Of a DNA stretch of 64,000 bases, positions 1-64,000 are shown piece by piece; position 1 is the first letter of the stretch; every line of letters starts with the position of its first letter. Origin of the DNA: Prorocentrum cordatum (lineage: Eukaryota); assembly GCA_963575745.1 (NCBI GenBank), contig CAUYUJ010000002.1, positions 1,426,001-1,490,000 of the forward strand, given 5' to 3'. The translations under genes and the position numbers were made by a program. The notes beneath the pieces were generated by a model. The model made no database searches. It was not told the origin of the DNA and saw only the letters and a program-made list of their open reading frames with translations.

Positions 1-19
1 GATTGGGGCCTCGCCTGGA

Positions 20-155
20 GAGAGAGAGAGAGAGAGACAGAAAAAAAGGAACAGACAGACAGACAGACAGACAGATAGACAGACAGACAGACGGAAGGAC
101 GGACGGACAGACGGACAGACGGACAGACAGCGAGAGAGAGAGAGAGAAGGACAGA
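20..155. repeat. (GA)n/(GACA)n microsatellite
   Basis: Direct tandem gagaga and gacagaca runs. Confidence 0.9.
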
Positions 156-333
156 GTGCAAGGTCGAGAGCGGCGGGTCGCGCCACCCAGCTCGCCCGGC
201 CGCGGCCACAAACCGACCGCACCCGAGCGGCACCGCCCGAAGGCAATGCCCGGCGAGCACCCGCACTCGAACATCACCTCCCCGCACGCAGGCCACCGAA
301 GCGAGATTCACCAATCGTATGACGACCTACCAG

Positions 334-475
334 ACCACCCCAACCCAACCCGAAGACCCGAGTTTCGGGCTGGAGATGGGTACGGGTTCCATATGTGGCT
401 TCCCAATGTTCCCTGGCCCCCCCTCCCACTGGAAATGGAGGGCAAACTGAGGCCTTCGGGTTGGGTTGGGGTGGT
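334..475. mobile_element. Small foldback/MITE-like element with ~32-bp terminal inverted repeats
   Basis: accaccccaacccaacccgaagacccgagttt versus the reverse complement of aaactgaggccttcgggttgggttggggtggt; a related partial copy lies at ~29110-29175; no TSD identified. Confidence 0.65.
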
Positions 476-702
476 TTATGAGTGGTGAATTAAACCTGCG
501 CGCCCCCATGGCACACCAAGTCGGCATGGCGCTGCAACTACACCGCGCCGATGCACCCGGCCGGCGTCTCTCCAACGCGGCGGCCTGGCCCACGCGAGCG
601 CACCTCCCGCAGCCGCCATCGTGCACCGCGCCGCCGAAGACGAGCTCGCCTAACGGCGGCGCCGCATCGGCACCGCCGAATTAGAACAAGTCGACGAACA
701 AG

Positions 703-1530
703 TTCTCCTCCGTTCTCCTCCTCCTCCGCCTCGTCGTACTTCCTCCTCTCTCATCTTCCTCCTCTCTGCTCTTCCTCCTCCTCCTCATTCCTCCTCCTTC
801 CTCCTCCTTCCTCCTTCATCCTCCTTCCTCCTCCTCTCTCCTCGTCCTCCTCTCTCCTCCTCGTCATCCTCCTTCCAGTTCCTTCCTCCTCCTCCTCCTC
901 CTCCTCCTATCCTCTCTCCTCTCTCCTTTCTCCTATCTCCTTCTCCTGCTACTCATCCTCCTCCTCCGCCTCCTCCGCCTCCTCCTCCTCTTCCTTCTCC
1001 TCCTGCTCCTCCTGCTCCTCCTGCTCCTCCTGCTCCTCTCCCTCCTCCTCCTCCTTATCCTCCTCCTATTCCTCCCCCTCCTCCTCCTCCTCCTCCTCCT
1101 CCTCCCCCTCCTCATCCTCCTCTTCCTCCTCCTCCTCCTCCTCCTTCTCCTCCTCCTCCTTCCTCCTCCTCCTCCTCTTTGTCCTATTTCTCCACTCCCT
1201 CCTCTTTCCCCTCTTCCTCCTCTTCTTCCTCTTCCTACTCCTCCTCTTCCTCATGCTCCTCCTCCAACTTCTTCTCCTCCTCCTCCTCCTCCTCCTCCTC
1301 CTCCTCCTCCTTGTCCCCCCCTCCTCCTCCTCCTCCTCCTCCTCCTCCTCCTCCTCCTCCTCCTCCTCCTCCTCCTCCTCCTCCTATTCCTCCTCCTCCT
1401 CCTCCTCCTCCTCCTCCTCCTCCTCCTCCTGCTCCTCCTCCTCCTCCGCCTCCTCCTGCTCCTTCCTCTCTCTCCTCCTCCTCCTCCTCCTCCTCCTCCT
1501 CCTCCTCCTCCTCCTCCTCCTCCTCCTCCT
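703..1530. repeat. (CCT)n degenerate microsatellite
   Basis: Continuous tcc/cct triplets. Confidence 0.95.
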
Positions 1531-1898
1531 CACGCTCCTCCGACCACCCAAGCCACGACCTCCGAGCGCATGCCGACGCGGCAGTCTGGTAGTGCGCGCG
1601 GTGTGGGACCACCACGGCGCGCGAGGGCGGCGTGCTCTCAAGGGCCTTGCTGGCTCCTGCTTGCCGGCGGGGCGCCCCCTCACCGAGGCGAGTCGGGAGG
1701 CGCTGGGCCGCTTGGCGAGGGGGCTCTGGCCAGGCACCTCCCAAGCGACGCGGGACTGGGACGCCGGCCGCCTTGCCCGCAGAGGTCGCGACGTGAAGAG
1801 GCGGTGAGTGCCGCGCGAGGCGGCCGGGGCGCTCATCCTCCTCCTCTTCTTCTTCCTCCCTCACTCCCTGGACTTTGCCCGAGTGGCGGCAAAAAAAA

Positions 1899-1910
1899 TC
1901 ATCATCATCG

Positions 1911-1955
<45 letters not shown>

Positions 1956-2199
1956 CCATCACCATCACCATCACCATCATCATCATCACCACCATCATCA
2001 TCATCATCATCATCATCATCATTATCATTATCAGCATCAGCATCAGCATCAGCATCATCATCATCATCACCATCCTACTCCTCCTCCTCCTCCTCCTCCT
2101 TCTCCTCATCCTCCTCATCCTCATCATCATCACCATCACCATCGTCAGCATCAGCATCAGCATGAGCATCAGCATCAGCATGAGCATCATCAGCATAGC

Positions 2200-2257
<58 letters not shown>

Positions 2258-2507
2258 GTCATCGTCATCGTCATCGGTATCATCATCGTCATCATCAACA
2301 TCAACGTCATGATCATATGGTCATGATCATCGTCACCACCGTCATCATCAGCGTCACAATCATCGGCAGCAGCATCGACATCACCATCAGCATCAGCATC
2401 CTTATCATCATCATCGTCATAATTAGCATCATCATCGTCACCATCATGATCACAATCCTCAGAAGTAGCGTCATCATCAGCACCAGCATCATCACTATCA
2501 TCGTCAC

Positions 2508-2552
<45 letters not shown>

Positions 2553-2576
2553 AATCAGCATCGTCATCGTCATCAC

Positions 2577-2614
<38 letters not shown>

Positions 2615-3517
2615 GCATCATTACCATAAACATCATCAGCATCGTCATCATCGTCATCGTCATCCCAATCACCAACATCATCATCAACTCCAGTAGCATC
2701 CTTCTCATCAACATCAGCATCAACATCAGCACCATCATCAGCATTGCCGCATGCATCTTCATCAGCCACATCGTCATCCTCATCGCCATTATCATCAGCA
2801 TCCTCATCATGAGTAGCTTAGTACATCATCATCAGCATCAGCATCATCAGTGTCATCAACACCATCATCACGATCAGAACCAGATTCATCATCAGCATCA
2901 TCATCAGCATCATCATCATCTTCATCATCACCATGATTCAGATTCATCACCATCAGCAACAACATCCTCATCATTATCAACATCATCACCATCATCATCA
3001 CATGATCATCATCACCTTCATCGTCACAATCACCTTCCCCATCACCATCAGCATCATCATCATCATCATCATTATCATCATCATCATCATCATCATCAGC
3101 ACCATCGTCATCATCAACAGCAACATCAGCATCAGCATCAAGATCAGCAACATCATCACCACCATCGTCAACCTCCCCCCTCCGCTCGACACCCACCCCG
3201 CCGTGACCTCCTCCTCCTCCTCCTCCTCCTCCTCCACTTCATCCGTCTTGTGCCCTTCCTCCCCGTCACCCCGCGTTGCTCTTCCTCCTCCCCCTGACCA
3301 GTCTTCCCCGCCCCATCCTCCACATCATCCACATCATCGCCCTCATCATCATGACCACCACAAGCATCATCATCATCATCATCAGCATCATCCTCATCAT
3401 CATTATCATTATCATCCTCATCCCCATGCTCATCCTCATCCTCATCCTCATCCTCCTCCTCCTCAGCCTCATCATCATCATCATCATCATCATCATCAGT
3501 ATCGTCATCATCATCAT

Positions 3518-3548
<31 letters not shown>

Positions 3549-3680
3549 GTCATCATCACCATCATCATCAGCATGCCCCTCCTCCTCCTTCTCTTTCTTC
3601 TCCTCCTCCTCCCCCATTTACCCCCTCCTCCCGAACCTCCTCCTAGTCCTCATCCTCCCCCTTCTCCCCCTCCTCCTCGT
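1899..3680. repeat. (CAT)n/(CAG)n/(CCT)n compound microsatellite
   Basis: ~1.8 kb of catcat runs; source of the poly-H/I/S/M/D ORFs. Confidence 0.95.
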
Positions 3681-4188
3681 CCCCCTCGCCCGTCCACCAC
3701 CTCCCCTTACGGAGACGAGAAGTCAACAACTACTCCCCGGACCTCTCCAAACCTGCCTTCTGACAAGAATCTCGAGGGGAATCCAGCCGTGGCGACGCGG
3801 GGTCTCCAGGATGAGCAGCGATTCTTTTATCATCGTTTCCTCCCCTGACCCCCGCCTTTCCCCCGCGCCTGGTCAGGCTTTGAGTCACGCACAGACAGCC
3901 CACCCCGGGTCGTCTTCGCGGGCCTGAACAGGCCCCCGAAGAGCTCAGCAGGCCCCCCGCGTGCCCCGGGCTGGTCTCAGCACACTGGCGCCACCTCAGC
4001 CAGCGCCCCCCAGGGCGTTCCCCGCCCCAGGGTGTGGGTGCGTTGAGATCGCCCTGGACTTCTCGGGGGGCCTGTTGAGGCCAGCGGGGACTACCTGGGA
4101 AGGCTGCCTGTGCGCAATCCGAAGCCCAGACATCCGGCGTCTCGCTTTTCTCGAGGCACGGGCCCCGGACCTTGAGCTGCTTTTTGAC

Positions 4189-4442
4189 TCTTGTTGACCC
4201 GAAAGGGAGTCCAGCTGAAAGGGGGTGCTGCAATAGATTTGCGGCAATTGTATTGCCAATGTATTGCGCTCGAGAGTTGTCTTGCATTGTATTGCAAGTA
4301 ATGTACTGCACGCGAAAATCCAGCAATACGTTTGCGCTCCGAAATTGTTTACACGCCCCAAATATACTGCAACCCACAAATATATTGCACCAAAGCTATT
4401 GCACAACCCCCTTGTCGCTGGACCCATTTGGGCTCAACCAGA
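4189..4442. mobile_element. MITE, ~50-bp imperfect TIRs, 5-bp TSD TTGAC
   Basis: Left tcttgttgacccgaaagggagtccagctgaaagggggtgctgcaatagatttg; right (rc) tctggttgagcccaaatgggtccagcgacaagggggttgtgcaatagctttg; ttgac at 4184-4188 and 4443-4447. Confidence 0.85.
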
Positions 4443-5477
4443 TTGACGGTCCCCAGGCCCTGCGAGGACCTCGAGGGGCTGAATAACGATGAAACACAAC
4501 CGTCTTGGCTTTCTCGAAACGCGCGATGTCTGGGAGCCTCGCTATCCCCGCCTGAGAGACGATAGAAAACGGGTCTCACGGGGGACGGCATAGAGACATT
4601 ACGCGGTGGCTGACCCGGGCCGCCAGCGCGGCACGCCACACTGGAGACGAGGGCGTTCGCGCGCGACCTTACGCGGGCAGCTTACGCGCCAACGGCGGCA
4701 CAGACGACACAATTGTTTGGCTTATGTTGTTACAGTCGTACTTAAGAACCTCTTGGTGCTCGAAATGCTTTCTGGCGATCAAGGCTAAAAGGAGGATGGA
4801 ACATCATCGCACGAGAGAAACACCCCAATTAATGGATGGTTTTCGCTGAGGAGATCGACCGGGAACCCAGGAGCCCAGGAACCCAAATCCAACCGAAATC
4901 GGCCCGGAACCAATGACCAGGAACCCAGGAAACCGGAACCGGGAACCCGGGAACCCAGCCTGCCGCCAAAAGCGGCGGGAAACTTTCCCAAATCTTTCAG
5001 CTTCCGCTGGGACCCCTTCAGTGCAGGCACTGAGTGGGGGAATAATTTCTGGCGTCGCTCATCCCCCTTCGGAGATCTTCTGACCGGGTCAATCCAGACC
5101 CAGGTCAGTCAGGCCCTGCAGAATCCTGCGAGATCCTACACCCAAACCGGGGTCAACGCGAAGGATCCTGCAAAATCCTGCAGGATCCCGCACCCAAGCC
5201 CGGGTCAGTGCGACCCCGGCCCTGCAGGATCCTGCAAGATCGGGCGCTCTGGCTGACCCCCGTCTGCATGGACCCCCGTCTCTTGAGCCCCGGGAGTCTC
5301 CTCCGGGCTCTGCCTGGCGCGGTAGCACGCCAGCCACGCGGGCTCCTCTGGGGCCGCGGCGGCCATGGCTGGGCGCCCCGCCCGCCTCGCGGGCGGCCCG
5401 CGGCCCCGCGGGCCCAGGCCGAGGACGAGAGAGAGGGGAGCAAGAGCAGGGCACGGGTGCGCTCGCGCCGCGTCTGA

Positions 5478-5679
5478 CAGTGTCGGACTGGAAGGGATGG
5501 GAGGGATGGGAGGGATGGGTAGGATGAGGAGGGGAGGGGCAGGGTGATGGGTAGGATGATGGGGGAGGGGTAGGATGATGGGGGGAGGGGTCGGTCATCT
5601 GCCAATGCCAGATTGGGAGGGATGGGAGGGTGGGGTAGGATGGTCCTGCCGCTCCCTCCCATCCCTTCCAGTGGCGCTG
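5478..5679. mobile_element. MITE-like element with CAG-initial TIRs and internal GGGTAGGATG/GGGAGGGAT repeats
   Basis: cagtgtcggactggaagggatgggaggga ... tccctcccatcccttccagtggcgctg; no clear TSD. Confidence 0.55.
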
Positions 5680-6199
5680 GCTGTTCCCCATCAGCGGGCG
5701 CGCGCCACAGGCAACCTGAGACTCCCACAGAGAGACCACTTCGTGTTATGCACCATCGGAAAACGAGGAGCTGTGTACACAGGAAGAGGAGGATGAGGAG
5801 GAGAAGATGGCGGGGGAGCAGGAGGATGAGCGGGAGGAAAAGAAAGGTTGAGGACGAATAGCAGCAGCAGGCGGAAGAGGGGAAATGAGGCGAGCGACAA
5901 CGACGAATAAAGACTCGGGTCCAGAGAAGTGGCCTGCGCTGGGGCGAGAAAAACAGAAGCAACAGGAACTGGAGTAAAAAGAACGGAAGAAGAAGAGGAC
6001 CAGGGGAAGGCGCAAGAGGGGAAATGAGGGGGTGGACCACACTCAAGCAAGACTCGGAACCATAAGAGTGGCTCGCGCTGAGGCGAGAGCGCCATTCTGA
6101 ACGACGGGAGCAAAGCGCCAATCCAAAAATGAGGCTCACGAGCGGGAGCGTAAAATTGACACACAGAAAGCAATCGGTTTGTAAGCAAAAGCGATCAGA

Positions 6200-6269
6200 C
6201 AACAGCAGCAACAACAACAACAACCAACAGCAACAACCACAACAACAACAGCAACAACAACAACATCAG

Positions 6270-6316
<47 letters not shown>

Positions 6317-6445
6317 GCATCACCATCAACAACAACAACACCAACACCAACAGCAACCACAACCACAACCACAATCACAACACTAGCCACAACAACCACA
6401 ACAACAGCAACCACAACAACAGCAACAACAACAACAACAACGACA
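6200..6445. repeat. (CAA)n/(CAT)n microsatellite
   Basis: Direct observation. Confidence 0.9.
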
Positions 6446-6785
6446 GCAAACAGTGTCTGAAACTGTGGCCCGATGGTGCGAATGGCCTGGGGCTGTGGTC
6501 CAGACCGCACGGAACGAAATCGTTGTAGGCAAGGAACATGCCTGAGTCGCAGGAAGACCGCAAGAGGGTTCGCGAGGGCCCCCAGGGCAGTCACAGGATG
6601 GCTCATGCGTGAAACCAACAGAGTAGACCTCCATGTTGGAATATGTCAGGGCAGAGAGAAAGCCTCCAGAGTGTCCCAAGAGGCCTCAAGTCGGTCACAA
6701 GATGATACACAAGGCAAAACTATGACACGTACGATTCCTCGTTGGGAAGATGCAACTCCCGTGTATGTAGGGCCTCGCAGCGCAG

Positions 6786-7175
6786 GGTGTGTGTGTGTGT
6801 TGTGTGTAGGTTGTGCGTTATGTGTGTTGTGTTGTGTGCGTGTGCTGTATGTCTTGTGTGGTGTGCTGTGTGTGTGTCGTGTGTGTGTGTGTGTGTTGCG
6901 GGAGTGGTGTGTGTGTGTGCGTGCGTGTGCGCGTGCGCGTGCGTGTGCGTGTGCATGTGCGTGTGCGTATGCGTGTGCGTGTGCGTGTGCGTGTGCATGT
7001 GCGTGCGTGTGCATGTTTGTGTGTGTGTGTGTGTGGGTGGGGGGGTGGGTTGGTGGGTGGGTGGGCGTGCGCGCGTGCGGGTGTGGGTGTGGATGTGGGT
7101 GTGGGTGTGGGTGTGGGTGTGGGTGTGCGTGTGGGTGTGGGTGTGGGTGTGGGTGTGAGTGTGGGTGTGCGCGTG
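6786..7175. repeat. (GT)n/(GCGTGT)n/(GGGTGT)n microsatellite
   Basis: Direct observation. Confidence 0.9.
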
Positions 7176-7350
7176 GGCGTGTTGGTCTTTGCGACGTGCG
7201 GTTGGTACAGCTGAACGTTGGTGCACAACGGGCACACCAGAAGGAATCGTTTCCCAAGTATGCTCTAGCATGCGAGGGTTCCTTGCTGGCATCATAACTT
7301 GCGTCATCGGAAACCTCTGCCATCTGTGCGCCTGCGTTGGGCCGGGCGCT

Positions 7351-7622
7351 TTGGCCCTCGAAGAGTGGCGACCCTCGCAAGGACGGTGCCCCTCCTGGTG
7401 GGCAGGAGCCAGCTCCGTGGGCCAGCTATGGGCCGAGAACCTTGGCCTTCAAAGGTGGCAACCTTCACGGGGATGGCGCTCCTCCCAACAGGCTCGAGGA
7501 CTCTGCCGGCTCGGTGGGCCAGCTGTGGGCCGCGCGTTTTGGCACTCGAAGAAGGACTGGCAACCCTCACGCGGATGGTGCCCCTCCTGGTGGGCCAGAA
7601 GCCTCTGCGGACCCTGTGGGCC
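7351..7622. repeat. Three degenerate ~90-100-bp tandem units
   Basis: Recurring ttggc..tc.aag..tggc.accct...gga.gg.gc.cctcc at ~7351, ~7442 and ~7539. Confidence 0.6.
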
Positions 7623-7959
7623 ACTGTAGGCTGGATGAGTAGAGGAACAAACAACGGCAGCAACGTCAAGGCTCGACGGTCCGCGCGGACTTCTTGGGTT
7701 GAGCGCGGATCCAAGAAATCTGCGCTGAGCTCCTGAAGTTCACGTATATGCAACTGTTTGTTTGGAAGGGAGGGAGAGAGGGAGGGAGTAGGAGGAGAAG
7801 GAAGAGGAGAAAGAGGAAGAGAGGTGGTGGTGGGAACCGCGGCATGGACACGAAGTCGTGGTCATCTGATGAAAACCCTCAGTTCGACAGTTAGGGTAAA
7901 TGAGAGCCTGAGAAAAACATCATGCCAGCAAACTGCTCTCTGCTCCAACAAGCGATCCG

Positions 7960-8700
7960 AGGAGGGGCATGAAGAGGAAGGAGAAAATGAGGGAGGAGGG
8001 AAGGAAGGGCATGAACAAAGGAGGAATGGAAGGAGAGGAGGGAGGGAATGTAAGAGGGAGGAGGGGAGGAAAGAGGAGAGGAGGAGGAGGAGGAGGAAGA
8101 GGAGGAGAAGGAGGAAGAGGAGGAGGAGAGGGGGAGGGGGGGAGGGGAGGAGGGGAGGAGAGGAGGAGAGGAGACGGAGAGGAGAGGAAGGAGGGGAGGC
8201 GTAGCATGAAGAGGAGGAGGAAGAGTAGGAGGAGGAGGAGGAGGGGGAGGAGGAGGAGGAGGAGGAGAGGAGGGGAGGAGAGGAGGGGAGGAGAGGAGGA
8301 GGGGGAGGGGGAGCGGCAGGAGGGGAGGGAGGAGAGGGAGGAGGAGAAGAGGAGGGGGGAGGGGATCGAGGAGGAGAGGAGGGAGGAGGAGCGGCAGAGG
8401 AGATTTTTCGAAGACGACGACGACGACGACGATGACGACGACGACGAGCGTCGGGCACCCGCGGCCCCCGGGGGAGCTGGCCCGCCCGCGCGCAAGGCGC
8501 AGGCCCGGCGCCCCCGCTCAGTACGGGTCGCAGGTGGTCTGAGGGAGGAGGGGGGGCAGGGTCGAGGGCGGCTCGCCTTTTCGCCACAGACCTCCGACGC
8601 ATTGAAACAGGAGGAGGAGGAGGAACTTTCCCAAGAGCTTTCCCAATCTGACAGCATCAGAGAGGAGGAGAAGGAGGAGGAGGAGGAGGAGGAGAGTTCG
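7960..8700. repeat. (GGA)n purine-rich microsatellite with a (GAC)n stretch
   Basis: Direct observation. Confidence 0.9.
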
Positions 8701-8887
8701 GAGGCTTTTCGCCGTTTTCGGCATCCGCGGGCCTTTGCTGGGCCCTGGGACCGTCACAGAGCGACTCGGAATGAAGAACCGGCCCCGGGGACAAGAGTTA
8801 AAACTTCCGAGAGCCGCGCACTGAAAATAACTATGGCGAAGGACCAACCCATAGGCATGTGTGAGCAACGCAATTGTGAGAACCAAC

Positions 8888-10100
8888 TTCGGTGGAGAGC
8901 CCCCTATGGGGCCATGAAACACGTGAGGGGCGTGCCGACCTGGGACGTGCGGACGCATGTGGACCCTGCCACTGTGGCCTTCGGTGGAGCTCCCTATGGG
9001 GTCACGAAACACGTGAGGGGCGTGCCGACCTGGGACGTGCGGACGCATGTGGACCCTGTGTTTGTGGCCTTCGGTGGAGCTCCCTATGGGGCCACGAAAC
9101 ACGTGAGGGGTGTGCCGAAATGTGTCGGGTGGACGCATGTGGGCCCCCCCACTGGAGCCTTCGGTGGAGCTCCCCATTGGGCCACAAATCGTGTGAAATG
9201 CGCGCCGAAATGGGACGGGCGGACCCATGTGGACTCTCACACACGAACGGTGCGAGGCGCGTGCCGAAATGGGTCCGGAGGACGCATGTGGACGCTTCCA
9301 TTGGGGCCTTCGATGGAGCTCCCTGTGGGGCCACGAAACGTTTGAGGGGTGTCCTGAAATGGGTAGAGCGGACGCATGTGGACCCTGCCGCTGGTGCCCT
9401 CGGTGAAGCCCGCATGGGGACACAAAACGAATGAGGGATGTGCCGACATGGGTCGGGCGGACGCATGTGGACACTGCCACTGTGGCCTTCGGTGGAACCC
9501 CTATGGGGCCACCAAAGGGGTGAGGGATGTGCCGACACGAGTCGGGCGGCCACATGTGGACACTGCCACTGTGGCCTCTGGTGGAGCTCCCTATCGGGCC
9601 ACGAAACGTGCGAGGGGCGTGCCGAAATCGTGCTGACGGACGCATGTAGGCTCTCTGGAGCCTTCGGTGGAGCCCCCTCATGAACCCAAGCAACGTGTGA
9701 GGAGTGTGCCAACATGTGCGGGGGAACGCATGTGGACACTGCCATTTGGGCCTTTGGTGGAGCTCCCTTGTGGGGTCACCAAGCGGGTGAGGGGTATGCC
9801 GACATGGGACCTGCAGGCGCATGTGGACCCTGCCACTGGTGCCTTCCTTGAGCTCCCTATGGGACCACGAAGCCTGTGAGGGATGCGCCGAGATTGGTCC
9901 GGTAGGCTCACGTGGACCCTGCCGTTGGGTCCTCCAGGAGAACTCCCTACAGGGACACGGGCCGCGTGAGGGGTGTGGCGAACTGGGGCGGGGGGGGCAT
10001 GTGGACCCTGCCACTGAGGCCTTCTGCGGAGTCCGCATGGGGGCACGCAGGTGCGAGGGGTGTGCCGAGATGGTTCGGTGGGACGCGGGTGGACCTCAGG
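8888..10100. repeat. 90-bp tandem minisatellite (ccttcggtggagctccctatggggccacgaaac...ggacgcatgtggaccctgccact)
   Basis: tcggtggagc recurs at 8981, 9071 and 9161 (period 90); ~13 diverging copies; further copy at ~10295-10360. Confidence 0.9.
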
Positions 10101-12199
10101 AAGCAACTGCTGGGAGGTCTTCGTCGGCAGGACCAAGGAGGGTTAAGCCCCATTGGGGGGCTGTTACGCTGGAGTGCGCCTCGGATTAAGCGGGATATAG
10201 CTGGATTAAGCGGGATTAAGCTGGATTAAGCGGAATTAGACCAGATTTCGGACCAGGGCAAAATCAGAATTTGACCTCCCAGGAGTTGCATCCGAATGGA
10301 CCCTGCCACTGTCAGTGAAGCTCCACATGGAGGCCACGAAACGTTCACGGGTGTGCCTGCATAGTGAAGATGATGTAGGAGAAGGAGGAGGAGGAGGAGG
10401 AGGAGAAGTAGGAGGAGGAGGAGGAGGTGGAGAAGGAGAAAGAGGAGAAGGAGGAGAAGGAGGGGAAGGACGACCGGTGAGGGAGAGAGGAACGCGGGGA
10501 GTTGTCTCTTGAGAACGAACAAGCAACACCACAGGATGGTCGGGCAAAGCGATACATCGGATCCATGGGTCCTCGTCCTGCTCGTGGGCCCCCCCTGGCA
10601 CGCCCCCCAACTCCTCCTAAGAATACCGTGCCCCCTTTCCAGATTCAGTCTCCTCATGCTGATCCTCCGCATCCTCCCCCTTCTTATAGTCAGCCTCCCT
10701 CTGCGCATCATCCCTTCTCGGTCTCCTGCTCCTGACCCCTTGCAGGTCCAGGCCTCTTCCCTCCCCCAACCCTCCTCACCACTCATGCTGATCATTGTCG
10801 TTGCCCCGTCGATGACAATCACATCATCCTCATCCCTCCTCGTACTCCTCCTCCTTGCCCTCTTCTGCCTCCTCCTCCTCCTTTTCCTCCTCCTCCTCTT
10901 CCTCTTCCTCATCCTCCGTCTCATCATCACAATGAGCATCACCATCACCATAAACAACGGCATACTTATGTTGTCATAGCCTAAAGTTGATCATAAACAA
11001 CAACACCATCCACATCTCCACTCCCACCATCATCACCAGCCCAAACAGCATCATCACCATCTGCGTCATCATCAGCAGCATCATCATCACCATCATCACC
11101 ATCATCACCAGCATCATCATCATCAGCATCATCGTCATCATCATCATCATCATCATCAGCAGCATCATCATCATCAACATCTCCATCGCTTTCTCGACCT
11201 GCCCCGCCAACCCTTTCCAGTGCCAGTGGTCCTGGCTCAAAGCGCAACTGGGGGAGGGGTGCCTGTGTTCAGGGGCGAGGGTTGCAGCACCCTTTCTGAA
11301 TCCGTACTTTAACGCGGACCGTCAGCCCACCTAGTCCCCGTCGTCGTCGTCGGTCGTCGTCGGCATCGTCGTGGTCGCCTTGCGTGTTGGTATGTTCGGT
11401 CCTTGTTGCCCTCATGCTGTGACCCCTCCATCCGCCCTAGCTCGCCCTGTTCTCATTATCCCCTTGTTCGTCCCTGGTCTGCTCGACGCAGCCTCCTTCC
11501 TCGAGTCGCGGAGATGAACAACCGGAGCATCTAAACGATCCTGGCGAAAAACCCAACCAAATGCAGGTGCGAATACCGCGATGCAGGTGAGACGAAGGTG
11601 GGGGAAACCTCCGTACGGGGCCACGAGAACTGTGAATGGCGTGTTCAAGCGGGCATGCGGTGGGTGGAGGGCGACATGACAACCTTGTCATTGGGATGTT
11701 TGGTCGCTTGTTGTGGGGTCGCGAACTGGGTGAAGAGCGCGCCGGCATGGACATGCTGCGAACGGGAAGCCGCAGGCTCACCCTGGCACTGAAGCGTTCT
11801 GCTCATGACGCAGCAGAGCGCGCAGCAAGCCCCGCTCTGCTTCTGCGAAGTTGAACCGGCATTGAACCAGCTTGACCTGGCGCTGGCGGCTGGCAGACGG
11901 CCGCCCTTCGACACGCTGCCCGCCGCAGGCTCGCCAGACGCCGACGCGCGAGGGGCTTTGAGAAAGACGGGCCTCACGCGCAGGCGCCCGCTCAGGAGAC
12001 CAGCCTTCCTCGCCTGGAGCCCACTCCCCTTGTGATCGTGTTGGCCTTCCGCCACCTGCCCCTTTTCGGCCCCCTTGGACTTGGTCTTCTCACAAACCGC
12101 CCCGAAGCCGCAGCACGTGCCCCTGATCTCTTCGACATGCGGCAAAGTGCCCACACCTCAAGCACGCCTTGCGGACGCGGAAAATGATCAGCTGGTGGA

Positions 12200-13200
12200 C
12201 TACCAGATCTCAGCGTCAAGCGACCAGGACCAGCTGGGGATCTCGGACGCCCCCGTGCCTCCGCTTGGGGCGCAGGGCCCGACCGTCGACGCCGAGCTCG
12301 CGCGCGCGGGACGCCGCCAAGAAAGCCCCCTTCCCTTGGCCAGCGCAGCGGGCGTGCCGTCGCGTAGCGCGGCGGAGCTGGCAAGCACCCTTGACTTGTT
12401 CACCGCCGCCTTGAGCTTGACCCCCCGAGCTCCATGATCAGCGTCCTGTCGCTGGCCAGCATGTCCTCCTCCACGAAGTGGGCGACTCCTAAGCGCTTCA
12501 GCGCCGAATCCCGCGCGACCGCCGCCGCTGACACTCGATATTGCCGCCTGGCTAGAACGTCGAGCGGGGTGGGCAACATTGCCTTCGAGAGCGCGGTCGC
12601 GAACGCGTCGCCCAACAGCGCCATTTGCAAGATGGCCATCTCGTCAGAGCGGAGCCCCAAGCAGATCGCGCGCGGCATCCTGTAGAGACTGACCTGTAGC
12701 TCGGCCCGGCGAGGAGGGGCGCCCGCGGTGCTCGCAGGCGCCAACCAGATGCCCGCGGAGGGTCTGCTTGAGAGCCCTCCATTCGTCGAGCAGGACCGAG
12801 GCTGACGCCCAGTCCTGTTTCTCCTTGTGGACCGCCGCCACGACGTGGTCCTATTCAGCACGCGCCAGCTGCCGCCGCGCAGCTCTGTCGAAAGTCTCGC
12901 CGGCGCTGGCCCGCCAAACAAACCCGTCGCGGTTGGCCCCCGACGCTGCTTCGCCGGCGGACGTCCGGGCCGCCCCCAGACGCGCGGCAGCGCCCCCGGG
13001 GGCGCGACCGGCCGCAGCCTGGCGCCCGCCGCATGGGCGATGGCCACTTTCGTGGCGAAGTCGGGCCACTCGCAGTTGAGCTCGATTTCATAAAGAATGT
13101 CGGTGAGCGCCTCGATGCCCTCGTCGCCCAGCAGCTGCAGCTCGCGCGGCCTGAAGGAGTCGAGCGGCGAACTCATGGCCCCCTCGAAGATGCCGATGAC
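12200..13200 (-). pseudogene. Non-LTR reverse transcriptase remnant (multiple frameshifts, catalytic YxDD degenerate)
   Basis: Motifs spread over ORFs 12400..13428, 12851..13069, 12644..12841 and 12200..12403. Confidence 0.65.
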
Positions 13201-13899
13201 CTCCCTGACCTCGCCGAACGTAGGCGTCGGGGTCACTCGCCATTCTCGGCGGGCTACTGGATGTCGACCTCCTTGAACTCGGCCCCAGGCGGGGGCGGGC
13301 CCAGACCACCCCCTCGCCAAGGCTTCGAAGGTCACCAGAAGGGTCGGAGGGGGCCGCCCCAGGCAAAGCCCCTGGGCCGAGGCGCCAGGCCTCGCGGCGC
13401 ATTGGCGAGGGCGCGGAGGACCACCCATCCTGCGGAGCGGCGCTCGACGGTCGTTGAAATCCCACCAGCCTTCTGGGCAAAGGTGATATAACGAGATATC
13501 TCTTCACTCCTCCCAAAAACATATTTTCCCGACGGGGGGGGGGGTACCCCTCCCCCCACCCCTCCCCTGGACTTTTGCTTGGGGGCCCACGAGGTGTCAA
13601 ACCGCCCCCAGAACGGCCTCGGCGAGGAAGCCAAAAACACTGGCTCCACTGAGGTTTCGGACCATTTTGGCTTCTCTTAGGAGGGGCGAACTTTATCCCG
13701 CCAGCCCTCCGGGCGCCCAAACTATTAGTTTTACTGAGGCCTCGGCCCCATGTCGTCGGCCTCGTTGGGGGGGGGGGGGCGCCGGCGTCTGTCACGCCGC
13801 CCCGTTGGGCTTCCAAATCATCGTGCGTCGCTGAGGTCTCGGCCCCATGTTGACCGCTTTGGGGGGGGGGGGGGCTGGGCGTCGCGCCATCCCCCCCTT

Positions 13900-14310
13900 C
13901 GATCGACGGCCTTCAAGATGGCCCCGAGAGGCCTTCCAAGGCCCCCAACAGGACCCCAAGAGAGCCCCAGGAGAGCCCCGATACCCCTGAAAGAGCCCCG
14001 ACTGAGCTCCAATACCCTCCCAAAGAACCCCAGGAGAGCTCCAAGACGCGATATTGAAGGCTCCTGGGAGCGGGCCGAAATCGAGGGCCCCCCATCTTTT
14101 GACCGACGCCCCCCTAGATGGCCCCAACAGGCCTTCCAGGGCACCAGCCGCAGCACCAGCAAAGGCAGCAGCAGCGTCAGCAGCACCAGCAGCAGCAGCA
14201 TCACCAGGGATCGCACTCTTTGGATCCCCCCACCATCCCCTCGTCTTCCCCCCCTCTTCCCCTCGCCCCCGCGCGGCCCCCCGGGATGGCCCGAGAAGGT
14301 CTTCCAAGGC
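13900..14310. repeat. CCAAGA-rich dispersed repeat (same family at ~18170-19050, ~24740-25350, ~30790-30903)
   Basis: Recurring ccccaagag/ccaagacggc motifs. Confidence 0.8.
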
Positions 14311-16764
14311 CACCCTTGCTCCCAGAGATCTCTCGGTTCATCCTGTTTGCTCGCTCTGTTTCCCGACGCGTGTATCTTCGTCCCTTTTCCCGTCATCACC
14401 CGCGGGCAGCGCGTGCGAATGGGCTGGCGGGGATACGCGAATCCGATGAACCCCCCCGCCGCCGCCCGCCCCCCGCTGAGCCGAGCCGCCTGCCAGGCCG
14501 TTCGAAAAGAAGCCGGCGCCGTGGAGGGCGGCGATGTCGAGGGTCGGCGCCGCGACGGCCAGCACCTCGAAAGTTCCTGGAGCCCACCTTGGCCGAACTG
14601 ACCCTGACTGCGGGGCTGCCTGCCTCGCAGCTTGCCCACCGCCCCGATGGCCCTCATCTCGCGCAGCGCAAACGCGAACTGCGACCAAGGCCGCGGCCGC
14701 GATGGCCGCGCGCACGCGCCGCGCGGTGCGTTCGCGACCACTGGGGTGCTAGGAAAACTTTGGGCCGTGGCCTCCGCCGCCTCGAGCGTCGGCCCGTCGC
14801 TTCGACCCGCGCGCTTACTGTAGCCAGTCGCAAGCCGCGCGACACCGATGATATTCCACTTCGCCCGGTGGATCGATCGACCCCGTCGCCTGCGTCGCCC
14901 GCCGCGTCGACATCGACTCGCAGACCAGCGCGCCTGCGGGCGCGGTCGCGGGCGCCGCGTCGGGCACTTCACGACCCGCATTTTCCCTGCCATCGAATGC
15001 CAACCAATGTTCAGCTCGACTGGGCAGCGAGGGGCGAGGTCCCCGCCGTGCGGCACCTTCGCCTCAGCCTCGCCGAATTCGACGCTGCCAACTCAGAAAG
15101 CGACGATCTGCCCTCCTGGACGGCGCGCTCCATCGTCCGGGGCATGAACCTTCAACCTGAGCGCGCCGAAGAACCCCGACAACGCCAGCTCGGGGGGGGG
15201 GCCCTGTTGAAGCCCTCTCCCGCGATGACGGGCTTGCCGTTTTGCATGACTGCGCGGGGGCTACCTGCAGCACCTTGCGATTGAAATCTGAGAGGCCCTC
15301 GCTGACTCTCAGGCACTCGTTGAACCGAGTTACCCCGCCCGGCACGACCCCCGCGAAGCGGGCATCGCTGGCGCGCCCGGGGGGGGAATCGAACCCGCCC
15401 TTGGCCCCGAATGCTCCGAGCCGACGCTCGCGAGGCGCCAGCTGGACTGGGCCGCCGTGGCCGTGGGCGCCGGGCCCCGCTTCAACAGCAGGGCGCGCTT
15501 GCGCGCGCCGCCCCTGATGCGCCAGCTTAGCGGTCACCTCGTTGGCAACCGCGTCGCTGCGCCGCGCCGCGCAGCGCCGCTGGGTCGCCTCGAGTCTGCT
15601 AAGCGCGTCGGCACCGATGGTCAGAGCCGACCATCATGGGCGCCTCCTCGCACTGAACCGCCTAGCTGCGCGCGAGGCCCCGAGGGCGTCGGCAGCGTGC
15701 TCGCGCTCGGCGTCGCCGCGCCCGCGAGCGCCCAACAGGCCACCACGGTCAGCCCAGCCCGTGAAGACATCGAACTTGGCCTCGTCGCTTTCCCGTGGAA
15801 CTGGCCCCTCCGCCGCTGAAGGGCTACCTCCTCCTGCGCCTCCACCTGCGCCTGGCGCGGCTGAGGGCTACTGCGCGGCCAGCTGCTCCGGCGCGCTGGC
15901 GCGCTGCCTCAGCTCGCTGACGACGGGTTGGAGGCCCTTGCGGGAGTCGTCCAGGGAGACGCGCTCGGTTGGAATCGCGGCGAGCTTGGCCGTGAGCTGC
16001 TCTGCGTCGACGCCGCCCGCTGCGCCACCGCGTAGCTCGGCGGCCCCCTGCCTCGCGCGCCCCAGCCCCTGCCCCAGCTTCGCGACATCGACGTCGGCCC
16101 CCGCCGCCGCGGCCAGCGCTTCGACGCCCCCCCCCCCCCCCTTCTTAACGGAGCGGCCCCCCGTATTTGCAGGGAGCGAGCCACCTTTCCCACGGCCTGA
16201 AGAGCTCCGCGCCCGGCGGCGCCCAGTGCCTCAGCAGCAGCAGCGCGCCGAGCGCCCCCAGCCTGGCCTGGCAAGACGTGGACAGGGCGCCCTTGACATT
16301 GATATTCTCGAAGGCCGCTCCTGGACCTCACTGGGGCTGGGCACTGGAGCTAGGCGTGGTCCCCGAGGACGGCCGCCGACTGTCGCCCCCCGAGAGCGAC
16401 CGCGGCCCCCGCTGCTCCTGGTTCCACTGCTTGCCCGCCCGCATGTCGCCAGCGACCCATAACGCGGGGCCAGTCGGCGAGCCCGCGCCCCAGGTTTATC
16501 GGGGCTCGCGAACTGCCCCGCAGTCCACAAATTCAACGGCCTTTGGTGTTGAACCCCCCGCAACTGCACTTCCAGTACTTTGCCGCGACGAGACGCACAA
16601 GATGAGCACCACAAAAGCAACCCAAAACGCGAGGGGGCCTGCCCGACGCACGCAGGGGCGAAGCAACGTATCGAGGGCAAGCCGCGGGCTAGCGGCATCC
16701 AGCTCTTACCCCCCCCCAAAAAAAAACGTACGACCTTGGGCCAGGGTGGCCACGGAGCGACACC

Positions 16765-17460
16765 GAGGCCTTCGGTGGAGCTCCTCACAGGGCCACGACG
16801 CGCGCGCAGAGCGCGCCGAAATGGACGCGCGGTGGGCCAGGGGGGCGCACGCCAACGTTGCCGCGGGAATGTTATGTGGGGCTCCCTGTGGGGCCACAAC
16901 ACGCGTGAGGGTTGCGCCGAAATCGGTGGCAGGGGCGCGCGCAAACTGCGCCACTTGGACATTCGGTGGAGATCCTTCTGGGGCCACGAAACGCGTGAGC
17001 GGTGTGCCGAACAGGGTGGCGGGGGCGCGTGCGAAATGCACCACTAGGACCTCCAGTGAAGCTCCCTATGGGGCCACGAGGAATGTGGGCGGCGTGACGA
17101 AATCGGTGGCGGGACGCGTGCGAACTGCTCGTCTGAAACCTTCGGTAGGCCCGTTCTGGGGTTACGAAACGTGTGAAATTGTGTGGCGAAAGTCGTGGCG
17201 GGGACCCGCGCGAACTGCCCCACTCAGATCTGCGGTGGAGCCCCCCTGCGGGGCCACGACAAGTGTGAAAGGGTGTGCCAACATGGGCTGCTGGGAAACA
17301 TGCGAATTGCGCCACTGGGACTTTCGGTTCAGCGCACGATGGGGCCACGAAGCATATGGACGGCGGAATGGGTAGCGGTGACTCATGCGACTGCGCCACT
17401 AGAACGTCCTGCGGGGCTCCCTTTGGAGCCGCGAAGCGTGTAAGGGGCGTGCCGAAATTG
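16765..17460. repeat. Diverged array related to the 90-bp minisatellite
   Basis: ccttcggtggagctcc...ggggccacgaaacgcgtgag...gtgccgaa motifs at ~90-bp spacing. Confidence 0.8.
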
Positions 17461-18169
17461 ACGAGCGGAAGGCAGAAGGAAACTGATGGGAGGAGGGAGG
17501 AGGCGGAGAAAGGAGGCGCGGGGCGCTGTCTCTTCAAAACGGGGACCCAACTAGGCACAGGATGGTTGGGAATCAAGCGCTCGGCACGTGTAGTTCAAAC
17601 GCGCGCACGCCTCCAAGCGTTATGGGCATGTGCGCGTGTGCTTGCGTCTGCGTCTGCGTCTGCGTCTACGTGCACGTGGGTGTATGCGAACGCGTCCAAG
17701 CGCGTGCGAGTGCGCGCTTATGCGCGTGCGCAGGCGTACGTGTACGCGCGTGGAGTGGTACATCGGGTGGAGGGCTACAGATACATGTACAGACCCACCA
17801 ACAGAAACATTAGGTAGGAACGCGGATAAAATAGAACGGGTCCGGGCGCGCCCAAAGCATACCAAACCACAGCAAACTCACATCGGTTCATGACATTTGA
17901 TGACGAATGAAGTAGATCGGGATCTGGACTTCAAAACATATATACTTTCAACAGCCAGCGCCGAACTATATATCAACTGCGCAGGCAGCCAACTACATCC
18001 CCGTGCCCACTGGCACGTTGAGGCGTGCTAGAATGCCTGGTGCTGTCTGGCAGGGGTTCTGCCATTTTCGGAAGACCCCCTCTCGACGCACCCAACCGCG
18101 TGCATCGTCCCCTCCCTTCCCGAGACCAGTGCACAACGCGACAGGCTCGCGCTCCCGATGCCCAGGTGC

Positions 18170-19050
18170 TTCCAAGACTGTCCAACACCGCTCCAGGACG
18201 GCCCGAGAGCCTCAAGACGGCCCAAGATGGCTTCAGGACGAGGCGTCTCAAAGAAGCCCAAAGAGCCTTCCCGAGAGGGCCTCGAGAAGCAACTATCAGT
18301 TTGATCCCGTAGCTTTTGCAACGTTGTTTGGGTTCGCGCCTGTTCGAATTTCTGGAGTCCCAAGTCCACCCAAGAGGCCACCAGGACTGCCCCAAGACGG
18401 CCTCCGAGGCGCCCAGGACGGCTCCAAGACGGCCCACGACGGCCCAAAAGTCCCACCAGAATGCCCAAGAGGGCCCCAAGACGGCCCCACGAAAGACCCA
18501 AGAGGGTGAACACGAATCAACAATCGGAGCCTCCCGCTCCAAGATGGCTCCGGAGGCTCCAAGAGGGCGGCGAAAAGAGGCTCCCCAAGAGGGCCCCCCG
18601 AGAAGCCAATGCCTTTGATTGATCTTTTGAGGTTCTCGCCTTGTCGAGCCTCCGACGCTTCACTCGGGGGCGCGTAAACATGGATTAGCGGTCCATGGAG
18701 TTGGCGCGCGGTCGCCAAATCCATGGATCGGGGGAGGTGCCCTCTCCAAAATGCGGCCGGTGCAGCCTCGTTCGGCGGCGGAAATCAGCGATTTCCCATG
18801 GAAACGGGACCCGTCGCTAATCCACGCCCTTGATCCATGTTTGCGCTCGCCTAATCCAAGACGGCCCAAAAGGCCCCCAAGACTCCCCGCTCAAGAGGCC
18901 TCCAAGAGAGCTCCAAGACGGCCCAAAGATGGCTCCCCAAGACTGCCCAAGAGGGCACCAAGACGGCCCCGAGAAGGGCCAAACGAAGGGCAAAGAGTGG
19001 GGGCACGAGCCACGCATCCGAGCCTTCGGCCCCAAGAGGCCCCCAGCAGG
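18170..19050. repeat. CCAAGA-rich dispersed repeat hosting a MITE
   Basis: Recurring ccaagacggccc. Confidence 0.8.
18664..18854. mobile_element. Degenerate MITE, ~22-bp TIRs, possible degenerate 5-bp TSD (ttcac/tccaa)
   Basis: tcgggggcgcgtaaacatggat versus rc ttaggcgagcgcaaacatggat; interrupts the CCAAGA repeat. Confidence 0.55.
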
Positions 19051-19615
19051 CCCCCCTTTGCCTTCTCGGAGACTTGCCACACAGAAAAGCGGCGGAACTG
19101 CGGGGGGCAGCTGGACAACCAGCAACTGTGCAGGCAGCCGCGCCGTGGGCAAGCACGAATATGCTGCAGCCCTCCGTCGAACGCGCGCTGCCCGCACGAC
19201 CCGACCAGCGGGACAGGACCAGGGGCGGAGGCAACGGCAAGCAGGACGGCGCCACCGAGAGCGGAAACGGCGCGCTCCTGCCCCATGCTCTCCATGTCGC
19301 GAGCCTCTGGCGGGCGGAAACACCCTGCGATTCCTTCCTCCCGTCTTTTTGTTCATCTTGCAGCGTTCCCAGGTTCATCCTGCTTCCTCCTCGCTCCTCC
19401 ACCTACCGCCCTGCCGCCCCCGATCATCAGCCACCATCATTATTCACCAATTCCCCATCTCCCATCACACTCCTCCTCTTCCTCCATCTCAACCTAACCC
19501 TCCCCGTCCGACATATCCTCTCTCTCTCTCTCTCCCTATGTCTCTCTCTCTCTCTCTGTCTGTCTCTTTAGTTATGTCTCTCTCTCTCTCTCACTCTCTC
19601 TCTCTCTCTCAGTCG

Positions 19616-19647
<32 letters not shown>

Positions 19648-20889
19648 CCCTCTTCCTCCTGCTGCTGCTCCCCCCTCTCCTCCTCCTCCTCCTCCTCCTC
19701 CTCCTCCTCCTCCTCCGTGTATGCTTCCTTTCATCTTCCGTCTACTCTACATGCTGCCTATCACGATCATCCTTCAGAACAGCAGCTGCAACAACTGGGA
19801 GCATCACAGCATCACAGCGGCAACCTGCGTAAACGGCCGCAACTGGGAAACCCTGCACAACCTGCGTGAGAAAAGGGGCAGGAGCAACTGTAGAACCCGT
19901 GTTATCAGAGGGGGGCGCCGAGGCCAAGTCATCCCATTTCACTCCCATCTCCCTCCTCCTCCTCACTCCTCCTGCTCCTCCTCGACGTCACCCCATGCTG
20001 CTGCTGCTGCTGCTGCTCCTGCTCACCATCCTCCACCTCATCATCCTCCTACTCCTCGACCTCCCTCCTCTTGCCCCCTCCCAAATCCTGCCGCACCTCC
20101 TCGCCCCCTTCCCCCCCTTCCTCCCCCCGCCCCCTCCCTCCCGCTCCTTGTGCTCCGGGGAGTTGTGGGGAGGGGCAGAGGGGGCGGGGGGCAGGAGAGA
20201 AAAATTGAGTGTCGAATGTAGGAGAGGCTGGGAGGAGGTAGGACGGAAACCTTGCACACCCAGCGCAGCTAATGGACTGAAGAACTACTGTATGCCTGCA
20301 GCGGTCCAGACAAGCTCGAGACTCCAAGTAGGCTTGTGGTGAACATATGCCCTTGCCAATACGATACGCTCAGCAACCTCAAACTGGCCAGCCCACTGAA
20401 ATATGCACCCCGTGCCCGAGGAGAGGGGAGGGGAGGAGCAAAAGGAAGCGAGGGGAGGGCGAGACTCTTCGAAATCCCCGGCCAGCGCGCGACAATCATC
20501 GGCAAGAGCATCGATGGGAAGATGGGGACAGGAAAGGGGGAGGGAAGGGGGAGTGAAGGGGGAGGGAATGAGGGAGGGGACGGGGGAGGCAGAAGGGGAG
20601 GAGGAGAGGGGATACGGTGGGCGAGAGGAGGAAAGGGGCGATGGGGAAGAATAGGAGGAGAGGGGAGGATACGGGGAGGAGAGGGGGAGGGAATGGAGGG
20701 CAGGTAAGGGGAGAGGGAGGCAGGGAGGGGAGGGCCAGGGAGAGGGAGTGAAAAGCGGGGGGCTCTCCATTCGTCCCCCCCACACAAGCACACACCACAC
20801 AACCATGTATCTATGCTACGGGCAGTGGACGTACGAGTGCGATTCCCTAAACAGCGCTTGCACCTAGTTCCCACCTCTTACATACTAAG

Positions 20890-21130
20890 GAGCTGGGCCT
20901 GTCGGCCGGTCTAGCGGCCATGTTGCCGCCGTCGCCGCCCCGTCGCCGCCCCACCGCAAGCCCGTCGCCGCCCGTCGTCTGGGCCTGTCTGTCAGTCTGG
21001 CGGCTATGTTGCCGCCCCGTCGCCGCCCGTCGTCTGGGCGTGTCTGTCGGTCCGGCGGCGCATGTCGTTTGGGCCTGTCCGTCGGTCTGGCGGCTACGTT
21101 GCCGCCGTCACTGCCCCGCCGTCGTCCTAG
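20890..21130. repeat. Degenerate tandem repeat (ccgtcgccgcccgtcgtctgggcctgtc)
   Basis: 4-5 related units. Confidence 0.65.
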
Positions 21131-24100
21131 ATAACCGCGCAGCGTAATCTGCTCCGAATATATTGCACAACAAAGGTTGCACCGCATATGCTGCACCTCA
21201 TAGCTTGCACGTTATATATAGAACCTCATAGACTGCACCACGCGTGTTGCACAACATGTGTTGCACTACACGAGATGCACAATATCCGTTTTCAATTCTA
21301 ACATCTAACAAACCAGGAAAGACCGCACAACCACCCCGAGGACGGGGTCCATCGCGAAGCGCTTCGTCTTGCAATTTGCGAACGGGTGTGCCCCATCGTC
21401 CATCCAAACTATGAATGCGTACGACGCCGGCCAGACCACCATCGACCCCCCACCTTCCCCTACAACAGGATTACGATGCGCGCACAACACTGGGGTATCA
21501 CACATCATGAACTGTCAAAACTCCATTGCAAGAAGGAACGACATACACACGCGCGCGCGCCGTCGCGTACGCAACCCGGAATAGTTCAATAACCGAAAAC
21601 GCCCCCCCCCCCCAACAAAAAAAAACACATGCAACGCCAATGTTCGAACAACAAGCTACACGCACGGCCGCGCGAGCTTCTGTTTTTTTACCGACAAACA
21701 ACAAACAAGTTTTTCCACGTGTTCATCAAATTCGACTTAGCGGGCCCCTCGCGCGCGCATGTCGACAACACTCGAACGCCGTTTGCGCGCGGGCTTGGGG
21801 GGCACGGCCCTTGTCAAGTAACAACATGCGGGCCACTCGCGCGCGTCGGCCTCGCGCGCACGCCGAGCTCCTATATTCTTCATTCAGAAAGCGTATAACA
21901 CCGACGCGAGGGCACCATCGTCATCGGTGCGATCCGCAGAGGCGCCGTCATGGCCTTTGCCGTCGTCCTCGACATCATCGTCACCATAGTCGCTGCTATC
22001 ATCGTGATTACCGCTGTCGGCGTCGCAATGATACGAGACGCGCCAGGAAATGCCCAACGGTCAGCGCCACCGCGGTCGGGTCGGTCGCGCCAAACTAACT
22101 GGCCGCTGTGCGCGCGAGCAAACGCTGGGCTAGTGCAAGCCAAGTTGCGGGTGGGTGGATTTGTGATATGACTGCGCGAGCAGTGGAGTTGACAATTGAC
22201 AACCCCAAACCTTTCAACATCATTACACCCCATCTTCCTCCTCCTCCTCCTCCTCCTCCTCCTCCTCCCCCTCCCCCTCATCCTCATCCTCATCATTTAT
22301 CCTCATCATCATCCTCATCCTCATCATCTTCCTTCTCCTCCTCCTCATCCTCATCATCCTCATCTGTCTCCTCATCTTCCTCTTCCTCATCCTCCTCTTC
22401 CTTGTCAAATACGTTCTGACCATGATGGAACTGAAACCGGCCGTGGCGATGAAATCGCCCGGTGCAAAACAACACTTGCACGAAGAAATCCATAGGAAAG
22501 TATCGAACTTCGAAACCTGTTCTTCCATCGGCGACGGAGGAGGCGGATGGGGAGGGGAAGGAACGCGCGGGCAATCAGAACGGCCCAAGGAGGTCGAGCA
22601 ATCTGGCCACGAGAGGGTGCCACGGCAAAAAGAAATCCCGAAGGACGGCCTGGCAGAATCATTCGAAAACCTTCAGTAGAGAAATGAGGAGGCGGAGCTT
22701 GGAAGTGAGCTGAAGGAGGTGGAGCTTGGAAGTGAGATGAAGGACGGCGTGGCAGAATCATTCGAAAACCTTCAGTAGAGTGGCAGGAGGCGGGAAGGCC
22801 ACGAGAAGGATGGTGAAACAGAGCGTAAGAAGGGCGTGCGAATCAAACTGGAATGGCATTCTGCCCCTTCCCCCTCCTCCCTCATCATTCCGCCCTCCGC
22901 GCTCCTCCTCCTCCTCCTCTTTCTCCCTCTCCTTCCTCTTCCGACTTCGGCTTCGACTCGGACCCCGACTCCGCCTCCCGCTCCTCCTTCCACCCTCCCC
23001 CCCCCGCTCTCTTCCTCCTCCTCCCCCTCCTCCCCCTCCTCCCCCCCTACCCCTCCCCCCCCTCCCCCTCCTCCCCCTCCCCCCCTCCTCCTCCTCCTCC
23101 TCTCCTCCTCTCTTCTTCTTCTTCTCTTCTTCCTCTTCCTCCTCCTCCTCCTCCTCCTCCTCCTCCTCCTCCTCCTCCTCCTCCTCCTCCTCCCCCTCGC
23201 CGAGGGGATGGGAGCACGTAGGCCGCGAGGAAGGGCCGCGGCATGCTACCCCCCCACCGCAGGGCCTGGCAGAGGCAGCCGCCCTTCTCCTTCACGTACG
23301 CGGCGGCCGACACGGGCGTCGCGCAGAACATGTTGTGCTCGGCGCCTGTTGAGCAGGGGCCGACCGTCCCAGCATTCCTATAGGCCTACCACGAATGTTC
23401 TCAGAACTCCAAACAACGTTCGAATAACAAAAACAGCGTTCTTAGAACACAAACCAAATGTGTGAACACAGGTCAGTCTCAGCCAGAAATGTTCTAGAAA
23501 CATTTCGAGCAGACCACAGAAGGTTCTTAGAACACCCTTTACTGAGCATATAGAGGCGAGCCAGGACGCTTCGCCACTGCTTGAGCCTGGCCCCCCCCCC
23601 CGAAAGAGTGGCGCGAGCCGGCCAGAAGCTCGGCCACCTGACGTCGCGCGTCCCGCGCAGATCACGCGCGACGCACGAACATCCTCGCGCCCGTCGCGCC
23701 CCTGCGCCGTCCAGACCCCTGTCAGAGGACATGAACAACGGCGTCAAGCATGAGAGGCCCCAAAGCAACCCAAGAGGCCCCCGAGAGCGCCCCGAAGAGA
23801 CCCGAAGAAGACCCCCTGCGAACTCCGACCCACAATCCAGGCGGGGTGGCGGGATGGGCGGAAGGCCACTGGATAAAGAACAGAGTAAAGCATAAAGCTT
23901 CCAGAGCTCCTCGCGGACTGTTTGGATCGGCGCTGCACCCCCTCCCGTTTGGCGGCGCTTCTGGCGCCGCCCACGGCGCGCTTCGCAAGCCAGGGAGGGG
24001 TGCCCAGCGCCAATTCGAGACATCTGCGCAGGACTCTGTCAGTCTACGTCTTTACCACATGTCCGTAACTAGCCCCCGGAGTGGGGCAGCCGCTCTGGTC

Positions 24101-24739
24101 CCGACCGCGCTGCGCGAAGCACGATCATCTCTGCACACTTTCGGGTGGCCTCGGAACGTAACCACAAGAGTGCAGGCCAAGAACACGAGCCCCCGTCGCG
24201 GAAGGGGCAGCACCCCGTGGGGAGGTCCTGGGCGAAGAACACCCCATGGAGGAGAACCCAGACACAAAAACCCTCAAGGTCCCCCTCAAAAGCCACGGCT
24301 GCTCTTGCTTCACGCGCCAGCTCCACGAAGGCGCTTGATGCCGATCGGGCGCCAGCCGCCCGCCGAAGCAGGAGGAAAAAGGGAGGGCATACCGACTCCT
24401 GAGGCAAGAGTGGGAGGCAAGAGAAGACACCTATGCCGCGACTCCAGAACCTCCCCTGGGGCACCCCGGCTCGAAATTCAACGGGAATTCCGCAGTGGCG
24501 ACGGGGCCTCTCCATGACGAGCGGCGGCATCGGTACATTCCCTTCTCTGAAAAAGGCCTCTTTAACAAAACGACATTTTTTCTGTAAAAAAGATGTGTTA
24601 AAAAACGCGATGCCCACAGCTGCACACGTTTGGGTCCTTCGCCAGGCTAATTTTTCCGATGGGGCTTCGGCCCGTCCCGCCGGTCACCCAGAAGGCCGCA
24701 CCAGGGACCTCAATGTACGGAAAAAAATTGCCCCAATGC

Positions 24740-25350
24740 GGCTCACGATGGCTTTCAAGATCGCCAGGTCGGCCCAAGACGGCCTCCAAGATGCTTCCAA
24801 GACGGCAACGATGGCTTCCAAGACGGCTAAGATGGTCCTAAGATGCCTCCAAGACGGCCCAAGGTGTATCCAAGACGGCCTCAGATAGTATCAAGATGGC
24901 CCGAGGCTGTCCAAGAGGCTCCCAAGAGACCTCCAAGACGGCCCAGTAGGCATTCAAGAGGTTATCCAGGAAGACCCGAGGAGGTCAAAAGCATTGATTG
25001 TCCGTAGATTTTTGAAGGATTTGGGCTTTTGTGCCTCCTAAGGCTTTCCGACGGCCCCAGACGACCCAACAGGCCCCCAAAGTTACCCCAAGATCGCCCA
25101 AGAGATCTCCAAGAAGGCCCTATAACGGACTAAGAGGCCCCCAAGATGGCCCCAAGAGGGCACCAAGACGGCCCAAGAGAGTCTCCAAGACGGCCGTGGA
25201 GCACCCGAAGAGGGCCCCAAGTCGGCCCAGAGAGGCCCTCAAGAAGCCCCAAGAGGCCCCAAGAGGCCCAAAGAAGTCGCAAGAGGCCCCAAGAAGCCCC
25301 CAAGATGCCTCCAAGAGCCCCCCAAGGGGCCCCCACCAGGCCCCGCAACG
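24740..25350. repeat. CCAAGA-rich dispersed repeat
   Basis: Recurring ccaagatggc/ccccaagagg. Confidence 0.8.
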
Positions 25351-25839
25351 ACTGTACGTGCTCCAGACGTGCTCTCCGCGAAGCGAGGGGACTCACCAAT
25401 CGACGTCCAAAGACAAGTGGATGTATCCAGCGAAACGCACGTCCATGAGTAAAACCCACCGGGGACTGCACCAGCACACTCGTATGCCCATGTCGAGTGA
25501 GCCCGTGCAGATGTCGTGTCGACCTGCGTGCGTGGGCGTTCCCTCAGAGCCCGGCACGACGCGGGTGAACGTTTTCTTATTCGGCGTTTCGACATTGGGC
25601 GGAATGGGGAGGTGGGGGGTCTGGCCCGGGACCTCTGCCTAGTGCGACTGCTTGCAGCAGTGCGTCGTGTGGGAGCCTCCGCCTGCTTGAAACAGGCGCC
25701 AAAAACAGTCAAGATCTACCCAATGGGGGGAAAGGAGGAGGAGGAGGAGGAGGAGGAGGCAGAACAGTGGATAAGAAGACGATCACTTGTGTGGTCACCG
25801 CAGGGGGGCCCCCGAGCGATCCGCGGCCCCCCTCCCCCC

Positions 25840-26054
25840 TGAGGGGCAACGATAGGGGGGGGAGTGGCATAGGGGGGGCATGCATCGACATAGAATCGGC
25901 GACACATCGCCGACGGATCGGCGACAGGCCCCCGATAGGGAATCCGCACCTTCCTGGGCGGGTTGGGGCTATCGGGCCCCTATCGGCGATCAATGGGCGA
26001 ATCGGGGTCGACGCATCCCCCCCTATGCCTATCCCCCCCTATCGTTGCCCCTGA
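25840..26054. mobile_element. MITE, ~50-bp TIRs, flanked by CCCCC on both sides
   Basis: tgaggggcaacgatagggggg..ggcatagggggggcatgcatcgac versus rc tcaggggcaacgataggggggataggcatagggggggatgcgtcgac. Confidence 0.85.
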
Positions 26055-28489
26055 CCCCCCCCCCCCCACGGGCGGGCCGTCGGGGTAGGACATGCACACG
26101 CACGCGGGGGCCACGGGCCCCGCGGGCGGGACGCCCGTCTTCGTGAAGGAGCCGAAGCAGTAGTCGCAGGCCTCGCGCGTCGGGGGCTGCTGGGGACGAG
26201 CGCGTGTCCAGAGCTCCTCCCGGAGATCCAAGCGGTTGCGTCATTGGTTCGCACAGGGTGCTCAGGTGTTGCTGGAGGTGCCCCTGGCCCAAGGTGCCCC
26301 CAGCTTGTCGCTCCATCTTGGAGCCTCTGGGGCCCTCTGGGCTTCGTGAAGGCTCCCCTGGAGGCCGGTCTGGGCCACCTTGAGAATCCTGGGGGTACCT
26401 TGGGCCAGAGGTATCTAGCAGCACCCGAGGTGTGTTCGCCTGTTTCCTGGCCCTGGGACCATCACAGATCGATCCGGCTCGGAACAAATGCGACAGGAAT
26501 ATGCGGCTTCCAGTTGTGATGCTCCATCATGTTGTAGGTGTTTCACGATGTTGGATCTCACAGTTCGGCGATCGTATAGCCTCTAGCGCACCCGCCGCTT
26601 TCACACAGATGCCGCGCTAGCAGGGCTGTTCAAACCAAGCTCTGTCACTCGGGCCGCATCTCGTCATCGGTACTGGCCCCATCTGGGTGCTCACCCGCTC
26701 GAGCGCTGCTCGAGGCTCGAGCATCGAGGCTTTCGGGCGCCTCGCCTAAGAGAAAGAAGACCATCATAATCATACAGTGGAGGCCAGTCCACCAGAAACC
26801 TTCCACAAGAAAAACCCAACCATGAGACCCCAGGACGTCCATCGATGCTTGGGGTGGGAACGTCACGCTCTCCATAGCAAAACCATCGAACCCCAAGAAG
26901 CCCTGGGCACCCTGGAGGCGGGCAGGGTGTTTCTTGGCATGGGCCCTCACTGTACACACATCTGGGGTCCGCGCAAACGTCTTCCCCCTCCCTGGCGCGC
27001 GGAGAGCGCCAGAGGCGGTGCACGAGGCCATGCCTGGGAGGGACCAGCGTCGATCCAAGAAATCCCCCGGACGTTTGTGCGTGCGTCGTCGTATCTTCCA
27101 TCGATCGAGGCTCGAGGCTCGAGGCTCGAGGCTCGAGGATTTTGAGGGTCCCTGTTTGGAATGTCGAGCTGCGAGCCCCCGTCGAGCATCGAGCATGGCG
27201 ACGCCTCTTGGCTCCTGTCTGGGTCCTCTGGAGGCCTTCCTCGGAGGGCCTCCCTGGGGTACAGAGGCCTCCACGGGCGGCCGTCGCCGCCGCGGGCGAG
27301 GACGGGGAGGCGGCAGGGGAACGGGGAGGAGGAGGGAGGGTGGGGAGAGAGGAGGGAGGAGAGAGGAGGCAGGAGAGGGAGGAGAGAGGAGGCAGGAGAG
27401 GGAGGAGGAGGAGGGAGGAGGAGGAGGAGGGAGGAGGAGGAGGAGGAGGACCGGTAACAATTGAGTCCCAGGAATGGTGTTCTGGAGCGATTCAGCATCG
27501 TCATGACGTAACAGTCAGATTGATTCGTGGCGTCGAAGACTTGAGAATGTGTTTGGACGCTTCAGGATCTTCAAACGGTTGTCCCCCATCGGGGCACTTT
27601 CTTTTGTGGCATGAATCCGTGTAGGGTCCTGTGAAGGGGGAGCCTGGAGGCTTGGAGGGAGGCTTTATGCCAACATCGCTGCTGACTCTAGGGTTTACAC
27701 TGGTCCTCCTCTTCCTCCTCCTCCTCGTCCTCGTCGTCTCCACCCCCCTCCTCCCTCCCTTCCTCCTCCCCGAGAGCCGAGAGGGCCCCTTCCCCCTCCC
27801 TCCTTTCCCCCCCCCGGCCATCTGCGCGCGAGGCAGGGGCTGCCGCGCCTCCGGCGCCGAGGGGAAGCCTCCTGCGGAGGGCCGCCTCGTGTCTGCCGCT
27901 TCCGCCGCCGTCGTCGCCGCCGCCGTCGCCGCCGCCGCCGTCGTCGCCGTCGACGCCCTCGCACTCGTCGTCATCGTCGCCGTCGTCGGCGACGACGTCG
28001 ACTTCGACGTCGCTCTCGGGTGGAGAGAGAAGGGGGAGGAGCCGTGCGAAGGGAAGGGGGGCACGGGGTGGCGAGGCGAGGCGCGGCCATATGTGCGTCC
28101 AGGAGGAGGAGGGGAATGAGGAGAGGGGAGGGGGTTGGAAGGAGTGTTGGAGGAGGAGAGGAGGAGAGGGAGGCGGGAGGAGGAGGAGGAGGAGGAGGCG
28201 GAGGAGAAGGAGGATGATGAGGAGGGAGGAGGAGGAGAGGAGTAGAAGGAGGATGGTCGGAAGAGGAGCAGTGGAGATGTACGTCCAGAATGGGCAGAGG
28301 GCAGGGGAGGAGAAGGAGAGGGAACACGGAGCACGAACTGGCGTGCGTCCGAAGAGGCAAACCCGATGGAGGAGGCGGAAGGGGAGGAGGAAAATGAGCA
28401 GGGGACAGAGAAGAAGGACTAGGAGGAGGACGAGGAGGAGGACGAGGAGGAGGACGAGGACGAGGGGGAGGACGAGCAGGAGGAGGAGG

Positions 28490-28530
28490 AATGCTGATGC
28501 TGATGCTGATGCTGAGGCTGAGGCTGATGC

Positions 28531-28580
<50 letters not shown>

Positions 28581-28737
28581 ATGAGATGATGAGGATGAGG
28601 ATGAGGATGATGATGATGATGATGATGCTGATGATGATGCTGCTGATGATGATGATAATGATAATGATGAAGATGAAGATGAAGATGAAGATGAAGATGA
28701 AGATGAAGATGAAGATGAAGATGAAGATGAAGATGAA

Positions 28738-28831
<94 letters not shown>

Positions 28832-28842
28832 ATGATGATGAT
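28490..28842. repeat. (GAT)n / (GAAGAT)n microsatellite
   Basis: Direct observation; continues as GAT/GGT runs at 29230-29600 and CAT runs at 29970-30130. Confidence 0.95.
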
Positions 28843-29257
28843 GAGAGGAGGAGGGATGCGGGGGAGAGGGAGAAGGGATGGGGAGAAGGAGGAGGCAAGA
28901 GGGGGCAGGAGGAGGAGCTATCTAGAGTTCTGGAGGTCGGAGGAGGAGAAGCATCGGCGAGCGCCCTCCCGGGCAGGCCAGCGGGGGGCGGGTCGGTCTG
29001 CGCACGAGGAGTCGGTTTCTGGCCCGGCTCGGCGCGTTGCCCAGATGGTTGGTTTGTTTCCCGTCAGGGACGGCCAGGGGGAATGGTGATTCGGGGGTCA
29101 CTACCCACGAAATCACCCAAAGCCAAGCCAACCCGAAGGCCCCAAGTTGCCCTCCGTTTCCAGCGGGGGGGCATCCCAGCATCCCAAAAAACACTGAAGG
29201 AACGCAGAGAAGCGCAGAGGGAATGCATGCTGATGGTGCTGATGGTGCTGATGGTGC

Positions 29258-29305
<48 letters not shown>

Positions 29306-29970
29306 CGATGACGACGACAATGAGGAGGCTGGTGGTGGTGGTGGTGCTGTCGTTGCTGCTGCTGTTGTTGATGGTGATGGTGATGGTGATGGTGACGATG
29401 ATGGTGGCGATAGTGATGATGATGATGATGACGGTGATGATGGTGGTGCTGGTGATGGTGATGGTGATGATGATGCTGATGATGATGGTGGTGGTGATGG
29501 TGATGATGCTGATGCTGTAGATGATGATGCTGATGACGCTGATGATGTTGATGATGATGATGATGCTGATCATGGTGATGATGCTGCTGATGATGATGTT
29601 GAGGAGGAGGAGGAAGGAGGATGGGGCATAAGGAGGAGGAGGTGGAGGAACGAAGGGAAAGAGGGATAAGGATTCGAGGTAGGAAGAGAAGTGCATCGAT
29701 TACGACGAGGATGCGAAGCAGAAGGGGCGAAAAGCAACAACAAGACATGGGGGGATCGACTCGTCAACACTGTCCCTAGGAATCTCGTCCTGCACTGCCG
29801 CTGCACACCGTACTTGTCGGCACCATCCTTGCTCCCTCTGCCTCCTCGTCTTTCTCCTCCTCCTTATCCGCTGCTGCCCGCATCCTCTCATCCTCCTCCG
29901 GAACCACGAGCATCATTATACGTGTCCTCCGCCTCGGCCACTATCCTCCTACTCCTCATACTCCTCCCAC

Positions 29971-30055
<85 letters not shown>

Positions 30056-30903
30056 CAGCATCAGCATCAGCATCGGCATCGGCATCGGCATCGGCATCAG
30101 CATCCTCCTCCTCCTCCTCCTCCTCATCCTCATCCTCAACCACCACCATCGTCAGTCCTCTCCCTCTCCGTCCCCGTGCTTCTCCTCCTCCTCGTCCTCC
30201 TCATCCATCTCTCCGTACACCACCATTCTCTTCCTGTCCTCACCCTGCCCTCTCCTCCCCTCCCCCAACTTCTCGACCACCGAGGTCGACGAAGGAGACG
30301 ACGACAACGACCCCATCGAGGGAGAGCAGGGCGTCCTACAGTGACCTCCATCAGCTGCCTGGACTTCACGTTCATCACCGTTCCGCTGGCCTGTCGGTAC
30401 CCTTCCCTCGTTTCTCTGCTATTATGCATCTCCGCTTCCTTCGCCTCCTCAACATCCCCATGCTCGACCTCCGTCCCTTCGTCCTCCACTCCTCCACACG
30501 TCTCCGCCTCTTCCTCCTCCTCCTCCTTCTCCTCCTCCGCTTACACCTCAAAGGGAGGGCGAGAACGAGGACATTTGCCGGCCCAACGGGCCAGGGGCGT
30601 GCTAAGATCTCCTGTAACTGGTTAAACCTATTTCTAATTCGCGCGCGCGGAGCGGCCCCTGGGGCCCCCGGACGAAACGTACCCCGGCAAGGTTTCGGGA
30701 GAAGCCCCCAGAGCACTCCAGGGGAGGGCCATTTTTTGACACCCCTCACGAGGATCGTGGCCGCCGAGGGGGGAGCCGCAATCGACTACCCCCCCTCCCG
30801 CCCCAAGAGGCCCCCCCAAACCCCCCAACAGGCCATGGGGGGCCCCAGGACGCCGCCAAGGAGCCCCAAGAGACTCCCAAGAGGTCCCCAAGGGGCCCCC
30901 AAG

Positions 30904-31235
30904 TGTCAATGATAATGGCTATGAGCCTCTTTTCCACGAACTGTAAGATCCGCTCGGTCGATCAATATGAAATGGTGCCAGTCGCACCACACACGCACAC
31001 AGCTGATGAAATCAGGGAAACCCCAATCAAAGCCTGGAGCACATCTGATAATTTGATATCGCTGTCTGGCTCAAAAAAGGGATCCCCTGATATCGTTTGA
31101 GAAGCAAACGGCCATGGAAATACAACATGGCATACCATGCAACATAAAACTCCTCAAGCCCTTGAAAAGGGCGTTCAACTCACTAGCTGCTTATCTACTG
31201 CGTTTCGGGCTGTCCCTGAAACTCTCATCTTCACA
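30904..31235 (-). repeat. 3' LTR of copia #1 (332 bp)
   Basis: tgtcaatgataatgg...ctctcatcttcaca; ~16 substitutions plus one 4-bp indel versus the 5' LTR by manual alignment (~95%). Confidence 0.95.
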
Positions 31236-31415
31236 CAGCACATTAACTTTGCAGCTTCAGAAACTGGAGACCAGCAGCCTGCATAAATAACCTTCTGCAC
31301 TGCATAAAAGGAGCTGTGCTCTGAAAATCACATAAAAGGCTCGGCCCAAACCAGCCGAACAGCAACCGTTCGCACATCAAGCATGAAACGAAACAAAACG
31401 AGTTTCGAATAACCA

Positions 31416-31577
31416 TCAGATTTCCATAAGGATCCTCCGAACGAGGTCTGCTTTGAGCCCCGACACTGGGAGGTTCATTTCACGCAAAATGCCCTGCAAC
31501 GCATACACCGGCATAGCCTCAAGCTTCTTCTGTACGTCCGGTGTGTAGGGCATGTGAGTCATTCCTAGATAGTCCAT
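31416..31577 (-). pseudogene. SAP-domain-like C-terminal segment of the copia #1 polyprotein
   Basis: Manual translation MDYLGMTHMPYTPDVQKKLEAMPVYALQGILREMNLPVSGLKADLVRRILMEI*; in frame with ORF 31611..31805 across one TGA. Confidence 0.75.
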
Positions 31578-31729
31578 ATTCCGCGCAGCACTGCTCGGAG
31601 ACAGTTTGAGTCAATTGCCCGGTGGTCTTGCCACGATCTCCCTGGAGCTGGCTGAATGCGAAAGTGCATCCGTTGTCGGCACCAACTCCGGCTTGTATGT
31701 CTGAGAGGCAATAAACAGGAGTACACAAA

Positions 31730-33862
31730 TCAAGCCATGAAAACTGCACCGAATGAAACTCCTGCGGCAAACGTCCCAGCTGGGGACAGCAAGCACTGAG
31801 ACCATTGGTCAAACGGCTCGGCCAAGACATAAGTTGAAACTTGTTGGCCGATCATCGGCCCAGTTAATGCTACTGCTGCTGCCGCCGCTGCAACCTGTGG
31901 CAACGTTGTACCTGAAGAAAAACTGCTTGCCAGAATGCTGGGAAACAGAGCTGCACGCTTGAATCGCGAAGTCCTAGTAGTCATCGATGTGATCACTTCC
32001 ACCTGATAAACCATCTCATGCACATCAATCCTCGATATGTCGTTATCTGCACTGTAGTCCTTGGGCTTGGCGTAGTTGGCGTTCAGGTAATCGGCATCAC
32101 CCTCCAACTCAACTCGCTGAGCACGCTGAATCTCGTCCCAGGGGTCGGTAAGCTTCCGCTTCCTGAGTGAGGGTGCTCGGGGATCTGGTCCGAAAGTCCA
32201 TAGGTTCTCGTGAAAAACTCGATCTTGGCACGGGGTATCCATCTTCTTGGTAAGGCCGTCGGCCAGCTGCTGCTCAGATCGTACCCATTTGATGCCTCCA
32301 TGCTGGCACTCCTGCCCGATAATAGCTGCTTCCAAGGAGAGCCTCCGATCTGATAGATGAACGCGCTCCTTGACCACACAATTCCACAGAGAACGACAAT
32401 CTGTCACCAAAACACCCTTCCACTCTTCTGCTGCCTGACGGCACTCATGCCCCAACTTATTCGCTGGAAAGATATCTGCACACACGGCGCGTGTCCAGAA
32501 TGCGACGTCTTGAGCTTCAGAACAACTGTAGGCCTCCGCCGAGAGGGCACTGCGTACTGCAAGACCAATCCGCCCACTTGACCAGGACAATAGCATGCAT
32601 GGGTATAACTTGTTGTGATCGTCCATGATAGCACCATCTCCCACCATGATATAAAACCCACGCTGGCTCTTGTGGTTCGGCATGTTGTCGAAAGACGCGT
32701 CATACGATGCAATGGTGACCGATTTCTCGAAATCAAAACCACCACGAAATATCATCTGCATCTTCCCCTCGCGCCAGATAGAGCGTACAAGACTGTTCAT
32801 GTCTTTCATGTCCTGTACCGTCGGCTTCGTCATCTGGCCTGCCAGCCTTGATGCCCCGAAACTGTATTTGTGGAGCAGCAGCATCACTACCCACTGAACC
32901 TGTCCGTTCATGCCACGTAGTGCTCGATGTTCGGCTGCTGTGAGTAGCTCCTTGTCTTGCTTGGCCCTCTCACGGGGCATGCGGTAGTCGGTCATCCCGT
33001 CAATGTAGTTGTCCATGTCGATCGCGATGACAAAGTCCTTGTCCTGCTTGAAGCGTCGGCCTGTGAAGGTAGCACCTTCGGGTGAGCCTTGAAGATCGTG
33101 CCAGTCACCGAACTCCACCTGCTCCTTCAGCTCACCGAACTCCACCTTGTCGAAAGCCATGAGCATGTCATCCACGTGCAAGCATAAGAGTCCCACCAGC
33201 TCCCCATTGTGCATAAGCTTGAAGGCCGCAGTCTCGAACTGCAGCTGCTCGAAACCGACCTGCTTCAGGATCTGGACAATCCGCTTGTACCAGGCCCTCG
33301 CCGCGTCGCTGGTGCCATAGATGCTCTTGTTGAGCTTGAGCAAACTCCCTTCTTCCAGTCCAGGAATTGTCATCCCCGGCATGCTCTTGGGCATCTTGAA
33401 GTACAGCTCTCTCTCGATCTTGACGCCCTGCAGGGAAGCTCCAGCGGCGTCTCCAGCAAAGCACGAGAGCCGCTTGCACGCCGAAGTGCTACACAAGAAG
33501 TTCTGCATGAAAGGCGAGCATATCGGCAAATCTCGTCGTAGCTTCTCATCGTACTTATCCTGGAAACCCTTGCCCACGATGCGACACTTGGGCCGGGAAC
33601 TGGCATCGTTGCCGCTGCCTTTGTTTGTCCAAACTGCGCGGCTCTCGATCTGCAACGACTTGTCAATATTCTTGGCCATCGCAGGGGCGATGACCGTAAC
33701 TGCGTCGTACTTGGTCCAAGTACTCCATTCCTTGATGAGCGCGTTGAGGCATTTCTCGGTGCGCTCCCTGCTGTATTGATCGTCGTATCTCAACGCATCC
33801 TTGATTTCCATCTCGCCGTTGGTAGCACGATCGGCTCGTTCAGCTGCGAACGACTCGCGCAT
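31730..33862 (-). pseudogene. pol: Copia #1 reverse transcriptase + RNase H, with hydrophobic C-terminal extension
   Basis: KCRIVGKGFQD, LNKSIYGTSDAARAW, LHVDDML; RNase H SYDASF, SAEAYS, VTDCRSL, QLADGLTK. Confidence 0.95.
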
Positions 33863-35064
33863 AACCTTGTTGGTCGAATATGATATGCGGTACGTGTCCC
33901 CTTGTCGTTTGCTGTCGTCAGCGTGTTGAGGCCGATGTGTGCTCGACTCTGGTAGATGGTGTCAGATGCTGGCGTCTTCCTCTTAAGCCTCCGCCTCTCG
34001 CCGCGATCGCGATTGGCGCGTTGCCGTGCTCGCTGTCGCTGGCGGGTACTGTCTGCATCAGGATCCGCAGAGGTGGTAGGCGGTGCGCTGCTCGCCCCCC
34101 GAGTAGCCGTCCGTGCTGGAGCCGGGTTGTCCGGCCCATAGGACTGAGGAGCCCCTTGAGGTTCAGTACCCTCAGGAACACCTCCAGGGGCATGTCCTTC
34201 CGAAGGGTCCTGCGCTGTCCGATGAGTAAACTCTACCACGATGTCGGTCATGTCCATACCTCGCACCAGAGGAACGTCGAAAGGCACATCCAGGCTGTTG
34301 CGCGCCAGGTCCACCATCATCACCTTGGTGTTGCAGTCAAAGATACGTCGCCGTAGTGGCCGATCTCGGGGTATAACATCTTCTTCATGTAGTGGTGTCA
34401 TCGTGCATCGTGCAATCCTGGTTGTCAGGATGGCGTCGTAGGGCCCACGAGGCTGCGAGCCAATGAGCATGGCCCACGACTCTGGGATATTCCACGAACC
34501 ATCTGGCCACTCTGCTTCAACCCGCCTTCGCCGTGCAGGAGGTTGGCCTTCATAATCAGCGTCGCGATCTTGAAATTCCTCCATGTCTTGTCCCTGCGGT
34601 GCCGGAGGTGGCGCAGGATCTGGTGGCTGATCAGGCGGCGGTCGTGGTTGGATCCCAGGTTGTAGAGGCTGTCGTGGTTCAGTGAACGTGGCATTGCGCA
34701 AATCCACGAAGCCGCGCTGTCCATGCGGAACTCCTCGCCATTCACGCTGATCTCCAGGAATGCGATCCTCGATCTCATTGAGCGTCGACCTCCGGAGGAT
34801 ATTAGGTCCAGCCAGAATAGGCATGCCGTTGTGGATAAGCCAGTAGCCGAACTGGTCCCTCCCAATCACACGTGCTGGTCCCTGCCATTTACGATGTTGA
34901 TCGCGTTTTCCTCCACCTGCGCGCCGGTAGTGAACCCGTTCGCCGCGCTCGACAGGTCCAGGCTGAGGTCGCGTCTTTGATAGCACCGCTCGTCGTAGGG
35001 TTGAGCTGTTGGCCGCTTGGTGAAATGCGACCTCACATGCTTCTGAAGCCGTAGGCAATGCCAC
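33790..35064 (-). pseudogene. pol: Copia #1 post-integrase region (WQGPARVIG motif) and linker
   Basis: GERVHYRR...KWQGPARVIGRD; frameshifted between the IN and RT ORFs. Confidence 0.8.
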
Positions 35065-35830
35065 ATGAGAGATCCATGTGCTACTTGGCCTGCAACAACA
35101 GGATCAGCATTGATATCTCCAAGAGATGCCGGTAGTGATGGGTTCTCTCCAAGGACCCACTGCGCTGGGGAAAAACCCTTATTGTTCGATAGGCGGTCCA
35201 TGGTCTGAGCAATCTGATAACCGGCGACCTTGGCGCTCTCGTCATCCTTCACCTCGAGCTCGCCAAAGACCTTGGTGGCCATCTCCTTGAAGAATCGAAT
35301 CTTCCGCTCCACCTTTCCATGTTGATGATGCCCTTCTGGGGCAACTGGAACGCATGGAACTCCGAGATCTTCGCAGAAAACTTCGAACTCCAGACGAAAG
35401 GCCGCATCTTGGTCAAGCTGAAACCGCTGTGGGGCCAATAGTGTCCGCTGCCAGCCCTCCACGAAAGCCGTCTTGGCGCGGCTTGAAGTGGGACTTGGCT
35501 TGCGGTTGCCACCACTGATCATCCATTGTATGGCGGCGTAGTCGGTGACCAGGTCCAGCATGAGCAAGTAGGCGTGCATGTTGCCGTTCAGGTCAGGCGC
35601 GTAGGCGATGTCCATACCAAGACATTGGTTGAACTTGGTCCACTTCGGTAGGCTTGCGATGGGATGCGCTGGCGGTCGTTGCTGAGAGTCGCACAGCTCA
35701 CACTTGAATAGCTTTGCCGCTGAAGCCGCCGCCGGCGATCCACCACCTGCCTGAATATGTCGTGCCAAATCTTCGCCTCGAAGTGCAGGTGAAAACTGAA
35801 CGTGCAGCTTCTTGATTGCCGCCTTGAGTG
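34866..35830 (-). pseudogene. pol: Copia #1 integrase (HHCC + DDE)
   Basis: KLHVQ..KCELC; GMDIAY; QLDQDAAF; PEGHHQHGKVER; GFSPAQWVLG. Confidence 0.9.
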
Positions 35831-35984
35831 CTGCTGGTGCTTGCTGCCATTGTTGATGGGTCTCCGCGTCTGAGCCCATGATGAGGCCTGAGCTTGACGC
35901 GAAGCCCGTAGCGGGGCATGCGTCAGTGGCGTCAGGAACTCCCAGGATGATCTCTCCACCCAGAAGCTTCTCCAACTCATATTG

Positions 35985-36575
35985 TTGCTTCGTGCCCTCG
36001 AAGATCCTTTCTGCCAGGTCCGGGGACCAGACTGCAAAATCACGTGACTTGCCGCCTCGGCCTTGAACTTCACCATGTCCGTGATCTCCTGCGCACCGAA
36101 CTTCCAATGCATATGCCAATGCCGCCGCTGTTGTCACAAACCGCGTTGGCTTCTGAAGCAACTCTCCACGATCGTCTCGTAGGTCGAAGACACACTGGTC
36201 ACATCGAACCCAGATCAGCTCCGGCGGGAACTCGTCCTTGATGATGTTCCACACCTGTGAACAAAGGGTTCTCCAGCAAAACATGTCTGCCATGTGTCAG
36301 TCGATGCTTGACGATATGTAAAGCAAATCGTACATGTGCCGGCGCCTTCGCGCGGCGCCTGCGCCGCTCCTTCTCCGAGTAGAATTGTTGATGGGCGATC
36401 GTGAGGCACGGGCCCTCATCCTCGATTTCCCGCATCGTAGCTGCTTGGACACTTGGCAGTAGCAAGTCCTCGCCAGTGGTGCGTAAATCCTTGCATTGGC
36501 CAGTCCTGAGTCCACAGCTGCCTGCGAGCTTCGCGACGTTGCACTCTCCGCCGCATATATCCTTCACTGCCGTCC
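35985..36575 (-). pseudogene. C5-cytosine DNA methyltransferase-like domain in copia #1
   Basis: DICGG (motif I-like), DLRTTGEDL, GRHVLLENP (motif VI), CDQCVFDL..QKPTRFVT, RCAGDHGH, AVWSPDLA; the motif IV PC is not clearly intact. Confidence 0.75.
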
Positions 36576-36829
36576 CAGGAACAAGCAGTCGACGTTGATC
36601 CTTGCGTAGTACATTCCAGGTCGCACGCTGTATAAATGCGTTGTCCGCGATCCAGACGCCCACCTGCTTCTTCCGGGACTTGGCCATGATGCCGGTGTCC
36701 CTCACCGCAGTCGTGATCTTCTCGATGGCCGCTGTCATATACTGCGACTCGTCCTCCTTCTCGGCCGCCCATGCATCCAGCGCCTTTGTGCTGATCGTCG
36801 GTGCCTCGAGCTGCGTCGGCTCTTTTGGA

Positions 36830-37330
36830 AAGTCGGTGACGTTGATCATCAAGTGGTTCTTCCGCGAGCGCGTGATCTTCACGGGCTGCTCGGATATTCT
36901 CTTGAATATCACCTGGTTGCTCTTGACCTTGATGACTGCATCTAGGGCGTCCATCTGATCCAAGCTCATGAGCATAGGAGAATCTGAGTTTGGTAGCCTC
37001 TCGAAGTTGAGCGTGCAGCCCCGTCCTTGGATGCCGCTTGGTACTGATTGAGTACTCTCGGCCTTGATGGGGGCCGAGGTGCTGATACCCCTGAAGATGG
37101 TCTGAGTCGGCATCTGTATGTCCGCCAGCTCGAACTTCTGAAGATGGCTGTCGATCGCTCGATCTCCACCGCATGGTGCCAAGGCTGCCGTGTCTAGGAC
37201 AATGTGCCCGGGAGGTACCACTTGGTCTGCTGCCATCGTGTCTATCATCTCGTCGTTGACCTGGGTGATCGGGTTGATCGCCTCGTCGATGTGGTTGTGC
37301 GTCGGCTCGATCATGTAGACCTCCTGTGGG
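36830..37330 (-). pseudogene. pol: Copia #1 aspartic protease
   Basis: GHIVLDTAA (37186-37197), PMLMSLDQMDALDAVI, KNHLMINV. Confidence 0.85.
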
Positions 37331-37819
37331 TCTGGTGCGTGCCAGAAAACCTCCAGCGCGTCCGCCACCTTTGCCTCGTCCTCGAACTTTGCTTCCGGTG
37401 GTGGACTGCTTGGTCTTGCTGCACTCCGGGTCTCCAGCCCAGTGCCCAGCCTCACCGCACGCTCCACGCTTGCTTACTTTCTGGAAGGCCCCCAGCTTGT
37501 CCTGGAGATCCTTCGATCCGAAGCTGTTCTTCCCGTCGAAGTCGATGTATGTTTTGCCCTGCCGAAATCCACGATTCGTCTTGCCGCCCTTTTTGAATTG
37601 GCGCTGCCGAGTGTAGTTTGAGCCCGTTGAACCTGAGCTGCCCTTACCACGCCCGCGACCTTTGGCCGCGACAGCTCCGCCAAGCCGTTGAGCCTCAAAC
37701 GCGAATACCTGCACTTCCTCTTCGCTGAGGTCGTTGACGCCCGCGATGGCCATGGCCTGCTCGAGCTCCTCCACTTCGGCGGACAAAGCCTCCATCTCTT
37801 CTCCGTCCTCGTCTCCACC

Positions 37820-38675
37820 TTGGAGGGCGAAAGAGGGGGTCTGCAACAGGGGGTCTTCAATGGGGGCTGAATGGCCCATGTATGCTCAATGTATCGCTCA
37901 CGTATGTGATCGGGTACGGTTGGCATCCAATGCTGGCGGTCATTGATGGCCAGTCATTCGTGCCCGCGCGTTGCCCGCGCGGGCACGCGCGCGGTCCATC
38001 CATTATCGTTCATGCGTGCGGGCGTTATTGCATATTGCGCGTGGGTCGGCGAAGTGGAGTGCAAGTGTGTCTTGATTGTGCGGTTGATGACCGCCTATGT
38101 TCCCAAACGATGACTTCTCGACCCCCAAGACAGATTTGGAATGGGCCCCGCGATTCTCCCAAAATGTGAATTCACATTTTCCTTTTTCCCAAAATGTGAA
38201 TTCACATTCTGGTCCCTTCATAAAGAATCCTACACAAAATTCCAAAATGTGAATTTACATTTTCCTGTTTCCCAACATGTGAATTCAGATTTTCCTTTTT
38301 CCCAAAATGTGAATTCACATTTTGCTTTTCCCCACAATGTGAATTCACATTTTGCCCTGGTCTTCAAGATCCCCAACGCTGAAGCGCAGTGTTCCGCATG
38401 TCAGATTGGCTGGGCAGATTTCGACACTCACCTGACGGCTTTCGTGTGTTCCAGCCTTTTCTTTTTGCGCCCTTAGCGCCCGTTGCCTTCGTCGTCTTTC
38501 CCGAGCCCCCCGCCCCCTTGCTTCCCCCCCCCTAAAGTCTCGCGCGCGGGCGCAGGCGGGGGGCTTCAATTAGTTCCCCCGCCGAACACAGCAATCGAAG
38601 ATGCATCGCCCATTCATGGCCTTAAAAAACATCATTGCCGGGGCCCTGCGCCCGACCCCCACTTTCACCCTCCAA
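37820..38675. mobile_element. 856-bp non-autonomous DNA transposon, 22-bp TIRs, 5-bp TSD CCACC
   Basis: ttggagggcgaaagagggggtc versus rc ttggagggtgaaagtgggggtc; ccacc at 37815-37819 and 38676-38680. Confidence 0.92.
38161..38353. repeat. Six copies of the 20-bp palindrome AAAATGTGAATTCACATTTT at 30-bp period
   Basis: Copies at 38161, 38191, 38244, 38274, 38304 and 38334. Confidence 0.92.
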
Positions 38676-39459
38676 CCACCACTGTCCTCTCCATCCTCCG
38701 GTTCGTCCTCGTTCCCGTCGCCCTCGTCGAGGTCCGCTGTAAAGGCTGAGTTCCACCTGAACTTGCGTCCTCTATGCTGTCGCCCACCTGGCTGTCGTCG
38801 CTGAGCGTCGATGCCGTCGAGTTGTATCTCCAATACCTCGCATATCGCATCCCAATCATACTCGTTCTGCGCCTGGCCCAAGAATGTTTTGCGCTGCGCT
38901 TCCGTGATGCCACACATGTCGAATAGGAAAAACGTTCGCAAGTCCTCCGAGACCTGCGCGCTGCCGCCTGCGAGGTCCTTCAGCTTCTCGTGTGAGTCTC
39001 TCCTTCGCTGGATGAGGTCCTTTATCGGTTCGTTGGGCCGCCGATGACCACGCTTGAAGTAATCCAGGAACGCCTTGTGCGTTTGTAGCGGGGCCACCTT
39101 CTCGCATTGTGCCCGTGCGCATTTGATCAGAACGTTGAATGCCTCCTCGATCGCCTTGTCCTTCTCGTCTGCCGCGTTGCCCTTCTTGAATAATCTCGTG
39201 AAAGCCGAAACTGATATCTTCTCATCCTTGTGGCTCAGCGTCCACGCTCTGTCTGTGAGGCCGTTCTTGACCTTCGCAATGAAACTCTTCTTCTTATTTC
39301 TCTGCCGTCTCTGCGCGCAAAAAAAACAAACCGCACTCGTTCATCCCATTATTCTGCTGAAGCTGCGTCGCCGCCATAACAGGGCATGCCGTCTTTGTCG
39401 AGCCAAACGTGTGTAGTCGTCCGTCTATCTTGCATCTGCGCCATGGTGTCGAAATCTGC

Positions 39460-39665
39460 TGGGTCTGCGAACTCTGTGATGTCCTTGAACTCTGTGAGGT
39501 TTATGAACTCTGTGAGGTCTGTGAACTCTGTGAAGAACTCTGTGAGGTCTTTGAACTCTGTGAGGCCTGTGAGGTCTGGAAACTCTGCGAGGTCCGACTC
39601 TGTGAGGTCTGGGAACTCTGCGAGGTCAGCCTCTGTGAGGTCTGTGAACTCTGTGAGGTCGGTGA
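39460..39665 (-). repeat. 18-bp tandem repeat in the copia #1 leader (encodes TEFTDL)
   Basis: gaactctgtgaggtctgt units; ORF 39349..39834. Confidence 0.85.
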
Positions 39666-39785
39666 CCGGGAACGGGTTCTCGAAGGTGAGTGGTCGCCCG
39701 AACTTCGCAGAACAGGTCTTGATGATATACAATAGCGTTATGAAACTGCACCAATGAAATAGCATAGGCCGTCTCGAAACGCACA

Positions 39786-39799
39786 GCTCCGCACTACCA
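39786..39799 (-). promoter_or_regulatory. Primer-binding site TGGTAGTGCGGAGC (probably initiator tRNA-Met)
   Basis: 1 nt inside the 5' LTR; TGG pairs with tRNA CCA; TGGTAG implies A73/U72 as in initiator tRNA. Confidence 0.75.
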
Positions 39800-39800
39800 G

Positions 39801-40128
39801 TGTCAATGATAATGGATATGAGCCTCTTTTCCACGAGCTGTAAGATCCGTTCGGTCGATCAATATGAAATTGTGCCAGTCGCACCACACACACAGCTGAT
39901 GAAATCAGGGAAACCCCAATCAAAGACTGGAACACATCTGATAACGTGTTATCGCTGTCTGGCTCCAAAATGGGATCCCCTGATGTCGTTTGAGAAGCAA
40001 ACGGCCATGGACATACAACATGGCATATCATGCAACATAAAACTCCTCAAGCCCTTGAAAATAGCGTTCAACTCACTAGCTGCTTATCTACTGCGTTTCG
40101 GGCTGTCCCTGAAACTCTCATCTTCACA
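39801..40128 (-). repeat. 5' LTR of copia #1 (328 bp)
   Basis: Matches 30904-31235. Confidence 0.95.
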
Positions 40129-40495
40129 CAAGAAACCTAAAGAGGGCTCCAGGGCCAGCGGAATGAGCGAAGCGATTAAATAAGTCAAGAAAGCAGTGAG
40201 TAGGAGGAGGGAGGATGAGTAGGGGGCGGAGCAGTAGGAGTGAAAGGGGCAGGAGGGAAGGGGATCTGGGAGGAAGCGGGAGAAGGGAGGGGGAGGTGGA
40301 GGGTGCTGTGGAGGTAGGAATAGGAGGAGTCGGGGGGGGGGGGGGGGGGGGGCACGCAACGGCGGCCGGGCCAGGCGGTGGCGCCAGTGGATGGCGTCTG
40401 AGGGGCAGAGCCCTCCTGCAAGCCCCCAGCCTTCCCCATAGCCGACCCCCACTGGCGGCGCACCACGGGGGGGAAGGGTGCGCGACGATGGCCCC

Positions 40496-40653
40496 TTACC
40501 AGCCTCGAACGTATCCCTATCCCTCAGATTGACACGCCAAAAGGCGATGACAATCTTAGGGATTCGCCCTCAAAAAATAAGGGAATCCCTAAGATTGGCA
40601 TCGTGATGAGCAGATGCCTAGCATAGGGATAGGGATATGTTCCTGGCTGGTAA
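40496..40653. mobile_element. 158-bp foldback MITE, 5-bp TSD GCCCC
   Basis: ttaccagcctcgaacgtatccctatccct versus rc ttaccagccaggaacatatccctatccct; inner arm cgatgacaatcttagggattc / gaatccctaagattggcatcg; gcccc at 40491-40495 and 40654-40658. Confidence 0.9.
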
Positions 40654-41719
40654 GCCCCTCTAAGTCTAAGGAGGCCGGGGTATTCTCAGAAGGCAGGAGG
40701 CCTCTCGGCAGGAGGCCCTGGAGGCTTCTGGGGAAATGTCTTGGAATCCTCCGGGTGTTCTCAACATGATCGACCCACGAACCCGGAAAGGGATTCAGAA
40801 TTGCGAAGCCTGGAAAAGTTCCAAGCACCTCAGTTGGGCGATGGACAGTGGCAACGCTGAAGATATCAATGGTGATGATACTGTGCCGTGGAGATGTGTG
40901 CTTCTCTGCGCTGTGCCGCGCCGCGCAATGACTTGCCAGGGGCCACGCCACGGAACGTGCCAATGGAGGTGCCAGGGGACGCGCCACGGAACGCGCCAAA
41001 GGGGACGCGCCACAGAACGTGCCAGCGGACGTGCCAGGGGACGTGACATGAGACTTGCCAGGGGACGCGCCGCGCGACGTGCCCAGGGGAGGCGCCAGGG
41101 AGAGCGCCAGGGAACATGCCCGAGGGTCACGACCCCTCGTAACTGACACTGGGCGGTGGGCGATGGGTAGTGGCAATGCTGAAGATATGCATGGTGATGA
41201 TACCGTGCCAAGGGATGTGCCAGGCTGCTCTGCACTGTGCCGCGCCGCACAGTGACGTGCCAACAAACGCGCCACGGAACGTGCCAGTGGACGGGCCAGT
41301 GGACGCGCCGCGCGATGTGTGCTGCAATGCTGAAGGTAACGATCGTTATGTACAGTGCCAGACGTTCTGCTGTGCCATGCCGCGCTGGAATGAAATGTGT
41401 CACGCCGCGATGAATGGCGCAGTGCTCTGCAGTGCTGTGGATCAAGTCGCCCTTGCAATCCGAGTCCTGACCGAATTGATCTGGATCGTGAGCTCGAGCT
41501 GTATGAACAAATAGCTGGCCCAGAGCTGGTTGCGATCGAAACGTGTTGGGCGCTCAATCAGCTCGAGATCTAGGTTCGATTCAGATCCGAAGCGGGACGA
41601 GACGAAAGGGGGCGCAGGGCGCATGGACGCGCAGGGGCGCACTAGGAGATGCGCCAGGCGACGTGCCAAGGAACGCGGCAATGGACGCGCAAAGAACGGG
41701 CAGGGAAAGCCCCAGGGGA

Positions 41720-43700
41720 CCAGCTTGCCCCGCTCTGGGGCGGTAGGAAATCACATCCTTTCACGCGTGCCCAGCCCTGGGGCGTTAAGAACCCACGTGG
41801 TGTCACGCTTGCCCCGCTCTGGGGTGTTAGGGACCCAAATGTTATCACGCTTGTCCCACTCTGGGGCGTTAGGAGCCCATGTGTTTGCATGCATGTCCCG
41901 CTCTGGGGCGTTAGGAACCGGCACGTGGTCATGCTTATTCCGTTATGGGACGTTAGGAACAATGTGTTTTCACGCGTGTCCAACTCCAGGGACTCCAAAA
42001 GTTATCCCGCCTGTGCCGCTCTGGGACGTTTGGTTTGGGACGTTAGGAGGCCAAGTGTTGTAACGCGTGTTCCACTCTGGGGCGTAGGGAACCCACATGT
42101 CGTCACGCGTGTCCCGCTCTGAAGCGTTGGGAACCCACGTGTGGTCTCGGTTGTCCCTTTCTGGGGTGTTAGGAGCCCACGTGGGTTCACGCTTGCCCCA
42201 CTCCGGGGCATTAGGAACCCACGTGTTTTCACGCTTGCACTGCTCTGGGGCGTTGAGACCCCACGTGTTGTCACGCTTGGTCCGCTCTGGGGCGTTAGGA
42301 ACCATGTGTTTTGAGTGTGTCCCGCTCTGGGGCATTACGAACTCATGTGTTGTCACTCTTGCCCCGCTCTGGGGCGTTTGGAACCCGTGCATGGTCATGC
42401 TTGCCCCGCTCTGGGGCGTTAGGAACCCGTGTCTGGTCACGCTTGCCCCGGTCTGGGGCGTTAGGAACCCGTGCATGGTCACGATTGCCCTGCTCTGGGG
42501 CTTCAGGAACCCACATGGCTTCAAGCTTGTCCCGCTCTTGGGAGGTAAGGCCCCACATGCTTGCACGCCTGTCCCGCTCTGCGGCGTCAAGACCCAATAT
42601 GGTTTCACGCGTGTCCCGTTCGTGGGTGTTGGGGACCATATGTGTTCTCGCTTGTACCGGTCTGGAGCGTTCAGAAACCCACGTGCGTTCACGCTGAACC
42701 GATGTGGTTTAACGCTTGCCGCGCCCTGGAGCGCTACGAACTCACGTGTGCCCGCGCATGCCTCGCCACTGGGCGTTAGGAACCCACGTGTTTTCACGCG
42801 TGACCCGCCCTGGGCGTTAGGAACCCATGTGTTTTCACACGTGTCCTGCCCTGGGGCGTTAGGAACCCATGTGTTGTTACGCTTGTCCCGCTCTTGGGCG
42901 TTACGGATCTACGTGTTTTAACGTGTGTCCCGCTCTGGGGCGTTAGGAACACGCATACTTTCACGCGTGTCACGCTCTGGGGCGTTAGGAACCCATGTGT
43001 TGTCACGCTTGTCCCGCTCGGGGGCGTTAGAAACCCACATGTGTTCACTCTTGCCCCACTCTACGGCGTTAGAAACTCACGCATGTTCATGTATACCCAG
43101 TTCTGAGGCGCGAGGCACCCACATGGTGTCATGCTTGCCCCGCCGTGAAGCATCATAAACCCAAACGTTGTCACGCTTGGTCCGCTCTGGGGCGAAAAGA
43201 AAGCAGCGTGTCTTCACGCTTGTCCCGCCATGGGGCATTAGGAACCCACGTGTTGTTACGCTTGTCCCGCTCTGGGGCGTTAGGACCCCACGTGTTGTCA
43301 CGCATATCCCGCTCTTGGGCGATACGAACCCACGTGTTTTCACGCTTGCACTGCTCCGGGGCGTTGAGAACCCACGTGGTTGCCCGCTTGCCCTGCTCTG
43401 GGGCATGAGGAACCGATGTGTTGTCACGCGTGTCCCGCTCTGGGGCGTTAGGAACCGACGTGATGTCACGATTGTTTGTTCCGCTCTGGGGCTTTAGGAA
43501 CCCACATGTTGTTAGGTTTGTTCCGCTCTGGGGCGTTAGGAACCCATGTGTTGTCACGCTTGCCCCGCTCTGGGGCGTTAAGAACCCACGTATGTTCGCG
43601 TTTGCCCTGCTCTGGGGCGTTAGGAACCCACGTGTTTTCACTATTGTTCCGCTCCGGGGCGTTCGGAACCCACGTGTCATCACGCTTGTTCGGCTCCCTG
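41720..43700. repeat. 42-bp tandem satellite (gggcgttaggaacccatgtgttgtcacgcttgccccgctctg)
   Basis: aggaaccc at 42421 and 42463 etc.; ~45 copies. Confidence 0.95.
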
Positions 43701-45240
43701 GGCAAGTTTTGCAACACAAGCTCGGGGACTCGGCTCGCAGGGCGCGCCATCCTCGAGCGGGCACGAACGAACTTCACTCATCTCAGTTTCTGTTAAATTT
43801 CAGACCTCATTATTTATGAAGGATTCTGCCCAAAGCGCACTGCATCATTTTAACAGAGGAGCGCGCGTCTGCGGACTGAGTGATCCATCGAGGATCCGAG
43901 ATGGGGGACACACTTTCCTCGAGCGGGCACGTGCGAAACGCATCTCTTCTAACCAACATGGGGTTGTACCTCGTTGCCGATCGCACATAATTTCGCTGAC
44001 CCTCTTCAAGTGGAGGCAAAGAGTTAACCAACTAAAAGAGAACCTTGCGAACTTTCCCGGAATGAATCGCCGGCCCTACGCGACCTCGCCATTCATCGCA
44101 AAATAAGATCACCGACCCCACGCAGGCTTAGGCCCCGCACAGGCGAACACTACTGAAAGAGAACCCTGGGCCGTTGCCCTTTCCTGGAAAAAGACCCTGC
44201 CTTCCAAGACCCCTCCCCCTGGTCTTCTGACAAGCCCCCCCACCCGCCCCATTGTGCGCAGCCAAGGCTTGTCTCGTCCCCTCCTGCTCACGCTTGCCAT
44301 AGTCGGCATCGGTGCACGGCCCCGTAAACGGGGACGCTGGCAAATGCATGACGTCGGCGTTCCCAAGAGAACTGCAGCGGCGGGTAGAAACAGCACCTTC
44401 TCTTGGCTTTCCCCGCGACAACAGCCCCTGTCCATCTTGAAGAGGGCTCGCTGTCGGCGTCGCCGCGGACGTTTTCCGCTTCAGACAAGAAATCGCATGC
44501 CCAGCAGTAGCCGCGGCCGGTTCTGGACAGCGTTTGCTGTTGGGAGCCGTGCCCATCTTTTCAGCATCCATCTCGGGCGCGCCAAATCAGGGCCCCAGAA
44601 AAAAAACTAGAGTCGGACTAAGGACAAAGTAACATCCTTCAAGAACGTGAGATCTCCGTTGGCCAAAATGAAGAGCATTCGTTCGAGGGTAGCCTCCCCA
44701 AGAATGCATAGAACACCCAATAAACACGAAGGACTTTAGGGTACCCTCCCCGAACCGACCTTGATCAGATAGGGGAACGAATAATGGCGTAAACATGAAA
44801 ACTCTGAGGTCTGCGCAGATTTCTTGGATCGGCGCCAGAGGCGCCCCCAGGGGGGTCCAGCGGCGATCCGAGAAATCCGCGCGGAGCTCCGAGTTTGTAT
44901 GTGTATGTCATTGTTCGTTCCCCTACTTTATGCCTCGGTCCGACCGTACATTGTGAGCCTGGATACACATGTCAATGGTGCCGGCCGACTGGTGATGAGG
45001 CGCGATCCCGAGTCGACCTTCGGGCTGGCGCCCAGCCGTCGTGGCGACGAGCGGCCCCCCGCGCAAGCCGCAAACGCACGACTGGCCGCGATGCCTCTCG
45101 TTCACCGCCACGTTCCCTCGATCGCCCCCTCCATCAATCCTCCCCCTCCTCCTCCTCCTCCTCCTCCTCCTCCTTCTCCTCCTCCTCCTCCTCCTCCTGA
45201 CCCAATTGGGCGACATCAAACTCTCCTGCTTTGGTGCTTC

Positions 45241-45336
45241 GGGGCCCCAAAACCATGTGGTGATGGACCGCGCGGTGACCTCGGAGTCCGCAGCGACCTC
45301 GCCGTGGGGCCCGTCACCGCATGGTTTTGGGACCCC
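45241..45336. repeat. ~96-bp inverted-repeat hairpin
   Basis: ggggccccaaaaccatgtggtga versus rc ggggtcccaaaaccatgcggtga; a related arm at ~45380. Confidence 0.7.
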
Positions 45337-46309
45337 AGAGGCCCCAACATCGCCAAAGACGTCCTCGGAGAACGACCCGAGCCCCAAAACCGTGCGGTGG
45401 CCCAGACCCCCACGGACTCACCACGCGGTGTGGGCACCACACCGTCTGGGGGCCTCCGAGAGGTATACTTTAGCCCTCCGACAGCTTCGCCGAAGACGCA
45501 TACGGACGCATACGGAAGAAGACAGAATCGACCCACGAGCCCGGCAAGGATTTTAGAGATTTCAGGGCACGGCAACGTTTTGTAGAGAGACCTGACTGGG
45601 CGACGGGCCATTGCAATGCGGAAAGTATCGAACGTGATGTACCGTGCCAAGGGTTGTGCTGTGCTGTGCTGCAACGAAATGTGTCATGCCGCGATGAATT
45701 CCGTTGTGCTCTATAGAGTTGTGGATCAAGTCGCCCTTAACATCCGAATCCTGACCGAACTGGCCTGGATCTCAAGCTCGAGCTGCCTGAGCGCATGGCT
45801 GACCCAGAGCTGGCTGCAGTCGAAACGTGCGAAACGCTCGATCAGCTCGAGCTCAAGATTCTTTTTGTTTCACCCCCACCGCAGCGCGACGCAGCCAAGC
45901 TCAGTTAATGAATCCTCTGGCCCGTATGCGTCGGCTCACAGAGGACAGTGCGACCGAACGACGCTGCGTCAGGAAAGCTGGACGGCCCACTGGCGGCGCT
46001 CAGCAATGGTGTGCCTAAGGTGGTCCAACACCGCCCCAGCTCGACTTCCAGATTCGCCTCCGCTCCGAAGCGGGGCGAGAGGGCACCGGGCGCAGAGCAC
46101 ATGGACGCGCCACGGAATTGTGCCAGGGGCGCACACTCGGGGATGCACCAAGGGGCGTTTCTGGGGACGCGGCAAGGGCCGCACCATGGAACGGGCAGGG
46201 GAAGCACCGGGGGACAAGCCAAGGAATGCGAACGAGACGGAGGACGAAGCGGGGGACGCGCCACGGGAAGCGCCGAGGGGGGATGGGCACACGCCGTCTC
46301 GCTTTGGGG

Positions 46310-47027
46310 CGTTGGGAGGCCATGTGCTTTCAAGCCTGTCCTGCTCTAGGGCGTTAGGAACGCATGTGTATTCATGTTTGTCCCGCTCGAAAGCGATAAG
46401 AACCCATGTGGATTCAAGCTTGTCCCGCCCTGGGGCGTTAGGAACCGACTTAGTTTAACCCTTTGTCCCGCTCTGGAGCGTTAGGAACCCATGTGGCTCC
46501 ATGCGTTTCACGCCGCGGGGCGTTAGGAACCCATGTGTGTTTACGGCTGTCCCTCCCGCTCTGGGGCGATAGGAGCCCATTTGCTTTCACGTTTGTCCCG
46601 CCCTGGAGGGGGGCAAATACCTGGGTGCTCTCACGCTTGTCACGCCCTGGGGCGCTGGAAGCCCATGTGTGCTCACGCTTGTCCCGCTCTGGGGCCTTGG
46701 GAACCCACGCGTTGTCAGACTTGCCCCGCTCTTGGGCGCAAGGGGGCGTTAGGGCCCCACGTGGTGTTCACAATTGTTCCGCTCTGGGGCGTTCAGATCC
46801 AGTGTGTTTTCATTGCTGTCCTGCTTCAGACCGCTGGGCCCCCCCCACATGTTTTCACGCTTGTCCGGCTCAGGGGCGTTAGGAGTCACGCTTGCTCCGC
46901 TCTGGGGCGCTAGGAGCCCATATGTTCACACTTGCCCCGCCCAGATCGTTAGGAACCCACGCGTGTCCAAACTTATCCCGCTTTGGGGCGTTAGGAACGC
47001 ACGTGTTCTCACGCTTGTCCAACGTGG
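46310..47027. repeat. 42-bp satellite (left part, interrupted by copia #2)
   Basis: Same unit as 41720-43700. Confidence 0.9.
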
Positions 47028-47209
47028 TGCCAGCTGGCATGGGGGACACAGTATATAATCACACGTGCGAGCGGATATCTTTAGAGCGCTCCCCAAGAGC
47101 ACAAACAGTAAAGCAGTCACTGGGCACGCGATTGCCCCTGAATCCCACGGGGCTGCGGGGCATGCTGTATGTCACAAGCGGAGGAGGGGAGAAAAGGAAA
47201 AACAGGACA
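47028..47209 (-). repeat. 3' LTR of copia #2 (182 bp)
   Basis: tgccagctggcatggg...aaaacaggaca. Confidence 0.93.
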
Positions 47210-47329
47210 AAGGGCCCACTTTCAGTGGGACAGACAGCAAGCCAAAACTGCCCTCACCCTCCCCCTGAGCAACCTCGACTGACCCACAGTCTCTCATGCT
47301 CCCCTGGTGAAGGTCCTCACAGGCGCGTG

Positions 47330-48188
47330 CTAATTCTCTCTTAGAGGCGGTCCTAGAGCGACTCTTCAGAACCGTGTTGACCGCTCTCTCGGACATCAGC
47401 CCTTCTTCATCGATCAAACAAATCGAACCTCGACACAACAGGTCAGCCAACGCCACATTCCCACGACACGGGTCCGCCTTGGTCATGGCGTCCGCCGCCA
47501 TACGGCCGTGAGGGACCCATCGGATTTGTGAGCCTATACTGGACATGGCGTCTCGAACCACCGCCAACTCTACGGCCCTTCTCCTGTCTTGTCTCGAGCC
47601 AGCTGAGTGACGACTAAGGGTGTCGAACACGAAATTTGCGTCGACCACAGAGAGACTGGAAGTCCGGCTTGCGAGCTCACAGTCTTTGCTCAGAACTACT
47701 GAAAACGGGGCCTGGCTGAGATGCCAGTCTGGGCTCTGGACGCTCTTAAAGGCCAGGCTTTGCCACATAACCTGAAGCCATTGGGCCTCTGCGAGCGCTG
47801 CCGAGAGACTTAGAGTCTCAGCTGCGCTCGTAGAAGCGACAACGCGCTTCAGCCTCGTGGAACGCCATGCGAGAAGAGACGCCTTGGCCCGCTGGTTCTT
47901 CCGAACAGCAGAATCAGCCGCGACGGCGAGGCACGCTCCCTGGGCCCCGTGATTTCTCGCAGATCCGGGCCCTCCCGCGTCGGAGATAGTAATGAACGTG
48001 AGACCCGGAGGATCGATCGGCCAGATCGCAATCTCTTGGGAGGCGAAGGACTTGAGGTGTCGAACTATCTTCCGGCAGAGAAGGGCATCGGCCAGAGTCG
48101 GGGCAGGCAACGCCGCCGCTTGCAGGCTGGCTCCGCCCGAGACGTCCGGTCTCGTCTCTCGGGCTAGCTGCTGAATTTGCGCCATCAT
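47330..48188 (-). pseudogene. pol: Copia #2 RNase H
   Basis: TISDAG, RVVASTSAAETLS, VVDANFVFD, RWVPHGRMAADAMTK. Confidence 0.9.
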
Positions 48189-48286
48189 CGCACGATATTA
48201 GTTGATCTCCTCTGGGGGGAGAAGGGAGGTAGGAAGATCAGTTCTTCACTTATTGTCAATCCTCATGGGAGCAAGCTGTTCTAGAA

Positions 48287-50254
48287 TTACTTTTCTTGAT
48301 CATCGAAAAACCTGCCGTCCTCCATCTGGCGGGAGCGCCCCCAGGCAAAATCGGAGTCGGTAATCTTCCACCTGCCGAAATGAAGCCTGGCATGAAGGTT
48401 CTTCCTAAGACTTCCCCGGTCGCTGGGATGTGACGCTATGATTAGGTCGTCGACTTCTATGAGAACGACCCCGCGGGGACCTCCATCGGAGCCTCGTTGA
48501 ACCCGCAAGCACGGCTCCAGGAAATATTTCTCGAACCCGATCGACGAAAGATGCCCTGCGAGGGTTCTGCGCCGCAACGACGGCGAATCATTCAGCCCGT
48601 GCACCGGAGCCATGAGCTCGATGAGCTCTCCTGGAGCGAAATGCAAACCTTGGCGTGGCTCGCAGAAGATCGCGCCGGCAGGGCGAGACAGGCGGTTCGA
48701 CTGGCAGAACGCGCGCTTTGCGCCAGCCACCTCCAGGGTCCACCCCACAGAAGAGATGGCCTGAAGCGTCAACATCGAGCTCTCGGCCTGAGGCGTTGGA
48801 GCGTATACTTGTAAATTCCCCCCTTCCGGATCGCGGTGCCCCTGAACGCGCCGCCTTGACTTGGCTTCGGGAGCTGGCCCAAGACCCTCTTGGGGTCTAA
48901 ACCTCCGGACCATCCTGGACTCCGGACATCTGTCGGGGCACTTGCACCTAATCACTTGAGCCTCGGGGACTGGAACCACCCGGGCCGCCCCTGACTTCAC
49001 GATCGCGAGCCATTCCTTTGAATCGGGAAAAATCGAAGAGAAGACGCTCGGCCAGAGAGATACCTTTAAGAGAGACTTCCGCGCCTCGACGCGCTGGAGG
49101 TTCCCCCCCGGAGATCTCCGCAAACGAGGAAGTCCAGAGAAGGCGGGGTCGAGGAAGAACCAGGAGCAGAGCTCTTCCCACAAGATCTCATCCTGAGGGT
49201 CGCTGGAGCCTCCCAAGATCTCATCTTCCCGGACGACCGGGGTCGGATCTCCTCGATCGGGGGATCTGGATCGGTCCCTGGGAGTGTCAGTACCCGAAAC
49301 AGCTTCCCGAGCGGCTTCCCTCTGGCGACGAATGCACATGGGGACGTCGTCCAGCAGACCGCGGCCCTCGATTTCAGCGATCGCGCGCCTCACCCCTCCT
49401 GGCCCCGATCCCTCTCTTCGCTCGGAGCGAGGCGAAGCCTCTGAGCGGGTCGAGCCGCGCTCTCTCAAGGCCTGGGAGACAACTCGAGCTCTGGGCTCGC
49501 TCGATACACGGGCCGCGGGCGCCCCCGCGGCATCGCCTAAGTCGCCAGAGGAGATCGGAGAGGGAGGGGCGGAAATCGAATGATCTGGGGAGGCAGAGGG
49601 GGGAAGCGTTGACACCTCTTCCTGAATCGGAAGGGCTGGCTCACGAGCGGGCCCCTCGAGAGACCCACGAGGCACCTCGCCCGGCTCAACAGGCGGAGAA
49701 ACAGCAACAAGCGGGCGATGAGACCCATCGGGTACTCTGGGATGCTGGACTCGCGCTGGATCGGTGCTCTGACCCCGCGCATCAGGAGGGCGGGGGCCTT
49801 CGGCCTCGACGCCAATGGCTCCAATGAGGCCCCAGGGATTAAGCAGCTCCTCTCTTGACGACTTCACGCGGTTCATGTCCAACAGTTCAGCCCCCATGGC
49901 CTCGCCGCGAGAGGCTGAGCGGATTTGCTCGACACTGCGCTTCAGAAGCCTAGTGCGCATGGCCACCCACACGGGGGTGTTCTGCGGATAAACTACAGCT
50001 CCAAGGCCCGCCCAACAGGATCGAGAGGACATGGTGGTCTGTCCGGTCGGACGGCGCCAAACGTAAACCCAAGTTCCTGGAACGAACTTCTGATCCGAGT
50101 GGTGGCGAGCCTTACTGGCCTCTCTGAAGCGATCCCGAACGTCCAGAGACATCACGGCCTTTCTGGCTTCCTCCCTGAACCGATGTGTGCGAGCAAATGC
50201 GGCGGCAGGTCCGTCCGCGTCCTGAGTCCACTGGGCAAGGTCAAAGACTCCCAC
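48287..50254 (-). pseudogene. pol: Copia #2 post-integrase linker + reverse transcriptase
   Basis: GTWVYVWR..WAG; AKSR..VQGHRDP, YAPTP, AKRAFCQ, PVHGLNDSP, LIEVDDLII. Confidence 0.9.
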
Positions 50255-50289
50255 GTCGTCTACGGCACATCATCAGATAGCAAACTGCG

Positions 50290-50960
50290 TGGAAGTCGCG
50301 GTCTCTCTCCGAAGACCAGCTGGTAGGGGGGATATCCGCCTCGATGAGAGTACCGATTCTTGGCGGCGATGACTTGAGCCAGCAGATCGTCGAGCTCCTC
50401 TCGATCACTTAAAGAAACGCAGGACATGGCTCTAAAAATGACCTTCTTGGCGAGACCGCCGTGACGCTCGCATCCCCCGTTCTGCCGCGGACTCTCAGCG
50501 TCGCAAATGTGATAAAAATATGCTTGACTCCTCGAGTCCTCGAATCACTTTGGCCTCGAATTCCGATCCTCCATCTGTCATGGCGATCTCCGGCGCCCCC
50601 ATGGGGCGCAGCCGCGCCCGCGTGAGGGCGGGCCAGACCTGATCAGCCGCGGCATTTTTTAAACTGCGCAGATCTGGAGGTTGGCGCCGTGGTCTAAGAT
50701 GTTAAGGATCGGGACCTGAGCGCCGAAACCAGGAACGAAGACAACATCCATTGCCACCAATTTGTTGAACCTGTAAGTACTGGGGAGATGGGCCTTTCTG
50801 CGCCAGTGAGGTCTTGATTCCGAGTGGCATTGGGAGCACTCAAATTTTCCTGATACCCATCGAACACATTCCTCCTTCATTCGCGCCACCCTGAACGCTC
50901 GAACGAACTCAGACTTGCGAACATGTCCCAGATTCACATGAAACTTGTGAATTTCGTTCT
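50290..50960 (-). pseudogene. pol: Copia #2 integrase (HHCC + DDE)
   Basis: KFHVNLGH..FECSQC; FNKLVAMD; NILD; MTDGGSEF (~50560-50582); ESP(R)QNG.CERHGG; GYPPYQLVFG. Confidence 0.9.
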
Positions 50961-51199
50961 GAATGTCCTTTGAGGGTTCGTCGGGCGATCGATTCTTGGG
51001 CCCCGGGGCCACCGGGCGAGACTCGGCCTCCGGTCTGGTCGGAGCGGTTGCCCGATCCTCGAGCGGAACCTCTGGAGGTCCCTCGACGTCCTCCTCGGAA
51101 TCAGAGTCAACGGAGATGGTGCCGGCGCTAGCTACTTGAGAGTCTTCTACGGCTGAGACAGGAAAACTAAAACTGGCGCTCAGGAGAAGTCCGGCGCTC

Positions 51200-51830
51200 A
51201 GCTCAGCTCCCTTGGCGATGGCCTCCACCAGCGCCGGTGGATACCGTTGAGCGGCGCGAGTCCTCCCGCCGCCGACCAGAGAGAGATGCTCATGCACTCC
51301 GCTGCACTGCCTGCCACACAGTGATGAGAGAGGAGCACTGTTCGAGAGAAACCGGGCAAGATTTTTGGAAAGCGCCCCCGGGGCCACACTCAAGCCAAGC
51401 GCGCACTGGCCAGCCACAGCAGTACCCACTCCCCGTAACTTGGAGAGCTTACCTATCGACTGCAGTACCGAGCTGCTGGCGGGCCCCGGATGCTCCAGAA
51501 AGAACATCCTTCCCTGGGCAACCTGATACTCAGCAACCTGGGCGCGGACCGACATCTACAGGAGTGCCTCCTGTTCGAGCCTGGTCTGCTCGACAGGATC
51601 GGCGTTGGGGGCAGTCCTGGCCCGGCTGAAGAGAGCACAGCTAGGGAGGAGACATAGCAACACGCAGCGGCCTCTCATGTTCTATCTTGCGCCACAGCGT
51701 CTCGCGATCTCCCAGGGGTCTCAGATCCCAACCCGTTTCCTTATCGACGGCGCCGCTCACGGGAAATCCCCCTCGGCTCAGTTCCCCCGAGGCCCTCGGA
51801 GCACGACGCAGAGCATGACCGCGTCTCTTG
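51200..51830 (-). pseudogene. C5-cytosine DNA methyltransferase-like domain in copia #2
   Basis: AVDKETGWDL, RPLRVAMSPP(C after removing one inserted base)..LFS, QVAQGRMFFLEHP, GQCALGL, QCSGVHEH, RAAQRYPPALVEAI. Confidence 0.8.
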
Positions 51831-53652
51831 GCTTCAGCAGCCGGAAACCCTCGAGACAGTTTCTCCCCTTTCGAATGCCAGATCCCCCGAGACTCCTGAT
51901 GGCTTCCCGTCGAACCACTCGAGGAACACTTACCACAGGAATACGTTCCCGCATGAAGTCCTCCTCGAGCCCGATGGAGACCTAGTTGAGCGCGTCGCGG
52001 GGCAATGCCCAGCCCTGGGCGCCCACTAAGCCCGATGGGCCCCGGGCCCAACCGAGCCCTCAGCCAGAGCTAGGCCCCGCGCCTTGGCCTCGGGAGGATC
52101 GTTGGAGCCGTCTAAGGCCCCTGCGGTTGCACCCGCCCCCGTCCACCACGCAAGGCCTAAGTCGCTGCTCGAGACCCCTCAAGACCCCCGAGATCCCAGA
52201 CGCTGAGCAAAACCGCCAGGTCATCGACCAAATTTCCCCCAGACAGAGACCTCATACACCAGCTTGATCCGGCCAGCATGAGCGAGGGCACTGAAAGCTT
52301 GATATCCTGAGCCTCTGAGGTCCAAAGACGTGAACCACGCCCTCTGCTCGCGACGGGAAGCATGGTGCTGCGTCCGGCCGAGGCGACGAGAGACCGCTTC
52401 TGGGCTTGCAGGCCTCTCCCGAGACAGATCCCAAAGGGCCTCTGACACCCGGGCCTTCCGAACCCCCAGGAGGCCCTTGAACCTCCGAAGAGTGGCCCAG
52501 AGACTCCTGGCAATCCACAGACCGTCGGAGGACGCGGGAAGCCTTCCGAGGATCCCTCGACGCTTCGGATTGTCGGTCATCAAATGAAAAGAGGTGGAGA
52601 AGGATGGATGTGACGAAGATGATGTTTCCGTTCTCGCTTGGCTCAAGCTTCCCCCGCCAGCGTCTGGAGGCGCAGAGCTGTGCCTCGAGTCTGCCGAAGC
52701 CGACCGGAATGTCTTCAGCGCCTTGGTTCGCCCGGCGTGATCCTGCTCCGAACTCAATCGTTGCTCGAGCTGGCTGCCCAGGGCGACGCATTCACCGCCC
52801 CGGCCAGTGTCTGCGCCAACTCGACAAGACCGTCCATCTGCATGGCCCTCTCCTGGCGCTCCTCTAGCAGAACACAGCCAAGCTTGTCCAAATCGCTCTC
52901 CCCGCGCTCGATAGCACTGCTGCGCTGACCGCTCCTGTCCTGGACCGGAGGCGCTGTCGGGGCTGGCAGTCCTGACTTTCGAGCCGTCGGCGACGGCCTC
53001 GTGGTGACGGACGCCGTGCACTTCGCGAAGTCGATGCGCTGGTAGCAGGTCAGGCGCCTGATCCAGTATCCACGCGGGTTGTCTCCGCGGCAATGGAACC
53101 CTGGAAGGCGCGGGCAGAAGTGCCGGTTGGGCTCGCCCTTTTCCTATTTCACGCCCAGACGAAGCACGCTGATCCTCGGAACCAGCTTGAGAGAAGCCTG
53201 GAGTCCGCAGCAAGGCGCAGCACCATGAGCATCTTGATCGCCCAGCGCCCCCACGCCCGCGCTGCGGAAGCCAGAATGAACTGGACCTTCAGGAAGAGCG
53301 CCATCTCGATCCGCGAGGTCGACGCCCTTCAGCGCCCCGTCGACCCAGGGGTCCAGAGGCATGTCCCAGTTGGCATATATCTCGCTGTCCTCGTTCTCCA
53401 GAATCGCCAAAATCCCCGTCTGGATCGACGTAGCCCACGCGCATCCTGAAGGCGCGAAGGGTCCGAGCGGCGCGAACTCGGTCGCGCTTCGGCTGGGACT
53501 TCTGAACCACCATGATGGGCCGACTGCGCGCTGGGAAGATCACTGAGCTGCTGGTTTGAGCCGGGCGCTACAGAGGGGGGCTCGGGCGTACTGACCCTGG
53601 GTGTCTGACTGCCCTGGGCCCGCTGACCTGGCCCGGCCACCTGAGGCCTGGA

Positions 53653-53956
<304 letters not shown>

Positions 53957-54389
53957 CTAACATATACTGAAAGGAACCAACTGACGCTGAAAGAGACTGG
54001 CTGATCCTACCCCTATACCCCCCCCACTGCGGCCCTCGCGAATCCTGAGGTCCGTGTGCCCGACCCAGCAGCCCAGCGGCTGGTGCGAGTCGAGGTCGGC
54101 CCTCTCGTAGACGCAGGTCCGACTGGCCTCGTCGCCCACGAGCGGGCAGGTCGTCGTCGCCAGGCTGAGCAGATCAGGCGAGGAGACCGGCAGGTCCAAG
54201 CACTCTGCGATATCAAACCAAGTCTCTCGAAGATGAACGTGCACTCGACGAAGGATGTCACCCTGCAAAGACCTGCAGTCGCCCAGCTCCACTGGCTTTC
54301 CAAAATACACGACGTTCGAGCCCTTGAAGTTTGGAAAGCGCTTCGCCAGGTCGGGGCGCACCTTGAAGTCAGACGGATCGCGTCCAATC

Positions 54390-54800
54390 AAGTCCACTGC
54401 GCGATGACCTGAGGGAAACCTGAGCATGGCAATCTCTTCGCGATTCTCCCCCTCTCCCACTGACAGAACATCTCGCCGTAAGTCAACTACGGCGTGAAAA
54501 AAATCAGAATACCTCGCTGGCAACCGCGCGGGGCAGAAGTGATCTAAGATCAGGAACTCGATGATAGCGCATCCGATCAGAGAAGCTGGAACGAAAGTCC
54601 TGCCGACGGGAGTAGACTTGCCGCCAACTCCGTTCGCGGCCGGGAGGTTGGTCTCGCCCTTGTTGACATGGATATTGTAGCCGCGCTTCTTGAAAGCCTC
54701 GACCATTCGCTCCAGATCTGGAGATCCCACCAATACTTGTCCAGCGGCCGCATCAACCAAAGCTGAGCTGCCCGCGCTGGTGAGTGTGATCTCGTCGCGA
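54390..54800 (-). pseudogene. pol: Copia #2 aspartic protease
   Basis: SALVDAAAGQVLVG, GVGG, SGHRAVDL. Confidence 0.8.
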
Positions 54801-54872
54801 GAGGGAACGGCCACACTCGAAAGCTCGGCGAAGTTCAAGACATCGTCGAAGTTGGCCCACGAACAGCCCGTC

Positions 54873-56010
54873 TTATCTGCGCCCGGTAATACGAGGCCCC
54901 TGCAGAGGCTTCTCCTTGATTCTGTCGGCCGTGCTTCTAAACGACCTCTTGCAATCCTCTGTCCAACGCCCATTGCCTCCGCAGTTGGAGCACCGAGGCC
55001 GGCGCTTGACGAAGTCTCGAGCGACTCTGCGGAAGTTCTGCCCCTTCTGAGCTCCCTTAGGATCTCGGCGACGGCCAAAGACATCGCGATCCACCTTCTT
55101 GTTGCCTTTCTGGGCCCTAGCTCCTTGCCAAGTCCGGCGGCGAATTTCCGAAGTCACTTCGGCGAAAGTGTTTACTATCTCATCCCAGGCCAGGTCCAGG
55201 GAGTCAAGCGAAACCAAAATGGCATTGAGCCCGTCCTCCTCGAACTCTGTCTCGAAGATCGGAGTGCACGTCTCGTCATCTTGCTCGATTTCGCCCTCGG
55301 CCGGCTCCTCCGTGACAGCGAAAGCCGGCTTCGAAGAGCTCTGAGCCGTTGTCGACTTCGGAAGAACCTGCTTCTCTGAGACGTCCAACTCCAGGATCGC
55401 AGCTCGCACTGACTGGAAGTCTCGGCGGCCGTTGAGCATCGCCCGTAAATTCACCCAACCCCATTCTTCCTGCTGTGGCCAGCTGGTTGTCTCTGCGAAC
55501 TATGAAATCCGTCAGACTTTCTCCTTTCTGAATGGAGAAATCAAACATCGCTTCGTCATGTGCCTCCCTCTCTTTGTCTCCTGGCCTTTGTCCGGCCAGA
55601 AAGCCCAAGTATGAGATCAGCTTCGTGGTGCCGTCGCTCTGGTCCAACCTAGACCGTATGGCCTGGAACTTGGCCTGGAGTTCCACTGGAAAGGTCTCTA
55701 AGACTCGCCCCGCCTGAACCTCTCTGCGAAAGGCTGTCCTTCTCCGCCAGGAAGATATGTTCGAGATGTACATATTCAGGTCCTCTATTCCCAGCCAGGG
55801 CGGCGGAGCGGAGTAGTCCTTGTTCCGTGGTGTTGTCGAGCTGTCCCATCTGCCCCATGACCACCTGTGATTCCACTGAAAAGGCGGCCATTGGAAGTCT
55901 CTCCAGCCCTGATCCCACCAGATCTCGGCTTGGCCGGCTGCGGTCTGCTCGGGTGGTGTCCAGGGACCCTCACCGTAGAAATATTCAATACCTGGAGGGG
56001 GTACATCATG
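54873..56010 (-). pseudogene. gag: Copia #2 gag with zinc knuckle
   Basis: DYSAPPPW.G, QKGESLTDFIVRRD, CSNCGGNG(H>R)WTEDC. Confidence 0.85.
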
Positions 56011-56112
56011 AAATTCGCGTGCTGCGGACTGATTCTGACGCGCGCTCGCACCCTCAGTAGTTAGCTCCTGCAGGTTACCATCAGCATCATGCTCCCCTGT
56101 GGCCTCGTCCAC

Positions 56113-56125
56113 GCTCCGGCTACCA
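56113..56125 (-). promoter_or_regulatory. Primer-binding site TGGTAGCCGGAGC (probably initiator tRNA-Met)
   Basis: 1 nt inside the 5' LTR; shares TGGTAG..CGGAGC with the copia #1 PBS. Confidence 0.75.
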
Positions 56126-56126
56126 C

Positions 56127-56304
56127 TGTCAGCTGGCATGGGAGACGCAGTAATCACATGTGCGAGAGGATATCTTTAGAGCACTCCCCAAGAGTACAAA
56201 CGGTAAGGCAGTTATTGGGCACGCGATTGCCCCGGAAGCCCAAAGGGCTGCGGAGCATGCTGTATGTCACAAGCGGAGGAGGGGAGAAAAGGAAAAACAG
56301 GACA
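56127..56304 (-). repeat. 5' LTR of copia #2 (178 bp)
   Basis: Matches 47028-47209. Confidence 0.93.
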
Positions 56305-56308
56305 GTGG

Positions 56309-57120
56309 GGGCGCTAGGACTTCAAATACCTTCAAGCGTATGAACGCGCCACGGGAGACGCTGAGGGGAGACGGGCATACGCCGTCCCGCTCAGGGGCGT
56401 CAGGAACCCATGTGCTGTCACGCTTGTCCTGCTCTAGGGCGCTAGGAACCCATGTGTTCACGCTTATCCCGCCCTGGGGCGTTAGGAACCATGTGTGTTT
56501 ACCCTTGTCCTGCTCTGGCGCGTTGGGAACCCACTTGTTTTCACGCTTGTCCCACTGTGGGGCGTTAGGAACCCATGCGTGTGCTTTCACGCATTTCCCG
56601 CCCTAAGGCGTTAGGAACCCATGTGTGTTCACGCTTGTCCCTCTCTGGGGCGTCAGGAACCCACGTGATTTCACACTTGGCCCTCTGGGGCGTTAGGAAC
56701 CCAGTGCTTTCACGCCGATCCTGCTTAATGGCAGTAAGAACCAATATATTGTCGCGCTTGTCTCGCTCTGGACCGTTAGGAACCCACGTGTGTTCACGCT
56801 TGTCCCGCTCTGGGGCCTTTGGAATCCATATGTTTTCGGGCTCATCTCGCTCTGGACCGTTAAGAACCTAGTGTTTTCACGCTTGCCTGGGTCTGGGGCG
56901 TTAAGAACCCTGTGTTTTCACGCTCGTCTCGCTTGGGGAATTCAGAACCCAAGTGTTGTCATGCGTGTCCCGAACCCGCGTGGTTTCACAATTGTCCCGC
57001 CCGGCTCGAAACCCGCGCGCGTCCGCAAGGCTCTAGGATCCCATGTGTTGTCCCGCGTGTCCCGCTCTGGGGCACTGGGAAGCAGAGTTTTCACGCTTGT
57101 CCCGCTGTGGGACGCTCGCT
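56309..57120. repeat. 42-bp satellite (right part)
   Basis: Same unit; resumes after the copia #2 TSD. Confidence 0.9.
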
Positions 57121-57764
57121 GGCGCAATCTACAAGGACATAAGGAAAACGCAAGGGATTCGAGCCCCGGTAGGACGAAACAAGCGATTCGCTCGAGAAAT
57201 CCTCAACAAACTCTACAAAATCGTTTCGCTCGAGGCTTCCGCATGAAACGAAGATGATCACTTTACCTCGTTTGTGTTTTACTACCGGAACTTCAAACAA
57301 ACGAAACTGCTCACTATACCTTGTGGTTCATCTGTCGGAAAAATATTCAAAAACCAGCATCTCGCTAGGGACATCCTTCAAGTTTAATCCGCTGGCCCTC
57401 CGCGACCTCGTTATGTATCGCACATGAATCTGCCGGCCCTGCGTGAACTTGGCACCGGGCCACAGCCCTTACCGAGAAACAAATCGCAGGCTTCCCTGGA
57501 TCGCCCTGCTCCCTGGCGCCCGCCTGCGTGGCGTTCTGTGGCGCGGCGGATCTGGTGGCGACGCTGCCAGCGGTTGCGTTCTTGAAGGTCTGCAGCTGCG
57601 ACGCCTGCTTCTGCCAGCCCTCGGCGACAGAATCGGGCGGTGCGGAGGAGGGGGGGAGCAAGGGCGCCACTTGAGGTGTCCAAGTGGCCACGCGCTCACC
57701 CGTCTTCTTCTTCTTCTCCTCCACCTCCTCCTCTTCCTTCTCCTCCTTCTCCTCCTCCTGCTTC

Positions 57765-58277
57765 TCATCATCATCATCACCAAGAACACCACCACCATCA
57801 TCATCACCATCACCATCACCATGATCATCAGCATCATCAACAACCACATCTAGCATAGACCATCTACGTAACATATACCATCTCGACCGTCATCATCAGC
57901 AGCATCATCAACACAATCATCAGCAGCACCATCATCATCACCAGCAGCAGCATCATCATCACCATCATCCTCATCATCGCCATCAGCATCACCGGCATCA
58001 TCAGCATCGTCATCATCATCATCATCATCATCATCATTATCATCATCCTCATCATCGTCATAATCATCATCCTCAGCCTCATCAGCATCATCATCATCAA
58101 CAGCCACATCTAGCATAGACCATCTACGTAACAGCTACCATATATATCGTCATCATCATCAGCAGCATCATCAAAACAATCAGCATCAGCATCATCATCA
58201 GCATCACCATCATCACAATCATCAGCGTCATCATCATCATCATAATCATCATCATCATCATCACCAGTATCATCATC

Positions 58278-58309
<32 letters not shown>

Positions 58310-58421
58310 CATCACCATCATCCTCGTCATCGGCATCGTCACCATCGTCATCATCATCATCAGCATGATCACCAGCATCAGCATCATCAGCATCATCATC
58401 ATGATCAACAACATAATCATC

Positions 58422-58453
<32 letters not shown>

Positions 58454-58900
58454 CATCAGCAAGAGCATAAACATCACAAGCATCAGCATAATCGCCATCA
58501 TCAGACCCATCATCAACACCAGAACACCATCGTCGCCAGAACAGCATCGTCATCATAAGCATCATCGCCATTATAAGTATCCTCAACATCAACAACATAA
58601 ACAACATAAGCATCACCATCACCATCAGTATCGTCAGCTACATCATCATCAGCATCAGCAGCATCATCAACATCATCAGCAGCACCAGCATCAGCATCAT
58701 CAGCATCATCATCATCGCCATCGTCATCATCAACATAACCATCATCAGAAACGTCACCATCCGCATCATCAACATCCTCATCACAATCACCAACACCGTC
58801 ATCATCGTCGTCAGCATCAGCATCAGCATCATCACCATCATCAGCATCAGCATCGGCATCATAATCAACATCGTACTCATCACCATCATAATCACCAGCA
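57765..58900. repeat. (CAT)n compound microsatellite with a duplicated unique spacer
   Basis: ccacatctagcatagaccatctacgtaaca at ~57845 and ~58105. Confidence 0.9.
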
Positions 58901-59199
58901 TGAGTATCCCCGCGAATCTCGTCTCCCTCCATGCCAGGATGTGCCTCTTATTCTCCCTCCTCACCTCCAGCTCATCACCGTCCTCGTCGCCGTGATCCGC
59001 CGACTTCTCGTGCACCTCCTCGTGCACCGCCTCGTCCCCCTCATTCTTATCCTGCTCCTGCCCGTGCTCTTCGCCATACTCCTCATCTCCTCATTCGTAT
59101 CCTCCCTGCCCCCTGCGTTCGGATCCATGACCCCACCTCCCCCTCCCTCTCCATCCAGTAGTATCCCTTCGACCTCCACCTCCCGTGGCTCCAGCTCGG

Positions 59200-59785
59200 G
59201 GCCAACATGTTAGATACCCCCTGGGTGGCCTGGACACGTCAAAACACATGGTCCCAGCTCGGGACCACCATGTGAGATCTCCCCCTGGGTGGCCTGGACA
59301 CGTGAAAACACGTGGCTGCAGCTTGGGACCACCATGTTAGTCAGCCCTCTGGGGGATCTGGACATGTGAAAACACGTAGTTCCAGAACGGGGCCACCATG
59401 TCTTGGCGGCCTGCACACGTGAAAACACGTGGTTCCAGCTCGGGGCCAGCATGTTAACACCTTTCTGGGAGGCCTGCACACGTGAAAACACGTGGTTCCA
59501 GCTCGGGACCACCATGTTAGATACCGCCAATGGAAATCTGGACAATGACCAGCCGAAGAAATTGTGTCATGTTGTTACACACCTGGTGTGGATATATGAA
59601 TTCCGCGCTCTTGTGGGCCCCCACGCTGGGGGCTGCCAGGCAACTACATGTTAGATACACCTCCGTGGGTGGCCAACAAACGTAAGAGCACTTGATTCCA
59701 ATTCGGGGCCACCATGTTAGATACCTGCCTGGGTGGCCTTGACACGTGAAAACATATGGTTTCAGCTCGGGGCCACAATGTTAAT
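59200..59785. repeat. ~62-bp tandem minisatellite (also ~63030-63170)
   Basis: tgttagataccccctgggtggcctggacacgtgaaaacacgtggttccagctcgggaccacca units. Confidence 0.85.
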
Positions 59786-60644
59786 TATAGCCAGAGCGCA
59801 GTATCTCCAAACAGGGTTGTTACACCAACTGCGGTTTCCAAGGTCGATTACGTGCCCGTCCAGTGCGGGCTGGCATGGCATGGTAGAACATGCCTCCTCC
59901 TCCTCCTCCTCCTCCTCCACCTCCTCTTCATCCCGAACGGCATCTCGGAGCCCAGAGTTGCGAGGATGTCTCCAGCGTCACGGGCTGGACCACCTCGCGC
60001 GCGGCGTCTAGAACCCCAGAGTTGCGACGATGTCTCGGGCGAAACGTGCTGCGAGGAAGTCTCAGGCGAAACAGGCCAGACCACCTCGAGCGCCGCGTCT
60101 CAGAGCTCCGAGTTGCAGGGGCCACCTGGGGCCTCCTGGGGCCTCCTGGGGACAGCACGGGCGCCAGCACGGAGGCTGGAAGAAGAAGTGAGCTGCTTCT
60201 TTTCGCGATGTAAGCCCGTCCAGCTCGGCCTCAGACTCTGCCCATTTTGATGGCGGGTCTGGCGCATTTGAAGAATGCGCCCAGGGCGACCGCAATATGA
60301 TCGGTCAAACTGGCGCGAGCGAGTTTCTCTGCGAATATCCCGCGAATCCAGGCGTATCTGGAGTGAGGGATTGTGAAAATAGTTTTCTGCAGAGTTCTGT
60401 GCTCTGCGGCTTGGGTCCGCTTGATCATTTCGAGTGGGCTCTGGGGTTGCCGTCGTGTGAAGCCCCCTGGCAGTTCCTGACTCGGTGTCCTCTCATCCTG
60501 TGGCCTCTTGGACCCCACCTGGGGCTTCCTGAAGCCTCTTGGGGCTCCCAGGGGGGATATCTAACATGTGGCCGTCGGGGCTCCCCAAAATGGGGGGGGC
60601 ACAAGAGCAGGAAAAATCAACGAATCGACAGCGGATGTGTATTA

Positions 60645-61049
60645 CTCCGAATTTTCTGCGGATGAGGAGACGGCTCAGTTCCTTCGCTCTGGGGCGGGGA
60701 GTGGGGGAGGCGGGTCTGGGGGCGCTTCGGAGCTGCAGCGGGTGCGTGAGCGACTCGCCCATGAGGAGGACGAGGCTCCGCTCGTGCGCCCGCAAGATAC
60801 TTCGTCGTGTGAATATGATTAATTTGCCCAGCTAGCGTGGGAGCGGTGGCTGAGGCCACTGTGAAGCTTAACTGCGCAGTTGTCGTCCAGTTGCCGTGTG
60901 CTCGCTTGCTGGAGGCGCTGCTCGTGGCAGTTTTTCGTCGTGTGAGTTTATTTGCACTGCCCCCAGCTGGCGTGTAGCTTGCTGGCTGGGCCTGCGTCGT
61001 GCACGAAAGTGTGCTTGGTCCTGCCCTCTGGGATTGCGGAGGAAAAAAA
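60645..61049 (+). mobile_element. 405-bp 5'-truncated retroposed insertion with A-tail and 13-bp TSD
   Basis: cggatgtgtatta at 60632-60644 and 61050-61062, A7 at 61043-61049; empty paralogous site at 62122-62134. Confidence 0.85.
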
Positions 61050-61244
61050 CGGATGTGTATTAAGTTGGCACGTTCTGATAAGGGGCCTCCTGGGGCTTCC
61101 TGGGAGCCTCCTGAGAATCTCCTGGGGACCCCTGGGGCCTGTCCTGGGCGTCCTGCGGCCTCCTGAAGCTCTCTGGGGCCTGCTGGGGCTCCCAGGGTCC
61201 CAGGGGGGATATGTAACATGTAACATGTGGTCTTCTGGGCCCCC

Positions 61245-62930
61245 AGGCTGGACCACCTCTTGCGCGGCATCTGGGAGCTCAGAATTGCGAGAATGTCTTG
61301 TACGAAACGGGCCGGACCACCTTGCGCACGGCATCTCGGGGCTCAGAGTTGCGAGGATGTCTCAGGCGAGACGGGCCCGACCACCTCGCGCAGGGCATCT
61401 CAGAGCTCACAATTGGCTGCGAGGATGTCTCAGGCGAAACGGGCTGGACCACGTCGCGCGCGGCATCTCCGAGGTCAGAATTGCGAGGATGTCTCAGGCG
61501 AAATGGGCCGGACCACCTCTTGCGCGGCAGCTCAGAGCTTAGAGTTTCGAGGATGTCTCAGGCGAAACGGGCCAGACCACCTCGCGCGCGGCATCTCAGA
61601 GCTCAGAGTTTCGAGGACGTCTCAGACGAAACGGGCCGGACCACCTCTCGCGCGGCATCTCGGAATGCAAAAGCGCGAGGATGTCTCAAGTGAAACGGGC
61701 TGGACCACCTCTTGGGCGGCATCTCGGGGCTCAGAGTTGCGTTGATGTCTCAGGCGAGATGGGCCGGACCACCTCGCGCAGGGCATCTCGGAGCCCAGAG
61801 TTGCGAGGATGTCTCCAGCGTAACGGGCTGGACCACCTCACGCGCGGCATCTCGGACCCTAGAGTTGCGACGATGTCTCGGGCGAAGCGTGCTGCGAGGA
61901 AGTCTCAGGCGAAACAGGCCGGACCACCTCGAGCGCGGCGCCTCCTGGGGCCTACTAGGGCCTCCTGGGGACCTCCTGGGGCTTCCTCCTGGGCCTCCTG
62001 TGGCCCCCTGGACCCCACCTGGGGCTTCCTGAAGCCTCTTGGGGCTCTCAGGGGGGGATATCTAACATGTGGCCGTCGGGGCTCCCCAAAATGGGAGCAG
62101 GAAAAATCAACGAATCGACACCGGATGTGTATTAACTTGACACGTTCTGATAAGGAGCCTCCTGGGGCCTCCTGGGAGCCTCCTGAGAATCTCCTGGGGA
62201 CCCCTGGGGCCTGTCCTGGGCGTCCTGCGGCCTCCTGAAGCTCTCTGGGGCCTCCTGGGGCTCCCAGGGTCCAGAGGGGGATATCACACATGTGGTCTTC
62301 TGGGCCCCCAGGCTGGACCACCTCTTGCGCGGCATCTGGGAACTCAGAGTTGCGAGAATGTCTTGTACGAAACGGGCCGGACCACCTTGCGCACGGCATC
62401 TCCGAGGTCAGAGTTGCGAGGATGTCTCAGGCGAGACGGGCCCGACCACCTCGCAAGCGGAATCTCGGAGCCCAGAGTTGCGAGGATGTCTCAGGCGAAA
62501 CGGGCCGGACCACCTCTTGCGCTGCAACTCGGGGCCCAGAATTGCGAGGATGTCTCAGGCGAAACGGGCCGGACCACCTCGCAAGCTGCATCTCGGAGCC
62601 CAGAATTGCGAGAATGTCTCAGGCGAAACTGGCCGGACCACCTCTCGCACGGCATCTCGGGGCTCAGAGTTTCGAGGATGTCTTAGGCGAAACGGGCCGA
62701 ACCACCTCGCAAGCGTTATCTCGGAGCCTGGAGTTGCGAGGATGTCTCAGGCGAAACGGGCCGGACCACCTCTCGCACGGCATCTCGGGGCTCAGAGTGT
62801 CGAGGATGTCTCAAGCGAAACGGCCCGGACCACCTCTCGCGCGGCGTCCCGCAGCGCAAGTGTTCGAGGATGTCTCAGGCGAAACGGCCAATCCCGGCCA
62901 ACTCAGAAACGAGAGTTGTGAGGATGTCTC
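61245..62930. repeat. ~64-bp tandem minisatellite (gcatctcggagcccagagttgcgaggatgtctcaggcgaaacgggccggaccacctcgc) in duplicated blocks; also 59940-60120
   Basis: gcatct at 61331 and 61395 etc.; blocks separated by a duplicated cctcctgggg spacer. Confidence 0.9.
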
Positions 62931-64000
62931 AAATTTTGTGAGGATGCCTCTGCTCCCCTTTGCCTCGGCCGGAGTTAGCTTCTATCACAACAGCACCCCG
63001 TTCAGCAAGCTGTTTGGGAAAATAGTTTTCGGGGTGGCCTGGAAACATCAAAATACGTGGTTCAAGCTCGAGACCACCATCTTAGATACCCCCTGGGTGG
63101 CCTGGACACGTGAAAATACATGGCTTCATCTGGGGACAACCATGTTAGTTATCCCCCTGGGCGACCCGGGCCCGTTGAAAACAAGCATTTCGCCAGAGAG
63201 TTGCTTCAATTCTTGCCCCCAGAAGAGGAGCAATCTATGAGACAACACAAGCCTGCAGACGTCCCCAACAGATGTTGCAAAACAAGCGTGTCGCTCGAGA
63301 TATCCGCGCAGCTTTACCCTATGTTGTTATCTATCGGAAATTTAGAAACCAACATTTCGCTCGGAACATCCTCACAATTTAATGCGCGGGCCCTACGCGA
63401 CCTCGTTATCTGTCGCAAATTAATCCGCCGGCCCTCAGGAACGTGGCACTGGGACAGTTTACCTACGAAAAGAAATGCACTGGCCCACGCCCTTTCCCGA
63501 AATAATTTGTGGCTTTAACACCTTATTTCTCGCAAATATTTTCGCCAACCCTCTTCAAGTCGAGGCCGTTGGGTTACCAAAACTGAAAGAGAACCTTGGG
63601 CCCACGCCCTTTCCGGGGAAAATGAAGAAAAAACTCTATACACCGACGTGTTTCCCGACCCTGTGCTGAAATTCGCACAGGAACGCGGATTCTGCTGTAT
63701 ACGGGATCTTGGTGTATACATGTGTGGTTGTTTTCCCGAGACATCGGACATGATCGACCCACGAACCCGGAAAGGAAGATAGAAATGTAAGACATGGCAA
63801 CGTTTCAAAAACACCTGATTGGGCGACGGGCAAATGCAATGATGAATGTATCGATCTTGATGTACCGTGCCGAGGGCTGTGCTGTGCTGCGCCGTGCTGA
63901 ACTGCGATGTGCCATGCCGCGATTGTGCTCTATAGCGTTGTGGATCGAGTCCTCCTTTGTATCCGCGTAAGCTCGAGCTGCCTCAGCGTATAGTAGCTGC

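Follow-up and report, generated by a model that had tools for sequence, protein, structure and literature searches.

The Pol reading frame of a decayed copia-type LTR retrotransposon continues beyond RNase H into a tail with a strongly hydrophobic, TM-like segment, and the frame that follows, set off by a single TGA codon, ends in a true SAP domain whose match to known SAP domains goes beyond chance resemblance. The element lies on the minus strand of the window, by which we mean the whole stretch of 64,000 nucleotides analysed. Comparison with related sequences shows that the tail is coding sequence common to a multi-copy family, and supports the view that it is under selection. The original prediction for this DNA is confirmed in what it observed and partly supported in how it was interpreted.

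Architecture of the element and its tail

The retrotransposon is 9.2 kb long, with LTRs that are 94.0% identical over 336 columns (Table 1). A PBS-like sequence, TGGTAGTGCGGAGC, was read by eye directly after the 5′ LTR; inspection of the element ends by eye showed no matching target-site duplication. Its assignment to the Ty1/copia type, made earlier, is supported by the RVT_2 match together with the direct TG..CA LTRs. A DDE-like stretch was noted by eye upstream of the reverse transcriptase, in the frame 34866-36296, where Pfam rve gave no match. A Pfam search of the element interior, covering all 61 minus-strand frames of 40 aa or more, gave only two matches in total, SAP included.

The pol frame (31730..33961, minus strand) ends ...RFKRAALFPSILASSFSSGTTLPQVAAAAAAVALTG...SPAGTFAAGVSFGAVFMA*. 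About 155 codons of this RT/RNase H frame lie beyond RNase H, and they lead from an Ala-rich hydrophobic stretch to a strongly hydrophobic segment. A second minus-strand frame reads ...GLICVLLFIASQTYK...PPGN*LKLSPSS...LEAMPVYALQGILREMNLPVSGLKADLVRRILMEI*, with one TGA inside. TM and SAP frames share one phase, and this TGA is the single stop in the 71 codons from segment 2 to the SAP match. The peptides quoted in the original prediction are present on the minus strand, and the course it described, past RNase H through a hydrophobic stretch with one break and one TGA, matches the sequence, as does the TM-like segment that it placed across the frameshift. It had put the end of the tail about 180 bp before the 3′ LTR, and we measured 178 bp from the stop at 31416-31418.

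Table 1. Features of the element and of the tail beyond RNase H, in window coordinates.
Feature	Position	Strand	Remarks
5′ LTR	39799..40130	-	332 bp aligned to 336-bp 3′ LTR; TG start, ..CA end
Reverse transcriptase RVT_2 (copia type)	32999..33652	-	residues 104-321 of P0003; Pfam 58.8 bits, E 7.8e-16
RNase H-end motif WTFGPDPRAPSLRKRKLTDP	32141..32200	-	conserved across clade; basic RKRK cluster, NLS-like by eye
Acidic linker	31991..32140	-	aligned in P0006, P0010, P0015, P0029, P0068
Basic patch MTTRTSRFKR and Ser/Ala-rich hydrophobic segment 1	31844..31984	-	KD19 peak 1.41, under the usual 1.6
Hydrophobic segment 2, TM-like: TFAAGVSFGAVFMA X ICVLLFIA	31707..31774	-	KD19 peak 2.41; X at break
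Pol frame break (stop in frame 1)	31730..31732	-	one-base length difference in 3/3 related contigs
31-codon linker, SQTYKPELVPTTD...PPGN	31614..31706	-	after segment 2
In-frame TGA, next base C	31611..31613	-	separates TM frame from SAP frame
64-codon frame with SAP domain	31416..31610	-	own stop at 31416-31418, 178 bp from 3′ LTR
SAP domain proper	31428..31520	-	residues 31-61 of P0001; Pfam PF02037
Stretch without coding signal	31238..31415	-	178 bp up to 3′ LTR; codon-position GC pattern absent
3′ LTR	30902..31237	-	336 bp; inner edge 31237

Identity of the SAP domain

The predicted SAP domain was borne out by profile and by fold. The match to PF02037 reaches 32.9 bits against a curated (gathering) cut-off of 23.9 (E 4.7e-8; profile positions 3-33 of 37), and with a profile built from four relatives alone the SAP frame was the sole match among the 1171 six-frame window ORFs of at least 30 aa (E 2.5e-20). 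An AF2 model made from 5 sequences consists of a helix at 35-44, a loop and a helix at 53-63, with pLDDT 82-86. In Foldseek the top rows were the SAP domains of Tho1 and DEK (rmsd 0.5-0.9 Å, 35-36 columns, probability 1.0); E-values for the best SAP rows were 0.15-0.4 because the domain is small. The SAP domain of Tho1 was also matched by the profile of A4 (E 6e-5), and the LPVSGLKADLV core aligns with Tho1. No frame in the element interior had a Pfam match to LEM, HeH or MSC. SAP domains bind DNA (S/MAR) or RNA, and the domain of this element may do likewise.

Conservation of the tail in other copies

Other copies of the family were found in one public run (X1), of which 57 contigs align to 31200-32400. 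The contig pieces listed tile 31407-31564, 31506-31637, 31585-31818 and 31713-32395, so that other copies, too, have TM and SAP in co-linear order. Runs X2 and X3 gave no aligned sequence. All three contigs that cover 31731 carry a one-base length difference there, which brings the pol frame into register with the ICVLLFIA frame. In a contig that is 81% identical, only paired, compensating one-base indels occur (31854/31862 and 32099/32107); it stays in phase after segment 2 and reads AISQKFNKPE in a hand translation of its loose end. No indels are present in the contig over 31407-31564, which covers the SAP frame. Neither P0003 nor the SAP alignment found DNA of relatives when used to scan metagenomes, and viral contigs, prokaryote genome contigs and phage records yielded none either.

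Substitutions between copies follow the frames that we read. Of the 31 differences listed in 31416-32200, the only ones that this test takes in, 18 are synonymous in these frames (expected share 0.28, p = 4e-4), whereas the remaining frames give 4 and 8. Split by region, the ratio of synonymous to other differences is 10:6 in the hydrophobic/TM stretch, 4:2 in the SAP frame and 5:1 at the RNase H end.

These patterns bear on whether the tail could be a product of chance, with open frames and hydrophobic runs arising in non-coding, GC-rich DNA that separates RNase H from the LTR. Hydrophobicity by itself is a poor guide here: on the Kyte-Doolittle scale, applied to 19-residue segments with the usual TM threshold of 1.6, 133 of the 1171 ORFs of this GC-rich, repeat-rich window reach at least 1.6 and 60 of them at least 2.4. 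With hydrophobic 19-mers so common, it is the relatives and the substitution pattern that argue for a membrane segment. Codon-position GC of the hydrophobic part (.52/.61/.45) also lacks the GC3 pattern of pol (.55/.41/.66), as a chance origin would have it. Yet the SAP frame is the only one of its kind among the 1171 ORFs, the synonymous excess is confined to the frames read, and relatives as distant as 50% identity still retain the tail. We consider a chance origin extremely improbable, and the SAP scores together with the frame-specific synonymous excess bring it close to refutation.

Protein relatives and the relationship of the SAP domain to Pol

Among protein relatives, the motif at the end of RNase H is conserved: across 14 sequences, W151, T152, G154, D156, R158, P160 and R163 vary little or not at all. 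P0034, with 40% identity in the part that matches, is a single open protein that runs from RNase H through a linker, a basic patch, a TM segment (2.33), a Cys-rich loop and a second TM segment (2.49) into 119 aa more; its strong TM segment (2.33) sits behind the corresponding R/S-rich basic patch, as placed by eye. In P0016 a linker and one TM segment (2.11) follow RNase H, and P0068 (50% identity) retains the basic patch and hydrophobic segment 1. A Kyte-Doolittle segment of at least 1.6 occurs in only 3 of the 25 relatives with at least 60 residues past the WT[LF]GPD motif.

The SAP domain was found in 0 of 150 Pol relatives (best E 0.38), and none of 22 candidates was a longer protein with this SAP. 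Its closest relatives, P0154, P0155 and P0157, start with Met, are 81-98 aa long, share 58-63% identity with P0001 and all end about 10 residues past SAP; they come from contigs of 513-659 bp. BLASTP homology to these three begins 8 residues past the TGA and does not cross the stop. MAFFT sets the stop opposite a residue of P0154/P0155, an alignment that we did not count as homology across the stop, since BLASTP does not extend there.

At the TGA itself (31611-31613), no variant appears among the 40 of 219 rows listed, and high-share rows beside the TGA are among those listed; the stop is therefore probably present in the majority of related copies, although this falls short of proof. RNA structure after the TGA is no better than in shuffled sequences (z = +0.77). 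The single RNase H-TM-SAP frame that had been proposed is sustained in its first half, pol and TM frames being joined in 3/3 contigs, while its second half is opposed by the TGA and by the missing SAP in Pol relatives.

Both of these observations would fit a rather different organization, which is possible though on balance doubtful, in which Pol stops at the TGA and SAP is a separate protein of about 53-98 aa. Such a protein would be made from its own start by reinitiation, internal entry or a subgenomic or spliced RNA, like the additional small ORFs of other LTR elements. The short, Met-started SAP relatives that end soon after the domain, and the homology to them that stops short of the TGA, point the same way. 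Against this, the first ATG downstream of the TGA is 11 codons in and gives a product of only 53 aa, the frame shared with the TM part would be a 1-in-3 coincidence if the two were unlinked, and in P0034 the protein that includes RNase H goes on past TM2 into another domain.

We think it unlikely that the SAP stretch, and perhaps everything after TM2, came from a host SAP gene, a piece of which was caught by an ancestor of the family and is carried unused, its good state reflecting the youth of the family. Numbers are small throughout, but of the six differences listed for the SAP frame four are synonymous (p = 0.047), codon-position GC in this frame (.58/.36/.64) is like that of pol, the contig over it is free of indels, and the Pfam score is well over the cut-off. 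What such passive carriage would account for is the absence of SAP from all 150 Pol relatives, the resemblance of its nearest relatives to small independent genes, and the stop that precedes it.

Proposed function of the tail

The explanation that we tentatively prefer is that pol continues past RNase H into a selected tail that forms a membrane-anchored hairpin, with SAP joined to it by TGA read-through or by ancestral fusion. The copy in the window would be an old one, with LTRs 94% alike, from a multi-copy Ty1/copia family of a GC-rich eukaryote, probably a protist. In order, the tail would comprise the conserved basic motif, the acidic linker, the basic patch with segment 1, a loop of about 25 residues, the strong TM segment and the 31-residue linker, with the SAP domain next in the same frame; a single TGA keeps the TM part apart from SAP, both in the window copy and, it appears, in the majority of related copies. 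Such a tail could form a hairpin in the ER or nuclear-envelope membrane whose two ends face the cytoplasm or nucleoplasm, and so anchor there either Pol or a product of about 190 aa cleaved from it. SAP would be added through occasional read-through of the weak TGA-C stop, or would have been fused in an ancestral form, and would bind DNA or RNA at the membrane, so that the replication or integration complex is held there beside chromatin. Membrane insertion, topology, read-through, nucleic-acid binding and a role in integration are what we infer from this arrangement. A tail produced and inserted in this way would suggest that retrotransposition includes a membrane-bound step and that integration sites are chosen by a new mechanism.

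In a more far-reaching version, which we regard as quite improbable, a protist copia lineage would have, as the last part of Pol, a small tether of its own to the inner nuclear membrane, made up of the NLS-like cluster, an unfolded linker, the hairpin and a SAP/HeH-type domain, with a leaky TGA dosing SAP; the reverse-transcription or integration complex would be carried along the nuclear envelope to peripheral chromatin. No retroelement is known to enter the nucleus and choose its targets while bound to a membrane.

Comparison with known systems

The domain shares its profile (PF02037) and helix-extended loop-helix fold with the SAP domains of Tho1, DEK, SAF-A/B, PIAS and Ku70, and differs from them in its setting: it is predicted from sequence at the end of the coding region of an LTR retrotransposon, downstream of a membrane segment. 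In mobile elements, SAP is described as an accessory DNA-binding domain in PMC8557442, for Zisupton DNA transposons and the Penelope-like Chlamys-1_pPol; in the latter, SAP interrupts the protein after the RT7(E) motif and before the RT thumb. Here, by comparison, the host is neither a DNA transposon nor a PLE but a Ty1/copia LTR element, and SAP follows RNase H and a TM segment. No description of the architecture had been known to the original prediction, and our full-text literature searches found no LTR element of such kind and none with SAP; a membrane anchor behind RNase H combined with SAP was absent from the accessory modules that they returned.

Known additions to LTR retrotransposons include chromodomains, extra nucleases, env-like genes and small fusogen-like proteins. 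The env-like ORFs of plant Sireviruses and Athila are separate ORFs with a signal peptide, a large ectodomain and a C-terminal TM segment. The tail was originally assigned to an env-like position, a description that does not fit because only about 25 residues lie between its two hydrophobic segments; it is also in frame with pol, and env-like proteins are not known to carry SAP. Closer in size is the FAST-like sORF2 of the Drosophila MDG1-group, a separate single-TM protein of 63-107 aa that, in the sections describing it, was screened by the N-myristoylation motif MGxxxS/T and found to have a polybasic tract after the TM segment (bioRxiv 10.1101/2025.03.14.642691). Like env-like ORFs, sORF2 adds a membrane protein to gag-pol in an LTR element; here, in contrast, SQTYKPELVPTTD follows the TM segment, with no polybasic tract and no myristoylation motif, and sORF2 as presented in that source is without SAP. 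The chromodomain has been named a well-known accessory domain of LTR elements (PMC6338049). It lies at the integrase C-terminus of Ty3/gypsy chromoviruses and, like the tail, is an accessory module that closes Pol; it reads chromatin and is considered to direct integration, but it has another fold, belongs to another superfamily, and is attached to integrase without a membrane segment.

Inner-nuclear-membrane proteins of the LEM/HeH type (Heh1/Src1, Heh2, LEM2, MAN1) have an N-terminal LEM/HeH domain, two TM segments and a C-terminal MSC. The tail may work like these proteins, by analogy, as it too would combine a helix-extended-helix DNA-binding domain with a two-pass hairpin and has an NLS-like basic cluster and an unfolded linker before the membrane part. 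It is not a member of the group: the order is reversed, with the domain after the membrane segments, MSC/winged-helix is missing, and segment 1 is weak. Were the tail made and inserted as we propose, it would represent convergence with cellular nuclear-envelope proteins of this type. The succession of WT[LF]GPD motif, linker, basic patch and TM segment provides a marker with which to find the clade of such elements in protist genomes.

Other reading frames

The element had also been described as carrying a DNMT; no match to DNA_methylase (PF00145) was obtained in Pfam (61/61 frames), NCBIfam, PHROGs or PDB sequences. The sole hint of a DNMT was an Atlas lead of 0.75, for which the single-sequence fold, at pLDDT 34.9, was too poor to use and the Atlas gave no useful family or taxon. 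Searches of Rfam and for tRNAs gave no matches, and 17 other large ORFs, 16 of them outside the element, had no Pfam domain above cut-off, the only row being a sub-threshold Hid1 match (17.7 vs 22.5 bits). P0002, a third frame through the tail that is open for 110 aa, was rejected as the coding frame, having no similarity to P0154 (E 0.75). One relative, P0008, enters the P0002 frame after GAVF, and its protein implies the family's extra base plus one private length change.

The element and its tail

The SAP tail is carried by a 9.2-kb LTR element on the minus strand, whose LTRs start with TG and end with CA and which has a PBS-like TGGTAGTGCGGAGC directly after the 5′ LTR; no matching pair of target-site duplications was seen at the element ends. 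The RVT_2 match in the long pol frame, P0003, makes the element copia-type. At E ≤0.01, Pfam recognised only RVT_2 and SAP in the interior (61 frames on the minus strand, each ≥40 aa), and the lineage is therefore very divergent. An integrase-like frame contains ..GMDIAYAPDLNG.. and, upstream, an HH..CC-like stretch; Pfam rve gave no match to it.

Features of the element and its flanks, in window positions
Feature	Position	Strand	Remarks
LTR copies	30902-31237 and 39799-40130	-	direct repeats, 94.0% identity, 336 columns
P0003 long frame	31730..33961	-	743 aa; Pfam RVT_2 58.8 bits, E 7.8e-16
Segment 1, hydrophobic, with basic patch	31844..31984		Ser/Ala-rich
Segment 2, TM-like	31707..31774		
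Stop ending P0003	31730-31732	-	after GTFAAGVSFGAVFMA
TGA before SAP frame	31611-31613		
P0001, SAP frame	31416..31610	-	64 codons
Final stop	31416-31418		178 bp from LTR
Integrase-like frame	34866-36296	-	
Methyltransferase-like insert	35700-36790	-	~250 aa, frameshift-split, between protease-like VLDTAA and integrase-like region
30-bp repeat	38157-38353		6.8 copies, between gag-like and zinc-knuckle frames
18/33-bp tandem units	39462-39665		just inside 5′ LTR; minus-strand reading gives DLTEF-type peptide repeats
42-bp tandem repeats	41723-43696		adjoin element; ~2 kb, several blocks, ≤23.7 copies
ATG/ATGATG simple repeats	28491-29602		opposite flank

All peptides quoted in the original prediction are present, and the tail ends where it was placed, about 180 bp before the 3′ LTR. 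P0003 extends 156 residues past the RNase H region, through WTFGPDPRAPSLRKRKLTDP, an acidic linker, MTTRTSRFKR, the Ser/Ala-rich hydrophobic stretch, some 25 residues of mixed type and GTFAAGVSFGAVFMA. The next frame runs from ICVLLFIASQTYK...PPGN to the TGA, and then through 64 codons ending LEAMPVYALQGILREMNLPVSGLKADLVRRILMEI.

The SAP assignment of P0001 is solid. As proposed, its 64 aa match Pfam SAP (32.9 bits, cut-off 23.9, E 4.7e-8); a profile made from four relatives only found this frame at E 2.5e-20 as the sole match among 1171 six-frame window ORFs, and a profile search of PDB sequences matched the Tho1 SAP at E 6e-5. AlphaFold2 with a five-sequence alignment predicted a helix (35-44), a loop and a second helix (53-63) at pLDDT 82-86. 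Foldseek ranked the Tho1 and DEK SAP domains highest (rmsd 0.5-0.9 Å over 35-36 columns, probability 1.0), their weak E-values (0.15-0.4) being due to the shortness of the domain.

Of the two hydrophobic segments, GVSFGAVFMAXICVLLFIA is the more TM-like, with a Kyte-Doolittle peak of 2.41 (mean over 19 residues, frame break read as X); the earlier Ala-rich stretch reached 1.41, below the usual 1.6. Among control ORFs in the window, 133/1171 reached 1.6 and 60/1171 reached 2.4, mostly in simple repeats; hydropathy alone is therefore weak proof, and support for the membrane segment comes from relatives.

Relatives and copies of the tail

With RNase H plus tail as the query, HMMER returned 679 proteins from 1.84 billion representatives at E ≤0.001, of which the best 150 were examined. 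Close fragments spanning the tail (P0006, P0008, P0010, P0036) are 80-90% identical, and P0015, P0029 and P0068 keep it at 50-65% identity, P0068 with both the basic patch and hydrophobic segment 1. P0034, a single open protein of 374 aa (40% identity over the matched stretch), has RNase H, a WTLGPD motif, an acidic linker, MRSSR, two TMs (2.33, then 2.49) separated by a Cys-rich loop, and 119 more residues; P0016 has RNase H, a linker and one TM (2.11). Segments of at least 1.6 occur in only 3/25 relatives with at least 60 residues past the motif, many of which end before that point. The C-terminal ~119 aa of P0034 are a different region with no Pfam match, so families may be able to exchange the module that follows the membrane hairpin.

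Six scans of metagenome, viral contig and prokaryote genome contig collections turned up no related DNA. In the public run X1 (DNA contigs), 57 contigs from related copies align to 31200-32400 (6 at ≥99% identity, 14 at 95-99%, 20 at 90-95%, 17 below that); X2 and X3, two other runs, had no contig there. Among those listed, X1 pieces tile 31407-31564, 31506-31637, 31585-31818 and 31713-32395, so that TM and SAP are co-linear in other copies and the SAP is not a private insertion. The X1 contigs across the frame break, 3/3, all carry a one-base length difference there (26.4 of 26.4 in depth), which aligns pol with the ICVLLFIA frame and makes the break private to the window copy. In an 81%-identical contig the only indels are single-base ones that come in pairs with eight bases between partners (31854/31862, 32099/32107); past 31713 this contig reads, in phase, AISQKFNKPE against IASQTYKPE in the window (hand translation of a loose end).

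Differences from X1 were judged from the 40 of 219 places listed, as chosen by the tool, 3/40 being outside the frames; the expected synonymous share was 0.28 (transition/transversion ratio 3).

Listed differing places by part of the tail
Part	Synonymous	Non-synonymous	p
Whole tail, 31416-32200 (31 places)	18	13	4e-4
RNase H end	5	1	0.006
Linker	3	3	not significant
Hydrophobic/TM part	10	6	0.006
Segment 2 to TGA	1	2	not significant
SAP frame	4	2	0.047

Translated in the remaining two frames, these 31 places gave 4 and 8 synonymous changes. Codon-position GC in the SAP frame (.58/.36/.64) is similar to that of pol (.55/.41/.66), a pattern missing after the SAP frame (.42/.51/.42) and in the hydrophobic part (.52/.61/.45). 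We take this pattern, as far as the listed places show it, to reflect purifying selection that acts on the tail in the proposed frames, and regard a tail arising by chance as highly improbable.

Is the SAP joined to Pol?

A single RH-TM-SAP frame had been predicted. The SAP is indeed in phase with the TM frame, but the TGA lies between them. In favour of fusion, this is the only stop in the 71 codons that separate segment 2 from the SAP match, it is followed by C, and P0034 is a Pol protein with a further domain behind TM2. TGA followed by C is the weakest eukaryotic terminator context. Against fusion, no SAP was found among the best 150 of 679 Pol relatives (best E 0.38), nor a longer protein bearing a P0001-type SAP among 22 candidates. 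None of the listed places (40 of 219) falls at 31611-31613, high-share ones lying at 31571, 31584 and 31599, so that the TGA is probably common to most copies in X1. The short relatives P0154, P0155 and P0157 (58-63% identity to P0001; Pfam SAP 33.6-36.8 bits; encoded on 513-659 bp contigs) each have a Met start, 81-98 aa and one common end point. BLASTP of P0154 against the read-through aligned residues 49-102 of the latter (34/54 identical, E 2e-20) and did not cross the stop at 41. RNA structure after the TGA was not unusual (z = +0.77; 152/200 shuffles fold as well). A separate small SAP protein, which the short relatives would suit, is possible, if on the doubtful side.

Possible role of the tail

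LEM/HeH inner-nuclear-membrane proteins combine a helix-extended-helix domain, a basic cluster with linker, and a membrane part. The tail recalls them in reversed order, with an RKRK cluster and acidic linker before the membrane part and the helix-extended-helix after it. The tail does not belong to that family, the 61 interior frames giving no Pfam LEM, HeH or MSC match. Segment 1, preceded by a basic patch and followed by an acidic loop, would fit an N-in hairpin, which would put Pol and the SAP end both on the cytoplasmic or nucleoplasmic side; the SAP would be added to Pol by read-through or by ancestral fusion. Given this layout and the hairpin fit, our tentative preference is for a tether, in a membrane or the nuclear envelope, that would bind nucleic acid. 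That the SAP is passive captured cargo, a reading against which the synonymous excess in its frame speaks, seems unlikely.

The tail is a real accessory module and apparently undescribed; that it is made as a single protein, and what it would do, are predictions from sequence. As had been supposed, no LTR element with SAP, or with a TM tail behind RNase H, was found in full-text literature outside subscription journals and Repbase. SAP is reported from Zisupton DNA transposons and one Penelope-like element (PMC8557442), the chromodomain and a DnaQ-like exonuclease are cited as the well-known accessory domains that LTR elements carry (PMC6338049), and Drosophila MDG1-group elements have small FAST-like TM proteins (bioRxiv 10.1101/2025.03.14.642691).

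The methyltransferase-like insert and other features

The element had also been called DNMT-carrying, a premise that was not supported: Pfam, NCBIfam, PHROGs and PDB sequences gave no DNA_methylase match. The Atlas offered a lead (0.75) to a cluster in which 13% of members carry PF00145. In the insert, ICGGECNV.., VLLENP and DQCVFD..KPT are spaced in a way that resembles, by eye, methyltransferase motifs I, VI and VIII; the insert had no match in any profile library, and its single-sequence fold was unusable (pLDDT 34.9). In Symbiodinium, DNMTs are reported in LINE and DIRS elements and are lacking from copia elements (de Mendoza et al., 2018; PMC5890265).

In the window as a whole there were no tRNA or Rfam matches, and besides the pol frames none of 17 large ORFs had a Pfam match above cut-off, with a single sub-threshold Hid1 row. 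Every unit of the 30-bp repeat contains a palindrome around GAATTC (AAATGTGAATTCACATTT); the array may represent either a nested insertion or a repeat internal to the element. On each strand of the window, the long open frames stem from GC-rich, low-complexity DNA.
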